Numbered from the stretch's first letter, positions 1 to 64,000 are shown. The stretch: DNA of 64,000 nt from Candidatus Marinacidobacterales bacterium (GCA_965237955.1 OZ250169.1:4832001-4896000), one strand, 5' to 3'. Program-made: numbers and translations. Notes: generated by a model from the sequence alone, not told the origin.

Positions 1-12
1 GCCGGTGCCGAG

Positions 13-591
13 GTGCGGCTCGACGGTGCGATCATCCGCGATACCGTCGGCTACCCACAGGTCACCGGCTACCGCCGCGTCGACCCCGGCAACCACAGAA
101 TCCGATTCATCCCGTCCGCGAAGACACCGATCGATGCGCGTACCGTCCAACTCGACATCGAGCTCACGGTCGCAACCGGCGAAGCAGTGACCCTGGTCGC
201 GGCCGGCCTGGTCGACACCCGGACACTCTCGCTTGCCGTGTTCCGAGACGAGCTCGCCGCAAACGGTGACGGAACGCGCCTGCGCCTCCGCCTCATCAAT
301 GCGATGTCCGATTTCCCCGCCTCGCTCGAGCTTTGGCTGCGCGCGGGATCGCCGTTGCTGAGAAACGTCCAGTATCTCGAGGACCGAGGCTACCGTGCCG
401 TCACCCGTGGAAACTATCCTCTCGAGCTCCGGCGACAGGGGACTCGCGGCCCGCTCATACCGGTCGTACCGTACGGCCTCGCAGGAAACGCCACCTACAC
501 GATGTTCGCCTACGGCACGCTCCGAAAAGGAGACCGGGACGCTCTCCTCGTATTGGACGGAAGCCAAGGCGGTCCCGCTCTCAGGCGTTGA
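13..591 (+). CDS. DUF4397-like beta-sandwich protein, 5' truncated by the window edge
   Basis: Open frame from the window start; motifs RLRLINAMSD and ATYTMFAYG resemble DUF4397 repeats. Confidence 0.55.
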   Translation: MRLDGAIIRDTVGYPQVTGYRRVDPGNHRIRFIPSAKTPIDARTVQLDIELTVATGEAVTLVAAGLVDTRTLSLAVFRDELAANGDGTRLRLRLINAMSDFPASLELWLRAGSPLLRNVQYLEDRGYRAVTRGNYPLELRRQGTRGPLIPVVPYGLAGNATYTMFAYGTLRKGDRDALLVLDGSQGGPALRR

Positions 592-625
592 GCCCACACA
601 CGTTTCACATGCTCAGGAGGTATCG

Positions 626-810
626 TTAACGAAACCAGGCATGAAACCAGTCATGATACGTGCGACACTGGAGCGAGCGCGAGCTCACCGTACTCGTCGA
701 TGCAGTACTTCCGGGCGAACGCACGCGGCGTGAGGTTCAGAAACCCGGCGAGACGCTCGAGGTCTTCTCTTTCGAGGAACACGCCGTATCCAATCCAGGT
801 CCCGATCCAT
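626..810 (-). pseudogene. Collapsed YkgJ-family cysteine-cluster gene remnant
   Basis: Fragments MDRDLDW / GVFLEREDLERLAGFLNLTPRAFARKYC / LQCRTY joined out of frame; the other Cys motifs are missing. Confidence 0.55.
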
Positions 811-829
811 CCTAGTGCTACGATACCCG

Positions 830-1459
830 ATGCCGAGAACGCCCCGCAGCCGGTTTTACGATGGTCGCTTCTACGCGCGCGTCGTCGACCCGTTCGTCTC
901 GGGTTTGCATCGAATCGTCGCCGAGCTCGTCGAGCCCGGCTCCAAGGTGTTGGACGTCGGGTGCGGCACCGGCAACCTCGCGGTCCGTCTGGCGCCGGCG
1001 GCGGTCGAAGTCGTGGGAGTCGAGCTCTCACCCGCGATGGCGGAGTACGCGACCCGACGGCTGGGCGGTTCGACCACGAATGTGTCGATCATCGTGGGCG
1101 ATGTGACGGAGGTAGTGGCTGAAAAACCTGACCGCTACTTCGACGTAGCGACGATGGCGCTGGTACTCCACGAGATGCCGTCCGAAGCGCGCGAGCCCGT
1201 GCTCCGCGAGGTGACACGGGTTGCAAGGCGATTGCTCTGTCTCGACTACCGCGTCCCCATGCCAAAGAACCTGCAAGGTGTTCGCAATCGGGTCGCCGAA
1301 GCGCTCGCGGGCGGGGAGCACTATCGCGCGTTCCGAGACTTCACCCGCCGCGGTGGCACGAACGGCGTGGCCACGGCTGCAGGGCTCGGCTGCAAGAACA
1401 TCCGCTACCCTGACAAGGGCACTTTCGACATCTGCGAGATCACCGCCAAAGTCCACTAG
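830..1459 (+). CDS. Class I SAM-dependent methyltransferase
   Basis: VLDVGCGTG motif I and LVLHEMP motif; start chosen at ATG 830. Confidence 0.85.
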   Translation: MPRTPRSRFYDGRFYARVVDPFVSGLHRIVAELVEPGSKVLDVGCGTGNLAVRLAPAAVEVVGVELSPAMAEYATRRLGGSTTNVSIIVGDVTEVVAEKPDRYFDVATMALVLHEMPSEAREPVLREVTRVARRLLCLDYRVPMPKNLQGVRNRVAEALAGGEHYRAFRDFTRRGGTNGVATAAGLGCKNIRYPDKGTFDICEITAKVH

Positions 1460-1583
1460 GGCTGGAAAAGACTGGGGGCGATCGTCGCATCGTGGCGCGA
1501 GGTGAAGCCGCGTGACCAGGCGTGATATCTTCCCGCACTGACAGTTGACACGCTTTGATAGCGAGCGGTAGCGAGGAGGAATT

Positions 1584-2780
1584 ATGAGAAACGCAATCGT
1601 TATGGCGGTACTCGTCCACGCATCCATGTCGGGGGCGACTGAGAAAAAGGCGGTCATGCTTCCGGGTGCCAATCCCGACCTCCCGTTCAGCTCGGCGGTT
1701 TGGACCGGGGACTTTCTCCGTACGTCGGGTTCGCTCGGTGGCGTGCCAGGCGAGGGCTACTCTCCAGACATCAAAGAGCAGACCCGCCAGACGTTCAAGA
1801 ATCTCACCCGCGTGCTCGAGGTCGCCGGGTCCGATTTGTCGCGTGTCGTCAGCGTGAGCGTGTATCTCACCGACGACCGCCACTACGAGGCCATGAACGA
1901 GGTCTTCCGAGAGACCTTTCCCGACCAGGCCAAGGCTCCGACGCGCGCCACGGTGCGCACCGACCTCGCCGCTCCCAACGGCTACATCGAGATTTCGATG
2001 GTAGCGGTGCGCGAAGGCGTCGAGCTCCGCCACATCACTCCCGAGGGCTGGCGGCCGGCGCGGCAGGGTTTCGCCTACGGCATCTTGGCGGGCGATACGC
2101 TGTTCGTGTCCGGGCTGGTGTCGAGCGACCCGAAACAAGGCGCGTTAATAGGCGGCGATATCGGCACGCAGGCGAGGAAGACGTTGGACAACCTCGGCGA
2201 AGTCCTCGAAGCCGCGGGCATGAGCTATGCGGACGTCGTGTCCAACAAGATCTACCTCCGTGACGGACGCGATTTCTCCGGAATGAACGAGGTCTACCGG
2301 TCGGTGTTCCCCGAGCCGCGGCCGGCGCGCGCCACGGTGAGGGCGGGCATCATGGCTCCCGCCGCCCGCATCGAGATGCAGTCGGTAGCGGTCAAAGACG
2401 CCTCGCGCAAGGTCGCCGGAAACGCGCAGCCCGGCGCCACGATTTCACCGTCCGTCGTCGCAAGCGGACGACAGTTTCTCGCCGGCATGACGGGTCGCGG
2501 CCCCGATGGCTACGCGCCCGGCGACGTGAAAGCACAGACGCGGCAGTGCATCGCCCGATTGCAAGCGACCCTCGAAGCCGCCGGCCTCACGTTAGACGAC
2601 GTCGTCGAGAGCACCGTGTATTTGACCGATATTCGTCACTTCTCGGACATGAACGAGGTCTACCGCGAGCTCGTGCCCAAGCCGCGCCCCTCGCGCACGA
2701 CCATCGGCACGGCGCTCATGTCCCCCGACGCGCTCGTCGAGATCATGTTCATCGCCGACGCCGCCGACGCGACGAAGTGA
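1584..2780 (+). CDS. Triple-domain RidA/YjgF family protein with probable signal peptide
   Basis: Three repeats of MNEV(F/Y)...P(T/A/S)R(A/T)T...(I/V)E(I/M); RBS GAGGAGG upstream. Confidence 0.85.
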   Translation: MRNAIVMAVLVHASMSGATEKKAVMLPGANPDLPFSSAVWTGDFLRTSGSLGGVPGEGYSPDIKEQTRQTFKNLTRVLEVAGSDLSRVVSVSVYLTDDRHYEAMNEVFRETFPDQAKAPTRATVRTDLAAPNGYIEISMVAVREGVELRHITPEGWRPARQGFAYGILAGDTLFVSGLVSSDPKQGALIGGDIGTQARKTLDNLGEVLEAAGMSYADVVSNKIYLRDGRDFSGMNEVYRSVFPEPRPARATVRAGIMAPAARIEMQSVAVKDASRKVAGNAQPGATISPSVVASGRQFLAGMTGRGPDGYAPGDVKAQTRQCIARLQATLEAAGLTLDDVVESTVYLTDIRHFSDMNEVYRELVPKPRPSRTTIGTALMSPDALVEIMFIADAADATK

Positions 2781-2794
2781 AGCGCGGTTGCTGT

Positions 2795-4114
2795 TCAGCC
2801 GTACAAGTAATCGTTCAGGATATTTTCGAGAGCCTCCTGGCGGCCGCTGACGCGCTCGGGCTCGTCGTTCGACGCGGCAAACGATTCGAGCTCCGGCAAC
2901 GACGTGTCGCGGCCGAGAATCTTTCTCCCCATCTCGGTATCGCGAAACTTCGCGTAGCGCTCGGCGAGCGGCTTCGACAGCGCGCCGTCTTCGATGATCT
3001 TGTTCGCGACGAGCAGGGCTCTAGCGAACGTGTCCATGCCGCCGATGTGCGCGTGAAATAGATCCACGGTGTCGAACGAGCCGCGCCGGAGTTTGGCGTC
3101 GAAGTTCAGTCCGCCGTCGCCCAAGCCGCCCTGTCCGAGAACCACGAGCATCGCCACCGTGGCGCTGGCGAGGTCGGTCGGGAACTGGTCGGTGTCCCAG
3201 CCGAGGTTGAGGTCGCCGCGATTGATGTCGAGGCTCCCGAGCCGGCCGGCAGTCGAGGCGACGAGCAGATCGTGCTCCCACGTGTGGGTCGCCAGCGTAG
3301 CGTGGTTCGACTCGATGTTCAGCTTGAAGCGATCGAAGAGATCGAACTCGCGCAAGAAGCTGATCGTCGTCGCGGCGTCGAAATCGTACTGGTGCGTCGT
3401 CGGCTCCATGGGCTTCGGCTCGATGAGGAGCGTGCCGGTGAAGCCCGCCTCCTTCGCGTAGTCCGAGGCGAGGTGCAGAAACGCCGCCATCTGCTCGCGC
3501 TCCTGTTTGAGGTCGGTGTTCAAAAGCGTCGTGTAGCCTTCGCGCCCGCCCCAGAAAACGTAACCTCTGCCGCCGAGTGCGACCGTCGCATCCATGGCTC
3601 GACGAACCTGGGCGGCGGCGTGAGCGAACACGAGCGGGTCGGGATTCGTCGCGGCGCCGTGGGTGTAGCGCGGATGGCTGAAGAGGTTAGCCGTCCCCCA
3701 CAGGAGTTTCACGCCGGTCTCGTCCTGGTGGCTCTTCGCCCGCTTGATCATCTGATCCAGGAAGTGGTTCGTTTCCTCGATCGAGCTCCCCTCGGGCGCG
3801 ATGTCGCGATCGTGGAAGCAGTAGTAGCCAACGCCGAGCTTCTGGAAGAACTCGAACGCGGCGGCCAACGTGGACTCCGCCGCAGCCACCGGATCGGACT
3901 CGGTGCCCCACGGGCGCACGAAGCTTCGGCCGCCGAAGACATCGGCGCCCATCCCGCGCATCGTGTGCCAGTAGCACACCGCGAACTCGAGGTGCTCCGA
4001 CATCGTCTTTCCCGCCACGGAGCGATCCTTGTCGTAGTGGCGAAACGCGAGAGGATTCTTCGAATCCGCTCCCTCGTATGCAATAGGGTCTTTGACCTCG
4101 GGGAAGTAAATCAT
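2795..4114 (-). CDS. xylA: Xylose isomerase (class II)
   Basis: CYWHT, FHDRD, WGGREGY, IEPKPMEP, GWDTDQF and NFDAK motifs; 439 aa. Confidence 0.97.
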   Translation of the reverse strand: MIYFPEVKDPIAYEGADSKNPLAFRHYDKDRSVAGKTMSEHLEFAVCYWHTMRGMGADVFGGRSFVRPWGTESDPVAAAESTLAAAFEFFQKLGVGYYCFHDRDIAPEGSSIEETNHFLDQMIKRAKSHQDETGVKLLWGTANLFSHPRYTHGAATNPDPLVFAHAAAQVRRAMDATVALGGRGYVFWGGREGYTTLLNTDLKQEREQMAAFLHLASDYAKEAGFTGTLLIEPKPMEPTTHQYDFDAATTISFLREFDLFDRFKLNIESNHATLATHTWEHDLLVASTAGRLGSLDINRGDLNLGWDTDQFPTDLASATVAMLVVLGQGGLGDGGLNFDAKLRRGSFDTVDLFHAHIGGMDTFARALLVANKIIEDGALSKPLAERYAKFRDTEMGRKILGRDTSLPELESFAASNDEPERVSGRQEALENILNDYLYG

Positions 4115-4206
4115 GGCGTGTTTCCTCTCAATGACGTTGGGCGGTCATCACCCGCGTCGGACTCAGCAGAAAAGGCGGCAGGTACGCCGGAATGTTGGAG
4201 AAGCAT

Positions 4207-4584
4207 TCACTCGCTTATGAGCGCGATCACCGCGCCCGCGGGATCACGAATGACACAGAACCTGTTCTTGCCCATTTTGCGGGGACCGTCGACGAGGTGT
4301 CCGCCGAGCTCGACCGCGCGACGAACGCTCGAGTCGACGTCCTCGACGTTCACGTAAAGAAGCCACTGCGCCGGCAAGTTGTCATTCGCGCCGCGAGCGT
4401 GGCAAATACCCGCCACCGCCGCACCGCCTTGCGGAGGCTCCATGTTGTAGTCGTCGTAGCCTCCCATGTCGACGGGCTCGTGTTTCCAGCCGACGACTTC
4501 TCCGTAGAAATCTCGAATGACGTCCGCGTTCTCGACGGTAAGATCTTTCCATACGATGGTGCCTGCGGGTTGATCGTCGCTCAT
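4207..4584 (-). CDS. VOC/glyoxalase family protein
   Basis: IVWKDL...FYGEVVGW, WLLYVNVEDVD, VIRDPAGAVIAL. Confidence 0.85.
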   Translation of the reverse strand: MSDDQPAGTIVWKDLTVENADVIRDFYGEVVGWKHEPVDMGGYDDYNMEPPQGGAAVAGICHARGANDNLPAQWLLYVNVEDVDSSVRRAVELGGHLVDGPRKMGKNRFCVIRDPAGAVIALISE

Positions 4585-4591
4585 GTCTACC

Positions 4592-5122
4592 TCACGATTT
4601 CGAGAATCTCGCCTTCGCCTGCCGGGCCAATCCGGGATAGAGCTTGTCCACCGTTGCTTCGTTCCAGGGCTCGCCCGCAGGCTCGGCGACTTCCTCAGTG
4701 GTCTCGAGCGGCTCGGGAAGGGGCACCTCCTCGCCGGTCTTTTGCTCGAGCGCGTACACTGGTAAATACAGCATTTCTTCGAACTCGGCCAACCACTCGG
4801 GGTCGTTGGGAACGAATGTCTCGAGGCCCGCGGGATCCTTTAAAGCCTGCTCGAACACGCGTTGGCCTCTGGAAATCAGCCACGCACGAAAGTACTGGAA
4901 GCCGTCGTCGGAGGCTCCGCCGTTAATAATGTAAGCCGCCGCCCACAGGTCCCACCGATACGCGCGCGCGAGAACGTCGTCGAGACGCTCGCGAAACCCC
5001 TCGATGGCATTCGGCGGCAGCTCCATGAGGCCGCGCTCGAGCACTTCGAGGAACCGCTCCTCGTCGTTTCCGGACTCTTCCCGGGCCTCGTCGACGAGCT
5101 CCCAGAAAGTCTCTTCTTGCAT
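4592..5122 (-). CDS. DUF4240 domain protein
   Basis: FWELVDEAR; LWAAAYIINGGASDDGFQYFRAWLISRG. Confidence 0.85.
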   Translation of the reverse strand: MQEETFWELVDEAREESGNDEERFLEVLERGLMELPPNAIEGFRERLDDVLARAYRWDLWAAAYIINGGASDDGFQYFRAWLISRGQRVFEQALKDPAGLETFVPNDPEWLAEFEEMLYLPVYALEQKTGEEVPLPEPLETTEEVAEPAGEPWNEATVDKLYPGLARQAKARFSKS

Positions 5123-5130
5123 AATCTGAA

Positions 5131-5260
5131 CTAGAGATTAAATACTCGCTTCGCGTTGTCCTCGTAGATCATCTTACGGTCGGCGTCGCTCAGGAAATCG
5201 ATGTCGTCGATCAGTGGTTTGATGTTGTCGAGCCATTCACCGCTTTCGGGATGCTTGGAG
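5131..5260 (-). pseudogene. C-terminal remnant of an amidohydrolase_2 (LigJ-like) gene
   Basis: HPESGEWLDNIKPLIDDIDFLSDADRKMIYEDNAKRVFNL* directly after a TATGCT / AAGGAGG promoter-RBS. Confidence 0.6.
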
Positions 5261-5359
5261 CTTCCTCCTTCTTTTTCAGGGGCGGGAGCATAGCGCGGCA
5301 TCGTTGCAAATGCTAATGGCGAGTCGGTCACATGCTGCCGGCAGGAGGGCGGCTTCAGA

Positions 5360-5625
5360 ATGAAGAAACTGGATATATTCAATCACATTTTTCCGAAGCA
5401 GTTCTACGAGCTGATGCTGGAAGTCGCACCGAAACAGGAGGACATGGGCAAACGGGTGCGCGGGGTTCCGATGCTCTACGACCTGGACGAGCGCTTCCGC
5501 GTCATGGACCTATATCCGCCAGACCATCGAGATCGTCGACGGTCTCGACATCTCCGATGAAGACCGCGGAAAGATCTACCGGAAAAACGCGCTGAAACTG
5601 CTCAAGCTGAACGGCTCTCTTAGCT
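5360..5625 (+). pseudogene. Internally deleted amidohydrolase_2 gene
   Basis: N-terminus MKKLDIFNHIFP...LDERFRVMDL joined out of frame to C-terminus YIRQTIEIVDGLDISDEDRGKIYRKNALKLLKL. Confidence 0.75.
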
Positions 5626-5628
5626 GAG

Positions 5629-6515
5629 CTACGCGGCGTCGACGGCGGGTTTCAATACCTCGGCCGCGAAGCGGCGGAGACCGGTGGGAGTCGTCGTTGC
5701 TGGCGAGCGCGGCTGTTCGGCAACGATGCGTCCTTCGCGCATCGCGGTGAACATCTCCGCGTACATCGCCACCACGAAATCCGGTAGCCCGGTGGCGAGC
5801 ATGCCTTCTCTCGCTTGATCGATGGTGACCTCGATCAAGTTGACGGGTTTTTCGATACCCTCTCCGATGAGCTCGGCGGCATCCGTCGGCGTCAGATCCC
5901 GCGGGCCGTGAAGCTCGTGCACTTTCTGACCTGACCAGTCGGCGCCAAGGAGATAAGTGGCGGCGACGTCGCCGACGTCACTCGTCGCGATCGTGGCCAT
6001 AGGGGCGTTTTTCGGCAGGGGTGAGTATATCGAGCCTTCGGATGCGATCGTGGCGACGTCGGCGAGGTGGTTCTCCATGAACGAGCCCGGTCGTAAATGG
6101 ACGACGTTCGGCATCGCCTCGCTAAAAATGCTTTCGACCTCGCCCAGAGATGCGATGAGACCGGTGTTGGCGCCCGCGTGCGCGCCGATGCTCGAGATGT
6201 TGACCACGCGCGCTCCACTTTCGCGCTCGCCATGGCCTGGGCGGCCTTCTGGGCCGTTTCTCTTACCCAAGCGGCGTAGTCCGGACGGTAAGCCGGCGGT
6301 GTGAGCCAGAAAACAGTTTCGGCGCCGTCGAAAGCCTTCGCGAGCGCGACCGCATCGTCGGTGGAGCCGATCACGAGGCTCGCTCCGCGGGACGTGAGGT
6401 CGGTCACCTTGTTCGGATTGCGGCTGATGATGCGGACGGGTACGCCCGAGTCGAGCAGGCGCTCTGCAGTTCGTCGCCCGATATTCCCGTTCGGTGTGTT
6501 GATGACGATGGTCAT
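5629..6515 (-). pseudogene. NmrA-like NAD(P)H-binding protein, frameshifted near 6208
   Basis: TPNGNIGR N-terminus in one frame and VVNISSIGA...LRPGSFMEN in another; extra GC in a GCGCGC run (real or sequencing error). Confidence 0.8.
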
Positions 6516-6615
6516 GGGCTCACCTTGCTTTTAGAACCACTGCGGGCTCACATTTTTCCTTCGGGCGAAAGCTCACGATACCAGAAATCGACTGGCTTCT
6601 GCTAGGATTCCGGCT

Positions 6616-8253
6616 ATGCAACGACGAGCGTGGGGTTTCGGTATGGTCTGGGTTTTCGCCGGTACGTGGGCGTGTGCGCCTACGGGCGACGATACACGAG
6701 CGCCGGCGGGCGGATTCAGCACCGACCTGCTCAGGTCGCACATCGAGGTCCTGTCCTCGGACGATTTCGGCGGACGAGCGCCCGGCTCTCCCGGAGAGGA
6801 AAAAACCGTCGCCTACCTCACCGAAGCATTCCGCTCCTACGGCTTGAAACCGGGAAACCCGGACGGGACCTACGTACAGCGGGTCCCTCTCGTTGGCATC
6901 ACCGCCACGGACGGAAGCCATCTTTCTATCGTCCGCGGTCGTCAACAAGAGGAGCTCACCCAGGGGCTCGGCTACGTCGCGTGGACGAAACGAGTCGTCG
7001 AGGGAGTCGATGTCGACGCCGAGCTCGTGTTCGTCGGCTACGGCGTTGTCGCGCCCGAGTACGACTGGGACGACTACAAGGACGTCGACGTCGAAGGCAA
7101 GGTGCTCGTCATGCTCGTCAACGACCCGCCTATCGAGTCTGGGTTCGGCGGCGATGCGATGACCTACTATGGGCGCTGGACCTACAAGTATGAGATCGCT
7201 GCAGAAAAAGGTGCGGCCGGCGCGTTCATCGTTCACGAGACCGTTCCGGCGGGTTATCCATGGGAAGTCGTGAGTGGAAGTTGGATGGGCGAATCCTTCG
7301 ACCTCGAAACACCGGACAAGAACATGGGCCGGGTTCCCGTCGAAGGCTGGTTCTCGCTGAGCGCTGCACGGGCGCTCTTCGAGGGAGCTGGTCTCGATTA
7401 CGAAGAGCAAAAGCAAGCCGCCGCCGACCGATCGTTCCACCCGGTGTCACTGGGAACGCGGATGAAGGCGACGATCGAGAACGAGCTGAGGAACGTCTCG
7501 TCAGCCAACGTGATCGCGAAGCTCGAAGGCACTGAGACTGAGGCCGCCGCGCCGGACGAGACGGTCCTCTACCTCGCCCATTGGGACCACCTCGGGACTC
7601 AAGAGTCCATGGAAGGCGACAACATCTTCAACGGCGCCTACGACAACGCGACCGGAGTCGCCGGGCTTTTGGAGCTGGCACGGGTTTTCAGCGAGTTGGA
7701 TCCGACTCCGCGACGCAGTATTTTGTTCCTCGCCGTGACCGCTGAGGAGCAAGGGCTCCTCGGCTCACGCTACTACGCTGAGAATCCGTTGTACCCTGCC
7801 GCCAAGACCGTCGCTGCCATCAACATGGACGGCCTCAATATTTGGGGCCGGACGACAGACGTCACTGTCGTCGGAATGGGGCAATCGAGCCTCGACGATC
7901 TCGCGAGAGAGATCGCCGGCCGGCAGGGCCGCACGCTGCTCCCCGATCCCGAGCCCGAGAAGGGCTATTACTACCGCTCGGACCACTTCGAGCTCGCGAA
8001 AGTCGGCATCCCGGCGTTTTACGCCGACATCGGCGTCACGTTCGAAGGTAGGCCCAAAGGCTGGGGCGAGCGCCAGCGCGATATCTACACCGCCGAGGAC
8101 TACCACAAGCCTTCGGACGAGATTAAAGACTGGTACGAGCTCTCGGGAATGGTGCAAGACCTCGACCTCTTCCACGGAATGGGCTTGCAACTAGCGACAA
8201 CCGATGCCTGGCCCAAGTGGAGCGAAACCAGCGAGTTTCGGTCGAAAAGATAG
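6616..8253 (+). CDS. M28 family metallopeptidase with PA domain (lipoprotein-like signal)
   Basis: AHWDHLG, GAYDNATG, AEEQGLLGS, RSDHF, YHKPSD. Confidence 0.92.
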   Translation: MQRRAWGFGMVWVFAGTWACAPTGDDTRAPAGGFSTDLLRSHIEVLSSDDFGGRAPGSPGEEKTVAYLTEAFRSYGLKPGNPDGTYVQRVPLVGITATDGSHLSIVRGRQQEELTQGLGYVAWTKRVVEGVDVDAELVFVGYGVVAPEYDWDDYKDVDVEGKVLVMLVNDPPIESGFGGDAMTYYGRWTYKYEIAAEKGAAGAFIVHETVPAGYPWEVVSGSWMGESFDLETPDKNMGRVPVEGWFSLSAARALFEGAGLDYEEQKQAAADRSFHPVSLGTRMKATIENELRNVSSANVIAKLEGTETEAAAPDETVLYLAHWDHLGTQESMEGDNIFNGAYDNATGVAGLLELARVFSELDPTPRRSILFLAVTAEEQGLLGSRYYAENPLYPAAKTVAAINMDGLNIWGRTTDVTVVGMGQSSLDDLAREIAGRQGRTLLPDPEPEKGYYYRSDHFELAKVGIPAFYADIGVTFEGRPKGWGERQRDIYTAEDYHKPSDEIKDWYELSGMVQDLDLFHGMGLQLATTDAWPKWSETSEFRSKR

Positions 8254-8323
8254 TTTTCTTACCACGGATTTCACGCTTCCCCCTCACCTGTCCCCTTTTT
8301 CTAGTTCACGCGTCGAGCTCTCG

Positions 8324-9790
8324 CTACGCTTCGATGAACTTCCGCACGTGCTCGGAATCCATGGGTTGAGTCAGGAGCGATACCGTTACGAGGGCGATGA
8401 GATGTGCGCCAATTCCCCAGATGCCGGGGTGGATGCCTTGCCACTGGAGCGATGGCACGAGATTCCAGAGCACCACGACGCCGCATCCCGCGAGAAGGCC
8501 GGCAAGAATCCCCTGGGGCGTAGAGCGCTTCCAATAGAAGGCGGCGATCAGCGCGGGGAAGATTTGCGCGATGAACCCGTAGGACAGAAGCAGTAGGTAC
8601 ACGAGAGAAAAACTCGACGCCACAGCGAAATAGTATGCGACGAGGCCGATGACGACGACGGAGAGTCGGATGAGACGGGTCTCTTGGTACCCATCGAGCT
8701 TCTCGCGACGCATCACCCCGTAGAAATCCTTGACCATGACCGAGCCTGCCGCGTGTACGATCGCGTCGCCCGACGACATCGATGCGGCGAGCGCGCCCGC
8801 GCAGAAAAAGCCCACCGCGACAGCAGGAAGCCCCATCGACGTCACGATCGTCGGGAGAATCGTGTCGACGGGCGTCACGTCGGGAAACGCCGTCACCCCG
8901 GCGAAACCGATGAACATGATTGGGATCAGAAAAATCTGGAACGTCGGGTAGAACACGATCATCCGCTTGAGGCTCCTGATGTCCCGGGCGGTGTAGATTT
9001 TCATGAAGTAGTGCGGCCACACGCTGAACCCCAGGACCGAGATCGCGATCGAGCTCGAATAGCCGCCCCACGTCCAGGGGTTGCCGGAGGCGTCGAGCCC
9101 CGGAGCGCGCAGCATGTCGGGCGCCACCCGAGCGAGCTCTTCGAACATCGGCCCGACCCCGCCATGAAGCTTGTAGGGAAGGTAGAGCCCGAGCACCCAC
9201 GCTAGCGTGAGCATCAGGATTCCCTGGAACGTATTGGTCCACGCGATGCCCATCACGCCGCTCTTGAAGACGTAGATCATGACTACGCCGTACGCGATCG
9301 CGGCGCCGCCCCACATCGGAATCCGTCCCTCGGTGACGACCGAGAACACGTAGCCCGCACCCTGCATCTGCAGAATCAAGTAAGGCACGAAGGCGACGAG
9401 GCTGATGAGCGCGAGAATTGCCGAGATATAGGAGCTCTGATAACGGTCGGCGAAAAGCTCTGCCTGGGTGACGTAGCCGCGCTGTCTCCCGAGACGCGCG
9501 ATGCGCGGTCCGAGAAAATACCACGGTAGTAGACCTATTGTGCCGTAGGCGATGATGTAGAACGCCGCCGCGCCCCGTGAGTACGCCCAGCCCGGTCCGC
9601 CGAGAAACGCGAACGCGCTGTAGATCGAAGCCCCGAGGATGAAATAGAGAACGACGAAACCGAGGTTGCGGTCACCGGCGACGTAGCCCTCGGTGCTCGA
9701 CGTGGCTTTGCGCCCCGAGAGCAAGCCGACCGCGAGCGAGAGCGCGAGATACCCGATGGTAACGAGGAAAACGACGAGCCAGTCTTCCAT
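8324..9790 (-). CDS. Sodium:solute symporter family protein
   Basis: Multiple TM helices; YSAFAFLGGPG and LAASMSS motifs. Confidence 0.9.
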   Translation of the reverse strand: MEDWLVVFLVTIGYLALSLAVGLLSGRKATSSTEGYVAGDRNLGFVVLYFILGASIYSAFAFLGGPGWAYSRGAAAFYIIAYGTIGLLPWYFLGPRIARLGRQRGYVTQAELFADRYQSSYISAILALISLVAFVPYLILQMQGAGYVFSVVTEGRIPMWGGAAIAYGVVMIYVFKSGVMGIAWTNTFQGILMLTLAWVLGLYLPYKLHGGVGPMFEELARVAPDMLRAPGLDASGNPWTWGGYSSSIAISVLGFSVWPHYFMKIYTARDIRSLKRMIVFYPTFQIFLIPIMFIGFAGVTAFPDVTPVDTILPTIVTSMGLPAVAVGFFCAGALAASMSSGDAIVHAAGSVMVKDFYGVMRREKLDGYQETRLIRLSVVVIGLVAYYFAVASSFSLVYLLLLSYGFIAQIFPALIAAFYWKRSTPQGILAGLLAGCGVVVLWNLVPSLQWQGIHPGIWGIGAHLIALVTVSLLTQPMDSEHVRKFIEA

Positions 9791-10011
9791 CAGCCGAGCC
9801 GGCCGTTCCGATCTTCCCAGAGGAACAGACCGAGCATCACGGAAAACACGGTCGCGATCACGATGACGAGATAGAAGAGCGACATCGGCATCCCGAGCAC
9901 CATGGGGTAGATGTCGCTGAACCAGGAGTAGACCGGCCAGAGCACGGCAACGAAGGCGGCCACACAGAACCAGGCCACGTAACCTGCGGGTTTGGAAACC
10001 TCCGGCCTCAC
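9790..10011 (-). CDS. Small two-TM SSS accessory protein (DUF3311-like)
   Basis: PMVLGMPMSLFY; coupled to the symporter start. Confidence 0.75.
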   Translation of the reverse strand: MRPEVSKPAGYVAWFCVAAFVAVLWPVYSWFSDIYPMVLGMPMSLFYLVIVIATVFSVMLGLFLWEDRNGRLG

Positions 10012-10024
10012 GGTGCCGGGGATT

Positions 10025-10795
10025 CTACTTCGGAACGAGCTCGATCTCGAAGAGCTTGGGCCAGAGCTTGCCGGTGACGAACAGGCGTTTTCCGGCTTCG
10101 TCCCACGCGATCCCGTTCAAGACGTCTTCCTGTCCGCTGCGTTTTTCGAGAATTCCGGTGAGGTCGATCCACGACAGCACTTTCCCGGTCTCGGGCGAGA
10201 TGCGGGCGATGCGCTCTTGCATCCAGATGTTGGCGTAGATCTCGTCATCGATGTACTCGAGCTCGTTGAGGTTTTCGACGCGGACACCGCCGTCACGCAC
10301 GGTGAGCTGGCGCGTCTCCATGAGGGTATCCGGATTCCAAAAATAGAGCGTCGACGATCCATCGCTCACGATGAGGCTCTCGCCGTCTTGGGTCATTCCC
10401 CAGCCCTCGAGCCCGTAGCGGAACTCGCGCACGAGCTTCATCGACTCGCGCTCGTACACGAAGCCGACCCCGGAGGTCCACGTCAGCTGATAAATCCGAT
10501 CGTCGAGAATCGCGATGCCTTCCGCGAAGTAGGGCAGTAAGAGTGCACGGCGCTCGAGAACCCGCCCGCTCTCGAGCTCGACCCGCCTCAGATCGGAGTG
10601 CCCCCGAAGTCCAGTGCTCTCATACAAAACACCGTCCTGGTAGACGATTCCCTGCGTGAAGGCCCGCCGATCGTGAGGGTACGTGTTCACGACCTTGTAC
10701 GAGTAAACCGGTGTCGGCTCGTCAGCAGTGGCACTGAACCCGATAGGCGCCATGGTAAGCACTGAGACTGACACGAACATAACTCGTCGGAGCAT
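10025..10795 (-). CDS. Glutaminyl-peptide cyclotransferase (plant/bacterial beta-propeller type)
   Basis: PHDRRAFTQG, ESTG, FAEG, QLTW, EGWG, LNELE, VLNGIA, TGKLW. Confidence 0.95.
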   Translation of the reverse strand: MLRRVMFVSVSVLTMAPIGFSATADEPTPVYSYKVVNTYPHDRRAFTQGIVYQDGVLYESTGLRGHSDLRRVELESGRVLERRALLLPYFAEGIAILDDRIYQLTWTSGVGFVYERESMKLVREFRYGLEGWGMTQDGESLIVSDGSSTLYFWNPDTLMETRQLTVRDGGVRVENLNELEYIDDEIYANIWMQERIARISPETGKVLSWIDLTGILEKRSGQEDVLNGIAWDEAGKRLFVTGKLWPKLFEIELVPK

Positions 10796-10892
10796 GATTG
10801 ACTATATCTAATGATAGCCAAAATTGGGTAGTTAGCGCAGCCGGGTAGAATGATAACAACCATTACTCACATTGTAGGAACTCAAGCGGGTC

Positions 10893-10957
10893 GCGGGGAC
10901 TCGTTCACGGGACATCTACACCTTCTACCGTTATTATATCCGTAGGAACGAGCCCGC
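10893..10957. repeat. Imperfect ~26-bp-arm inverted repeat (REP-like hairpin)
   Basis: GCGGGGACTCGTTCACGGGACAT pairs with ATATCCGTAGGAACGAGCCCGC. Confidence 0.45.
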
Positions 10958-11055
10958 AAAACTACTCCACTCCGCGATATTCGAGATGTCTCACGATCGC
11001 GTGTTATAATTTCTGCAATCCAAACTGGAACCCAAACAACTCACGCGCCTTCGCG

Positions 11056-12945
11056 GTGGCGTCGCGGAACCCTATGCCCTCGAAGATCCTTGTCGCCTTT
11101 CTCTGGCACGCACTCGGTGCGTGTCTTCTGCTTTTGATCGGAAGTCTTGCGATCGATGCTCCTTTTTGGGTCCCGGGAGCCGGTCGCCGCACCCTCACCA
11201 TCCTGGTGATGGGATATCTCGCAACTGCCGTGGTTTCAACCACCGCCCTGGTGCGCGACGCCACGCCCCGTCGTTTCGCCACGCCTGCCCTGGGCATTTT
11301 CGTCTTCGTGTTTTTCTGGCTCCTCGTGTCTCCATCTCCGTACTCGCGAGAGGCCATAGCGAGCACGGTCCCCCTGGCGATGACGCTTGTCTTTGGTGGC
11401 ACGCGGGTACATCGCTTCTGGCGTCTCGGGATCCAGCTCCTTTTCATCATGGTTTCTGGAGTCGCGGTTCGGAATCTGATCGTACGCCTCCGCCCCAACC
11501 CCACCGTGACTCGGGAGGTCGCACGAACCGGATTCACGAATGTGGTGGTGACTCAACACTCCGGCTATATCGACAACGTTCGAGTGATGGGAGGTGGCGT
11601 GACGCGTCTTGGAGACGGAGTGCTCCTCGCGACGGGCGACGGTCGCGTGTTTCACGTCGATTGGCCGATGAACGACGAATCTCTCGTCGCAGCGCCTCTA
11701 GACCTACGCATCCCGTTGAACGCGGCCGCGTTTTCCGAGGCCGCGTCCGAAGGCATACGAACCAACGACTTCCGCGCAACCGGCATACTGGCGCAAGAGA
11801 CGGTTGACGGTGTACGTCTTTTCGCGTCGCATCACTACTGGAATACCGAGGAGAGGTGCTACGTCCTCCGGGTCTCGACGTTGACGAGCTCGGTCGAGAC
11901 GCTCCTCGCCGAGGGCGCGCAGGCTTCCTGGGAACCCCTGTTCGATTCCAAGCCGTGTCTGCCGCTCGAAACCGCGCGCGGGCCTTTCTTTGCAGGGAAC
12001 TTGAGCGGCGGAAAGATGGCCATGCTCGACACCGACACCTTGTTGCTCTCGGTCGGCGATCACGGCTACGACGGATGGAATACGGATGAGGCTTTGTCTC
12101 AGAATCCGTCGACGTCGTACGGTAAGACAGTCCGCATTCGACTACCGGGTGGTGACGACGACGTCTTCACCGTCGGCCACCGCAATCCCCAAGGCCTCCA
12201 TGTCGACGCGAACGGCCACGTTTGGCTGACCGAGCACGGCCCCCAAGGCGGCGATGAGCTCAATCTCGTCGAGCACGGCCAGAACTATGGCTGGCCTTGG
12301 GTGACCTACGGAACGAACTATGGAAGTGTCGTTTGGCCACTGAACGAGAACCAAGGTGAGCACCTCGGATTCGTATCACCGGTCTTTTCGTGGGTCCCCT
12401 CTATTGGCATCACTTCCGTCATCCGCGTGGAGCAGCCGCGGTTTCCCACGTGGCGTGGCGATTTGTTAGTTGGCTCTCTCGCAGGCACAACGGTATTCCG
12501 GGTGCGGATCCGACAGGGCCGGGTGGTGTTCGTCGAGCCCATCCCCATTGGACGACGCGTCAGAGACTTCGTAGAAACCTCGAGTGGACGCATCGTGCTC
12601 TGGTTGGATGGAGGAATCGTGGGTCTTCTCGAGGCGGCGCCTCTAGACGGGGGCGAGATGCTCTTTCTCACCCGATGCGGCGGATGTCACGGCGATGGAA
12701 GCGGACCGTCTGCCGGAATCGGGCCGGATTTGAATGGGATTGTCGGAGGGGCGATGGGCACGGCATCGGGCTTTCACTATTCGGATGCATTCAAAGAACA
12801 GGACGCGCGTTGGAGCGAGCGACGGCTGGACGCTTTTCTCGCCGATCCCGTTGGTCAGGTCCCGGGGACGAGCATGCGGACCGGTGCCGTCGAAAACCCC
12901 GTTGAGCGTGCGGCGATTATCGAGCACCTCAAAACGCTTCATTGA
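11056..12945 (+). CDS. PQQ-dependent glucose/sorbosone dehydrogenase-like beta-propeller with N-terminal TM region and C-terminal class I cytochrome c
   Basis: GHRNPQGL, TEHGPQGGDELN, NYGWP; CGGCH heme motif and IGPDL...VPGTSM. Confidence 0.85.
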   Translation: MASRNPMPSKILVAFLWHALGACLLLLIGSLAIDAPFWVPGAGRRTLTILVMGYLATAVVSTTALVRDATPRRFATPALGIFVFVFFWLLVSPSPYSREAIASTVPLAMTLVFGGTRVHRFWRLGIQLLFIMVSGVAVRNLIVRLRPNPTVTREVARTGFTNVVVTQHSGYIDNVRVMGGGVTRLGDGVLLATGDGRVFHVDWPMNDESLVAAPLDLRIPLNAAAFSEAASEGIRTNDFRATGILAQETVDGVRLFASHHYWNTEERCYVLRVSTLTSSVETLLAEGAQASWEPLFDSKPCLPLETARGPFFAGNLSGGKMAMLDTDTLLLSVGDHGYDGWNTDEALSQNPSTSYGKTVRIRLPGGDDDVFTVGHRNPQGLHVDANGHVWLTEHGPQGGDELNLVEHGQNYGWPWVTYGTNYGSVVWPLNENQGEHLGFVSPVFSWVPSIGITSVIRVEQPRFPTWRGDLLVGSLAGTTVFRVRIRQGRVVFVEPIPIGRRVRDFVETSSGRIVLWLDGGIVGLLEAAPLDGGEMLFLTRCGGCHGDGSGPSAGIGPDLNGIVGGAMGTASGFHYSDAFKEQDARWSERRLDAFLADPVGQVPGTSMRTGAVENPVERAAIIEHLKTLH

Positions 12946-13025
12946 GGCCGGCTCCCCCAAACGTTCCATCAAACTTTGACCGGCACCGATTCCAATCACA
13001 ACTCAGCTTTGTCACAATGGCGGGC

Positions 13026-14330
13026 ATGAATCTGGATGCGCTTTTCAAAGCTCACGTTGCCGAGCGGCAGCAGAAGCTCGCCAAAGCCCTGGAAGCGACG
13101 GAGCTCGACACTCTCGTCGTTTCGAGCGGCTCGCCGTTCACCTACTTCGCGGACGACCAGGACGCGCCGTTTCACTCCGCCGATCACTTCTCCCATTGGT
13201 GCCCTCTCGAAGGCCCTCACCACGTGCTGGTGCTCGAGCCCGGCGAACGTCCGCGACTCGTCCGTTACGCTCCCGAGGACTACTGGTACGAGCCCGCGAC
13301 GCTAGGCAGTCCCTTCTGGCTCTCCGAGCTCGACCTCGAAGAGGCGGGGACGGTCGATGCCGTGTGGGAAGTGCTCGGCCAGCTGAAAAACGCTGCCTAT
13401 GTCGGCAACGAGACCACGCACGCGGAGGCGGCCGGTCTATCCGTCAACCCCGAAAAGCTCGTGGTGCGGCTCGACTGGGATCGGGGCTACAAGTCCGACT
13501 ACGAGCTCCAATGCCTCGACGAAGCGAGCGAGCTCGGCGCGAAGGGGCACGTTGCGGCGAAAGCAGCGTTCGAGTCCGGCGCTTCGGAGCTGGATATTCA
13601 CTATGCGTTCGTGCAAGCGCTCGCTCAGACGGATGCCGAGCTGCCGTACCCCACGATCGTCGCGCTGAACGAGAAAGCTGCGTTTCTGCACTACGAGACC
13701 AAGCGCACAATGGGTAACGGGAAGGTGCTCCTCATCGATGCCGGTGGCGAAGTGCGTGGGTATGCCTCGGACATCACCAGGACTCATGTCGCGAGCGACT
13801 GTGACCCGCGCTTCGTCAGATTGCGCGACGGGATGGACGCGTTGCAGCAAGAGCTCTGTGCCGCGGTCAAGCCCGGGCTTCCCTACGGTGAGCTGCACCA
13901 CGAAGCGCACCTGAAGATCGCTGCGCTGCTGCAAAAGAGCGATATCGTTCGTGCGGATCCTGAGGAATCGGTGAGCCTCGGTTTGAGCCGGCCGTTTTTC
14001 CCCCACGGGCTCGGCCACCATCTCGGACTCCAGGTGCACGACGTCGGCGGCCATCTTGCCGACGCGAGCGGTGCGAAAGCGCCGCCACCGGAGCTACACC
14101 CCCACCTCAGAAACACGAGGACCATCGAGCCGGGTCACGTCTTTACCGTCGAGCCCGGTCTCTACTTCATCGAGATGCTGCTGCGAGAGTTCCGAGACGG
14201 CGAGCACGCGGAGCGCTTCAATTGGAGCCTCATTGACGAGCTCGCCCCTTTGGGAGGGATCCGCATCGAAGACAACGTCGTAGTGACGCAAGATGGGCAT
14301 CGCAACCTGACGCGTTCCTATCTACCGTGA
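13026..14330 (+). CDS. pepQ: Xaa-Pro dipeptidase (prolidase)
   Basis: LIDAG, YASDITRT, PHGLGHHLGLQVHD, TVEPGLYF, GGIRIEDN. Confidence 0.92.
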   Translation: MNLDALFKAHVAERQQKLAKALEATELDTLVVSSGSPFTYFADDQDAPFHSADHFSHWCPLEGPHHVLVLEPGERPRLVRYAPEDYWYEPATLGSPFWLSELDLEEAGTVDAVWEVLGQLKNAAYVGNETTHAEAAGLSVNPEKLVVRLDWDRGYKSDYELQCLDEASELGAKGHVAAKAAFESGASELDIHYAFVQALAQTDAELPYPTIVALNEKAAFLHYETKRTMGNGKVLLIDAGGEVRGYASDITRTHVASDCDPRFVRLRDGMDALQQELCAAVKPGLPYGELHHEAHLKIAALLQKSDIVRADPEESVSLGLSRPFFPHGLGHHLGLQVHDVGGHLADASGAKAPPPELHPHLRNTRTIEPGHVFTVEPGLYFIEMLLREFRDGEHAERFNWSLIDELAPLGGIRIEDNVVVTQDGHRNLTRSYLP

Positions 14331-14455
14331 ACGCTTCTACGCTTCACCGTGCACTAGCGCCCCGCTAGAATCTCCTTTACTGACGCCAGTTCTACCCGGA
14401 GTGGCGCAACCCATCCTGGGTGGCGCTATACTGACGTACAGGAGAAGCAGGTTCG

Positions 14456-15337
14456 ATGTCCGAGGAGATCTCAGCGGCGTTTCCGTTCGAATCGAAATTC
14501 CTCGAAGTTCGGGGCTCGAAGATGCACTACGTGGAGCAGGGGGAGGGCGACCCCATTCTGTTCCTGCACGGCAATCCAACGTCTTCATATTTGTGGCGCA
14601 ACGTCATCCCGCACATGAGCGGGCACGGCCGGTGTATCGCGCCGGACCTCATCGGGATGGGTAAATCCGACAAGCCCGATCTCGAATACAGGTTTTTCGA
14701 GCACGCGAACTACGTCGAGGACTTCATCGACGCCCTCGGGCTTTCGAATATCACCCTCGTCATCCACGACTGGGGCTCGGGGCTCGGCTTCCATTACGCC
14801 GCGCTCCAACCGGACAGGATCAAAGCCATTGCGTTCATGGAAGCGATCGTCCTGCCAGTGCCGAGCTGGGACACGTTCTCGAGCGATTTCAAAGAGATCT
14901 TTCAGTCCTTCCGTACCGAAAAAGTCGGATGGGACCTGATCGTCAACAAGAACTTCTTCGTCGAGAAGATTCTCCCGAGCGGCGTCGTGCGCGAGCTGAC
15001 CGAAGAAGAGATGAACGTTTACCGCGAGCCTTATCTCGAACCGGAAACGCGCAAGCCACTCTGGCGCTGGCCGAACGAGATCCCGATCGAAGGCGAGCCG
15101 TCTGACGTCAACGAGGCCGTCCTCAAATACAACGCCAAGCTCGTCGAGTGGGACATTCCCAAATTGTTGTTCTACGCCGAGCCCGGCGCAATCCTTCCGA
15201 AGCCCGCCGTCGAATGGTGTGAGGTCAACCTCAAGAACTTGACGAGCATCAACCTCGGCAAGGGACGCCACTACTTGCAGGAAGACCATCCCCACGCGAT
15301 CGGCGAGGGTATTGCCGAGTGGTATCGGGGACTCTGA
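14456..15337 (+). CDS. Haloalkane dehalogenase (DhaA-like)
   Basis: LHGNPTSSYLWRN, IHDWGS nucleophile, HYLQED catalytic His. Confidence 0.9.
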   Translation: MSEEISAAFPFESKFLEVRGSKMHYVEQGEGDPILFLHGNPTSSYLWRNVIPHMSGHGRCIAPDLIGMGKSDKPDLEYRFFEHANYVEDFIDALGLSNITLVIHDWGSGLGFHYAALQPDRIKAIAFMEAIVLPVPSWDTFSSDFKEIFQSFRTEKVGWDLIVNKNFFVEKILPSGVVRELTEEEMNVYREPYLEPETRKPLWRWPNEIPIEGEPSDVNEAVLKYNAKLVEWDIPKLLFYAEPGAILPKPAVEWCEVNLKNLTSINLGKGRHYLQEDHPHAIGEGIAEWYRGL

Positions 15338-15343
15338 CGACCT

Positions 15344-15727
15344 CTATTCCTTCGGAACCGGTCGCGGCTTGCGCTCGTCATCGATCGCGACGAACGTAAA
15401 CACGCCTTCCGTGACTTTGACGCTTTCTCCTTTGCGGTCCCGGAGCACCCAGGCTTCGACATGGATGGTCATTGACGTCGTACCGATGCTCTCGATGTCT
15501 GTATAGACGCACAAGATATCGCCGACGTAGACGGGGAGCTTGAAGATCATTCCGTCGATGGCGACGGTGGCAGCGCGTCCTTGTGAGCGCAGGCTCGCTG
15601 CCATCCCCGCGGCGATATCCATCTGCGAGATCACCCAGCCTCCAAAAATATCGCCGTTCGGGTTCGCGTCTCGCGGCATCGCCAGTGTGCGCAGCGACAA
15701 CTGCCCTCGCGGTTCCTCAGAGCTCAT
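15344..15727 (-). CDS. Acyl-CoA thioesterase (YciA-like hotdog fold)
   Basis: AMPRDANPNGDIFGGW. Confidence 0.9.
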   Translation of the reverse strand: MSSEEPRGQLSLRTLAMPRDANPNGDIFGGWVISQMDIAAGMAASLRSQGRAATVAIDGMIFKLPVYVGDILCVYTDIESIGTTSMTIHVEAWVLRDRKGESVKVTEGVFTFVAIDDERKPRPVPKE

Positions 15728-15758
15728 ATATCGGTTTCCTCTGTGACGGGTTTCCATG

Positions 15759-16338
15759 TCAGCCCAACTCGTCGAGCGTCAGCTTGAAGCTCGGAACGAA
15801 CGTTTCCATGAAGTAGGTCACCTCGGGGAGGTCGATGGCGATGGCGTTCACGGTCTTCCGGAGCGATTGCTCGGCCTGTGAGAACTCGGTGTTGCCCGCC
15901 GCGGTCTCTTCCAGGCATTTGATGTACGCGCACAGCTTGTCGGCGGCCTTGACGATGTGAACGTGCTCGTTGTCGTTCGGTACGAGGACATCGCGGTAGT
16001 CCGTCGTCAGCTCATCCGGGACCATGTCCACGAGTCTCTCGGCCGCCGAGGCTTCGATAGCGTGATATGCCTTCTGAATGTCTGGATTGAAGTACTTGAT
16101 GGGCGAGGGGAGGTCGCCAGTGAGAACCTCGCTTGCGTCGTGATACAGCGCGAGGACCACGACGGCGCTCCGGATTCACCGAGCCTTCGAACCGGCGGTT
16201 CCGGATGAGCGCAAGCGCGTGCGCAATCTGCGCCACTCGGAGGCTGTGCTCTTGGACGTTCTCCGAGTAGGTGTTATGCATCAAGCCCCACCGCCTGATG
16301 AACTTCATCCGCGAGAGGTAAGCGAAGAAGTGGCTCAC
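15759..16338 (-). pseudogene. yfbR: 5'-deoxynucleotidase YfbR, +1 frameshift near 16165
   Basis: [19 protein letters not shown]...ENVQEHS in one frame; [16 protein letters not shown]...KAADKLCAYIKC in another. Confidence 0.85.
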
Positions 16339-16500
16339 AGCTCCTCCACGTGTTTCGCCAAACTCTCGAGCTGGCCGCGCAGAACCCCGTCGACGGCTCC
16401 GGCGAGGGAGCCCGAGCCCGCCTCCGGCGGAGTAGTATCCACCGACCACGTACGTCAGCGTGATCTGCGTGCCGTCGCCCGAGGCTAATAGACCCCACAT
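16335..16500 (-). pseudogene. Collapsed SRPBCC/START-like gene remnant
   Basis: TAGAAT-N7-ATG (MWGLL) fused to [13 protein letters not shown]...[23 protein letters not shown]; stop overlaps the yfbR GTG. Confidence 0.55.
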
Positions 16501-16592
16501 GGGTCCGATTCTATAACGGTGGCGTCGTCGTGTCAGAGCGGCAGGTATCGAACTTGTCTGGCCCATTCGTTCTCAAGGCTGCATGGTGACGA

Positions 16593-17666
16593 TTAAAGCC
16601 GAATCCCGAGAAGCGACACGACGTGCGAGATGCGGTTCACGATGGTGACCCCGTCGCCGCCGGCGAACAGAAGGCCGCCTACGAATCCGTCTTCGTCGAC
16701 GACAGCGGAGCCGGAATCTCCACCTTGTGAGAAGTCGCCGCTGTCGGCGCGGATGACGAATTGATCGCCGAACGTGGCGATGCCTTTGCCGGTGCCGTAG
16801 TCCACCTGGCTGGTTGCGCTCACGGTCTCGACGGTGCCGGTTGTTGTCTCGGTGGTTCGGCCCGCCTTGATGACGCGATCGCCAAGGTCGAGATCGCGAA
16901 AACCCTGAATCTCGCCGATTGCCGGGATCTCGAGGTCGACCCAATCCTCGAGAAGAACACGCGCTATGGCGGCGTCCACGAGGTTCGGCTCGGGCTGGTC
17001 GATGACGTTCGGTCGGGCGACGACGAGCCGGTAGGGGCAACCGAGCATCTTGGCGATGGCGTTCGCGGGCCACTTCCAGAGCTTCCAGCCGAACGCTGCG
17101 GAGGATTTCTTGCCGCCGTTCCCGTTCCCACTATCGAAGCGGATGCGGACGTACTCCGTAAGCCGAGCGAACCTGTCGTTGTCCGTCCCGCCGTCGGCAC
17201 GGCCGGGCTGGCGGATGAAATCGCCGAGGACGGCGTCGTTGCTGTTGGCGATGACGTGGTTGTTGGAAAGGATATAGTGCTCGTCGCCCGGGCCGCGATG
17301 GACCCACGCGCCCAGGGTACCCGCCGTGACCTGGGGATGGCCGACGGAATAGCCGGGAGGGCACGGACGACGCTTTTGCGTCAAGGACTGCGTGCCGACA
17401 TCCATCACGTCGGCGAGTGCCTTGATCTCACCGTACTCGATGACGTCGGTGTCGACGCCTCCAATGCTGCGCGCGATGAGCTCCCCCGCTGGAACCTGCG
17501 CCTCGGGGAGCTTTTTCTTGACGCCTATGACGATGCAGACCTCGTCGGTGCGGACGCCACCTTTGTATTTGAAACCGATACCGATCGAAACGACGTTGGG
17601 GTGGGACTTCAGCTGAGTCTCAGCATCGGCACAGGCCGTACGATGTGCTTTCGTGACCTTCGCCAT
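16593..17666 (-). CDS. Trypsin-like serine protease (Nal1-like), no signal peptide
   Basis: Triad motifs ILSNNHV, VDAAIA, GGDSGS; N-terminal PNVVSIGIGFK...VKKKLP domain. Confidence 0.8.
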   Translation of the reverse strand: MAKVTKAHRTACADAETQLKSHPNVVSIGIGFKYKGGVRTDEVCIVIGVKKKLPEAQVPAGELIARSIGGVDTDVIEYGEIKALADVMDVGTQSLTQKRRPCPPGYSVGHPQVTAGTLGAWVHRGPGDEHYILSNNHVIANSNDAVLGDFIRQPGRADGGTDNDRFARLTEYVRIRFDSGNGNGGKKSSAAFGWKLWKWPANAIAKMLGCPYRLVVARPNVIDQPEPNLVDAAIARVLLEDWVDLEIPAIGEIQGFRDLDLGDRVIKAGRTTETTTGTVETVSATSQVDYGTGKGIATFGDQFVIRADSGDFSQGGDSGSAVVDEDGFVGGLLFAGGDGVTIVNRISHVVSLLGIRL

Positions 17667-17711
17667 GCCCGGACCATACACCAAGCACGGTCGTGGCGTG
17701 TGTGACCGAGA

Positions 17712-18966
17712 TCAACTCGGGCGCCACATCGTATTGATCACCAGCGGCAAGTCGATCGGATCGTAACCCCACTTCGGCTGGCCTTCCCAACCCTCGAGCT
17801 CGATATCCGTAAGCGGTTTGTCGGGCGGTTTCGGCGGTGACGGAACTTCCGGTATCACCCATCCCCTGGAATGCGTGAAACGAAACTTGCCGTCGGCGAG
17901 CATCTCGACACGATAATCGCCATCGTGAACCAAATGATGGTGGTAACTTGCAGAGGTTGCAAAGATTTCGGAGCTTGGTCCCACCTCCCTCCGCCCAGAA
18001 CTCGAGGTGATGGCCCTGCACGAACTTGCTGTGACAGCCCGGCCACACGCATGTGGGGTCGCGAGCGTCGAGAGCGCGCCGAATCGCGGGTGGGATCTTC
18101 CTGGTTTTGCGCCCGACGTCTAGCACGTTGCCTTTCTCGTCGTGTTTCATCTCGACGATCGACGCGTCGCACGCGATCCGTCGAGACGTTTCCGCAGAAA
18201 CGCCGATCCCGCCTTCCAAAGCGGATTGACCGGGCTGTTCTGGGTCCTCGAGTACCTGCTGGTCGATATGGACGACCACTTGATAGCGGTCCGCGCTGTT
18301 GCCGGGGTCTAGCTCTGTCTTCAAAGCGGCTTCCGCGATGAGCTTCAACGCTTCGACCCGCCGATGCTCTAGTGACCGTCTCCTGTCATCCTTATAGAGA
18401 ACGTCCGATGCCGCTTCGAGCGCTTTGACGACGACCGCACCAACCTCCGCCGGTAATCTGCCCTTGATCACGACCATCCCGTCGTCGTCTACGTAGGTCG
18501 TGAGGCTCGCGTGGTCTTGCTGGTAGTTGGCGTGGTCTTTTTCCGCCTGGAGGTCGACTTTGCGCCAGGCGCGGACAATGCGCTCGACCTGACACGCCGT
18601 TCCGCCGAGCGCGATGGTGAGCAATGGCTCCTCGTTGTTCGGCGTCGCCACGCGCGTCACCGCGCGCACTTTCGAGTAGGAGATCTCACCCTTGCTCATG
18701 GACTCGCTGATGAGGGGCAAGTTCGCCAAAGCGCGGGCCACCCGGATTTTCTCGCGAGCCGCTCCGGCATTGAGGCCGACGCGCCACGACAGCCAGTGAG
18801 CGCATGTCTTGCAGCCCTGTTGCGCCCAACCACCTTTCTCATCGAACTCGCGGAGCAGCACCAACAGCCGGTAATCGGCTGACTGGAGCTGGGCGGAAAG
18901 TGCGGCAATCTCCTCGGCGAGCTCGTCGTTGCGCAAGTATTCCTCGCCGTACGTGGGTTGCCTCAT
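17712..18966 (-). mobile_element. DUF222/HNH endonuclease (13E12-like), +1 frameshift near 17945
   Basis: AHWLSWR, SYSKVRA, RRIACDA, RRALDARDPTCVWPGC, GHHLEFWAEGG...NLCNLC/YHHHLVH. Confidence 0.85.
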
Positions 18967-19030
18967 GGGTTCCAAGTTGGCCGGAAACTGCCTCGTTGGC
19001 GGGTAGATTTCTATGTCTTCCGTTAGGTGT

Positions 19031-19060
19031 ATCTTAAGTGTAAACATGACGTAAAGTCAA
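19031..19060 (-). promoter_or_regulatory. Sigma70-like promoter of the HNH gene
   Basis: TTGACT-N18-TAAGAT on the minus strand in an AT-rich leader. Confidence 0.55.
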
Positions 19061-19194
19061 ATCAGGCAGCTAGTTAACTTCTCTACTTGTTTGCACTTGC
19101 GGGAGATTTTTTGTTTCTTTTTTACCCACTTCAGAACTTTGCCGACAGGATCAACGGGTCCGAGCACTAGGCGAGGTACAATCCCGCGATTTCG

Positions 19195-19299
19195 ATGACG
19201 AGCATGAACCTGTGGCTGGTGACGCGCTGGGACGACGTCGAGCTCCACGGCTTCGAGTTCCGTGGCCCCAAGGCGCTGAACGTACGATGGGATGTGTGA
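19195..19299 (+). pseudogene. Collapsed cytochrome P450 remnant (34-codon in-frame mini-ORF)
   Basis: MTSMNLWLVTRWDDV (P450 N-terminal beta1 motif) fused to ELHGFEFRGPKALNVRWDV* (P450 C-terminus). Confidence 0.7.
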
Positions 19300-19305
19300 C
19301 CGGAT

Positions 19306-20259
19306 ATGGAGGTGACCATGCGAACTGTTTTTGTGATCGGTGTGCTGGCGTTGGCATTTCCCACGTTCGCGCAGGAACCGCTTCAGATTACGCTGCTCGG
19401 AACGGGGAACCCACGGCCGTCGATGGAGCGTTTCGGCCCTTCGATCCTCGTCGAGGCGGGCGAGACCGACATCCTCATCGATGTCGGCCGCGGCGCCATC
19501 CAGCGTCTGTTCCAGATCGGAGCCGCTCAGCAGATCCGTGACGTCGACATGGTGTTGTTCACTCATCTCCATTCGGATCACATCGTGGGCTTTCCCGACT
19601 TCTGGCTCACCGGTTGGGTCTTCGGTCGCGACCGGCCGCTTCCGGTGATGGGCCCTCCCGGTACGAAATCCATGTGCGACCACCTCGATCAAGCGTTCAC
19701 GTTCGACAGGAAGGTCCGCGGCCGTGACGCGAGGTTTCAGAGCGAAGGCATCGTTCTGGAGACAAAAGACGTCGAGCCTTCTCTCATCTATGAGTCCGGC
19801 GGGCTCACCATCACGGCGTTCGAGGTCGACCACGGCGACGGGATTGCGCCCGCCTACGGCTACCGCGTTGACTACAGCGCGTACTCGGCTGTGTTCTCCG
19901 GAGACATGAGATACGACGAGCGCATCATCGAGCACGCCAAAGGCGTCGACGTTCTCGTCATGGAAGTGATCAGCGCGGAAGTCGAGATGCGCCGTGCGCA
20001 GGTCCAGGGCCCTCTGGCTGTCGAGAAGGTCATCGCCCACCACATCAGTGAGGAACAGGCCGGATCGATTTTCGCGCGCGTCGAGCCGCGCCTTGCGGTC
20101 TACTCCCATATCGCGCCGTCGCCGGCGATCGCCGAGGATCTGATTCCACCCACACGCCGCACCTACGACGGACCCTTGGCCGTGGGTTATGACCTGATGA
20201 AAATAACGATCGGCGAGACCGTCGAGGTTCACCCGAGACGAATCATCAGCGACAAGTAA
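19306..20259 (+). CDS. MBL-fold hydrolase (RNase Z/arylsulfatase-like), secreted
   Basis: LLGTG, THLHSDH, FSGD; signal peptide. Confidence 0.88.
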   Translation: MEVTMRTVFVIGVLALAFPTFAQEPLQITLLGTGNPRPSMERFGPSILVEAGETDILIDVGRGAIQRLFQIGAAQQIRDVDMVLFTHLHSDHIVGFPDFWLTGWVFGRDRPLPVMGPPGTKSMCDHLDQAFTFDRKVRGRDARFQSEGIVLETKDVEPSLIYESGGLTITAFEVDHGDGIAPAYGYRVDYSAYSAVFSGDMRYDERIIEHAKGVDVLVMEVISAEVEMRRAQVQGPLAVEKVIAHHISEEQAGSIFARVEPRLAVYSHIAPSPAIAEDLIPPTRRTYDGPLAVGYDLMKITIGETVEVHPRRIISDK

Positions 20260-20263
20260 CGAC

Positions 20264-21313
20264 ATGCGGGTGCTCCACGTAAGCGACCGCCTCACGGAAC
20301 GAGGTGGCGCGTATTGGCACCTGCTCGGGCTCGTCGCGAAGCAGTCGAACGACCCGGATTTCGACGTTCACTTGGCTGTCGGCCGCGATGACGGTGTGGT
20401 TCCCGCACAGTGCGCCGTCACCGAGCTACCCGGGCTCGAGTCACGAACCCGCGTGCCCGTCGACCTCGCGCCGCTCGTCGGCGAGCTCCGTCCGGACGTC
20501 GTTCATGTGCATACCGTCACGAACCCCGAGGTGCTCGAGCAGGCGGGCCGTCTCGACGGCGTCACGAAAGTTCTCACGGTTCAAGACCATCGCTTCTTCT
20601 GTCCGGGGAAAGGGAAGTGGACCGAAGATGGCGAGGTCTGCTCCGAGCGCATGTCCGAGGAGCTATGTACGAAGTGCTTTGCGACTGAGGATGACGCTTA
20701 CTACCGGGAGATTTTGACGCTCACAAAAGAGCGGTTCGAAGCGCTGAAGCGTTTTCGCGTCGTCGTGCTTTCCAACTACATGAAGCGCGAGCTCGGGCTC
20801 CCTGGCGTTCATGTCATCCCGCCGTTCGTACACGGCCTCGATGCGAACGTCGCGCCCGACGGACCGCCGTGCGTTCTGTTCGCGGGGCGGCTCGTCGAGG
20901 CCAAAGGCGTTCTCGACGCGATCGAGGCGTGGAAGCGTTCCGGTGTCGAGTTGCCTCTCGTTCTCGCGGGCACGGGGACGTTGCGCGACGAGCTCGAAGG
21001 CTGCGAAGTACTGGGCTGGGTGCCTCGCGAACGCATGGCGGCCCTCTACCGACGCGCCGCCGCCGTGCTCATGCCGTCCCGCTGGCAGGAACCGTTCGGT
21101 ATCGTGGGACTCGAGGCCTTGACCATGGGAGCTCCGGTGGTGGCGTGGGAAAGCGGCGGTATCTCGGAGTGGCATCCAGGCCCGCTCGTACCATGGGGTG
21201 ACGTCGACGCGCTCGCGTTCGAGCTGCGGACGGCTATCGGAACGCGCGCCGAGCCACCGAGTGGCTTCGACGCAGAAGCTCTCATGCTCCGTGTGGCGAC
21301 CCTGTATGGATAA
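20264..21313 (+). CDS. Glycosyltransferase family 4
   Basis: FAGRLVEAKG; PSRWQEPFGIVGLEA. Confidence 0.9.
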   Translation: MRVLHVSDRLTERGGAYWHLLGLVAKQSNDPDFDVHLAVGRDDGVVPAQCAVTELPGLESRTRVPVDLAPLVGELRPDVVHVHTVTNPEVLEQAGRLDGVTKVLTVQDHRFFCPGKGKWTEDGEVCSERMSEELCTKCFATEDDAYYREILTLTKERFEALKRFRVVVLSNYMKRELGLPGVHVIPPFVHGLDANVAPDGPPCVLFAGRLVEAKGVLDAIEAWKRSGVELPLVLAGTGTLRDELEGCEVLGWVPRERMAALYRRAAAVLMPSRWQEPFGIVGLEALTMGAPVVAWESGGISEWHPGPLVPWGDVDALAFELRTAIGTRAEPPSGFDAEALMLRVATLYG

Positions 21314-21314
21314 A

Positions 21315-21337
21315 TACATAAAAGACATTAAAATGTA
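21315..21337. promoter_or_regulatory. Candidate TA autoregulatory operator
   Basis: TACAT-N13-ATGTA inverted repeat in the AT-rich spacer before the antitoxin. Confidence 0.4.
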
Positions 21338-21340
21338 AAA

Positions 21341-21661
21341 ATGCGGACGACGATAGAAATCCCCGACGAGCTGCTTCGGCAGACAAAAGCTCGCGCAGCG
21401 CTTCGCGGCATGAAGCTCAAGGAGCTCGTCGCGGAGGCTCTCGAAGCGGCCCTCCACTACCCGAGCGGCGCGCCTTCGTCCTCGCGCGTCGCGGACGGGG
21501 CGGAAGAAGAGGCGAATGTGCTCGTGCTGGCCGACAATTGCGTATTCCCCCTCATCCGAGGCGACTGTGGACCGGCGATGCAAGACGCCACTGGTGAGAA
21601 GCTGAACGAGATCCTCGAGGAGGAGGAGGTTGAGCGCGCGATCGGTTCTCGCCGACGTTAA
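21341..21661 (+). CDS. RHH/CopG-type VapB-like antitoxin
   Basis: MRTTIEIPDELLRQTKARAA...LKELVAEAL; overlaps the PIN gene. Confidence 0.8.
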   Translation: MRTTIEIPDELLRQTKARAALRGMKLKELVAEALEAALHYPSGAPSSSRVADGAEEEANVLVLADNCVFPLIRGDCGPAMQDATGEKLNEILEEEEVERAIGSRRR

Positions 21662-22085
21662 CATCTGGTTGGCCACGATCGTCGACGCTCATCCACATCA
21701 CGAAGCGGCGCGGCGGTGGTGGTCGGACGAGCTGTTGCCTTTGGGAACGCCTCTAGGGGGAAAGGTATCGTTCTGCCGGGTCACCCAGCTCGGGCTGTTG
21801 CGCCTACTGACGAACGAAGCCGTCATGGGAAAAAAGCGGCAGAGCGTGCCGGAGGCGTGGGAGACCTACCGTCAGCTCCTCGCGCAACCTCCGGTCGTCT
21901 ACCTCGATGAGCCACACGGGCTCGAAGCGGCAATGCACGAGCTCTGCCGCGGCAGGCGCTCTTCGAAAAACTTCTGGACCAACGCCTATTTGGCCGCTTT
22001 CGCTCGAGCGAGCGCCGTGCCATTCGCCACTTTCGACCGCGGCTTTCGCAAGTTCTCCGGCGTGGACGTGATGCTCTTGTCTTGA
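21630..22085 (+). CDS. vapC: VapC-family PIN-domain toxin
   Basis: LADVNIWLA, CRVTQLGLLRLLTN, WTNAYLAAFA, ATFDRGF. Confidence 0.85.
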   Translation: MSARSVLADVNIWLATIVDAHPHHEAARRWWSDELLPLGTPLGGKVSFCRVTQLGLLRLLTNEAVMGKKRQSVPEAWETYRQLLAQPPVVYLDEPHGLEAAMHELCRGRRSSKNFWTNAYLAAFARASAVPFATFDRGFRKFSGVDVMLLS

Positions 22086-22196
22086 CGCGAAGCCCACACG
22101 CGCGCCTCGCCTTTGACGACTCTTAGTGCAGCCGACGGTCACTTTGCGCTCCGAGTAGCGATAGCGAAATCGAAAATCCACCCGTAAACTAATTGG

Positions 22197-23077
22197 ATGC
22201 TTCGTTTCGCACTCGCTCTTGGCACTGTTGTTGTCGGGCTCGCGCTGGCCGAGGACTCCGCGCCGCGCGTCACCACGCTCGATCTCGACGACGACCTGCC
22301 GTCGCGCGGACGCCTCGGTGGTGTCAGCGTCGACGATAACGGCTTCATCTACGTCTCTGACTTCGGAAGCACCATCTGGCGCATCTCGCCCGAGGGAGGT
22401 GTCGAAGTCGTCGATAACTCGCTCCGGGGATCATCGGGGAACACCGTCGACAGAGCGGGAAACCTCTATCAAGCGAGCTTCCGCGACAACCGCATCGTCC
22501 GCATCGACAAGACCGGCCAGCTCGAGACCTATGTCTCCGACGGCCTCGATGGTCCGATTGGCATCACCGTCGACGGCTCGGGAAACCTCTACGTGTGCAA
22601 CTGCTCCGGGAACTTCATCGCCAAAGTCGATGGCAGCGGACGCGCAACCCGCTTCGCGGAGAGCCCGACTTCGATTGCCCCAGCGGGATCACGTTCGATC
22701 CGAGTGGCGATTTCATCGTAGCAAGCTTCAACAACGGCTATCTCGTCCGCGTCTCTCCCGACGGGGAAGCCGAAACGTGGGTGGAGGTGCCGGAGGGACG
22801 CAACGCCCACGTCGCGGCAACGGAGCACGGGCTCTATGTGACGAAGATCGAATCGAACCGCATCTACCGGATCGATCGCGCCGGAACCATCGAGGCGTTC
22901 GCCGGCACGGGCGAGCTCGGCCTGGATGACGGGCCCGTGCTCGAGGCGACGCTCGCGCGTCCGAACGGCATCGCCGTGTCACCGGATGGGCGAGCGCTCT
23001 ACGTCAACAACCTCGAAGGCCCCTGGCGAAGCTCCGAGCCCACGAACATCATCCTGCGTCGCATCGAGCTTCCTTAG
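22197..23077 (+). pseudogene. Secreted NHL/SMP-30 beta-propeller protein, frameshift near 22665
   Basis: Repeats such as GITVDGSGNLYV continue across two frames at a CCC run. Confidence 0.75.
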
Positions 23078-23112
23078 TTCGTCGGCACGAGGCGCTCGAG
23101 CTCCTGAAACCA
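23074..23112 (-). pseudogene. Orphan 3' tail of a Ser/Thr kinase-PD40 gene abutting the IS110 end
   Basis: TGG TTT CAG GAG CTC GAG CGC CTC GTG CCG ACG AAC TAA = WFQELERLVPTN*, matching the tails at 24666, 51931 and 55774. Confidence 0.8.
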
Positions 23113-23132
23113 GGGTCGAAAAACATCTATCG

Positions 23133-24410
23133 TCATGCTGGATCTCCCCGTAGAGAAGGCTCGATGTGATATCCGAGTTTGCGCAGGTCGCGGATCATAT
23201 TGGCAATGCGTCGTTTGGAGCGCGCGCGGCTAACGTCGGGGCCACGTTCCTCATAGTCAACGCCCTGGTGGAGAATCTTCCAGATTAAACGACACAACCG
23301 ATGGGCAACGGCCCAGATGGCTTGCGCGTGCCCCAGGCGTGGAACCAACCGCCGGTACACGAGCTGGAAGAAACTCCCTTTGGTCTTGACGGCCGCGTTG
23401 GCGGCTTGATTGAGGAGGCGGCGCATCGGCCGACTGCCTTTGGGCGAGCGATGGCTGTAGCTTTTGCCGGCGCTTTCGTGCTCTCCGGGGCACACGCCCA
23501 CCCAGGACGCGAGGTGCTTGGCCGACGGAAACGTCTCGGCGCTCGCCCCGACTTCCGCGATGATCTGCTGCGCCGAATCCACGCCGAGCCCAGGCACTTC
23601 AGCGAGTCGTTGCACAGCTGCTTGATGCTCGCCGAGCAGATGCGCCATCTCTTCATCGAGTTGCGCGCTCTGCTCTTCGAGCAATCGTAATTCCTCGAGC
23701 GTCATTTGCACGAGCTTCCGATAGACGGGGTTGAGATCGGCACACGCGCCGAGCGCATCGCACAACTGCTCGGGCGTGGCACGCAATCGACGGTCGGCCA
23801 ACTCCGCCAAGCGGGCCGGCTCCGTTTCCCCGTCCGCCAAGGCTTGCAACATCTGCCGCGCACTCAGCCCCAGAAGATCCGACACCAGGCTCGACAACTT
23901 TAGATGCGCTTCCTCCAGCAACGACTCTAGGCGGTTTTGGAGCTGAACCCGGTTACGCGTGAACTGGTACTTGCGGCGCATCACCGTTCGCCACAGGCGC
24001 TGCTCCGGCTCGGGAACGAAGCTTAGAGTCAGCTCCTGCGCCACCAAACGCTTCACCAATCGTTCGGCATCCGGAAAATCCCGCTTCCGACCCCGCGCGC
24101 CGCGATTCGACTTTGCTTGCGCCAGATGCAAGTTGCCCGACTGCGCACCCGCGCCCGGCCGAGCTCGGCACTGCGGAGCCCAGGACCGCTCCAACGCCTC
24201 CCACACCGGGCGCCAATATTGCGCGGTCGATTCCATCACTACTTCATCGACCCCCTCGGCCACCAGCCACTCCGCCAGAGCCCGAAGCTCACTCGGTCTC
24301 GTGCCCACACGCCGGCGCGAAAACTTATACTCGCCCTCTACTGCGATGTCGGCGACCACCACCGCCAGCATCTTCTTGTGAACGTCTATCCCAGCAATCC
24401 GGTTTGGCAT
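23133..24410 (-). CDS. IS110-family DEDD recombinase/transposase
   Basis: GIDVHK, MESTAQYW, KRDFPDA, VPGLG, CPGEHESAGK (catalytic Ser); 425 aa, intact. Confidence 0.95.
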   Translation of the reverse strand: MPNRIAGIDVHKKMLAVVVADIAVEGEYKFSRRRVGTRPSELRALAEWLVAEGVDEVVMESTAQYWRPVWEALERSWAPQCRARPGAGAQSGNLHLAQAKSNRGARGRKRDFPDAERLVKRLVAQELTLSFVPEPEQRLWRTVMRRKYQFTRNRVQLQNRLESLLEEAHLKLSSLVSDLLGLSARQMLQALADGETEPARLAELADRRLRATPEQLCDALGACADLNPVYRKLVQMTLEELRLLEEQSAQLDEEMAHLLGEHQAAVQRLAEVPGLGVDSAQQIIAEVGASAETFPSAKHLASWVGVCPGEHESAGKSYSHRSPKGSRPMRRLLNQAANAAVKTKGSFFQLVYRRLVPRLGHAQAIWAVAHRLCRLIWKILHQGVDYEERGPDVSRARSKRRIANMIRDLRKLGYHIEPSLRGDPA

Positions 24411-24429
24411 CGCTCCTCCTCATCGCCGC

Positions 24430-24600
24430 AGCGGAGCGCGTGCTAATCAACTTCATTAATCAGGATCTCAGGCTCGCACCGTGGACAAAGCGCTCACGGC
24501 GACGCCTACTTATTCGCTCTACCAACGCACACGCCGGATCAGCCAGTTGAACGGTCTCAACGGCCCCACTGGTTCGTCGATCTCACCGCTCCGGACCGCA
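24430..24600 (-). ncRNA. Putative bridge/seek RNA of the IS110 element
   Basis: Two stem-enclosed loops; segments CGAACCAGU and UCAACUGG match the kinase target, and GAUCCUG / GUCCA approximate the donor junction; boundaries approximate. Confidence 0.65.
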
Positions 24601-24665
24601 CCAGTCTGCCTTAACCGGAAATGTTTTTCATGTTCTTTCGCGAGCTGCGTCCATCACATCCCCAC

Positions 24666-27265
24666 TCAATTCACCGGAACCAGCCTAAGCAGCTCTTCGT
24701 GCCAGTTGAGAACAACCTGCAGCTCACCGCGTGCCCTTATGTTCGACTCCACGACCAGAAAGCGCTCGCCGTTGGCGGTCACGTCGAGGCGGTTGGGTAA
24801 AACAACCGGACCGGAAAAACTCGATTCGAAGAGGAACGTAGGTGCGCCCACGGTGAGCTCATCACCGGAGTCGACTTGGACCGCCATCAGTTGATCGCCG
24901 TCGCGATAGAAGAGCTCGCGCCCGTCCCGTGACCAGACGGGGCTGCCGCCGCCACCGGTCGAGACGAGGGTTTTGGCGCCGCCGTCGGGAAAAGGCCTCA
25001 CGTAAACTTCGTTCTCGCCGGATTCGTCCGAAGTGTAGGCGAGCCACCGCCCGTCCGGGGACACATCCGCTACGCGCTCGTGAAACTCGGTACGCAAAAA
25101 CGGGCGCGGCTCGCGGTCACCTTCCATCTCGAGCACCCAGAGGTCGGTTAGGTTGTCGGGGTGGTGCTCGTGGAACGCGAGGACGGAGCCATCGGGAGAG
25201 ATGGCGTCCGGATGGCGACGGAGCTCGCCTGTGGTGAGCTGCTCGGCCTCGCCGCTTCCGTCGGCCGGTTGCCAGAACAATTGGTCGGCACCGTTTCGGC
25301 GCGAGGCAAACACGATTTTCTCTCCATCGGGTGTCCAGACGGGTCTCATGTTGTCCGCGGTGAATGTGAGTCGACTCATCGCGCCGCGCGCGATGTCGTA
25401 GAGCCAGATATCACTCTCGAGCTGGATCGCCAACCGAGCCCCGTCCGGAGAAATCTGCGCGCCTCCGTAGGCAGCGGGCGGTGCCGAGAGCGACTCGCTC
25501 ACACCCTGCCGATTCACCCACACCAGCCGTCTGTCGTCGATGCCTCCCGAGAGGTAGACGAGGCTTCCGCTCTCGGAAACCGCGAAGTGCGCTCCTCCTC
25601 TATCGGACCCACCGACCACCCGAGCTACCTCCTCGACGACGGTCGACGCGCCACCCGCCACTTCGAGCGCGTCGAGATCGAAGGGCACGGCTTGAAGCGT
25701 GGCCCCGACGCGATAGACGAGGTGTCCCGTAGGAAGGTAGTGGGCGTCCGAGCCGCCGTCGACGAGAACCCGACGCTCGCCTGTGTCGAGGGAATGCGAC
25801 ATGATGAGACGGTTCGATTGACCGGCGCGTGTCAGAGTCAAGAGAAGCGTGCGCCCGTCGGGAAGCAGTCGAGGAAAGAAAAGCTGCTCGTTTTCCTCCG
25901 GCTCGACGACGACTTCCGGTTCGCCGCCGTTTGCAGACACACGGAGGATGCCTCTTGGTTCGGCGAAATAAATGGCGTCGCCCACCCAGCTCACTCCCAA
26001 AGGGGGGGAAGCAGCACAGAGGCTCACCGGGGTCCCGCCGCCCACCGGCGCCTTCTTGAGGCCGTCGGACCAGAACGCAATCCACTGGCCGTCGGGCGAG
26101 AAAGCAGGGCTTCTGCCTCCGTCTGTGCCTGGCATCGCTGTCGTTTCCAACCGGTCCATGTTTCTCAGGTGGAGTTGTCCGTTCTTGAAATAGGCGATGG
26201 TTCGTCCGTCGTGAGAGATGGCCAACACGTTGCGGCCACGAAGAATAGTTAGACCCTCTGGTGAGATGGCGAATCGCGTCACCGGCCGCTCCGCCGAAGG
26301 CGACAGGATGAGAGCGGTTGCGGCGATGCCCGCCAAAAGGCCGGCAATGCCGGCAACCCAAGATAGCCGTCGGCCTCCACTTCGTTCCGGAAGCGCCGCA
26401 CGGCCACGCTCCGGGGTGGTGAGCGCTTCCTCGATCTCGTTGCGCACGTCGCCAATATCGCGTCGCCGCTTCTTGCGATCTTTCTCGACGCATCGCCGCA
26501 GAAGTCTTTCGATGCGCGGGTCGAGCGCGTCGGGAAGCGCCGCCCAATCGGGCTCGAGCTTGATGACCGAGGCCAGGATGTCCGAGACGTCTTCGCCGGC
26601 AAAGGCTTTCTTCCCGCTCAGCATCTCGTAGAGCACCGCACCGAACGAGAAGATGTCCGATCGCTTGTCGATCTCTCGTCCCCGCGCCTGCTCGGGGCTC
26701 ATGTAGGCGGCGGTGCCAAGAATGACTCCCGCCCGCGTTCCGTCCCGAGTGAGGGTAGGGGAAAGAGAGCTATCAGCCTTCGGAGTGTCCTCCGCAAACG
26801 CTCGCGCCAGGCCGAAGTCGAGGACCTTTACTTTGCCGTCCTCGGTGAGCATGATGTTGCCCGGCTTCAGGTCCCGGTGGATGATCCCCTTCTCGTGGGC
26901 CTCCTCGAGCGCCTCGGCGATTTGCGTTGCAATGCGCAGAGTTTCTTCCACGGCGAGACGACCCCTCGACATGCGGTCGGCGAGTGTCTCTCCCGGCACG
27001 AGTTCCAAGACGAGGTAAAGCGTTGCTCCCGATTCTTCGAGACCGTGAATGGCCGCGATGTTCGGATGATTCAAAGCGGCGAGCAACTGCGCTTCGCGCT
27101 TGAACCGCGCGAGTCGCTTGCTGTCCTGGGAGAACTCCTCCGGTTAATGGCAACGTCACGTCCCAGTTTGCTGTCGCGGGCGCGGTAGACTTCCCCCATA
27201 CCGCCAGCGCCCAGAAGCTCGCGGATCTCGTAGGGGCCGAGGCGTTCACCGGCGGAGAGTGCCAT
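24666..27265 (-). pseudogene. Ser/Thr protein kinase with TM and TolB/PD40 beta-propeller; ~7-nt deletion at the VAIK motif (~27143)
   Basis: [32 protein letters not shown] repeats, VLNWHEELLRLVP; ATT AA|CCG GAG GAG where IKVLPEE is expected. Confidence 0.88.
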
Positions 27266-27354
27266 TGAGCTGGAAAAGTAGCGTTATTCGCTACTGTAAG
27301 TCAAAGGCAAGGAATTCGTTGCTCGACTAAGGGAACAGAGCTATCCTTTCCCTC

Positions 27355-28419
27355 GTGACGGCCTCTCGGTGGCATGTGAGCCCGGTCGTCGACGTGTCGG
27401 CTTACGCGTTTAGCTGGCTCTTCATCCTTCTTCCCCTGGCGTATTTCTCCAGCCGCGAGCATCAGATCGTGATGCTCCTCATCGTCGTGGGGCTCACGTT
27501 CGCGCATCGTCACTACACCTTGCCGTACGTCTATCTCGACCGCGAGATTTTCGACACGCACCCAAAACGGTTCACGTGGTTCCCGCTCCTCATGCTGATC
27601 GGGTTTCTGGCAAGCCCTGCGTTGTGGAACACGCGAGCTCGTATCGTCGTGGCGGCGATCGTTTTCGTTGCTGGAGCTTGGAACGTCTGGCACGTGTACA
27701 CGCAGAAATTCGGCGTGCTGCGTATGTACGCCGCGAAGAGCGGCAGCTCGACCGAAAGCCCACGGTGGGTCGACCGGGTGCTGCTTTTCTGCTGGGCGCC
27801 GCTCTACCTCGTGTGGCTCGGACCGTCGTACCGCGACCAGATCGAGAACGCGTTTCCCACCGTCCGCGATATTGCGCTTCCGCTGGTCGACGCGATGGCT
27901 CGAGCGCTTCCGATTCTGCTCGTTCCTGCCATTGCTTGCGTGGTAGCGGGGCTCGGCATCTTCTTGTACTACGAGTGGAAGACGCAGGGACTTCGTAATG
28001 CCCCGCGGCTTGCGATGGCGTTCGGCACGACGCTTTTGTCCGCATCGTTTCTGATCTTCAACCCGGTCCACGTCTTCATGGCGTTCGCGTTCTCGCACGC
28101 GGTCGAGTACATGGTGTTCGTGTGGGCGTTTCAGCGGCGCCGGTACGATGCGCCGCGCGTGCCCGAGCCACGTCTCGGACGCATCCTGCAACACCCTTGG
28201 CTCGCGTACGGCATCTTCACGTTCGGCATCACCGTGCCGTATCTTCTGATGCGCTTTTGGGGCTATCTCATCGTTCCCGAAGCGACGAACCCGATGATTC
28301 TAGGTACGACGATCGAGCGGTGGGCGTTCTACTGGAGCGTGTTCCAGTCGCTCGTACACTTCTACTACGACGGGTTCTTGTGGAAGATGCGGTTGCCTTC
28401 GGTTCAGGCCAATATCTAG
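27355..28419 (+). CDS. Uncharacterised polytopic membrane protein with His motifs
   Basis: About 9 hydrophobic segments; AHRHYT, WHVYTQKFG, VHFYYDGFLWK. Confidence 0.65.
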   Translation: MTASRWHVSPVVDVSAYAFSWLFILLPLAYFSSREHQIVMLLIVVGLTFAHRHYTLPYVYLDREIFDTHPKRFTWFPLLMLIGFLASPALWNTRARIVVAAIVFVAGAWNVWHVYTQKFGVLRMYAAKSGSSTESPRWVDRVLLFCWAPLYLVWLGPSYRDQIENAFPTVRDIALPLVDAMARALPILLVPAIACVVAGLGIFLYYEWKTQGLRNAPRLAMAFGTTLLSASFLIFNPVHVFMAFAFSHAVEYMVFVWAFQRRRYDAPRVPEPRLGRILQHPWLAYGIFTFGITVPYLLMRFWGYLIVPEATNPMILGTTIERWAFYWSVFQSLVHFYYDGFLWKMRLPSVQANI

Positions 28420-28432
28420 GGTCTCTCCCGCA

Positions 28433-30691
28433 CTAGCGGCCGAGTGCGAGCTTGATCCCGGTCATGAACGTCCGCGGGAGGCCGGGGCGCAGGCCCGCGG
28501 GGCGCCGGGAGACGATGTACGCGTTGTTGCCGACGTTTTGTACGGTCGCGAAAAACCGGATGTCTTCGCCCAAGTCGAATTCCGCAAATGCGTTGACGAC
28601 CAGATACGCGTCCGTTCCTTGGCCCGCGGGAATATCGTCCTGGCCGGCCTCGGTGCGCATGCGGCTTGAGAAGTTGGCATCCACGCCGGCCGACCAACCC
28701 GATTCCTCGACCGCGAATCTCGCATAGAGCTGGTGCCGGGCGAGGTAGGGGAGCTTGTCGCCTTCTTGGACGTCACCCCAAGGTAGGTACGTGCTGTCGA
28801 AGCTCGTGAGAAACTCGGCGTCGCTCAGCGTGTACGAGAACAGGAAGGGGAATCGGAGTCCGCTTGCGGACAGCTCCGCAAAATCGTAGCTCAGGCTTGC
28901 CTCGATGCCGGTGGCTCGCGACGCGCCCCCGTTGAACAAATCACCTTCTCCGCTCCCGCCGGCCGACAGCGTGTCGATGCCGAGCAGGTTGCTGTAGTCG
29001 TTGTAGTAGAAAACGACCTCGGCGCCGAGCGATCTACTCTGGCCGCGGAGACCAAGCTCGTAGTTGAGGCTTTCTTCCGATTGGATGAACTCGGTCGAGC
29101 CCGGACCGGGAGGACTAAAACCTTTGTGGATGCCGCCGAAGACGTGCAAGCTCGGCGTGGCCGTGTACGTGATCCCGATGCCGGGCACGACCGCGGTGAC
29201 GTGATTCTCTCGGACCCGTGGCTTTCTTCGACCGGGATCCGACGTGGCGTAGTCGGTGCGCGTCAGCTCGATGGTCTCGTAGCGCACTCCGGGCAGGAGC
29301 GTCCATCGCGAGATGCGAATCGTGTCCTGTGCGAAGAGCGCGAGCGCGCTCGCATCACTGACACGATTCGATTGACTCCCGGGCGCACCGGCGCTCGTGA
29401 GGCCCATGAGCCCGTTCAGCATCTGAAACCCGTCCTCGTGCTGGAACCGGTCCTCTTCATCTTGGTGGTAGCGTACGCCGAGCTCGAAGTCGTGCTCGGT
29501 CGCGCCAGTGTGCGCAGTGAAGCCAGCGACCGATTGAATGCCTTGCGAGTAATACTCGCGCGCGTTGGCGCGCACCCTGAGGTCATTCGGGTCGCTGTCG
29601 GCGCCCTTCGCAATCGCCAGCTCCCTCGCATGCTCGAGTGGGTCATCGAAGATGCCGCCGATACCCGTTCCGAGAATGCTCTGGAGCTTGTACCAGTTGC
29701 GCTCGAAGTTGTTGCGATAGAACGTCGTGGTGATGTCGATGCCGTTGGGCACTGCGACGAAGTGTTGAGCTTGAAACTGCTGGTGGTTCCATTGGATGTT
29801 GTCGGGCTGCGATGCGGCGTAGCGACGTACGGGATTGCCGTCGAAGTCGCGCTCCGTCAGGCCGAGGTACGTCTCGTTTGAATCTTCCTTGCCGGCTCCA
29901 ACCTTCAGTTCGAGCGATTGGAAAATCCGCGTGCTTGGCGACGTGTTGAATCGAAGCTTCCCGAGGTAGTCCTGTACGTGAAAACCCGTGCGGTCCCCTC
30001 CATCCAGCTCTTTGAAACCGTTCGTGCGTAGCTGGTAGGTTTCGAAGAGCCAGCCGACGTTCTTGTACGAGTCTCCGACGTTGATATGACCCTTCAACGC
30101 GCTATCGGTGCCGACCGCGACGTCAGCTCTCATGCGCAGGCTAATAGGCACACTGGTCGAGACGAGGTTCAAAGCACCACCGTTGGTGCGGGGTCCGAAC
30201 TTGATTTGGCTGGACCCTTTGCGAACTTCGATGGCTTCCATCCGTCCGGTGACGGGGAAGTAGTAGGCGGACGGTGCCGTATACGGGGCCGGCGCGATCA
30301 GAACGCCGTCTTCCATCAGCGTGATCTTGGCGCTTCGCTCGGAGCCTGTGCCTCGCATCCCGATGTTCGGTCGCAGCCCGTAGCCGTCTTCTTCCTGGAT
30401 GACGACCCCGGGGACTTGGCGGAGCATCCGGTGGATGTCGTCGAAGCCTTGACGTTGAGCTTCGAGCGCCTCGCCGTCGATGACGTAGGCGGAGCCGGGA
30501 ATGGTCTCGAGCGCGCTCTCGCTCCCGACGACGTTCACGCGCTCGCTGATGCGGAGCGTGGCCTCGGCGATCGCTTCTTCCAGTGTTTTTTTGTCGTCGT
30601 CTTTTGCGTCGGAATCGTCCTGAGCGCTGGAAGTGACTGTGCCGGCGAGAATTAGAGCTACCAGGGTGATCGTGCTGATTTCGCGCAACAT
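28433..30691 (-). CDS. TonB-dependent receptor (FecA-like)
   Basis: Signal peptide; LRQVPGV...GYGLRPNIGMRG plug; IEVRKG; C-terminal PGLPRTF. Confidence 0.92.
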   Translation of the reverse strand: MLREISTITLVALILAGTVTSSAQDDSDAKDDDKKTLEEAIAEATLRISERVNVVGSESALETIPGSAYVIDGEALEAQRQGFDDIHRMLRQVPGVVIQEEDGYGLRPNIGMRGTGSERSAKITLMEDGVLIAPAPYTAPSAYYFPVTGRMEAIEVRKGSSQIKFGPRTNGGALNLVSTSVPISLRMRADVAVGTDSALKGHINVGDSYKNVGWLFETYQLRTNGFKELDGGDRTGFHVQDYLGKLRFNTSPSTRIFQSLELKVGAGKEDSNETYLGLTERDFDGNPVRRYAASQPDNIQWNHQQFQAQHFVAVPNGIDITTTFYRNNFERNWYKLQSILGTGIGGIFDDPLEHARELAIAKGADSDPNDLRVRANAREYYSQGIQSVAGFTAHTGATEHDFELGVRYHQDEEDRFQHEDGFQMLNGLMGLTSAGAPGSQSNRVSDASALALFAQDTIRISRWTLLPGVRYETIELTRTDYATSDPGRRKPRVRENHVTAVVPGIGITYTATPSLHVFGGIHKGFSPPGPGSTEFIQSEESLNYELGLRGQSRSLGAEVVFYYNDYSNLLGIDTLSAGGSGEGDLFNGGASRATGIEASLSYDFAELSASGLRFPFLFSYTLSDAEFLTSFDSTYLPWGDVQEGDKLPYLARHQLYARFAVEESGWSAGVDANFSSRMRTEAGQDDIPAGQGTDAYLVVNAFAEFDLGEDIRFFATVQNVGNNAYIVSRRPAGLRPGLPRTFMTGIKLALGR

Positions 30692-30733
30692 CCGCAGGGT
30701 CTCCTTGTGTCCCCGTGCGGATGAGAGTTTAGA

Positions 30734-30784
30734 TGAAAATGATACCCATTTTCAAGATCTATTTTGAAATAGAGTTTCAATTTC
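30734..30784. promoter_or_regulatory. Tandem Fur-box-like operators upstream of the TonB receptor
   Basis: TGAAAATG-ATACC-CATTTTCA (30734-30754) and TTGAAA-TAGAG-TTTCAA (30764-30780), similar to GATAATGATAATCATTATC. Confidence 0.75.
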
Positions 30785-30791
30785 ACTTAGA

Positions 30792-31436
30792 CTAGATTAG
30801 CCAGGCGACGCCGCAGGCGACGAGGGCGGCGCCGGTCACCTGGCTGAAGCGCTCACCCTGGGGCAGCATCTTCTCGGCGGCGAGGAGCACGGTGAGGGCC
30901 GCCATCCACGCGAGGTTCATCACCCCGAGCGCGAACGCGACCGCCATGAGCGCCCAGCAACAGCCGAGGCAGTTCATCCCGTGCCCGAGCCCGACGCGGA
31001 GCCAGAATCCGCGCCCGCTGCGCCAATGAGTCAAGACGTGCCCGAGGGGTGAGCGGCACTTTCTGAGACAGGACTGCTTCATCGGGGTGAACTGGAAAGC
31101 TCCGGCGATGACGAGGAGCGCGGCGGCGGCTTCTCCGGACACCGCCTGCTCCCCGCGCAGGTAGTGCTGCGCCCCTGCCGCCACGAGGCAGTACACGGCC
31201 CAAACGGCAAAGTATCCAGACGAGAAGCGCACAGCCTGGGATGGCTCGAACAGGACGAGCCATGGCAGGAGGGACGGAAGCATCATGGCCACCATCATGA
31301 CGTTCCACATGACGAACGACGCCGCGAACCCGCTCGCATGGCCGTACACGAGAAGGAGCGACCACGCGAGCGCAGCCACCGCGACGATGACTAGCGGCGT
31401 TAATCGCTCGACACGTTCCAATCGAATTGCGACCAC
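30792..31436 (-). CDS. DUF2182 predicted metal-binding membrane protein
   Basis: MMVAMMLP, FQFTPMKQSCLRKCRSP, CLGCCWALM, GVMNLAWM. Confidence 0.88.
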   Translation of the reverse strand: MVAIRLERVERLTPLVIVAVAALAWSLLLVYGHASGFAASFVMWNVMMVAMMLPSLLPWLVLFEPSQAVRFSSGYFAVWAVYCLVAAGAQHYLRGEQAVSGEAAAALLVIAGAFQFTPMKQSCLRKCRSPLGHVLTHWRSGRGFWLRVGLGHGMNCLGCCWALMAVAFALGVMNLAWMAALTVLLAAEKMLPQGERFSQVTGAALVACGVAWLI

Positions 31437-32011
31437 AAGCCGTGAGTCCTTTCCGTGTCGAAGCGGATGACGCCGTCGTCGTAGCGGGAATCTCCGAACG
31501 CGATCACCTGCGATGGAGAGTGGATTTGATTAAAGATGTTCTCGAACCGCACCGGTTCGGAGCTGTCGTGGCCGCGGATCATCTCGACCGTAGCTTCGAG
31601 CACCCCGGGTATGATGACGGTTTTTGTGGGTGTTTCCGTCTCCATTGCGATGGGCAGATAGCGGGTCGGGAGCCTCTTCGAAACGAACTTTGCCAGGATT
31701 CCCCACGGACCACCGAGATCGCCGCGGAAAACGGACTCGAGCGCGCTCCGTTGTTCCTCCGACGCGTCTTCATCTACGAATATGATCTGCGTCCAGCCGC
31801 CGTCGACCATCCGCTGCGGGCTGTCGAACGCAATCACGGCGCGGCGTCCTATTAGCCGGGTCGAATCGACTTCGCCGTCGTCGAATTGAAACGCCCAGTA
31901 TCCGCGGCAGCGTTCGTGTGTGCACAACTGGTCGAAGTGAATGTGCCCGGGGCACACGAGCTGGCAGCTACAGTTTTCGAAGATCAGCCCTTTCGCCCAC
32001 CAATTTGTCAT
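31400..32011 (-). CDS. DUF1326 domain protein
   Basis: FENCSCQLVCP, CRG, DEDASEEQRSAL; usual partner of DUF2182. Confidence 0.88.
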   Translation of the reverse strand: MTNWWAKGLIFENCSCQLVCPGHIHFDQLCTHERCRGYWAFQFDDGEVDSTRLIGRRAVIAFDSPQRMVDGGWTQIIFVDEDASEEQRSALESVFRGDLGGPWGILAKFVSKRLPTRYLPIAMETETPTKTVIIPGVLEATVEMIRGHDSSEPVRFENIFNQIHSPSQVIAFGDSRYDDGVIRFDTERTHGLWSQFDWNVSSD

Positions 32012-32036
32012 TGTTAACCCCTATACTATCGGGCCC

Positions 32037-32457
32037 ATGATACCGATTCTGGCGCTTCTGTTGGGGACGTTCGTCGTGGTGCTCGGCATCGAAAAAGTCA
32101 TCGCGCTCGCGGCGTTGTTCGTCATGACCGGCGCTGCGCATTTCATCGTCACCGAGCCGATGGCGCAGATGGTGCCGCCGCCGCTTCCACCGGTGGCGAC
32201 AGTGTGGGGGACGGGCGTTCTTGAGATTTTCGGCGCGATCGGGCTCTCTCGTGCCGCGCACGTCGAAGCTCGCCGCGTGGTGCCTGTTCGCGTTTCTGAT
32301 CGCGGTTTTCCCCGCGAACATCTACGCGGCAATGAATCACACCGGCCTCGGCGGGCACCTGGATGGCCCCTCTTATTTGTGGCAGCGCGCTCCGTTTCAG
32401 CTACTGCTTCTCGTATGGACGTGGGTTTTCGGAATCCGAAGGAGGGATCGCCGATGA
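32037..32457 (+). pseudogene. DoxX-like membrane protein, +1 frameshift near 32245
   Basis: GAAHF...MVPP...TGVLEIFGAIGL then AAWCLFAFLIAVFPANIYAA...RAPFQ. Confidence 0.75.
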
Positions 32458-32672
32458 AACCAGGCGGCAAGGTCAGTATCGATATCGCGGACGGCTCGCA
32501 GAGTGTCACCGAGACCGTCAACCAGCTACTCGGGGACGACACGACGATCGCGCCCGAAGACGTTCGGCTCCTCGACAACGGCTGGGTACAGCTCAAGCGA
32601 GGCGGAAACAATCTCTACATATCGCCACATGCGGTGGAGTCGGTTCTCGTTGAAGACGGCGAGCTGCCTTGA
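32454..32672 (+). CDS. Small hypothetical protein (72 aa)
   Basis: GGAGG RBS, ATGA overlap with the upstream gene, typical codon usage. Confidence 0.6.
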   Translation: MKPGGKVSIDIADGSQSVTETVNQLLGDDTTIAPEDVRLLDNGWVQLKRGGNNLYISPHAVESVLVEDGELP

Positions 32673-32781
32673 TGGAGAGCCGGTGGGCGTCACGATGCTC
32701 CATGAGTGTCGGGGCCCCTTACGAAGTCATGTCAGTTTAAGTGTAACGGGCAAGATAGTTACGGGCCATTCCCCAAAGGAC

Positions 32782-32798
32782 TGTCCGATTCTCTTACA
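32782..32798. promoter_or_regulatory. Enhancer-binding-protein site TGT-N11-ACA (PrsR-type)
   Basis: ACTGT-CCGATTCTCTT-ACAGT about 100 nt upstream of a sigma54 box, the arrangement known for PEP-CTERM genes. Confidence 0.65.
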
Positions 32799-32896
32799 GT
32801 TCGACGGTTTCCACCGCCGCCTCCCAGGCGACACTTTCAGGTCCATCTCGTTCAAAAGCATCAGGATACAACAATATCCCTTCTTTGGGCGTGGGA

Positions 32897-32912
32897 TGGC
32901 CCGCGTCTTGCA
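32897..32912 (+). promoter_or_regulatory. Sigma54 -24/-12 promoter
   Basis: TGGCCCG-CGTC-TTGCA versus consensus TGGCACG-N4-TTGCW. Confidence 0.75.
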
Positions 32913-32963
32913 ATCGTGAAGAGTAGGTGTAGTTTGTTCAGCACTGAACGGGGGAAGTTCAAC

Positions 32964-33815
32964 ATGAAGTCGAGATCAACAAGCGCAATCGTTCTCGTTG
33001 TCCTCGGGATATCCGTTTTCGCTGCTGCGCCGGGCTTTGCCGTTCCCACGCTTCAGTTGGACGTCGTGGGCGGCATCTATGATGAGGAGACCGAGACCAT
33101 CGTCGCCCCGTCGGGCGAGGAGATCACGCTTGTCGCTCTCCTCACCCCAAGGCCGAGTGACGACCTCGCTGAGATGCTCGGCGACACCTACTTTGTTTCG
33201 GCAGCGCTTCTTCCTGCGGTCGAGGAGTCTGGAGATTTCGGCTCGTTTACGTTCGGACCCGTAGAAGGAGAACCCGTTACCCTCACGGCCGACATGGTTT
33301 TCGGTGTGCCGCCTGAGGAACCGTTGCGGGCGTTCGACGCGAGGGACCTTTCGAGACACGGCGTTTCCGAAACTTTGTTTTCCGAGTTCTCGTTCATGTT
33401 TAACGAGGACCAAGAGGCCGCAACATACAACTCCCAGGACACGCCGGGCGGTGACCTCGATTTACTAGGCACGGGAACGTTCTTCCGAAGATTCACGGTG
33501 AACACGAGCCTCCTGGCCTCGGGCTTCAATTTGCACTTCGACCTCTACAGCACGGAAATGGTCGGCGACATCGAGTTGCTGAGTCTCAGCGAGACCAGTG
33601 AGGATCTATTCGACCGTGACCGGTTCGCGCCGTTCTCCCACGATGCCGAGACACACAGGAACGGCATGCCCGAGCCCATGACGCTTCTCCTTCTCGGTGC
33701 CGGGCTGACCGGGATCGCCGTCATGCGTCGACGACAGAAGTCACTCATGGCCGCTCCTCCTCATCATCATCATCAGGTAGCTTGGGCGGTCGCGGGCGAT
33801 CGAGACTCCAGCTAA
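32964..33815 (+). CDS. PEP-CTERM sorted surface protein (choice-of-anchor N-like)
   Basis: Signal peptide, VPTLQLDVVGG, FAPFSHDA, MPEPMTLLLLGAGLTGIAVMRRR. Confidence 0.85.
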   Translation: MKSRSTSAIVLVVLGISVFAAAPGFAVPTLQLDVVGGIYDEETETIVAPSGEEITLVALLTPRPSDDLAEMLGDTYFVSAALLPAVEESGDFGSFTFGPVEGEPVTLTADMVFGVPPEEPLRAFDARDLSRHGVSETLFSEFSFMFNEDQEAATYNSQDTPGGDLDLLGTGTFFRRFTVNTSLLASGFNLHFDLYSTEMVGDIELLSLSETSEDLFDRDRFAPFSHDAETHRNGMPEPMTLLLLGAGLTGIAVMRRRQKSLMAAPPHHHHQVAWAVAGDRDSS

Positions 33816-36800
33816 TACCACCCCAAAAACTCTTGCCCTTGCGCTCGACTTTATGGTCGCCGTCGACGAGGTATTGCAGGATCGCCTGGTCCCACTGAAG
33901 CCCCGCCGTGGCGACTAGCTTCATCCACGCGCCATACGCGGGCTCGTCCGGCGCTTCGGTACTACCGCTCCAGATCGTCACCTTCGGGTTGTAGCCCCGC
34001 GTTTGCGGGCCCGGCGCGGGTGCGCGTGCGCCTTTGATGGCGGTATGGATCATCACGTCGTCCACCATGGGAACCTTGAACACTTCTTCGTCGTCGAACG
34101 CTTCGCCGTAGCGCCGGTAGCGGCCGTAGTTCCGTTGATTCATCGCGTAGACATCCTCGGCTTCGTTGATGGCATCGACGATGTAATCACGGATCTGAAA
34201 CGCGGCGTCCTTGTGGCGGGGAAAGCGTGCATCGTCGGTGTAGCTGAAGCGGGGGATGAACCATCCCTTGTTCATGCTCCAGTTGCGCTCGGTGATTCGA
34301 CCGCGGCGCACGAGCCCGGTGTACTCGGAAAAAAGCTGCACCAGTTGATGTGACGGATAGCCGTGTGGGTTCAAGAAAATATCGGGAAGCCACATGTTCC
34401 AAAGACGCCTTCTGATGGGCGCTTCAGGATAGATAGGCATCGGCTGGTTGCCGTCAGAGGTGACGTCCGCCCTGAGCGACGCGTAATAGCCCGCGTGCTG
34501 CAGCAGGTCCGGAGTTTTCTCGTAGAGGTCGTACGCGAGCTGGGCGCCGTCGGCGTTGGTGATCGGATGGACGATGACGTTCACCTTGTCGAGCTTTTTG
34601 CGATGCTCAGGATCGGTGAGAAGGAGCTCGGCGAGCTTCAACACGTGCGAGGTCGACGAGACTTCGTTCGCATGCTGGCGCGCCGAATAAATAATGGTGG
34701 GCTTCAGCGTCGTCGCTTTGTAATGCGAAAAGTGCGACGCCTCGAGCGGCGGCATGAGGTCCATCGCCCAAATTTCCTGGCCGAGGTAGCTCTCGCCCAC
34801 TTTGTAGAGCGTGGCCTCGTCGAAGCTCGCCATTTTTGCAAGAACGCCATACGCCTCGCCTGGTGGCATCGGCGTATCCCACTGCACGAGCTCTCCGTCG
34901 GCCGCACGCACCGGGAAGCGGTGGATGTCGGGAACGGCGGCGGGCTCGCCGTTCGCCGGTAGGAGTGCTGTAACCTCGTTCTCCCAATCGATCCGATGCT
35001 CCCACCCCGCGCCGACGACGATCTCGCCGAGATCGTGATAGGCGAGAGCGTTCAGGTAGAGACCATCCGCGCGCATCCGGCTCAAGTGCTCGATCGTCGC
35101 CTTCACTTGTGTGGCGGAGAGGATGCGCTCGTCGACTCGCTCGGAGCGGGTTTGTTTCGATAGCTCGTCACGCTCGTCCTTCTCGGTGTCGACTTTGACG
35201 CGGACGTCGAGCCGGCTGATGCCGCGCTCGCCGGCGCGGACCCGAGCGGCCAGCGCTCGCGGGCGATCCATCTCGATCTTGGGAATGTCGAGGCGGAGCT
35301 CGCCTGTCGTGCCGTCGTTCTCTTCGTAGTCGATGACCACGGCAGGTCGGCTCGTAGCGAAGCCGGTGAAATGAATGCGGGCCGTGCCGGGTTTGCCGTC
35401 CGCTTTCGGCTCCAGGATCGGGAGAACACGTCCGGGATACGTCAGCTCGTCGCCGCGCGCGTTGCGCCCGAGGATGCGGTAGAACATGAGCGTGGTGAAG
35501 TAGATGTCCTCGTGGAGGGCGTCGATGGAAGAGACGAGCTCGTTGTCGAGGTCGAGGAGCTCGTGCGGCTCGCTCAAGCTGAGATCGATTTGGAGCTTTC
35601 CGAAATACGGCGCGTCGCGTCCGGCCCCGCGCGGATTCCCCTCGTGCAGCTTCATGACGTAGTCGTACATCTGCGGGATCGTGCGCTCTTGAAAGTGGTC
35701 CCAAAACCTCTCGGCGTCGGTCGCGATACGTTGATCCACGACGATCTCGGATTCGGCGGTGACCGTCAACCATCCGGTGGTGACGTTCACCATCTCGTAG
35801 TCGCGGAAGCGGTCGATGTAGGGTCTCAGCACGACCTTCGGCGCGAATGTCCCGCGAAACAGTTCGCTTCCATCGGCTGCGGTTGCGATCACTTCATACG
35901 GCGGCGCGTCGGCAGACGCGGCTTCGAAGCGAATCGCTTCGGTCCCAAGGTCGAGCTCGCGCGCGCGGATCTCGTCGATGGGGAAGGCTTCGTGCAGCCA
36001 CCGGAGCGGCGTGCCCATCGCTTGCTGGCGTCACTCTTCGGGCGGGTCATAACGCGCGAATCGAATCGTGATAGCGGATACGGCCGTGTCGGCGAGTGCG
36101 GGGCGCACGACGTCGTACAGCCAGCTGTAGCCTTGCTTGTATGCAGACAGGACGCGCACTTCGGCGGTTGCACCGAGATCCTCTTCGATCGCTTTCGTCA
36201 GCTGAGCTCGTATCTCCGGAGGCTCGGATAGTCGGAGCTCGACGGCGACACCGTCTTTGCCGGCAACGTGCGGGAGCGCTCTCTCGCGGAAGAGTCGCCA
36301 GAACTCGTCCACTTCGGAGGGGACTTCGAAGCGCTCGTCGAAAACCGTTGCCGCGTTTTGGACGTCGCGATCGTCGATGACGACGTCGATGGAGCCGGCG
36401 CCGAGTGCCTGAGCGCGCTCGCGCACCACATCGCCGAAGCCGTCGTCGGGTTTCTCGAGCGAGACGAGGACCTTCGCCGAGCGAAGCTCGGCGTTCGCGA
36501 ACTTGGCCCCGAGCTTCACGATTAACTGGTCGAGTTTGTAGAGCGCGATCGCAGCCTGGCCCGCGGGCGAGCGGCCCGAGAAGAATCGCCACAGATCCAT
36601 CTCGACATCGTCGAGCGTGGTGCGATCCTTGCCGCGCTCCCAGATGTTCGGAAAACGCTCCGAGAGTTGCTCGATCGCGCGATCGACGCCCTCGACGTCT
36701 CCGCCGTGAACGACGACAGCACCTTTCGGGCCGAACGCGTTGGGAACGACGCGGATAGCACCTTCGCCGACATCGAGCTCTATGTCTGGTATCGAGTCTT

Positions 36801-37821
36801 CGCCCAGTAGAGGATGCTCGCCGATGAGAACGAGCGTCGGCTCGTCCGAGGCGTTTTCGATTTCATGCGGCAGTCGCACGATCGGAACCGACATACCGGC
36901 CGATTCGAGTCCGAGCCGGGCGGCGAGGTCGATCGTTTTCTCGATTCCGTCCGCCGGGCTCAACACGACGTCGATGCGATCGGCGATGAGGTTCGTATCG
37001 GCGTCGCCCAGGAGACCGTTGGGCGTGAACAGATTCGAGAAGTCGAGATCGCGTTTCGGGCCCGAGCCCGGCCGCGCGGGAATCGGACTGTCTCGTGACT
37101 CTTGCTCGACCCGCGGAAACCGAACTTCGGCGCCATCCATCGTAAGCACCACCGTCTCGACGTTGTCGTACGAGGGTGCATAGTCCAGGAGCATGCGACG
37201 CGCCATCTGCACTTGCGTGTCCGGGACTTCGAGGGTCACGGCGAGCTCGGAAACACGGTCGTCTCGGACCGTCATCCGCGTCACTCGGATATCGGTGAGC
37301 TCGACGACTTGCTCCGCCAGAGCCTCGCGGAGATCGTCGATGACATCGGACAGCGACGCGCCGTCGGGATCCCACAGGTGAGGAAGACGCCCGGCAAACG
37401 CGAGCGCGGCGTTGCGCGTGCCCGATTCGTAAGGGCCGGCGATAACGACCCAGTCGCGTCCTTCGACGTGGGCGGTGGTGACGATGCCCTCGTCGGGGGA
37501 CAGCGTGTCGATATTCACACCGAGTCCGGACGCCGCTTCGGCACCGATGGCGATCCCGACACCGCTCTCGCTTGCGGTGAGTGGTAAGTTCATCGCCATG
37601 GTCTCGAAGCCGAGGCGGACGGCGACGTCCGCGGCCGAGGCAACGGTTGCGGCAATAGGTTGCTCCCCGAGCACGAGCTCGACGTTGACGAAATCGACGA
37701 CGACGACGCCGTTTCTGTCTTCGAGGATGAAACCTTCGTCGAAGAGCTCGTTCAGGGGACGCTGGGCACCCGCGTTCGCCGCGAGGCCCAGGCATATGAG
37801 CGCGGGCACGAGTCGTTTCAT
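33745..37821 (-). pseudogene. Very large secreted protein (~1350 aa) with C-terminal M14 zinc carboxypeptidase domain, interrupted by one in-frame TGA at 36031-36033
   Basis: The two ORFs are in the same frame (PPEE*RQQAMGTP); ARQHANE, NADG, LNPHGYP, TEAPDE M14 motifs. Confidence 0.8.
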
Positions 37822-37855
37822 GGCGGCAAATTATAGTCTGCTATAGGATCTAGCG

Positions 37856-38989
37856 ATGAGGATGACGCGGTCACTAGGCCTCGCGGTCGCCGCCGTCGTA
37901 CTCGCCGTACTAACGACCCTCGTTACCTCATCGTGCGCGCGCGATACGCCGAGCGAGCCCGCAGGCGCCCGGCAGGCGAAACAAGACCTCCACGAGCTCA
38001 CCCGGGCGCGTGTCGAAGCGGGCACGCTTGCGAGGACCGATGGCTACGTCTACGCCGTGGACGTGGGGCTTCTGATGATCTTCGCTGCGGGCGAGGGTGA
38101 CGAGGCGATGTATGGAGCGCTCCGCGATTTCGCGCTCGAGCATCTCCTGCTCGATTCCGACGACGATCCCTATACGCGAGGCTTCGTGGCGTGGCGTTAC
38201 AGCGAGGGTATCGCACCCGATGCCTCGGGAACGACGGAGGCGCTTCGCTTGGCCGAGGGTCTGTGGCGGGGCGCGGAAGCGTTCGACTCGGACACCGATC
38301 GCGAAACGGCTCTTTTCGTACTGGACGGCTACGCCCGGCACGCCGCCGAAGAGCAAGGTGTGTGGATGATCCGCAACTACTTCAACATCGACACGCGATC
38401 GTTCGCGACAAACTCGTTCCTGGTCGACTACGCGCCCGATTTCGTCGCCGAAGTCGCCGAAGCGATGGGTCGTGAGGATCTAGCACGTATCGCCGAGCGC
38501 TCGTATGAGCTGCTTGAAAAAGCGCGCGCGCCGAGCGGACTTCTGTATGCGATGGTACAGCCGGAGGTGGCGACGCTCCTCGACGACGAGCGCGCGGTGA
38601 TCTTCTCGCCAAACGACGCGATCCAAATCTCGAACACCGCCACTGTCGCGTTTTGTGCGGTGCGAGGACGTCCTGCGATTGGACGGGAGGTCGTCGACTT
38701 CGCCCATGAGCGGATGCCGAATCTGCGCGGTACTTACTACGGACGCACCGCCGAAGTCGCCCGCGACAAACGTCCGGGCATCGAAGCATGGTCCTCTCTC
38801 GTACGTCTCTCCATCGCACTCGAGGATGGCGAAGCGCTCCACGCGTTCTACCCGTTTCTCGTGAGCAACGCGGGGCGGAAGTGGCGCATCCCCAAAGACG
38901 CATGGCTCTACGTTTCTGCCGAGCTCCTGTTGGGATTGCAGGCGGTAGCGCCCGCTGAGCCCGCTGAGCCCGCTGAGGATGCTTCGTGA
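37856..38989 (+). CDS. Hypothetical lipoprotein, possibly an (alpha/alpha)6 glycosidase-like fold
   Basis: Lipobox-like TSSC; VAWRY and DASGTTEALRLAEGL recall GH8-like helices (weak). Confidence 0.55.
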   Translation: MRMTRSLGLAVAAVVLAVLTTLVTSSCARDTPSEPAGARQAKQDLHELTRARVEAGTLARTDGYVYAVDVGLLMIFAAGEGDEAMYGALRDFALEHLLLDSDDDPYTRGFVAWRYSEGIAPDASGTTEALRLAEGLWRGAEAFDSDTDRETALFVLDGYARHAAEEQGVWMIRNYFNIDTRSFATNSFLVDYAPDFVAEVAEAMGREDLARIAERSYELLEKARAPSGLLYAMVQPEVATLLDDERAVIFSPNDAIQISNTATVAFCAVRGRPAIGREVVDFAHERMPNLRGTYYGRTAEVARDKRPGIEAWSSLVRLSIALEDGEALHAFYPFLVSNAGRKWRIPKDAWLYVSAELLLGLQAVAPAEPAEPAEDAS

Positions 38990-39822
38990 AATTCGCGAGC
39001 GCGGACGTCACCCGCTACTACGACGCCAACACGAAGAGCTTCCTCGCCCGAGGGCAGGGAGGCTCTCACGGAGCTATCCACCGTGCGGTTTGGGGTGCGG
39101 GCGTTAGAAGCCGCGGGGAGGCGTTCCATTTTGTGCACGGCTTGTTGCGACGCGAGATTACGATCGTGAGAGCGTCGAAAGTACCTAAAGTGTTAGACCT
39201 CGGGTGCGGCACGGGCGCGAGCCTCGCTGCCGTGGTCGAAGGTAGTGACGCAGTCGCATACGGCGTGACCAACAGCTCGGTCCATGCGCGGCTGGCGCGC
39301 GAGAGGTTGGGAGAACGCGCGACCATCTACGAGCGCGACTTCTGCTCCGAGTCCCTACCTCGAGGTATCGACATCGCGTTCGGTATCGAGTCCTTCGTGC
39401 ACGCGCCCGATCCGAAAGCATTTTTTGCGAACGTGGCTCGCTCGCTGCGACCCTCCGGCCGGCTCGCTCTGTGCGATTACTTTCTCGCCGGCGCGAAGCA
39501 CGAGCGTTGGGTCCGGGATTTCCAGGAGGGCTGGCATGTGAGCTCGCTTCTGAAGCCGGAGCGCGTCGACGCCATCGCGGCAGCCCACGGCTTCGAGCTC
39601 GTCGACGATCAGGACTTCACCCCGCTCCTCGAGCTCGACCGTCCTCGCGACCGAGTCTTGGGCGCGGTAGTGGTATTGGGAAGGCCGGTTTTCAGCGCGA
39701 GCCCGCGGTGCCTATGGTGCCTTCGGTGGATGTCCCTGTCCGGCGGTCATGCGCTTCGCCAATGTCTCAAGCACGGCCATGTGCGCTACCGCTACCGAGC
39801 ATGGCAGAAGGGCGAGCTATGA
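38986..39822 (+). CDS. SAM-dependent methyltransferase (sterol/tocopherol MT-like)
   Basis: RYYD, IHRAVW, VLDLGCGTG, IESFVHAPD. Confidence 0.85.
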   Translation: MKFASADVTRYYDANTKSFLARGQGGSHGAIHRAVWGAGVRSRGEAFHFVHGLLRREITIVRASKVPKVLDLGCGTGASLAAVVEGSDAVAYGVTNSSVHARLARERLGERATIYERDFCSESLPRGIDIAFGIESFVHAPDPKAFFANVARSLRPSGRLALCDYFLAGAKHERWVRDFQEGWHVSSLLKPERVDAIAAAHGFELVDDQDFTPLLELDRPRDRVLGAVVVLGRPVFSASPRCLWCLRWMSLSGGHALRQCLKHGHVRYRYRAWQKGEL

Positions 39823-40403
39823 TGACGGCCAGGGCGCACGCGGCGGTTTTGATGGCTCTCGCGCTCTCGTGCTTGAGCTACGCAGAATCGAAGCGGTACG
39901 AGATCGATCCCGAGCATCTCACAATAGGCTTTCTCGTCGACCACGTGGGTTTCGCGAAAGTGTTCGGGATGTTCCGTGACGCGCGTGGCGGGTTCACGTT
40001 CGATGAAGAAACGAGCACGATCTCGGACGTTCGCGTCGTCGTGCAGACCGCGAGCGTTTTCACCGGCGTCGACGCTCGCGATCAGCACTTGAAGAGCGGC
40101 GACTTCCTCGACGTCGAAACGTTTCCCGAGATGATCTTCGAAGCGGATCGATCGGTGCTAGAGAATCACAAAGGAACGCTGACGGGCCGTCTCACGATTC
40201 TCGGCGTGACCAAGCCGCTGACGCTGTCGGTGACGTGGAATAAGAGCGGCGAATCGCCGCTTCCGGGAAATCCCTACGTCGCCGGCTTGTCGGCCCGGGG
40301 CAGTTTTGCGCGGAGTGAGTTCGGGATGACGTACGGCGTTCTCGACGGCCTCGTGGGCGAAAACGTCGAGCTCATCATTGAGCTCGAGGCTCACCGGCAG
40401 TAG
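39819..40403 (+). CDS. YceI family protein
   Basis: YEIDPEH, RDQHLKSGDFLDV, GRLTILGVTKP. Confidence 0.92.
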   Translation: MMTARAHAAVLMALALSCLSYAESKRYEIDPEHLTIGFLVDHVGFAKVFGMFRDARGGFTFDEETSTISDVRVVVQTASVFTGVDARDQHLKSGDFLDVETFPEMIFEADRSVLENHKGTLTGRLTILGVTKPLTLSVTWNKSGESPLPGNPYVAGLSARGSFARSEFGMTYGVLDGLVGENVELIIELEAHRQ

Positions 40404-40406
40404 CAC

Positions 40407-41990
40407 ATGAAACAAAGGTTGTTCCTGTTACTGTCGTTTCTCTACTTCAACGCCCTCTTCACATTCGAGAACATTCCGTCGACGCCGGCGTTGACGCCCG
40501 TCGCCAAGCTGTCGATCGAGGTCGTTGCTCTACTGGGCACGCTTGCGGTCGTCGGGCGTCTCTCGCGCTTCACCAAGGCGACGCTCGCGGTTCTGATTTT
40601 CTTGTTGACGCTCGTCCGCTACGTCGATGTGACGGCGCTCGGTGTCCTTGGCAGGGAGTTCAACCTCCACGGCGACTTCCCGCACGTGCACCGCGTGTTC
40701 GCGATGTTCTGGGAGGTGATGTCGTTGTCCTCCGGACTTCTCGTGCTCGGAGTGGTTGCCTTCGTCAGCGGTGTCGCGCTTACGCTCAATTGGATCGGGC
40801 TCGGCGTGTGGGAGCGTGCGCTCGAGCATCAGCGATTCCAGCGGGTTGTTCTCATTGCTGTTATTGTGCTCGTCGGCGCGTTCTTCGTCACGTCGTCGGG
40901 AACGTTTGCGGTACCGACGAGCGCGATCGTGGCGAAGCAGATACGGAACTTGCGGGCGGGCGAGGCGGAGCAGCGTGCTGTCGCTGAGATCGACTGGCCC
41001 GCCCAAAACGTGGATTCGGATTTCGAGGGTCTCGGCGGCGCGAACGTGTTCCTGATCTTCGTGGAATCCTACGGCGTAACTTTGATCGAGGACGCGCATC
41101 ATTATGATGCGATCGCACCGCGCTACCGGGAGATGGAGCGTCTCTTGAAAAGCGCCGGCTACACCTTCGCTTCCAGTCAGATCCATTCACCGACCTTCGG
41201 CGGCGGGTCGTGGCGCGCCCACGCGACGCTTCTGAGCGGGTTTCATGTGGAATCGGAGCACGTGTACAACGCGCTTTTGGCGTCCGAGCGAAAAACGCTC
41301 GTGTCGGCGCTCTCCGAGCACGGTTACCGCACGGTCGCGGTCGAGCCCGGCATCAAATGGTTCTGGCCCGACGGGGAGTTCTACGGGTTCGATCGCATCT
41401 ACGCATTCGACGATATCGACTACGACGGGCCGCCGATGGGGTGGTGGAAGATCCCGGATCAGTTCACGCTCTATCGTCTCTACAAGAATGAAATCCGGGA
41501 CGCTCGAGCACCGCTCTTTGCCAAGCTCTCGCTCATCATGAGCCACATCCCGTACTTTCCCGTGCCCGAGTACGTGCAGGACTGGTCGCGATTTGACGAC
41601 GACACCGCGTTCGATGCCGGCCTCAAATCCGTGGCCCACGACGCCTACGCCGACCTGCGCGAGCTCTCGACCTGGTACGTCGAAGCGTTTCGGTACGAGC
41701 TCGACGTGGTCGAAGGCTTTCTTTTGTCGTACGTGCCCGAAAACTCCGTGGTCATCGTCGTCGGGGATCACCAGCCGCCCAAGCTCGTCACCCACGATAA
41801 CGACAGTTGGGCGGTGCCCATCCACGTCTTCAGCAAGCGCGAGGAGCTCGTGCGTGCGTTCGAACCGCTGGGATTCGAAGAGGGGCTCGTCCCGCTCACG
41901 CCCACGGCGCTGAGAATGGCGGATTTTCTCGATGGCTTTCTCCAGATCTACGATGGACGTGACGTTCCGCTCGCAACGATGGACCACTAG
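40407..41990 (+). CDS. Membrane-anchored sulfatase/LTA-synthase-like protein
   Basis: N-terminal TMs; IFVESYG, SPTFGGGSWRAHATL, VGDHQP. Confidence 0.82.
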   Translation: MKQRLFLLLSFLYFNALFTFENIPSTPALTPVAKLSIEVVALLGTLAVVGRLSRFTKATLAVLIFLLTLVRYVDVTALGVLGREFNLHGDFPHVHRVFAMFWEVMSLSSGLLVLGVVAFVSGVALTLNWIGLGVWERALEHQRFQRVVLIAVIVLVGAFFVTSSGTFAVPTSAIVAKQIRNLRAGEAEQRAVAEIDWPAQNVDSDFEGLGGANVFLIFVESYGVTLIEDAHHYDAIAPRYREMERLLKSAGYTFASSQIHSPTFGGGSWRAHATLLSGFHVESEHVYNALLASERKTLVSALSEHGYRTVAVEPGIKWFWPDGEFYGFDRIYAFDDIDYDGPPMGWWKIPDQFTLYRLYKNEIRDARAPLFAKLSLIMSHIPYFPVPEYVQDWSRFDDDTAFDAGLKSVAHDAYADLRELSTWYVEAFRYELDVVEGFLLSYVPENSVVIVVGDHQPPKLVTHDNDSWAVPIHVFSKREELVRAFEPLGFEEGLVPLTPTALRMADFLDGFLQIYDGRDVPLATMDH

Positions 41991-41994
41991 CTTC

Positions 41995-42738
41995 ATGAGC
42001 CCTGCCGCAGCCGCCCTCAGACGCCAATGGCGCGCACTCGCTCTAATAGGGTGCGCCGGCATTCTGGCGTTCGGCTTGTCGCAGCCTCGATGGCTCGTCG
42101 GCTCGATGGTTGTGTGGGCGTACTGCCTTTGGCTCTTGTTCCGCGGTCTCGAGGATAACTATCGCGAAGGCGAGGGAGTGCCCCTCGCGAGCTTTGGCTG
42201 GCCTACCCTCGTCACCGTCGTGCGCGGGGCCCTGTTGGCGGTGACCGCGGGCTTTCTCTTTCTCCCGATGCCGCTCGGGGCGCGGGGATTCATGCCTGCG
42301 ATTGCCTATTCACTCGCGTCAGTTCTCGATCACGTGGATGGCCGGTTGGCGCGGGCGCTCGACCGCACGACCCGTCTCGGGGAGAGGCTCGACATGGAGT
42401 TCGACGCGGCGGGGATTCTGATCGCGTCGCTACTCGCCATCCACTACGGGAAGGTCCCATCTTGGTATCTTGCGATTGGTCTTGCGCGTTATGCGTTCGT
42501 TCTCGGGATCGCGTGGCGCCGCCGTCGTTCAAAGATTGGCATCGAGAACGACTGGGAGCTCGACCCGAACCCGCTGAGACGCGTCTTCGCCGGCGTGCAG
42601 ATGGCCTATCTCAGCGTTGCGCTGTGGCCGCCGATCCCGTCGGAGCTGTCGCTCTTCGTGGCTCCGCTCTTCGGGGGCGCCACGCTCGCGATGTTCGCAC
42701 GGGATTGGTGGCGGGTCTCCGCCTGTGGTGGGGAATGA
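41995..42738 (+). CDS. CDP-alcohol phosphatidyltransferase family protein
   Basis: DHVDGRLARALDRTTRLGERLDMEFD signature. Confidence 0.9.
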   Translation: MSPAAAALRRQWRALALIGCAGILAFGLSQPRWLVGSMVVWAYCLWLLFRGLEDNYREGEGVPLASFGWPTLVTVVRGALLAVTAGFLFLPMPLGARGFMPAIAYSLASVLDHVDGRLARALDRTTRLGERLDMEFDAAGILIASLLAIHYGKVPSWYLAIGLARYAFVLGIAWRRRRSKIGIENDWELDPNPLRRVFAGVQMAYLSVALWPPIPSELSLFVAPLFGGATLAMFARDWWRVSACGGE

Positions 42739-42754
42739 AAATGCTGATGAAGCG

Positions 42755-43834
42755 CTAGTCGCACAGCTCCTTCAGCAGGTCTTCGATGCTCGTCATCGAT
42801 TGTTCCCAGGTGGCGTGATGGCTGAATGTCTCGAAGGCGGCAATGCTCAACTCTGCCAACAACGCGCGGTCGCCGATGACGCGCTCCAGCAGGAGCCTCA
42901 AGCTGAACGTGTCGTCCGGCGGCACGAGATAGCCCGTCGATTCGTGCTGCACGATTTCGTCGGATGCACCCGCCGCGCCCGCGATGACGGGAAGTCCGAA
43001 CGCCATCGCTTCTAGGTAGACGATGCCGAATCCTTCGTAGCTCGAAGGAACGACGAGCATCTGAGCTCCCCGGTAGCGGTCCGCGAGACGCTCACCGTCC
43101 AGGGTCCCGTGTAACGAGGTTTTCGACCCGAGCGCGAGGCTTTCGATCTGAGCTCGGATTCTGCGAACGTAGCCTCCATCCATATCGAGACTGCCAACGA
43201 TGTCGAGCTGCCACGGAGCGTCGCGAAGCTCTCCCAACACTTCGAGCAGCACGTGGAGCCGCTTTCGCGGGATGAGGTTGCCGACGAAGAGCAGCCGTAG
43301 CGAACCTTCCGCGCGGGCGCGCTCGTGAATCTCGGCACGCGAGAGGCCGGCTCCAAGCCGGTCGCCGCCAGGCGTCGCCACGACGTTGCGGGTTTTCTTT
43401 TGCAGAAGCGCTTCGACCGATTCTCTCGTGGTGTGGCTGTTGAACACGAACGCGCCGATCGACTCCAGATAGCGTTTCTCCACACGACGATAGAAATCGT
43501 TTTGCCACGGAGAGTGATCCTCGCTCGATCGCAAATGGTGGACGATGGAAACGAGCGGGTATGAGACGGTGCGCCGTAGCCGCTCGTTCACGCGGGCAAG
43601 CGACGGGTGCACGAGCTCGTCGGAAATCAATACGTCGTACTCGGCTCCCGAGAGCGAGCGGCGCAATCCCGGCGAAAAATTCTCCAGCAAATGGCGGGCA
43701 TAGCTCTCGTGAGCCAAAGAAAGGATGTCGACGTCGTGACCGCGACCGCGAAGATGCTCGACAAGCATCCCATCATAAAGATTGCCGCCGGAAACGAGGT
43801 CGAGATCGCCGTAAACGATGAGCCCAACCCTCAC
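42755..43834 (-). CDS. Glycosyltransferase family 4
   Basis: SGGNLYD, FVGNLIPRK, PSSYEGFGIVYLEAM. Confidence 0.9.
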   Translation of the reverse strand: MRVGLIVYGDLDLVSGGNLYDGMLVEHLRGRGHDVDILSLAHESYARHLLENFSPGLRRSLSGAEYDVLISDELVHPSLARVNERLRRTVSYPLVSIVHHLRSSEDHSPWQNDFYRRVEKRYLESIGAFVFNSHTTRESVEALLQKKTRNVVATPGGDRLGAGLSRAEIHERARAEGSLRLLFVGNLIPRKRLHVLLEVLGELRDAPWQLDIVGSLDMDGGYVRRIRAQIESLALGSKTSLHGTLDGERLADRYRGAQMLVVPSSYEGFGIVYLEAMAFGLPVIAGAAGASDEIVQHESTGYLVPPDDTFSLRLLLERVIGDRALLAELSIAAFETFSHHATWEQSMTSIEDLLKELCD

Positions 43835-43916
43835 GACAACGAAGTATACCTGTCCTAGGTCTTTCGGTCAGTGCGGAACAGGCAAATGTGACAGAGAAAT
43901 TCTATAATGCCGAGAC

Positions 43917-44063
43917 ATGAAAGTGTTCGTCGCGTCCGGCTACTACGACATGGCCACGCCGTTTTTCGGCACCGAGTACACCGTCAACCATCTCTATATG
44001 ATGTACATCCACGAGGAATCGATGAGAGACCGGGGCGGAGCGAACGTCCCCGGTGCTCGCTAG
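43917..44063 (+). pseudogene. Collapsed peptidase S10 (serine carboxypeptidase) remnant
   Basis: MKVFVASGYYDMATPFFGTEYTVNHL joined directly to YMMYIHEES; preceded by TATAAT. Confidence 0.7.
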
Positions 44064-44076
44064 AGCGCCATACCTC

Positions 44077-46398
44077 ATGCGGGACGGCATCCCTCAATTC
44101 ATTGGCGCCGAGGTGCGGCGGCGGGAAGACCCTGCGCTCATTACTGGCCGCGGCAAGTTCGTGGCCGACATCGCTCTTGAAGGCGCGGCGACGATGGCCT
44201 TGGTTCGGAGCCCGTACGCGCACGCGAACGTGAACGGCATCGATAGGTCGCAGGCGCTCGCGATGCCCGGTGTTCTCACCGTCTTCACCGCGGAGGACCT
44301 CAACCCCGACGTGGCGAAGCCGTTTCCTTTCATGAAAGGAGTGGATGGCGGGACCCTCGAGGAGGTCTTCGAGCAAGAGCGATTTCCGCTTGCTTCCGAT
44401 CGCGTGCGGCACGTCGGTGACCCTGTCGCCGTCGTGGTGGCGGAGAGCCCATACGTCGCCGCGGATGCGGTGGATGCGGTCCTCGTCGACTACGAGCCAT
44501 TACCCGTCGTCACCGATCCCGAGGCGGCTCTTGCGGAAGGGGCCCCCTTGGTGCACGAAGCGTGTTCGGGGAACCGCGCCTTTGTATGGAGCCTCACCGG
44601 CGGCAACGTCGACGAGGCACTCGAGCGCGCCGACAAGATCGTGGAGCTCCGTGCTTCCATTCAGAGACTCGTTCCCAACGCGATGGAGCCCAGGGCGGTC
44701 GCGGCGGCCTACGATGCAGAGAATGGGTTCACGCTGTGGTCGTCCACACAGATCCCTCACCTACTGCGCGACTTCATTGCGGGGATGGCGGGGATTGATG
44801 CGGAGCGTCTTCGCGTGATTGCTCCCGAGGTGGGCGGCGGCTTCGGTGCCAAGTGCAACGTCTACGGCGAAGATGTCCTTGCGGTTTTGCTTGCGTGGCG
44901 CCTCAGGCGCCCTATCCGTTGGGTGGCGTCGAGAAGCGAAGACTATCTGACGACCTCGCACGGCCGCGATCAAATCGGAGTCATGCGGCTGGGCGCGAGC
45001 GCCGACGGACGCATCCTCGGTGCGGAGCTCTCCTTCACCATGGACTGCGGCGCCTATTTCAGTCGGGTGACGCCGATCATTCCGGCGCTGACCGGCGTGA
45101 TGATGACCGGAGTCTATGATATCCCGCACGTGCGCGCACGCGCCGTCGGCGTGTTCACCAACAAAGTGTGGACCGAGCCCTATCGCGGTGCGGGGCGACC
45201 CGAAGCGGCGTATTTCTTGGAGCGCGCCGTCGACAAGCTCGCCGACGAGCTCGGGCTCGACCCGGTGGAGCTTCGGCAACGGAACTTCATCGCTCCCGAA
45301 AGATTTCCCCACAAGACCGCGACCGGACTCACCTACGACAGCGGCGCCTACGCGGTTGCGCTCGACAAACTCCTCGAGCACATCGACTACAAAGGATTGC
45401 GCGAACAGCAAGCAAAGCGTCGCGAGGCGGGCGGAAAGCCATTCGGTGTCGGGATCGCGTCGTACGTCGAAATCTGCGGCTTCGGTCCATGGGAGCACAG
45501 CACGGTTCGGGTCGCCCCCGACGGCAACGTCACCGTGCTGAGCGGTACGTCGCCTCAGGGACAGGGGCACGCAACGAGCTGGGCGCAGATTGCAGCCGAG
45601 ACGCTTCAAGTGCCTATCGAGAACGTCGAAGTCATCCATGGTGACACCGCAATCGTTCCCAAAGGTATGGGAACCTTCGGGAGTCGCAGCGCTCCTGTCG
45701 GGGGCGCTGCCGTCCTCGAGACCGCCGAAGGGGTTCGAGAAGGAGCGATTGCGATTGCGGCGCATCTACTGGAAGCCGCCGCCCGTGACGTGAGGCTCGA
45801 GGACGGCGCCTTCCATGTCGTCGGGATGCGCTCGCGGTCGCTGAGCTGGCAAGACGTGGCGGCGGCAGGTCACTCCGATGAGCTTCCGGCGGAGCTTCGA
45901 GGCAAGCTCGAGGTGGCGGACGAGTTCAAACCGTCCGGGGACACATTTCCCTTCGGGGCGCATGCGTGCGTGGTCGAGATCGATCCGGACACGGGAGAAA
46001 TTTCTATCCTGCGCTTCGTCACCGTGGACGATTGCGGGAAAGTGATCAATCCACTTCTCGTGCAAGGACAAGTGCACGGCGGGATCGCGCAAGGGATCGG
46101 TCAGGCTCTATGGGAAGGCGCCGTCTATGACGAGTCCGGCAATCTCGTCACCGGCAACCTCATGGAGTATGCGGTGCCGCGTGCGGATTTGTTGCCGTCT
46201 TACGAGACCCACCGTACGGAAACGCCGACGCCTGTGAACGCCCTCGGCGTCAAGGGGATTGGCGAAGCGGCCACCATCGGATCGACACCCGCCGTCGTGA
46301 ACGCGGTCGTGGATGCCCTCTCTCACCTCGGGGTGACACATATCGACACGCCGTTGACGCCGGAGAAAATTCTGAGCTACCTGGTGAGGCGTTCGTAG
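44077..46398 (+). CDS. Xanthine dehydrogenase-family molybdopterin large subunit (form II CoxL-like)
   Basis: VGGGFGAK, PYRGAGRPEA, QGQGH, GTFGSRS, GQVHGGIAQG, KGIGE. Confidence 0.92.
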   Translation: MRDGIPQFIGAEVRRREDPALITGRGKFVADIALEGAATMALVRSPYAHANVNGIDRSQALAMPGVLTVFTAEDLNPDVAKPFPFMKGVDGGTLEEVFEQERFPLASDRVRHVGDPVAVVVAESPYVAADAVDAVLVDYEPLPVVTDPEAALAEGAPLVHEACSGNRAFVWSLTGGNVDEALERADKIVELRASIQRLVPNAMEPRAVAAAYDAENGFTLWSSTQIPHLLRDFIAGMAGIDAERLRVIAPEVGGGFGAKCNVYGEDVLAVLLAWRLRRPIRWVASRSEDYLTTSHGRDQIGVMRLGASADGRILGAELSFTMDCGAYFSRVTPIIPALTGVMMTGVYDIPHVRARAVGVFTNKVWTEPYRGAGRPEAAYFLERAVDKLADELGLDPVELRQRNFIAPERFPHKTATGLTYDSGAYAVALDKLLEHIDYKGLREQQAKRREAGGKPFGVGIASYVEICGFGPWEHSTVRVAPDGNVTVLSGTSPQGQGHATSWAQIAAETLQVPIENVEVIHGDTAIVPKGMGTFGSRSAPVGGAAVLETAEGVREGAIAIAAHLLEAAARDVRLEDGAFHVVGMRSRSLSWQDVAAAGHSDELPAELRGKLEVADEFKPSGDTFPFGAHACVVEIDPDTGEISILRFVTVDDCGKVINPLLVQGQVHGGIAQGIGQALWEGAVYDESGNLVTGNLMEYAVPRADLLPSYETHRTETPTPVNALGVKGIGEAATIGSTPAVVNAVVDALSHLGVTHIDTPLTPEKILSYLVRRS

Positions 46399-48782
46399 CG
46401 GACCCAGTCGGCTTCCGACAATCCACCGTCGAGCTCGAACTTGTAGCGCTTGTTCTTGCCGAGACCGATGATGTCTTTTTCGAACGTCTCGACGTAGAGC
46501 GTGTTGTCGTCGGGCCGCTCGAGGACACGGATCTCTTTGTGGCTCCACGCCCAATCGTGAGCCTCCGACACGTAGCGTACGCCGAGGGTCGTCAGGTTCA
46601 GCTCGCCGCGACAGCTTCGGAAACGATGGTTGTGTCGTGCGGCGAACGTGAGCGGGAGGGTTTCCTCCCAGATGCGATCGGTCGCTTCGATAAGAAGGTC
46701 GGACGCGCCTTCGAACGTCGGGTCCTTCAACAACAGCTCCTCGAGCCACGCCTGGCTCTCCTCGAGCTCACCGCGCTCGAGGGCCATCCTCGCTTGGTAG
46801 AAAAGATCGGCTATCATGGGTGCCTCGATCGTCGGGGGCTTCGGAGGCGGGACGGTGGTGGGCGCAGGCGTCGGTCTCGGTTTGGGTGGTGGTGGCTCGG
46901 CTGTGATCGTGGGGACGGGCTCGGGAGGGGGCGGTGTCATGCCCTCGGATGGTTCGGGCGTTTCGGTGGGCTCATCCGGTTCGGCCACGCCCGCCGGCGT
47001 GGGGCCGATCTCGGATAGCGATGGTGATGAATCCACCGAGCTGGATTGCCGCTCGCCGGTGAGCGCGTGCCCGAAGAAGAGAAGCGCACCGAAGATGAGC
47101 GCGACCGATATCGGAAGCCAGCGATCGCGGTGCGCTTGGACGGTTCGGCGCACGCGTCTCGTGACCACATTGCCGCTCGACTCTTCCTGGCCTTTCCGCG
47201 CGGACTTGAGCGCCGCGGCGACGTCCTCGGCGCTGTCGTAGCGATCGTTGGCGTTTTTCTCTAGACAGCGAAGGATGACGGAGCGGAGCGCGACCGTGAC
47301 CGAAGGATTCCTCTCGTCGGGGGGAATCGGCTCGTCGTTCAGGATGGACTGGGCGATCGCCGCGAACGAGTTGCCGACGAATGGGAGCGTGCCGGTGAGC
47401 ATACGGTATAGCACGACCGCGAACGAGAACAGATCGGTGCGTCGATCGATGGTTCCTCTGGAGAGCTGCTCGGGCGCCATGTAATAGGGGCTTCCGAGGA
47501 CGTCGTCGTCGTTCGTGAGCTTGGAGCCGACGACGTGCGCAATCCCGAAGTCCATGATCTTGCCGCGAAAATCCGGCGTCACGATGATGTTGCCAGGCTT
47601 GATATCGCGGTGGACGATGCCTTGGGAATGCGCGAATGCGAGTCCGTCGAGGACGTCGTGCGCGATCTGAAACGCTCGAGTAAACGATAGTGTCTCGGTC
47701 TCGAGGATCTCGGACAGGGTTTTGCCTTCGATGAACTCCATGACGATGAACGGCGTATCGTCATCGGCATGACCGACGTCGAAGACGGTGACGATGTTCG
47801 GGTGGATGAGCTGCCCCGCCGCGCTCGCCTCCCGATAGAAACGCTCCTTGTACTTCTCTTGGCTCGATTGCGGCAGGTGCACCGCGGTCTGGATGAGCTT
47901 GATGGCGACGATGCGATCGATCGCCGGATCTTGTGCGAGCAGCACCGCACCCATCGATCCTCGACCGAGAACGCGTTGTACTTCGAACCGGCCGAGTTTG
48001 GTCGGTAGTGTGCCGGAAGGGAATAGAGGAGCAGGAGCGCCCTGGTTGGGATCGGGTTCGGTATCAGGGTGGAGCTCCTGGTTTGTGCTGACGTTCAAGA
48101 TGCCGGCGGCGATGAGAGCCTCGAGGCCGTCGAGCGTGTCGTCTCGCGATAGCGTGGACATCTCGAGCACGTCGGACATCGTGAGTCCCGGGTGGAATCG
48201 TTCCTTCAGTAGATCGACGAGAGCGCTGTGCTTGGTCGAAATCGTCGACTCCGCGTAGGGAAGGCCATGCTCCGCGTCCTTCGACCATCGAAGCTCTCCG
48301 CGTAGTTTTCGCTCGGCCCGGCTAAGCGCTTCTGCGGCTACCTCTTCTGGCACAAGGTCCAGGTTGCCGCCGGAGAGCCTGTCGATGTTGTCGGATGCCG
48401 CTTCCTCGAAGCGGTACTCACCCCGGTGCAGCCGAAACAGCGCGTCGACAATCGCGCACGACAGCCTCGACATCTCGAGCTCGAGCGCAGCGGCTGACAG
48501 GATGTCGAGCTCCCCCAACACCGTCGGTAGAGTCTTTCCCGCGTGTTCGGCCGCGACGCGAGCGCGGTGAAGCTCGGACGGCGTCAGCTTCTGCCGGCGC
48601 ACGAGCGTCTCGCCGAGTTGGTCCTTGGTATCGCTCGATTCCGCGGCCACGATGCGGCCGTTTTTGAACGAGACCCGCTTCGTCGAGTCGTCGTCGTCGA
48701 CATAGAGGATGCCCGAAGCCGCACGAGCTTGAAGCTCGCGAAAGGCCGCCGACAGACTCTCGGGACTCAGCGTTCCTTGCAT
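46377..48782 (-). CDS. Ser/Thr protein kinase with N-terminal DUF4388 domain, TM helix, Pro-rich linker and extracellular domain
   Basis: MQGTLSPESL...SGILYV; GRGSMG, VAIK, HRDIKPGN, DFG, APE. Confidence 0.9.
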   Translation of the reverse strand: MQGTLSPESLSAAFRELQARAASGILYVDDDDSTKRVSFKNGRIVAAESSDTKDQLGETLVRRQKLTPSELHRARVAAEHAGKTLPTVLGELDILSAAALELEMSRLSCAIVDALFRLHRGEYRFEEAASDNIDRLSGGNLDLVPEEVAAEALSRAERKLRGELRWSKDAEHGLPYAESTISTKHSALVDLLKERFHPGLTMSDVLEMSTLSRDDTLDGLEALIAAGILNVSTNQELHPDTEPDPNQGAPAPLFPSGTLPTKLGRFEVQRVLGRGSMGAVLLAQDPAIDRIVAIKLIQTAVHLPQSSQEKYKERFYREASAAGQLIHPNIVTVFDVGHADDDTPFIVMEFIEGKTLSEILETETLSFTRAFQIAHDVLDGLAFAHSQGIVHRDIKPGNIIVTPDFRGKIMDFGIAHVVGSKLTNDDDVLGSPYYMAPEQLSRGTIDRRTDLFSFAVVLYRMLTGTLPFVGNSFAAIAQSILNDEPIPPDERNPSVTVALRSVILRCLEKNANDRYDSAEDVAAALKSARKGQEESSGNVVTRRVRRTVQAHRDRWLPISVALIFGALLFFGHALTGERQSSSVDSSPSLSEIGPTPAGVAEPDEPTETPEPSEGMTPPPPEPVPTITAEPPPPKPRPTPAPTTVPPPKPPTIEAPMIADLFYQARMALERGELEESQAWLEELLLKDPTFEGASDLLIEATDRIWEETLPLTFAARHNHRFRSCRGELNLTTLGVRYVSEAHDWAWSHKEIRVLERPDDNTLYVETFEKDIIGLGKNKRYKFELDGGLSEADWVRYERLTR

Positions 48783-48976
48783 CGCGTGCTAGTTGATTCC
48801 GAACCAATCTCCGGCGTTCCCGGTGCAAGAAGGCACGGCAAACGAACGCCCGCAAAGGGGGTTTGCGATCGCTCTTATTCTGTTTTGGGCAAAAACCTAC
48901 TTCAAATTTACGTGGATTTCCGCCGGCCGTCAACTGCCCCTTTAAAAACAGGGGGATAGAGGGATTCACAGGGCGC

Positions 48977-50521
48977 CTATTCCGGTAAATAGAGCTCCGC
49001 GCCCGGGCCCACGGGGAGCCCCAACAATATAAAGACGGTCAATAGCAGGGACCAGACGATCGTGAAAACGAGTGTATAGGGGAGCATCAACGCAATCACC
49101 GAGCCGATCCCGGCTTTGGGGTCGTATTTCGCGACGAAGGCGACGATGAGGGCGAAGTAGGACATCATCGGGGCGATGATGTTCGTCACCGAATCGCCGA
49201 TGCGATAGGACGCTTGCACGAACTCCGGCGTATAGCCGAGGAGCATGAACATCGGGATGAAGATAGGCGCCATGATGGCCCACTTCGCCGACGCGCTCCC
49301 CATGAACAGATTGATGAACATGGACAGCAGGATGAAGCTCAACATGAGAAAGATGGGACCGAAACCCAGCGCCTGGAGGCTCTCGGCGCCCTTCACCGCG
49401 AAGATGTAGCCGAGATTGGTCCAGTTGAAATAAGCGACGAATTGAGCGGCAAAAAAGACGAGCACGGTGTAGGTGCCGAGCGTCGATATGGCCGTGCCCA
49501 TGCCTTCCACGACTTGAGTGTCGTTTTTGATCGTTCCCGCGCCTCTCCCGTAGGCGACGCTTACCACGACCGCTCCTAGAAAAATGAACGCGACGATGGC
49601 GCTGAGAAACGGAGAGCGAAGAAGGCCGCCGGTCTCCGGGTTGCGCAAAAAGCCCGCTCCTGGAATGAGCTCCCACGTCGTCGGCACCGTGCCCCAAAGC
49701 AAGAACACAGCGAACGCGACCGCTGCCACGAGCGCGTACTTGAGCCCGCGCTCTTCTTGTTTCGTGAGCGTCGTCATCCCTTCGTCGACTTCGACTTCAC
49801 CTTTATAGGTACCCAATCTCGGCTGAACGATCTTTTCGGTCACCCACGTACCCGCGCCCGCGATGAAAAACGTCGACGTTGCCATGAAGTAATAGTTCGC
49901 TGCGGCGTTGACGGTGTACTCCGGGTCCACGAGCTGGGCGGCCTCTTCCGAGATGCCGGACAACAACGGATCGACGGTTCCGAGCAGGAGGTTGGCGCTG
50001 TAGCCGCCGGAAACACCCGCGAACGCGGCCGCGAGTCCGACGAGCGGATGCCTGCCCGCGGAATAGAAAATGATCGCCGCGAGTGGCACGAGGAGGACGT
50101 AGCCGATCTCGCTCGCCATGTTCGAGAGGACACCGGCGAGGACGATGGCGAACGTCAGGAGTCGCGGCGGCGCGGAGAGCACGAGTTTCTTCAGAGCGGC
50201 GCCGATGAGGCCACTCGACTCCGCGAGCCCGATCCCGAGCATCGATACGAAGACCGTGCCGAGCGGGGCGAAGCCCGTGAAGTTCGTGACCATCTGTGTG
50301 AGCATCCGGTGGAGCCCTTCGAGAGTGAGAAGGCTCACGGGCTCGATGGTCTCGCCCGTCGAAGGGTGGGTGACCGATAGCTCGAGGCTCGCGAAGATGC
50401 CCGACAACACCACGACGGCGAGCGCCATGATCGCGAACAGGCTCGCCGGGTGTGGGAGGAAGTTACCGACCCGTTCCACGACGTCGAGAAACCGAATGAA
50501 CAGCGATGAAGGTTTCTTCAT
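48977..50521 (-). CDS. AbgT family transporter
   Basis: [34 protein letters not shown]. Confidence 0.95.
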
Positions 50522-51531
50522 GAGCTATACCGCTTCTTGATGTTGGGGATGAGGTAATCGTTGAAGGCACGGTCCTGGTCGTAATCGGGCTGCCACTTCC
50601 AATCTTGTGAGGCCGCGGTGTCGTCGAGATCGGCGGGCCAGGTTTCGACGATGGCTTGTCGTTTCATGTCGGGCTCGAAGTCGATGCTCGCATCGGGAAA
50701 CGCGGCGACGACGAGGTCGCGGATCTCCGCCGCGGACAGAGAGAAGCTGGTGACGTTGTACACGAGCTGCGACAATGATTCTTTGGGCGCCGCCGCGAGG
50801 TGTACGAGCGCGTTGGTGGCATCCGGCATCGCCATGAACGGAATGCGCACGTGCGACTCGACGAAACAGCGATACGGCTTGCCTTGCGCCGCCGCATGGA
50901 GCATCTCGGAGGCGTAGTCGCTCGTTCCGCCGCTAGGCACGGTGACGGCGCTGATGAGTCCGGGAAAGCGGAGGCTGCGGAAGTCGATCATCACCGGCTC
51001 TTCCGCCGACAGCTGCTTGTAGTGATGGCTCAGATAGCGGCCGAGAAGCTCGCAGTAGCGTTTGTTGCAGCCGTACATCGTCGTCGGGTTGGTCCACTCC
51101 CATTCGCGCACGCGGGAGTAGCGCCCTTTTGCTTCCGGCGTCGGCAAGCCGTAGACCGCGATGGAGCTCGGAAAGATAAACTGCACCGGGCGCCCGAGCC
51201 ATTGCGACTGCTCTGACGCGAGCCGTAGCAGCGTGAGGGTTCCCTCGACGTTGACGCGGTGCGCGGTCTCGGGAGTGTACTCGGAGCGCGTCGATAGAAG
51301 TGCGGCTAAATGAAACATGGTCTCGATCTCGTACTCGGCGACGAGCCGAGCGAGCAAGCTCTCGTCGAGGATGTCGCCTTGGATGTGCGTGTGGTCGGAG
51401 GACAGCTCGTAGGAAAGAGGAGTGAGATCGAGGGTCAGGAGGTAGCGCTCGCCGGAATCCGCGAGCCGTTGGACGAGGGATGTTCCGACTTCACCGGCCG
51501 CGCCGGTGACCAGCGTGACTTTCTTGCGCAT
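50518..51531 (-). CDS. NAD-dependent epimerase/dehydratase (SDR-type L-threonine 3-dehydrogenase-like)
   Basis: [34 protein letters not shown]. Confidence 0.85.
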
Positions 51532-51623
51532 TGATCGTGCATAGTATCGCAGCCAATCAGCCATCGGCCTTGCTCCTTATGCGGCGTCATCCTAAGATTG
51601 GTGCGCTCATGTTTCTCGCAGGC

Positions 51624-51931
51624 TTCTCCCCCAACGGGCGATGGATGGCGTACGAATCCGACGAATCCGGACGCGTGGAGATCTACGTTTGCGCCTTCCC
51701 GTATCCTGGAGCGACGCGGCAGGTCTCCATCGAGGGCGGGTCCTCGCACAGCCACGGCTCTTGTTCGAGTCGGATTCCTATCGAACCCATCCTAGATCCT
51801 ACGAAGTCAGTGCCGACGGCGAGCGCTTCATCATGATCGATCGAAGCGAGTCAGCACGGCCGCCGACGGAGCTGGTCCTCGTCCAGAACTGGGCCGAAGA
51901 GTTGAAGCGGCTCGTCCCGACAGACAACTGA
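51624..51931 (+). pseudogene. Ser/Thr kinase-PD40 C-terminal remnant with internal deletion
   Basis: FSPNGRWMAYESDESGRVEIYV...QVSIEGG joined out of frame to PRLLFE...YEVSADGERF...LVQNWAEELKRLVPTDN*. Confidence 0.8.
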
Positions 51932-51945
51932 CGAGTAGCTCTGAC

Positions 51946-53115
51946 ATGCCAAGCGCGGTCGCTCCATCCTCTTTGGCTGTCATCCTAGTTTTGCTCAGCC
52001 TGCCAGACTCCATCGCAGCGCTCCCGGCTCAACAATTGGAGGAAGCTCTTTTGAGCGCGACCGCTCTCGGGAACACCGCGCGGGTGGAAGAACTCCTCGC
52101 CGCGGGAGCCAGCGTGGACGGCGAAGTGTACGCGGAACGTTTTTCCCCTCTGATGCGTGCGGCCCAAAACGGCCATCTAGAAACGGTTTCGTTGCTGCTC
52201 GAATCGGGCGCGGTCCCCGACGCTCGAAGCTATGTGGGAACGACGGCGCTGATGCTGGCCTCCCAAGCGGGACGCGCCGCCGTTGTGAGCGCTCTCCTCG
52301 AGGCCGGAAGCGATCCGAACGCGGTTAGCGAAGAAGTGACCGCACTGGGATCGGCAGCCTTCAAAGGCCACCTTGACGCTGTGAAGGTGCTCGTCGGTGC
52401 GGGTGCCGACGTCAATCGGCGTATGGAAGTATCCAAAACCGCGCCGATCACGCTGGCTGTCCGAGCGGGCCATGTCGATATCGTGCGCGCGCTCCTGGAC
52501 GCGGGCGCCAAGCTGGATGGGCCGGTAGGTACGGCGTCTTTGATCGTGGCCGTTTGGCTCGGGAATGAAGAGATGACACGAGTGCTCTTGCAAGCGGATG
52601 CGCCTGTGGGTGGAACCGACGGTTGGGGGTGGAGTCCGCTGCGGGCTGCGAGAGTGTCGGGACATGGAGAGTTGGAGAGGCTTTTGCTAGACGCTGGCGC
52701 TCCCGAGTTGGATGAAAAGAGCCCCTCTCCCTCGGCGCCACTCGTGGAGGCCGCCGCTCGCGGTGACTCGATCATGGTGGGAGCTCTCATCCGCGCCGGC
52801 GCGGATCCGGACCAAAGAGATCGAGGCCTAGCCACCGCGCTGATGGCCGCGTGCGGACGCGATGATTCTGAGGAAATCGTGCGACTCCTTTTGGACTCAG
52901 GCGCCTCGGTGAACGCGTTGGATGACCGCGGCACGACCGCCTTGATGATCGCAGCGGGGGCCGGCAACGTCTCCGTGGTCCAGAGACTTCTAGAGTCGGG
53001 GGCGAACGTGAATCTCGAAACACGGAGCGGGCGCACGGCACGGATCGCCGCCAGCGAAAATGGCCACCGTGAAGTCGTCGAGCTTCTCGAGCGAGCCGAG
53101 GCTGCCCGCCAATAA
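51946..53115 (+). CDS. Secreted ankyrin-repeat protein
   Basis: About 10 repeats of TALM.A...G...V..LL..GA; signal peptide. Confidence 0.92.
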   Translation: MPSAVAPSSLAVILVLLSLPDSIAALPAQQLEEALLSATALGNTARVEELLAAGASVDGEVYAERFSPLMRAAQNGHLETVSLLLESGAVPDARSYVGTTALMLASQAGRAAVVSALLEAGSDPNAVSEEVTALGSAAFKGHLDAVKVLVGAGADVNRRMEVSKTAPITLAVRAGHVDIVRALLDAGAKLDGPVGTASLIVAVWLGNEEMTRVLLQADAPVGGTDGWGWSPLRAARVSGHGELERLLLDAGAPELDEKSPSPSAPLVEAAARGDSIMVGALIRAGADPDQRDRGLATALMAACGRDDSEEIVRLLLDSGASVNALDDRGTTALMIAAGAGNVSVVQRLLESGANVNLETRSGRTARIAASENGHREVVELLERAEAARQ

Positions 53116-53140
53116 ACCCTGTCCGAAAAAAAGACAAAAA

Positions 53141-54511
53141 TGTGCAACCGCCTACATCGGTAACGAAACAGACCGGGCACATAGGTAACAGTTTGCGGTG
53201 TCGTGGATTCTCTTCGAGATCATTTCGGGCCTCGTCTTTTGTATGGCCTCTTGCTTCGTCGTTCGGGAGAAACTAGAAGCCCAAAGGCGCGATATCCACG
53301 GTCCCTGGCGTTTCGAACATCGAGAATCCCGAGAGGGACGGGACCGAAGTGAACCTTCCACCGGTCGTCATCGACTTGCTCGAGACCGACGCGCTCTGAC
53401 TTTAGACAGCTGCTTATGTACCACTGCTTGGACTCAAAAGAGATCATTCCGTTGGGATAGGTTTGAGCGACGTAGAAGTGCTCCGGGTATTCGATTTGCG
53501 GGAGCTGACGAGGGTAGGGGCGGTTCGAGGGCTGATAGCGAGATGCAGGAACCTCCTGACCAAGTGCCTCATGCGGGCGGATTTCGTTGTATTCCTCCCG
53601 GAACCGATCGAATGCCCGTTGCTGTGCTCGAAAGCTCGCTCGGGGCGGTTTAGCCGTCTCTGACTTCAAGGTGCTGTGCATCCGTTCATGTCTTCCGTTT
53701 TGATCGGGTCGGCCGGGCTGAATCCGCTCAGGACGGATTCCGAGACGAATCCACCAAACAGCAAGTCTGGACAGTCCTCCTGGCGCAAGAGTTGAGAACG
53801 GCGCTCCGTTGTCGGTTCGAATCGCGTCCGGCAGACCGTATGCTCGAAATACCGATTCGAATATCTTCCGTGTCGGCTTGAACAATGGCCGGTGAAGACC
53901 CTGACAGGCAAATAAATAGCGACTGCATCCGTCGCTCACGGTCAAGGGGTGACAACGCTCCCCTGCAACCGGAAAATGTCCCTTGAAGTCGGCACACCAC
54001 ACCGCATTGGGGCTCCCGTAGTCGCCCAGACGATCGCCATACGGAGAGCTTCGGCGTATCCGCCGCCGCTTCTGGATGAGCCCATTCTTACGCAGAACCT
54101 CTCCGATCGTGCTCGTCGCCGGCAGCGCGAGCTGCGGATAGTGCCGTTGCAGGATGACACGCAACTTGCGCGGTCCCCAACGCGGGTGTTTCTTCCGGGC
54201 TCTCAGAATCTTTTCCACCACGTCGTCCGCGACAGCGTGAGGATGCGACAAAGGGGCGCGAGAACGCTCTTCCAGACCTGCGACCCCATCCAACTCGTAA
54301 CGTTCGACCCACTTGTAGCCAGTCTTTCGGCTCACCCCAAACCGTTCGCACAGGGCACTGAACGGCTCCCCAGCTTCAAGGCGCGCAGCGATGAATCTCA
54401 CTCGTTCATTCATGCAATTCGTCTCGTCCCACGGCATCGGCCACCTCCCTGGTAAAGGGATTGTCACCCATGTCGCCGGTCTGTTTTGTCACCAATGTAC
54501 CCGGTCCGGAC
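53141..54511 (-). mobile_element. IS481-family insertion sequence
   Basis: ~50-bp imperfect TIRs (53141-53190 and 54462-54511) with internal TGT(T/C)ACC repeats; flanking CAAAAA duplicated (53135-53140, 54512-54517). Confidence 0.88.
53220..54437 (-). CDS. IS481-family DDE transposase
   Basis: MPWDET, HTH, WCADFKG, RTDNGAPF, QNGRHERMH. Confidence 0.93.
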   Translation of the reverse strand: MPWDETNCMNERVRFIAARLEAGEPFSALCERFGVSRKTGYKWVERYELDGVAGLEERSRAPLSHPHAVADDVVEKILRARKKHPRWGPRKLRVILQRHYPQLALPATSTIGEVLRKNGLIQKRRRIRRSSPYGDRLGDYGSPNAVWCADFKGHFPVAGERCHPLTVSDGCSRYLFACQGLHRPLFKPTRKIFESVFRAYGLPDAIRTDNGAPFSTLAPGGLSRLAVWWIRLGIRPERIQPGRPDQNGRHERMHSTLKSETAKPPRASFRAQQRAFDRFREEYNEIRPHEALGQEVPASRYQPSNRPYPRQLPQIEYPEHFYVAQTYPNGMISFESKQWYISSCLKSERVGLEQVDDDRWKVHFGPVPLGILDVRNARDRGYRAFGLLVSPERRSKRPYKRRGPK

Positions 54512-54722
54512 CAAAAAGGCTTGACAGCTTTCCGGTGACGAAATCGGTCGAGATGACTTCGTCTCGTAGAAGGTCGCTCACGGCGCGCCACGCGCGCTTC
54601 TGCCGCATTCGTCGCGCAGTTTTGAATTTCGTTTCGAATCGATCGCGTTTCGGTCTTCCAATGCCGTCTCTGGGTGCGCAAAAAGCCGGGAGTATAATTC
54701 GTTACTGAGGGAGCGAAAGACA

Positions 54723-55780
54723 ATGATCGAACAATTCAAGAGCTACTTCGTAAAGCTCGAACGTTTGTCTAGCGCCGAGCTCGATCGTTCCGCCGAAAAA
54801 ATGGTTGTGGCTGAGAACGGGAACATCGCCAAGCTCAGCGCTCACATCGCCGAGATGTCGGCTCGGAAGGCCGCACTCGAGCTCGGCTACAAGAATCTGT
54901 TCGACTACTGTGTGCGACGCCTCAACTTGAGTGAGGGCGCAGTGCCCGCACGGATTCATGTGGCCAATGTTTCGCGGCGGTTCCTCCAGCTGCTCGTCGC
55001 GTTTGCTGAAAACCGTATTAGTCTCACCGTCGCGAGTCTCCTGGCAGCTCACGTCTGCGAGGACAACGTCGACAAGCTGATTTCTGATTGCGCCGGGATG
55101 ACGCGCAAGGCGACCGAGGAGTACCTCGTGGCGCTCAGGCCGAAGCCTGTCTTCGAGCCGTCGATCCGCAAACGACCGCAGCCGGCGGCGCCGTCCCCTC
55201 GAGTCGAGGCGCCGGCACCTCGACTCGAAGCATGGCTGAAGAAGAGCCCGCCAATTCTTCAGCCGGCGCGACCCGACGAGTACAACTTCCGGTTTGCCGC
55301 CGACCGGGATTTCAAAGTCAAGTTCGAGCGACTCGCCGAGGTCTTGGGGGTCGAGAATGCTCAGAAGCACATGGCGGAGATTCTCGAGAAGGCCGTCGAC
55401 ATCGCGCTCGAGAAGAAAGACCCTAAAAAAAGCTCGAGCGGCGGCAGAAGCGGGGGAAAGCAAGATCTCGTTCGAACGAGATTGCGCAAAACGACGAGTC
55501 GGCCGTGTCCCGGTACGTAGCCTCCGAGGTTTCGGAGCGTGTGCACGCGTGCGGGGAGTACCAGTGCGAACATTACGCCTCTGACGGGAGGCGATGTCCG
55601 TCACGGACCGGGCTGCAGATCGAGCATGTGCGGCCGTTCGGTATTTTTCACAGTCACGATGAGCGTTTTCTTCGACTTTTGTGCCCAGCGCATAATCGAT
55701 TGGCCGCGGAGCGTGTGTACGGAGCGGATTTCATTCAACGAAAGATCGATGAACGGCGAGGTCGTCAACGACCTTATTGA
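54723..55780 (+). mobile_element. HNH endonuclease (DUF222-like N-terminus), frameshift in the A7 run near 55424
   Basis: GYKNLFDYCVRRLNLSE; SRYVASEV...QCEH...RRC...LQIEHVRP...LRLLCPAHN. Confidence 0.8.
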
Positions 55781-55952
55781 CCGTCGGTCGGGACCAGCCT
55801 CTCGAGCTATTCGAACCAATTCAGCACGACGTTGATATGGCCTGCTGTTGCTTGTCGCTCGGTTGCGCGCGGTACACCTCGCCCATACCGTCGGCGCCGA
55901 TGAGACCGACAATTTCGTACGGTCCCAAGCGTTTACCGGGTTCCAGCGACAT
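55774..55952 (-). pseudogene. Collapsed Ser/Thr kinase-PD40 gene (first ~29 and last ~22 codons)
   Basis: [29 protein letters not shown] fused to GHINVVLNWFE*LERLVPTDGQ*. Confidence 0.85.
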
Positions 55953-55965
55953 GAGTGCGACGATC

Positions 55966-56640
55966 TTAAGCGGTTACCAGCGGTCGTAGCCAGTTAGCGA
56001 TATCTTGGACTTCTTCGGGGGCCACGCTGTGGGGCATCGGGTACGAGTGCCATTCGGGGTCGTAGCCGTTGGCCCGTAGTTTTTCGATCGTACCCTCGGC
56101 CAGGTGAATGGGCACCACGGGATCCATTGTTCCGTGGGCCATGAAGATTGGAACGCTTCGGTTCGCTTCGGAGGCGCGCGTTTCGATGAGCTCTCCCATC
56201 GGGTGGTAGCACGACAACGCCATGATGCCGCCTAACGTCTCGCCGCATTGCAATCCCGCGTAGAGTACGATGGCGCCGCCTTGGGAGAAACCGGCGAGCA
56301 CGATCTTCTCCGACGGGATGCCGAGCTCGCGCTCGTGGGCGATCCACGCTTCGAGCTGCTCTCGTGACTCCTCGAGGTGTTCGGCTTCGACGTGGCGATC
56401 GAGGTCCATGCTCTTGATGTCGTACCAGGCGCGCATGGTCATTCCGCCGTTGATGGTGACGGGCCTCATCGGGGCGTGCGGGAAGACGAAGCGAACGCCG
56501 GCATCCATGGGGATGCCGAGGGCGGGCACCATGGGAGGGAAGTCGTTACCATCGGCGCCGAGGCCGTGGAGCCAGATGACGGATGCTTGCGGCGTACCGT
56601 CGGGTTGGATTTCAACGGCGTCGAGAAGTTCGCGACTCAT
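55966..56640 (-). CDS. Phospholipase/carboxylesterase (alpha/beta hydrolase)
   Basis: LHGLGADG, GFSQGG, HGTMDPVV, MPHSV. Confidence 0.92.
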   Translation of the reverse strand: MSRELLDAVEIQPDGTPQASVIWLHGLGADGNDFPPMVPALGIPMDAGVRFVFPHAPMRPVTINGGMTMRAWYDIKSMDLDRHVEAEHLEESREQLEAWIAHERELGIPSEKIVLAGFSQGGAIVLYAGLQCGETLGGIMALSCYHPMGELIETRASEANRSVPIFMAHGTMDPVVPIHLAEGTIEKLRANGYDPEWHSYPMPHSVAPEEVQDIANWLRPLVTA

Positions 56641-59600
56641 ATCTGCAGAGGATCTTCCATCAGGACAGCCGAGAGCTTGTCCAGAAAGAACTCGGCGTTG
56701 GACTTCGTGAATACGAGCGGTGGTTTGAGCTTGATGACGTTTTCGAGCGGGCCGTCGGTGCTGTTGAGAACGCCTTCCTCTTTCATGCGGTTGACGAGAT
56801 AGGTCGCTTGGTCGGCCGCTGGGGTGAGGCGTTCATCTTTGACGAGCTCGAAGCCGAGGAAAAGTCCACGGCCGCGCACGTCGCCGATAATCGGGTGCTG
56901 TGTCTTCAGCACGCGTAGGCCGTTCAGCAGGTACTCTCCCATCGTGGCAGCTTTTTCTTGGAGCCCCTCGTTTTCGATTACGTCGAGGACGGCGAGACCG
57001 ATGGCACACGAAACCGGGTTGCCTCCGAAAGTGTTGAAGTACTCCATCCCGGTTTGAAACGACTCGGCGATGTCGCGTGTGGTGACGACCGCGGCGAGCG
57101 GATGGCCGTTTCCGATGGGCTTTCCCAGGGTCACGATATCGGGGACGGCGTTTTGGGTCTCGAACGCCCAAAAATGCGAGCCCACGCGCCCGAAACCGAC
57201 TTGCACTTCGTCGGCGATGCAGACGCCGCCCGCGCCGCGAACGATGCGGTACACCTCCTCGAGATACCGGGGAGGTAGTACGATTTGTCCACCGCAGCTC
57301 AGGATCGATTCGGCGATGAACGTTCCTATCGGGCCTATCGGGCGCTCGACGGCCTGCTGAACGTCCTTGATGTACTTCGTGCCGTAGTCGGGGTCCGACG
57401 CGCGGAACTTGCCGCGATAGCCGTCGGGCATTGGGAGCTTGTGAACGTGGGGCGGGGCGCCGCGGCCGCCGTGTCCATCGAACTTGTACGGGCTTATCTC
57501 GATGAGTGACGACAGGTTTCCGTGGTAGGCGCCGTCGAGCACGAGGGTGTCGTTTCGTCCGGTGTGGATGCGCGCGAGGCGGAGCGCGAGATCGTTCGCC
57601 TCGCTTCCGGAGTTCACGAAAAAGCACACTTCGAGGGGATCCGGTAGTTTCGCGGTCAGCCGTTCGGCGTAGTCGACGATATTCCGGTGGAGATAGCGGG
57701 TGTTGGTATTGAGGACGGCTAGCTGCTCGCGCGCGGCGCGCACGACGCGGGGGTGGCAGTGGCCGACGTGGCAAACATTATTTACCATGTCGAGGTACGG
57801 CCTGGCCTCGGTGTCGTAGAGAAACGATCGGTAGCCACGGACGATGTGGAGCGGTTCGCTGTACGAAAGGCTGAGCGTTCCCGATAAGTGGTCTTTGCGT
57901 TGGGTCCGTATTCTCTCGCTCGCGTGCTCCGGAACGACCTCGACCTGCTCAGTCGAGGCGACGCCGGCAAGCCGCGACGGATCCGGACAAAGCCCCAGCC
58001 AGAGACTTCGCTCCGAAGGTGGAACGACGCCGGGGAAGTCGCCTTCTTTGTCCAGCATGTCGAGGATGATTTGAAAATGCACATGCGGGGGCCAATTCCC
58101 GTTCACGGGATAGTCGCCGACGGTCGCGACGACGTCGCCCTGCTCGAACACTTTCCCCACGTTGAGGCCTTCGAGAGAACGTGTGGACAAATGCCCGTAA
58201 AGGGTCCAGAACCGGTCACCCTCTTCAGTCGCGTGCTCGAGAATCATCGTGGGGCCGTAGTCGAGCGGGGCATCGTTCACTTGGAAGCTGTGCACGATCC
58301 CTTTGAGCGGCGCGCGGAGCGGGGTGCCGGCCTCGACGAACAGATCCAACCCGACGTGCACCGTGCGCGGGTTGAAGCTCTCGCCTTTTTTCGGTTGGAA
58401 CGCTTCGCTCGTGTAGAGCGAGCGCGCTTCGTTGTAGCGCCCGATCCCTACCGTGGCTCCCGCGGTCTTTATTGTCCCGAACACGTGAGCGGTGAACCGC
58501 TCGACATCATCCAATACGTCGAGGCCGCCGAGCTCGGTGCTGCCGACGCTGAGATCGAGCGAATGCACCGATGTTTCGTCGAGCTCCAACGGAAGCACGG
58601 TCGATTGCTGTTGCCCGAGCCACTCGGCGATGGCATCGCCCCGCGGGTGCGGTGTCCGCCCGCACACATCTCGAAAGCGGTAGTGCGCGAACCGCGGGCA
58701 CTCGTTCGCGAGCTGGGCGATGAGCTTCCACGCAGACGCCTGACTGACGCGCAGATAGTCCTTGTCGGGCTCGTCCTTCGTTTGCCGAGCGGCCACGGCC
58801 ACACTCATCGCGAGCCGGATGCGGATCGACGGGAACAGCACCGCGAGCTCATCGTCGGTGAGCGGGCGCACTTCGTGATAGCCGGTGACGACATCGACGG
58901 CAACACCGATCGGCTTGGATTTGTCGAGCATGCAGTACGCCGCCGCGTTGGCGAGCTCGAACACGAGAGCGCTCGAGACCATGTCGCCGAAGTCGACAAC
59001 GCCCGCGATCTCGCCGCCGCCCTTGAGATCGACGAGAATGTTGTAGTCGTTGCCGTCGTTGTGGATGACGCCTGCCGGTAAAGTGTCGAGCCGGGGCGCG
59101 ACATCGCTTTCGAACGCGGCCAAGATGTCCGCGACCTGTTGTCGATCGTCATCTGCGATGAGCTCGATGCCGTCCCCAATCGTTTTGACCGCGTGCTTCG
59201 AGTCCCAATAAAGGTACCGGCCCTGAGCTTTGTGCGAGAAACCTTCGAGCGCGACGTCGAGCCGCGCCAGGGCGCGGCCCAGCGATCGGAGCAGGTGGGT
59301 TGAGTGTGGCTTCGTCTTTGCGAGCGGCTTCGCGTCCAGATAGCTCAGAAGCCGGCACAGATGACCGCTCTCGAGATCAGCAATCGCGCCGCCCGCGCGC
59401 GTTTTTCGTAGTCGGGGGATAGGGAGATCGGGGTCTCGATCGGCCACGTGCTGAAGCGCCTCGTTCTGAAATTCCAGAATCTCGCGCGATTCGGATACGT
59501 TCGCGATCTTGAGAACGAGCCGTTCCCGTGGCGTAGTGACGAGAAAGTTCTGATCGCGCTCACTCGGAAGCTCTGTGAGCTCGCTCGCGTCGATGTCGTA

Positions 59601-59663
59601 CGTATCGCGCAGGATCTTCTTCGCGTGACTCACGTCGATTCGAGGCCGTGTCGTCTTCAACAC
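56637..59663 (-). CDS. Fusion of aminoglycoside-phosphotransferase-like kinase, M23-like domain and class III PLP aminotransferase/phospho-lyase
   Basis: HNDGNDYN...DFGD; HVGLD...YGHL...PPHVHFQ; [18 protein letters not shown]. Confidence 0.9.
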
Positions 59664-59673
59664 GGCCGCGATT

Positions 59674-61119
59674 CTACCTCACGAGCTTTCTGAGCCAGCG
59701 GAGCTTCCCCGAATACGGTGGATAGCGAAGAGGAGGATCGAAGATCGTCGCGCCTTCGACGACGGATTTGCGATGCGAGAAGCGCTCGAAGCCGTACCGC
59801 CCGTGGTAGCTCCCCACGCCGCTCGGCCCGCGGCCACCGAAGGGAAGCTCGGGGTTCGAGAAGTGCGCCAGCGCATCGTTGACAGCGCCGCCTCCGAAGG
59901 GAATCTCGGCTAAAACGCGCTCCTGGTGTGCTCGGTCTTTCGAGAAGAAGTAGAGCGCGAGCGGATCCGGATGGCGTCTCGTTAGCTCGATCGCCTCGTC
60001 GAGGCCGTCGTAGGGAACGATGGGAAGCACCGGTCCGAAAATCTCCTCGCTCAACGCTTTCGCGTCGGGCGGGAGCTCGTCGAGAATCGTGGGAGCTATG
60101 TAGCGCTCGTCGCGATCGGACTCGCCGCCGAACACGACGCGGCCTTCGTCGAGGTAGCCGGTGATGCGGTCGAAGTGATGGTGATTGATGATGCGCGCAA
60201 AGTCCGGGCTCTCATTCGGGGAGTCACCGAAAAAGCGCTGGACGTTCGCTTGAATTCGGGACACGAGCTCGTCTTTGAGCCGGGTCGGCACCAACACGTA
60301 GTCGGGCGCGAGGCAGGTCTGGCCGGCGTTGAAGAACTTGCCCCACGCGATCCGACGTGCAGTCACTTTCATATTGATTTTTTCATCGACGATCGCTGGA
60401 TTCTTGCCACCAAGCTCGAGCGTGACCGGAGTGAGATGCTCCACGGCCGCACGGGCCACGATCTTCCCCGTGGATGCGCCGCCGGTGAAGAAGATGTGAT
60501 CGAAGCGCTCTTTCAGGAGCGCTTCCGCGGTCGCGACTCCGCCGGTCGCGGTGCTAACGAGCTCGGTCTCGAAGTATCTTGGGATGAGCTCGGACACCAG
60601 CGTCGACGTGGCGACGGCCCACTCCGACGGCTTGACGAGCGCGCAGTTGCCGGCGCTCAAGGCACCGACGAGTGGCGCCATGACGAGCTGGAATGGATAG
60701 TTCCACGGAGCGATGATGAGGGCGACCCCCATCGGCTCGTGGCGGATCGAGCTGGTCGCGGGGAAGAACGTCAACGGTGTCCCGACGTGCTCGGGCTCCA
60801 TCCACTCTTCGAGATGGTTCAGCGCGTAGCTCACCTCCGAGCGGACGAAACCGGTTTCCGAAGCGAACGCCTCGAACCGCGGCTTTCCCAGGTCGAGAGC
60901 GAGAGCGTCGTGGATGCGGGACTCGTTCGCGTTGACGAGCCCCCTGAGGCTTTCGAGCTGCTTGCGCCGGAAATCGTAAGAGCGCGTTGCGCCGGAGCGA
61001 AAGAAACGTCTCTGCGCCTCGACGAGCGGGGCGAAATCGAGCTTTTTGGGATTCTCGACGGGCTCGTTGTTGATCCGGGTCGCGTCTTGTTCAGGTCTCG
61101 GCTCCGCCCTCGCTGCCAT
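59674..61119 (-). CDS. Aldehyde dehydrogenase (ALDH3-like)
   Basis: PWNYP, KPSE, FTGG, LELGGKNP, GQTC, EEIFGP. Confidence 0.95.
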   Translation of the reverse strand: MAARAEPRPEQDATRINNEPVENPKKLDFAPLVEAQRRFFRSGATRSYDFRRKQLESLRGLVNANESRIHDALALDLGKPRFEAFASETGFVRSEVSYALNHLEEWMEPEHVGTPLTFFPATSSIRHEPMGVALIIAPWNYPFQLVMAPLVGALSAGNCALVKPSEWAVATSTLVSELIPRYFETELVSTATGGVATAEALLKERFDHIFFTGGASTGKIVARAAVEHLTPVTLELGGKNPAIVDEKINMKVTARRIAWGKFFNAGQTCLAPDYVLVPTRLKDELVSRIQANVQRFFGDSPNESPDFARIINHHHFDRITGYLDEGRVVFGGESDRDERYIAPTILDELPPDAKALSEEIFGPVLPIVPYDGLDEAIELTRRHPDPLALYFFSKDRAHQERVLAEIPFGGGAVNDALAHFSNPELPFGGRGPSGVGSYHGRYGFERFSHRKSVVEGATIFDPPLRYPPYSGKLRWLRKLVR

Positions 61120-61129
61120 TCTCGGAAGC

Positions 61130-61870
61130 TTACTCGATCTCGACTTCGGCTATCAGCGGGAGATGATCGGAGGCGCGTTTCGCGAGGCGCAATCGCGCGC
61201 GGTACACGTGGGTGAGGCGGATGTCGCCATGCACGTAGATCGAGTCCAGTGCTCGGAGCGGCCCCCAGGCGGGAAACGTGCGGATGGGGCGATCGGGCCC
61301 GGTGAACCCCGCCGGCGTCAGGAGCTTCTTTCCGAGCGTTCCCCAAATATCATTGAAGTCGCCCGCGACGATGATGGGAGTGCGATGATGCAGGCCCACG
61401 AACGGGTGGCTTTCGAGAAACTTCCGCAGCTGGATCTTCCGCTCGATGCCCGAGAGCCCGAGGTGGATGTTATAGATGTGCAAGGTGCGGGTGTGTTTTC
61501 CCAGCGCGCCGTTGAGACGAATGCGGTAGCGGCCGTGGAGAATGCTGCGCCTTTTCTTGGGCGGCACGGTAACGTCGATATTCGACGTTTCGGTCAGAGG
61601 AAAGCGACTCAAGATCGCGTTCCCGTACTCGCCGCCGGTGCGCACTTTGACGTTCGGGAAATAGCTGCGATGGCGAAAGCCGAGGAAGTCGCCCAGCAGA
61701 TCGACCTGCCGGTCCGTGTTGGTGCGGCGCGCGTGCTGGTCGACTTCCTGCAGCATCACCACATCAGGATCGTAGCGGGCGATGACGTGCGCGACTCTTA
61801 GTGGGTCGTAGCGACGGTCGACGCCGCCGATGCACTTGTGGATGTTGTAGGTAAGAAATCTCAGGCGCAC
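61130..61870 (-). CDS. Endonuclease/exonuclease/phosphatase family protein
   Basis: TYNIHK, LQEVD, GDFN, ASDHLPL. Confidence 0.9.
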
Positions 61871-62066
61871 GTTAGTTGAACAGTTCGAAGCAGTTATCCA
61901 TGATAACACGCTGTTTCACCCGCAGCCGTGCCACGCTGAAATGCCAGGAGTGTCGAGAGAAAGTTAAAAGCTGCGACGTACTCTGGTATGATTTGCGCCA
62001 GATCTGGAGAGGGCATCTTGTCAGGGCCCGGGCTCGAGGTCCTCGCGAACATCACGGAGCCCCATC

Positions 62067-63272
62067 ATGGCGCTATCCGGGAATACGAGGGAATTTTCCC
62101 TCGCGGATTTGATCGTCGTCAAAGCACAAGATCCGCGAAACCATCGCTTGACGTTGAGTGGGCCGGCGGGTGACGGTTTGCTTCTGATCGAATCCGGGCG
62201 CATCGTGCACGCGGCCTACGGTGAGCTTCCACCGCTCGACGCGGCGCATGTGCTCGTCACCGAGCAGAACGTCGACTTCGAAGTCGAGGCGGATGCCGAG
62301 ATTCCAGGTCACACGCTCGACCTCGGCGCGCAAGAGCTTCTCATCGAAGCGATGCGGCGTCTCGACGAAGGGATTCTGCGCCGCCCCCGACAAGCGTCCA
62401 TCGAGCTTGCGGCGTCGGGCGCGCGACGCAAGCCGCCGCGGCCACGAAGCCACGAATCCAAGAAGAGTCCTGAAGCCGAAGCACTGAGGCGAGCAACCGG
62501 ACGTATTTTGTTCGCCGATCCAGAGGCCGCGGAAACACAAGAGGGGAGCAAGGCGCTGAAGGCGCTCGCTGTGATCCTCGGTATCGTGCTTCTCGTGGCG
62601 GGCACGATCTTCGGGTGGCGCAGTGGCTGGTTCGCCGGGCAAGAGCACCGCGATTCGGTCGAGGTGACGGATCTCACTGGACCACGAGACGTGATCCCAA
62701 CGCTCTTGTCGGGCGCGCCCGCGACAGCGCCCGAGAACGATGCGGCGTTCCTCCCGACGGTCTTGTGCCGGGTTCTCGTCGATACCCGTGGCCTCGTGCG
62801 CGAGGCGTTGGTCTACCAGCACCGCTCAGGTCTCGACGCGTTCGAGGAGGTCGCGCTCGAGACCGCCAGAAACTATCGATTCACTCCCGGCCGGCGAGAA
62901 GGCGTTCTCGTGCCAGTGTGGGTCGTGTGGCCCGTCGACTTTATTCGTACGACGCACGTAAGCGATCCGCGGCCGGTCGACGCCAGGTACTTCAAGGACC
63001 AGCGACCGGGAGATAGTCTTCCCACGCTAGTCACAGGAGAGTCTCCCGAGGCGCCGCTTCCGGAAAGAGGTCTTCGTCCCCGGATTGCGTTCCGCCTCCT
63101 GGTGGACGAGACGGGAAGCGTCGTCGACGCCAAGGTCGTGACGCCAAGCCCTGATCTCGAGCTCTACGAGCGCATCGCGCTCGATACGGTTCGAGGCTAT
63201 CGATTCACTCCCGGTGAGCGCGAAGGCGTCAACGTTCCCGCCTGGCTCGACTGGATGGTCGAGTTCCAATAG
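62067..63272 (+). CDS. DUF4388 + TM + two TonB C-terminal-like domains
   Basis: ALSGNTREFSLADL; two copies of VLVD..G.V...ALETAR.YRFTPG.REG..VP.W. Confidence 0.75.
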   Translation: MALSGNTREFSLADLIVVKAQDPRNHRLTLSGPAGDGLLLIESGRIVHAAYGELPPLDAAHVLVTEQNVDFEVEADAEIPGHTLDLGAQELLIEAMRRLDEGILRRPRQASIELAASGARRKPPRPRSHESKKSPEAEALRRATGRILFADPEAAETQEGSKALKALAVILGIVLLVAGTIFGWRSGWFAGQEHRDSVEVTDLTGPRDVIPTLLSGAPATAPENDAAFLPTVLCRVLVDTRGLVREALVYQHRSGLDAFEEVALETARNYRFTPGRREGVLVPVWVVWPVDFIRTTHVSDPRPVDARYFKDQRPGDSLPTLVTGESPEAPLPERGLRPRIAFRLLVDETGSVVDAKVVTPSPDLELYERIALDTVRGYRFTPGEREGVNVPAWLDWMVEFQ

Positions 63273-63276
63273 CGCG

Positions 63277-64000
63277 ATGCGCGTGCGGCGATATCTCGCA
63301 GGTATCGTCGTCGCGCTCGCATTGTCACCGCAGGCTAGTCCCCTGGAACAGAGGTTCGTAGCCTAAAGCTCGACGCCATTTTGTGGGCTGGCGAGGCGTG
63401 ACGACGAAGTCATATTGGAATATTTCGAGGAGGAACAACGAAGCCAGCGCGCAAAAAGGGCCCAAGATTTAGGCTACGAACCTCTGTTCCAGGGGACTAG
63501 CGGCGGAGAGGACATTCGCCTGCGAGGCTCGGCGAGCGCGGCGGACGCGTTGCGCTCCGTGCTGAGCGACGGTTTCACCGCTCGCTTCGGAGACGTCGAG
63601 CTGTTGTGGGACTCGGCGGGGTCCGGGTCCGCTTTCGTGGCTCTTTTCTCGGGAGACGCTGATGTTGGCGTGGTCTCGCGGAGTGTTCGCGCCGAGGAAG
63701 TGAATCTCGCGAGCCGGCTCGGACTCGAGCTCAGGGAGAGCATCCTCGCGCTCGATGGCCTCGCGGTCATCGTTCATCCTCGAAACGACGTGGAGAGCTT
63801 GTCCGTCGAGCAGCTCGAGTCGCTCTACACCGGGCGCATCGTGCGGTGGTTGGGTTTCGGCGGGATCGATGAAGTGGTGCAACTTCTGATCGCGGCGGAA
63901 TGGAGTGGAGCCCAAACGGAGTTTTGCGAGCTCGTGTTCCACGATCCAACCTTTCAGTTTGCATCGAGCGCCGAATATCTGATGTCGAGCGCCGAGATTC
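63277..64000 (+). pseudogene. PstS-like phosphate-binding protein, disrupted by a MITE; runs off the window
   Basis: Signal peptide from 63277; frame resumes at 63499 with IRLRGS...GSGSAF...LALDGLAVIVHPRN...LYTGRI. Confidence 0.8.
63335..63500. mobile_element. 162-bp hairpin MITE with CTAG duplication
   Basis: Perfect 34-bp inverted repeat 63334-63367 / 63468-63501; CTAG at 63335-63338 and 63497-63500; removal restores the ORF. Confidence 0.9.

Follow-up and report, generated by a model that had tools for sequence, protein, structure and literature searches.

An IS110-family element on the minus strand of the 64,000-nt stretch of DNA analysed here (the window) most probably carries two leader guides for TCAACT-GGTTCG, together with an in-frame replacement for the gene end that its insertion displaces, a combination that likely preserves host gene function and lowers the cost of carrying the element. 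We put the probability of this reading at about 0.7.

The whole mobile element occupies 23110-24701 on the minus strand (1,592 bp when one of the two target-shared CTGG copies is counted), as delimited by blastn and flank comparison of the 10 copies in the genome, the window copy (W) included. All eight full left ends are identical from CACGAAG onward and have different outer flanks, and these differing flanks exclude the possibility that the eight loci are segmental duplications of one locus; ten right ends were recovered. As expected for the IS110 family, the element is multicopy, has defined ends, inserts site-specifically, and shares only a short core with its junctions (CTGG at both). The transposase/recombinase gene (23133-24410, minus strand, 425 aa) encodes an N-terminal DEDD/RuvC-like domain (PF01548, E 7e-15, 55.5 bits, cut-off 29) and a C-terminal PF02371 domain (E 1e-18, 68 bits, cut-off 21.3), and the ORF is intact in 8 of the 9 copies retaining the start codon. 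The left end comprises 291 non-coding nt (24701-24411), and 23 nt (23132-23110) make up the right end. In the available part of the published description (PMC11208160), the IS110 group is told apart from the IS1111 group by a left end that is long, non-coding and upstream of the gene, combined with a right end that is short; by this layout the element belongs to the IS110 group. A search for a sigma-70-like promoter found none, Rfam returned no match at E up to 1 in 22500-25500, and no back-joint of the element ends was seen in DNA contigs.

The initial annotation had proposed an IS110-family element with a bridge-type leader, and both the PF01548/PF02371 matches and the RNAalifold structure agree with it: from 44 leaders, two stem-closed loops were predicted, with compensatory changes in 12 of 40 pairs. 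Loop 1 and its closing stem GAGAUCG/UGAUCCG span 24534-24584 on the minus strand (alignment columns 83-90 paired with 131-137), and the GATC/GATC closure described previously is found at 24583-24580 and 24540-24537. On the 5′ side of the loop lies an antisense guide, CGAACCAGU (24568-24576), complementary to the core and right flank, ACTGGTTCG; on the 3′ side lies a sense guide, UCAACUGGC (24542-24550), which reads the left flank, CT, G and the first bases of the element's own left end. The two strings originally picked out here, CGAACCAGT (24576-24568) and TCAACTGG (24550-24543), had been placed correctly on the minus strand, and so had GATCCTG (24467-24461) and GTCCA (24486-24482) in loop 2. 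This second, donor-type loop (24436-24533, minus strand) consists of an outer stem GCGUGUGC/GCACGCGC and an inner hairpin, with compensatory changes in the predicted stems, and bears GAUCCUG (24461-24467) on its 3′ side. GAUCCUG was rightly matched to the right end, since the two covary in relatives: GAUCCUG, GACCCUG, GAGCCUG and GACCUUG go with GATCCTG, GACCCTG, GAGCCTG and GACCTTG, respectively. The right-end tip of the window copy, ...TTTTTCGACC-CTGG (23110-23125, minus strand), has C at 23115 where the other nine copies have T, and mismatches its own loop 2 at one base. The suggested donor guide GUCCA, on the other hand, lies within the stem of a variable hairpin, lacks a counterpart in relatives and looks like a chance match. 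Inspection of loop 2 for a guide to the left-end tip found none, and in the leader alignment of relatives the 5′ strand of this loop is nearly invariant while the left-end tips differ.

Together, the guides of loop 1 specify TCAACTGGTTCG (TCAACT-GGTTCG), the L-N-W-F codons near the end of PD40 beta-propeller genes, as had been claimed; flanks and covariation both bear this out. The left target half, TCAACTGG (24702-24709, minus strand), consists of host L-N-W codons and is present at all eight full left junctions, with unrelated sequence farther left; its CTGG (24705-24702) is repeated at the right end. Copies at sites unrelated to AACTGG, which the initial annotation had named as evidence against its proposal, were looked for, and the reconstructed targets at six independent sites instead matched the 12-mer at 12, 12, 12, 11, 10 and 10 of 12 positions. 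Every interpretable target in the genome resembles TCAACTGGTTCG, and the right flanks read as family tails continuing from the W codon at 7 of 10 right ends. In the 64-kb window, TCAACTGG has four matches versus 0.98 expected and ACTGGTTCG one versus 0.50; from these figures, both guide strings would be expected inside one 290-nt leader about 1e-5 times, and the guide-target match exceeds chance. The near-copies of the target reported elsewhere in the window have the positions and match counts given for them: TGAATTGGTTCG at 55812-55823 (minus strand, 10/12, in a tail with an in-frame stop), AGAACTGGGCCG at 51885-51896 (plus strand, 8/12, within QNWAEELKRLVPTDN and its stop codon) and TCAACTGGCACG at 24698-24709 (minus strand, 10/12). 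The last, however, is not a separate site but the window copy's own left junction.

Covariation of the leader with its targets was also looked for across homologues and was found. All six variable nucleotides of the left-flank guide match in 34 of 43 distinct guide pairs, with a mean match of 5.79/6 in own pairs versus 2.57 in cross pairs, and the right-flank guide matches at no fewer than five of six positions in 27 of 42 own pairs versus 6.6% of 1,684 cross pairs. The core dinucleotide is CT at both junctions here. Most relatives also have CT, the L024 group has TT, and CA occurs at some right ends. As in bridge-RNA systems, loop 1 has one guide per target strand, the two overlapping at the core and covarying with the flanks. 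Two similar tails flank the element, and one might suppose that they are a target-site duplication made on insertion, or that the protein rather than the leader chooses the target. Both suppositions are highly improbable: the left tail is constant whereas the right tails differ between copies, and in relatives whose transposases are about 70-86% identical, a change of guide goes with a change of flank, the retargeted L169 (guide CAUAUUGG, flank CCATATTGG) among them. Insertion flanks in the genome and guide/flank covariation across 77 relatives establish TCAACTGGTTCG as the target.

The first 36 nt of the element (24666-24701, minus strand), CAC...TGA, encode HEELLRLVPVN and a stop codon in frame with the host ORF and are identical in all eight full left ends. 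The host gene now ending in this tail (24702-27250, minus strand) encodes a Ser/Thr kinase and a PD40 propeller, according to Pfam and three-frame translation. Its original tail, TGG TTT CAG ... TAA, encoding WFQELERLVPTN and a stop (23074-23112, minus strand), is displaced to the other side of the element: the right end ...TTCGACC-CTGG is confirmed at 23120-23110, and TGG TTT CAG ... AAC TAA follows to 23074, as first described. Because HEELLRLVPVN and its stop belong to the element and the host tail is displaced to the right, the insertion is a tail swap rather than a truncation; the last 11-13 host residues appear to be exchanged, with the gene end supplied in frame.

According to the initial annotation, the element would begin after the stop codon of the upstream gene, the tail there would be native, and the insertion would cut about 12 codons off another family gene. 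In the window copy, the upstream ORF does resemble a complete gene with an intergenic stretch, and the genome has one tandem junction at which the right end is fused to an internal site 56 nt inside the left end. Nevertheless, this layout has very little chance of being correct, as the same 56 nt occur at all eight full left ends next to differing outer DNA, a family tail picks up in the right flank immediately after the W codon, and the last base of the sense guide is the C of the long form, not the A of the short form. Moreover, in contigs from three other organisms' runs the repeat is covered from 23108 to 24709, 24710 or 24719 (in one, 23562 to 24710), so that it includes the carried tail. 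The tail is part of the mobile unit. The circle junction predicted earlier is wrong because the element starts at 24701, and where only a removal of about 12 C-terminal codons had been seen, the element supplies 11 replacement codons and a stop.

Related tail-bearing elements support the same organisation. All 11 carry 11 codons and a stop, and in 8 of them a complete tail upstream is accompanied by a recognisable displaced family tail downstream; of the other right flanks, that of L085 has another short tail type, that of L001 is not recognisable and that of L169 was not recovered. In five other genomes, tail carriage rests on this two-tail layout, the relative being there a single-copy element or two diverged elements. 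In the six tabulated tail-bearing elements the last base of the sense guide equals the first base of the carried tail (C in W, L032 and L043, T in L002, A in L018 and L079).

The carried tail would likely keep the interrupted host protein whole. Residues N337, W338, L342, V346 and P347 are invariant in 11 aligned proteins, 7 of which end in element-borne tails, and in an AlphaFold2 model the insertion point follows the final strand, where a terminal helix begins (pLDDT 72-73 there). Copies W, B and D (3 of 6 sites in the genome) have a host ORF that stays open into the tail over 814, 662 and 360 codons, respectively; in all four other genomes with sufficient flank it does so over 350 codons or more. 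Other left flanks are short (59 codons at C, 21 at E, 14 at the array), long family ORFs being found at only 3 of 6 independent sites. In the host gene of the window itself, three-frame translation puts the kinase N-lobe in a different frame around 27090-27110; either this gene is not kept intact by the tail replacement, or the assembly has indels. The targets had been described as a multicopy Ser/Thr kinase family, of which the multicopy family stands, but it is defined by the PD40 propeller, with an N-terminal Ser/Thr kinase in some members only.

The tail codons also form part of a predicted long-range stem. GAGCTGC (24689-24695, minus strand), which contains the tail Glu-Leu codons, pairs with GCAGCTC (24642-24648), which abuts a CGCGAAA box (24636-24642) conserved in the leader alignment. 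Across 11 elements, 72 of 77 cells are paired in this stem, versus 20-33 of 77 after a shift of the strands by 1-3 nt. Two positions show compensatory changes; one change, that of GAGCTG to GAGTTG, leaves Glu-Leu unaltered and is compensated by that of CAGCTC to CAACTC. The Glu-Leu codons could owe their conservation to the stem alone.

From these results a course of events may be proposed. The leader would serve the recombinase as a bridge RNA, in the manner of IS621. The left boundary would be set by the left-flank guide, not by one directed at the left end of the element itself. An ancestral element situated directly downstream of a family gene may have recombined at the LNW site of that gene and picked up its tail; since the capture would have taken place at the gene's own LNW site, the cargo would be in frame by construction. 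Tail types do not follow the transposase tree (W clusters with L001 and L002, yet shares its tail type with L032 and L043), which indicates that tails were exchanged or recaptured at least once. Afterwards, selection on the host protein as well as on the stem would have retained the tail.

Under the capture model, no selection would be needed for the tail to be in frame, and the same targeting and boundaries could accommodate a tail that is only a neutral hitch-hiking flank, captured once or several times by boundary slip, with the stem rather than the peptide conserved and no benefit to host or element. The coincidence of the Glu-Leu codons with the stem, the broken or absent host genes next to several copies, the discordance of tail types with the transposase tree, and the expansion of IS110 loci by half-match recombination in the available text of two reports (10.64898/2026.08.14.744561; 10.64898/2026.08.31.748434) are all in line with such a history. 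We nonetheless consider it unlikely, because all 11 elements have the stop at codon 12, Val-Pro and Leu are retained although they lie outside the stem, the host ORFs in the other genomes are open as described above, and L032 and L043, compared by eye, are more alike in their tails than in their spacers. The fuller form of the selected-tail reading, which we advance tentatively and at somewhat below even odds, is that of an IS clade with self-healing insertion: a 36-nt gene end under double constraint, as the peptide x-x-E-L-x-x-x-V-P-x-x-stop and as a hairpin strand, would spread through a paralogous family without knock-outs, may ride on host transcription, and would have been acquired via a left boundary defined by the target guide only.

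Integrating phages and islands are known that bring with them a copy of the target gene's 3′ end, the target being a tRNA gene or, for e14 and phage 21, icd; they use tyrosine integrases, long attP/attB identity and a single-copy site. Like them, the present element brings a substitute gene end in frame, leaves the interrupted gene complete and displaces the original end downstream. Unlike them, it is a 1.6-kb IS, predicted to be RNA-guided, that lacks the usual tyrosine integrase, enters a paralogous family and recognises only about 12 bp. With IS621 and other IS110-group bridge-RNA recombinases, as far as the available portions of the reports describe them (PMC11208160; PMC11208158), it shares the DEDD and Ser domains, the long non-coding left end upstream of the gene, a predicted two-loop RNA with one sense and one antisense guide overlapping on a CT core, a 2-nt extension of the 3′-side guide that matches partner DNA in the manner of a handshake guide, and a loop 2 that reads the right end. 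The order of the guides is the reverse: for IS621 the same portions state a sense (left) guide on the 5′ side and an antisense (right) guide with handshake bases on the 3′ side, whereas in the present element the antisense guide comes first (5′) and the sense guide follows (3′). The element further differs from IS621 in that a guide to its own left end was not found, the target lies within coding sequence, and the left end has a coding tail and a long-range stem.

The coding motif proposed as a landing pad stands, and landing at the codons of a conserved protein motif common to a gene family has a precedent. In the available part of the report, ISEc21, an IS1111/IS110-kind element, lands at the codons for D of the DDE motif in IS3 transposases (10.1101/2024.04.26.591405); unlike the present element, it hits other mobile elements and, per the figure legend, interrupts the gene, and that part does not mention a replacement coding end. 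Boundary shifts by half-matches have also been described for IS110 loci (10.64898/2026.08.14.744561, in the portion available). Such expanded loci, as the accessible text has it, show shifting boundaries, tandem expansions and partial junctions with only one canonical donor half, all of which agree with the capture model and with the tandem array and short-form junction of the present genome; their cargo, however, is of kilobase size (resistance genes, plasmid DNA), while the cargo here is a gene end of 36 nt, in frame, by which the target is repaired (10.64898/2026.08.14.744561; 10.64898/2026.08.31.748434). That this IS family can target a coding motif is thus already in print, but we found no description of the replacement tail that is carried.

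Loop 2 seems not to read the left end, which affects how the boundaries of IS110 elements are defined, and Glu-Leu codons doubling as a hairpin strand make a compact case of overlapping constraints. Bridge-RNA recombinases are known for landing in intergenic repeats or other mobile DNA; the present natural clade is directed at a coding motif in host genes and arrives with the missing gene end already included. It is also a template from nature for using bridge recombinases in scarless C-terminal replacement or tagging. If the self-healing reading is true, this would be a natural RNA-programmed C-terminal tail swap, and if the tail is functional, a selfish element would lower its own cost, in parallel to the tRNA- and icd-restoring phages but with RNA-guided recognition of about 12 bp.

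The 425-aa ORF at 23133-24410 (-) contains both IS110-family domains, PF01548 and PF02371. A blastn search with this region of the genome that holds the window, a single contig of 8.13 Mb in which the window occupies 4,832,001-4,896,000, yielded 10 copies of the element at 99-100% identity. The left end is full in eight of them and shorter in one tandem copy, and the tenth is truncated at the second codon of the transposase gene. The ORF is intact in eight of the nine copies that retain the start codon. Starting at TCAACTGG CACGAAGAGCTGCTTAGG..., the full left ends all have a common sequence; farther left than TCAACTGG, the DNA differs from site to site. All 10 right ends terminate in ...TTTTTCGATCCTGG. 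After seven of the right ends, the tail of a host-family gene continues from the W codon (GTTCGACGAGCTCGA..., GTTCGAAGAGTTGAAG... etc.), and the other three adjoin tandem-array sequence; CTGG is found at left and right junctions alike. Judged from these shared ends, the element spans 23110-24701.

This span includes the stretch at 24701-24666 (-), CAC GAA GAG CTG CTT AGG CTG GTT CCG GTG AAT TGA, which encodes HEELLRLVPVN and a stop codon and, viewed in the window copy alone, resembles the natural end of the upstream kinase gene. The initial annotation had placed the left end after the upstream stop codon, a position refuted by the eight full left ends, which share the tail and differ in the flanks outside it. 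The comparison of copies thus assigns the stretch to the mobile unit and not to the upstream gene. Nor does insertion amount to a loss of about 12 C-terminal codons, as had been proposed: the element supplies its own tail, and the original host tail, WFQELERLVPTN with its stop codon, is displaced to the right of the element, at 23112-23074 (-). In contigs of three other organisms, the repeat runs from 23108 (23562 in one) to 24709, 24710 or 24719, hence the repeated unit there includes the carried tail as well; loose contig ends past 24710 read ...V-V contexts ahead of LNW. A short form with its left end at 24653 was rejected as the main element, since one junction supports it against eight long left ends, and the reading of the two flanking tails as a target-site duplication was likewise rejected. 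Among 31 species representatives of the same family and order, a near-identical element was found in the window's genome only; a comparison of copies in five other genomes gave nothing, as the relatives there are single-copy. No back-joint (circle) was reported in the DNA contigs of four sequencing runs, contigs being prone to drop rare forms. Separately, two small adjacent ORFs of 106 and 151 aa at 21341-22085 (+) resemble by eye an antitoxin/PIN-type toxin pair.

The relatives comprise 79 loci from species-representative genomes, mostly Acidobacteriota MAGs, with transposases 68-86% identical. A complete tail upstream of the leader was found at six of these loci (L001, L002, L018, L032, L043 and L079), in L085, which is an additional element in one of the same genomes, and at the metagenomic loci L152/L154, L167 and L169. 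The carried segment consists of 11 codons and a stop in all 11 tail-bearing elements, with the pattern x-x-E-L-x-x-x-V-P-x-x. A recognisable displaced family tail lies to the right of the element in eight of the 11; the right flank of L085 holds another short tail type, that of L001 is not recognisable, and that of L169 was not recovered. In all four other genomes with enough flank, the open host frame runs through at least 350 codons into the carried tail; in the window's genome, the open stretch is 814, 662 and 360 codons long at three of six sites and 59, 21 and 14 codons long at the remaining three. A quick IQ-TREE analysis of 63 transposases united the tail-bearing elements, the tail-less relative L003 and a sister group with another target in one clade (SH-aLRT 98) and supported (L032,(L001,L002,window copy)) at 99. 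An H-type tail is common to the window copy, L032 and L043, and L001 and L002 bear F-type tails; this discordance with the transposase tree means that tails have been exchanged or recaptured at least once. L152 and L154 agree in their left flank (...EMILVQNW) and in their carried tail, and their right-flank tails differ (WFEELKRLVPTGRR versus WFEELKRLCPTK, each with its stop codon).

The tail also forms part of the end of the element. Its Glu-Leu codons, GAGCTGC at 24695-24689 (-), are complementary to GCAGCTC at 24648-24642 (-), directly before the conserved CGCGAAA box. In this stem, 72 of the 77 cells over the 11 elements are paired (70 by Watson-Crick pairs); a shift of the 5' strand by 1-3 nt leaves 20-33 of 77 paired. 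The stem changes on both sides at two positions, and GAGCTG to GAGTTG, synonymous for Glu-Leu, goes with CAGCTC to CAACTC. In tail-less relatives, a GGGCC-N3-5-GGCCC hairpin stands at this position, next to the box and 8 nt away from the CT core; the tail therefore takes the place of the 5' strand and loop of a left-end hairpin. Its constant length, its stop codon, V-P residues that lie clear of the stem and host frames that stay open point to maintenance of the tail by selection. Neutral carriage, the main rival, would have the tail persist without a benefit to the host or the element, and we regard it as rather unlikely; against it, the tails of L032 and L043 seem by eye to diverge less than their spacers do.

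The initial annotation had described the hosts as a Ser/Thr kinase family. A kinase domain is indeed present in the window gene and in two of the six further members tested by Pfam, whereas PD40 repeats occur in all six; by domain content, the family is best described as a propeller family, some members of which are fused to kinases. A tblastn search with the C-terminal 330 aa gave 17 HSPs that reach the tail, and the exact 12-mer occurs in only one unoccupied tail (5,574,926), with several others one base off. In an AlphaFold2 model of a native member (11-sequence alignment; mean pLDDT 86, 72-73 for the last 20 residues), the last propeller strand stops at N337, and W338 begins a short terminal helix. 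N337, W338, L342, V346 and P347 are invariant in 11 proteins, seven of which end in element-borne tails. According to the model, the element would thus swap out the terminal helix and V-P motif of the host protein. The N-lobe of the window's host kinase (27080-27250 (-)) is out of frame with the rest of the gene, with the break at the VAIK lysine, so the gene is either a pseudogene or affected by an assembly indel; many family members in the assembly are short ORFs, likewise pseudogenes or assembly indels. At 55812-55870 (-), a family tail with an in-frame stop, LNWFE-stop-LERLVPTDG, seems to be a decayed member.

The inferred target is TCAACTGG/TTCG..., where the slash marks the junction, i.e. 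the codons (C)TC AAC TGG TTC G for L-N-W-F. Each string listed in the initial annotation was located where it had been placed, and the proposal that these codons are the target was borne out by the targets reconstructed at six independent sites, which match TCAACTGGTTCG in 12, 12, 12, 11, 10 and 10 of 12 positions. Over the whole window, the chance expectation of the two guide segments is 0.98 and 0.50, and their occurrence within one 290-nt leader makes chance very unlikely. The leaders of the 79 relative loci align well. In 77 leaders (the window's included), the 3' side of loop 1, the target-type loop, repeats the left flank; 34 of 43 distinct guide pairs show a perfect match between the six variable bases of this sense guide and their own left flank, and the mean match is 5.79 of 6 for own and 2.57 for mismatched pairs. 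The 5' side of loop 1 is the reverse complement of the right flank and matches it in at least 5 of 6 bases in 27 of 42 own pairs versus 6.6% of 1,684 cross pairs, with a register shift of a single base permitted in own and cross pairs alike. Covariation of leader and flank across homologues, proposed as a check in the initial annotation, is thus present for both guides of loop 1. In L169, a relative from a metagenome, the target has changed (guide CAUAUUGG, flank CCATATTGG), and the tail-less L003 sits at GTCAACTGG/ACGG, with an antisense guide that fits that right flank. Immunity of the element to itself, with the His codon of the carried tail ruining the target at the left junction, was considered and dropped, because the L002 tail regenerates an equally good target. 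A sister subgroup of the transposase clade (L040 (2785-2950), L004, L021, L029, L030, L050, L059, L066, L067, L069, L075 and L078) has another conserved target, ...GATTTCCGCAACTG/GTTGATCCGAGAAGC..., recurring in many Acidobacteriota MAGs.

Loop 2, the donor-type loop, contains the tip of the right end in sense, and the suggested match between the two is confirmed by their joint change in relatives (GATCCTG, GACCCTG, GAGCCTG, GACCTTG). Among the 10 copies, GACC replaces GATC in the right end of the window copy alone, which leaves one mismatch to its own loop 2. GUCCA, put forward as a left-end guide, lies in the stem of the loop 2 hairpin, the sequence of which varies freely among relatives; the match of GUCCA is taken as fortuitous. 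By eye, no loop 2 guide to the left-end tip was found, and hardly any variation is seen in the 5' strand of loop 2, though left-end tips differ greatly between subgroups. A weak match of this strand to the inner right end (8/10 here, 6/10 in relatives, by eye) was judged to be chance. For 44 distinct leaders, RNAalifold predicted an outer stem, one that closes loop 1, and two for loop 2 (outer and inner), with compensatory changes in 12 of 40 predicted pairs. The single-sequence fold was uninformative (z-score 0.11) because the guides pair with each other. The leader had no match in Rfam, scanning found no sigma-70 promoter, and a terminator scan gave one terminator-like site within the gene, not above shuffles. 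In the sequencing runs X1, X2 and X9, extra short contigs match only the loop 1 region (24528-24592) with about five differences; variants at 24559 and 24562 fall in the small hairpin between the guides, and these contigs may derive from related elements with the same loop scaffold.

Several copies in the window's genome lie at sites that may have been rearranged. In a four-copy tandem array (G000:C1:5882276-5889050), an identical 135 nt of left flank recurs in each of three units, the right end of the element is joined to CAATTCGCC, whose original upstream context is AATG/CAATTCGCC, and at one junction a right end directly meets an inner site of the left end, 56 nt in, giving the short form. 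Copies E (5372269-5373888) and A/F/G (the array) have non-family left flanks, open for 21 and 14 codons, that end in TCAACTGG, and their right flanks are family tails, which suggests element-mediated deletion or rearrangement at matches to the left half of the target. Two preprints (10.64898/2026.08.14.744561; 10.64898/2026.08.31.748434) describe shifted boundaries, expansion in tandem and matches on one side only in other IS110 elements, and the tandem array, the inner-site junction and the non-family left flanks are products like those of such half-match reports. Copy I (G000:C1:6927310-6928634), cut at the second transposase codon with unrelated DNA upstream, has a normal family tail, WFEELKRLVPAP with its stop codon, as right flank. 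L040 holds a further flank-plus-element tandem, with the left flank and left end repeated after its right end.

From the observed anatomy, target, covariation and tail carriage, we infer the following mechanism. The recombinase and the leader RNA would work as in IS621; the left junction would be read through the sense guide (9/9 match at the junction here), and the left tip by no guide. An ancestor situated a few dozen bases downstream of the stop codon of a family gene would have recombined at the LNW site of that gene and taken its tail along, and each on-target insertion would afterwards yield an in-frame swap. As in IS621, the core on the transposase strand is CT (TT in one subgroup). The text of the IS621 papers (PMC11208160, PMC11208158) places the sense left guide on the 5' side of the loop and, on the 3' side, the antisense right guide and then two handshake bases, whereas the guide order is reversed in the present element, antisense at 5' and sense at 3'. 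The sense guide extends here by 2-3 bases that match the left end of the element itself and not the right half of the target: GGC matching GGCACG in the window element and GTC matching GTCCTTT in Terriglobia-type relatives. By analogy, this extension is handshake-like.

ISEc21, which belongs to the wider family, inserts at a conserved coding motif (10.1101/2024.04.26.591405). Full-text literature searches found no description of an IS110 element with a carried replacement gene end. The closest concept is the restoration, by phages and islands, of the 3' end of the gene that they target. RNA-guided IS110 elements and the targeting of a coding motif are already known, and the carried replacement tail would be what is new as far as these searches go.
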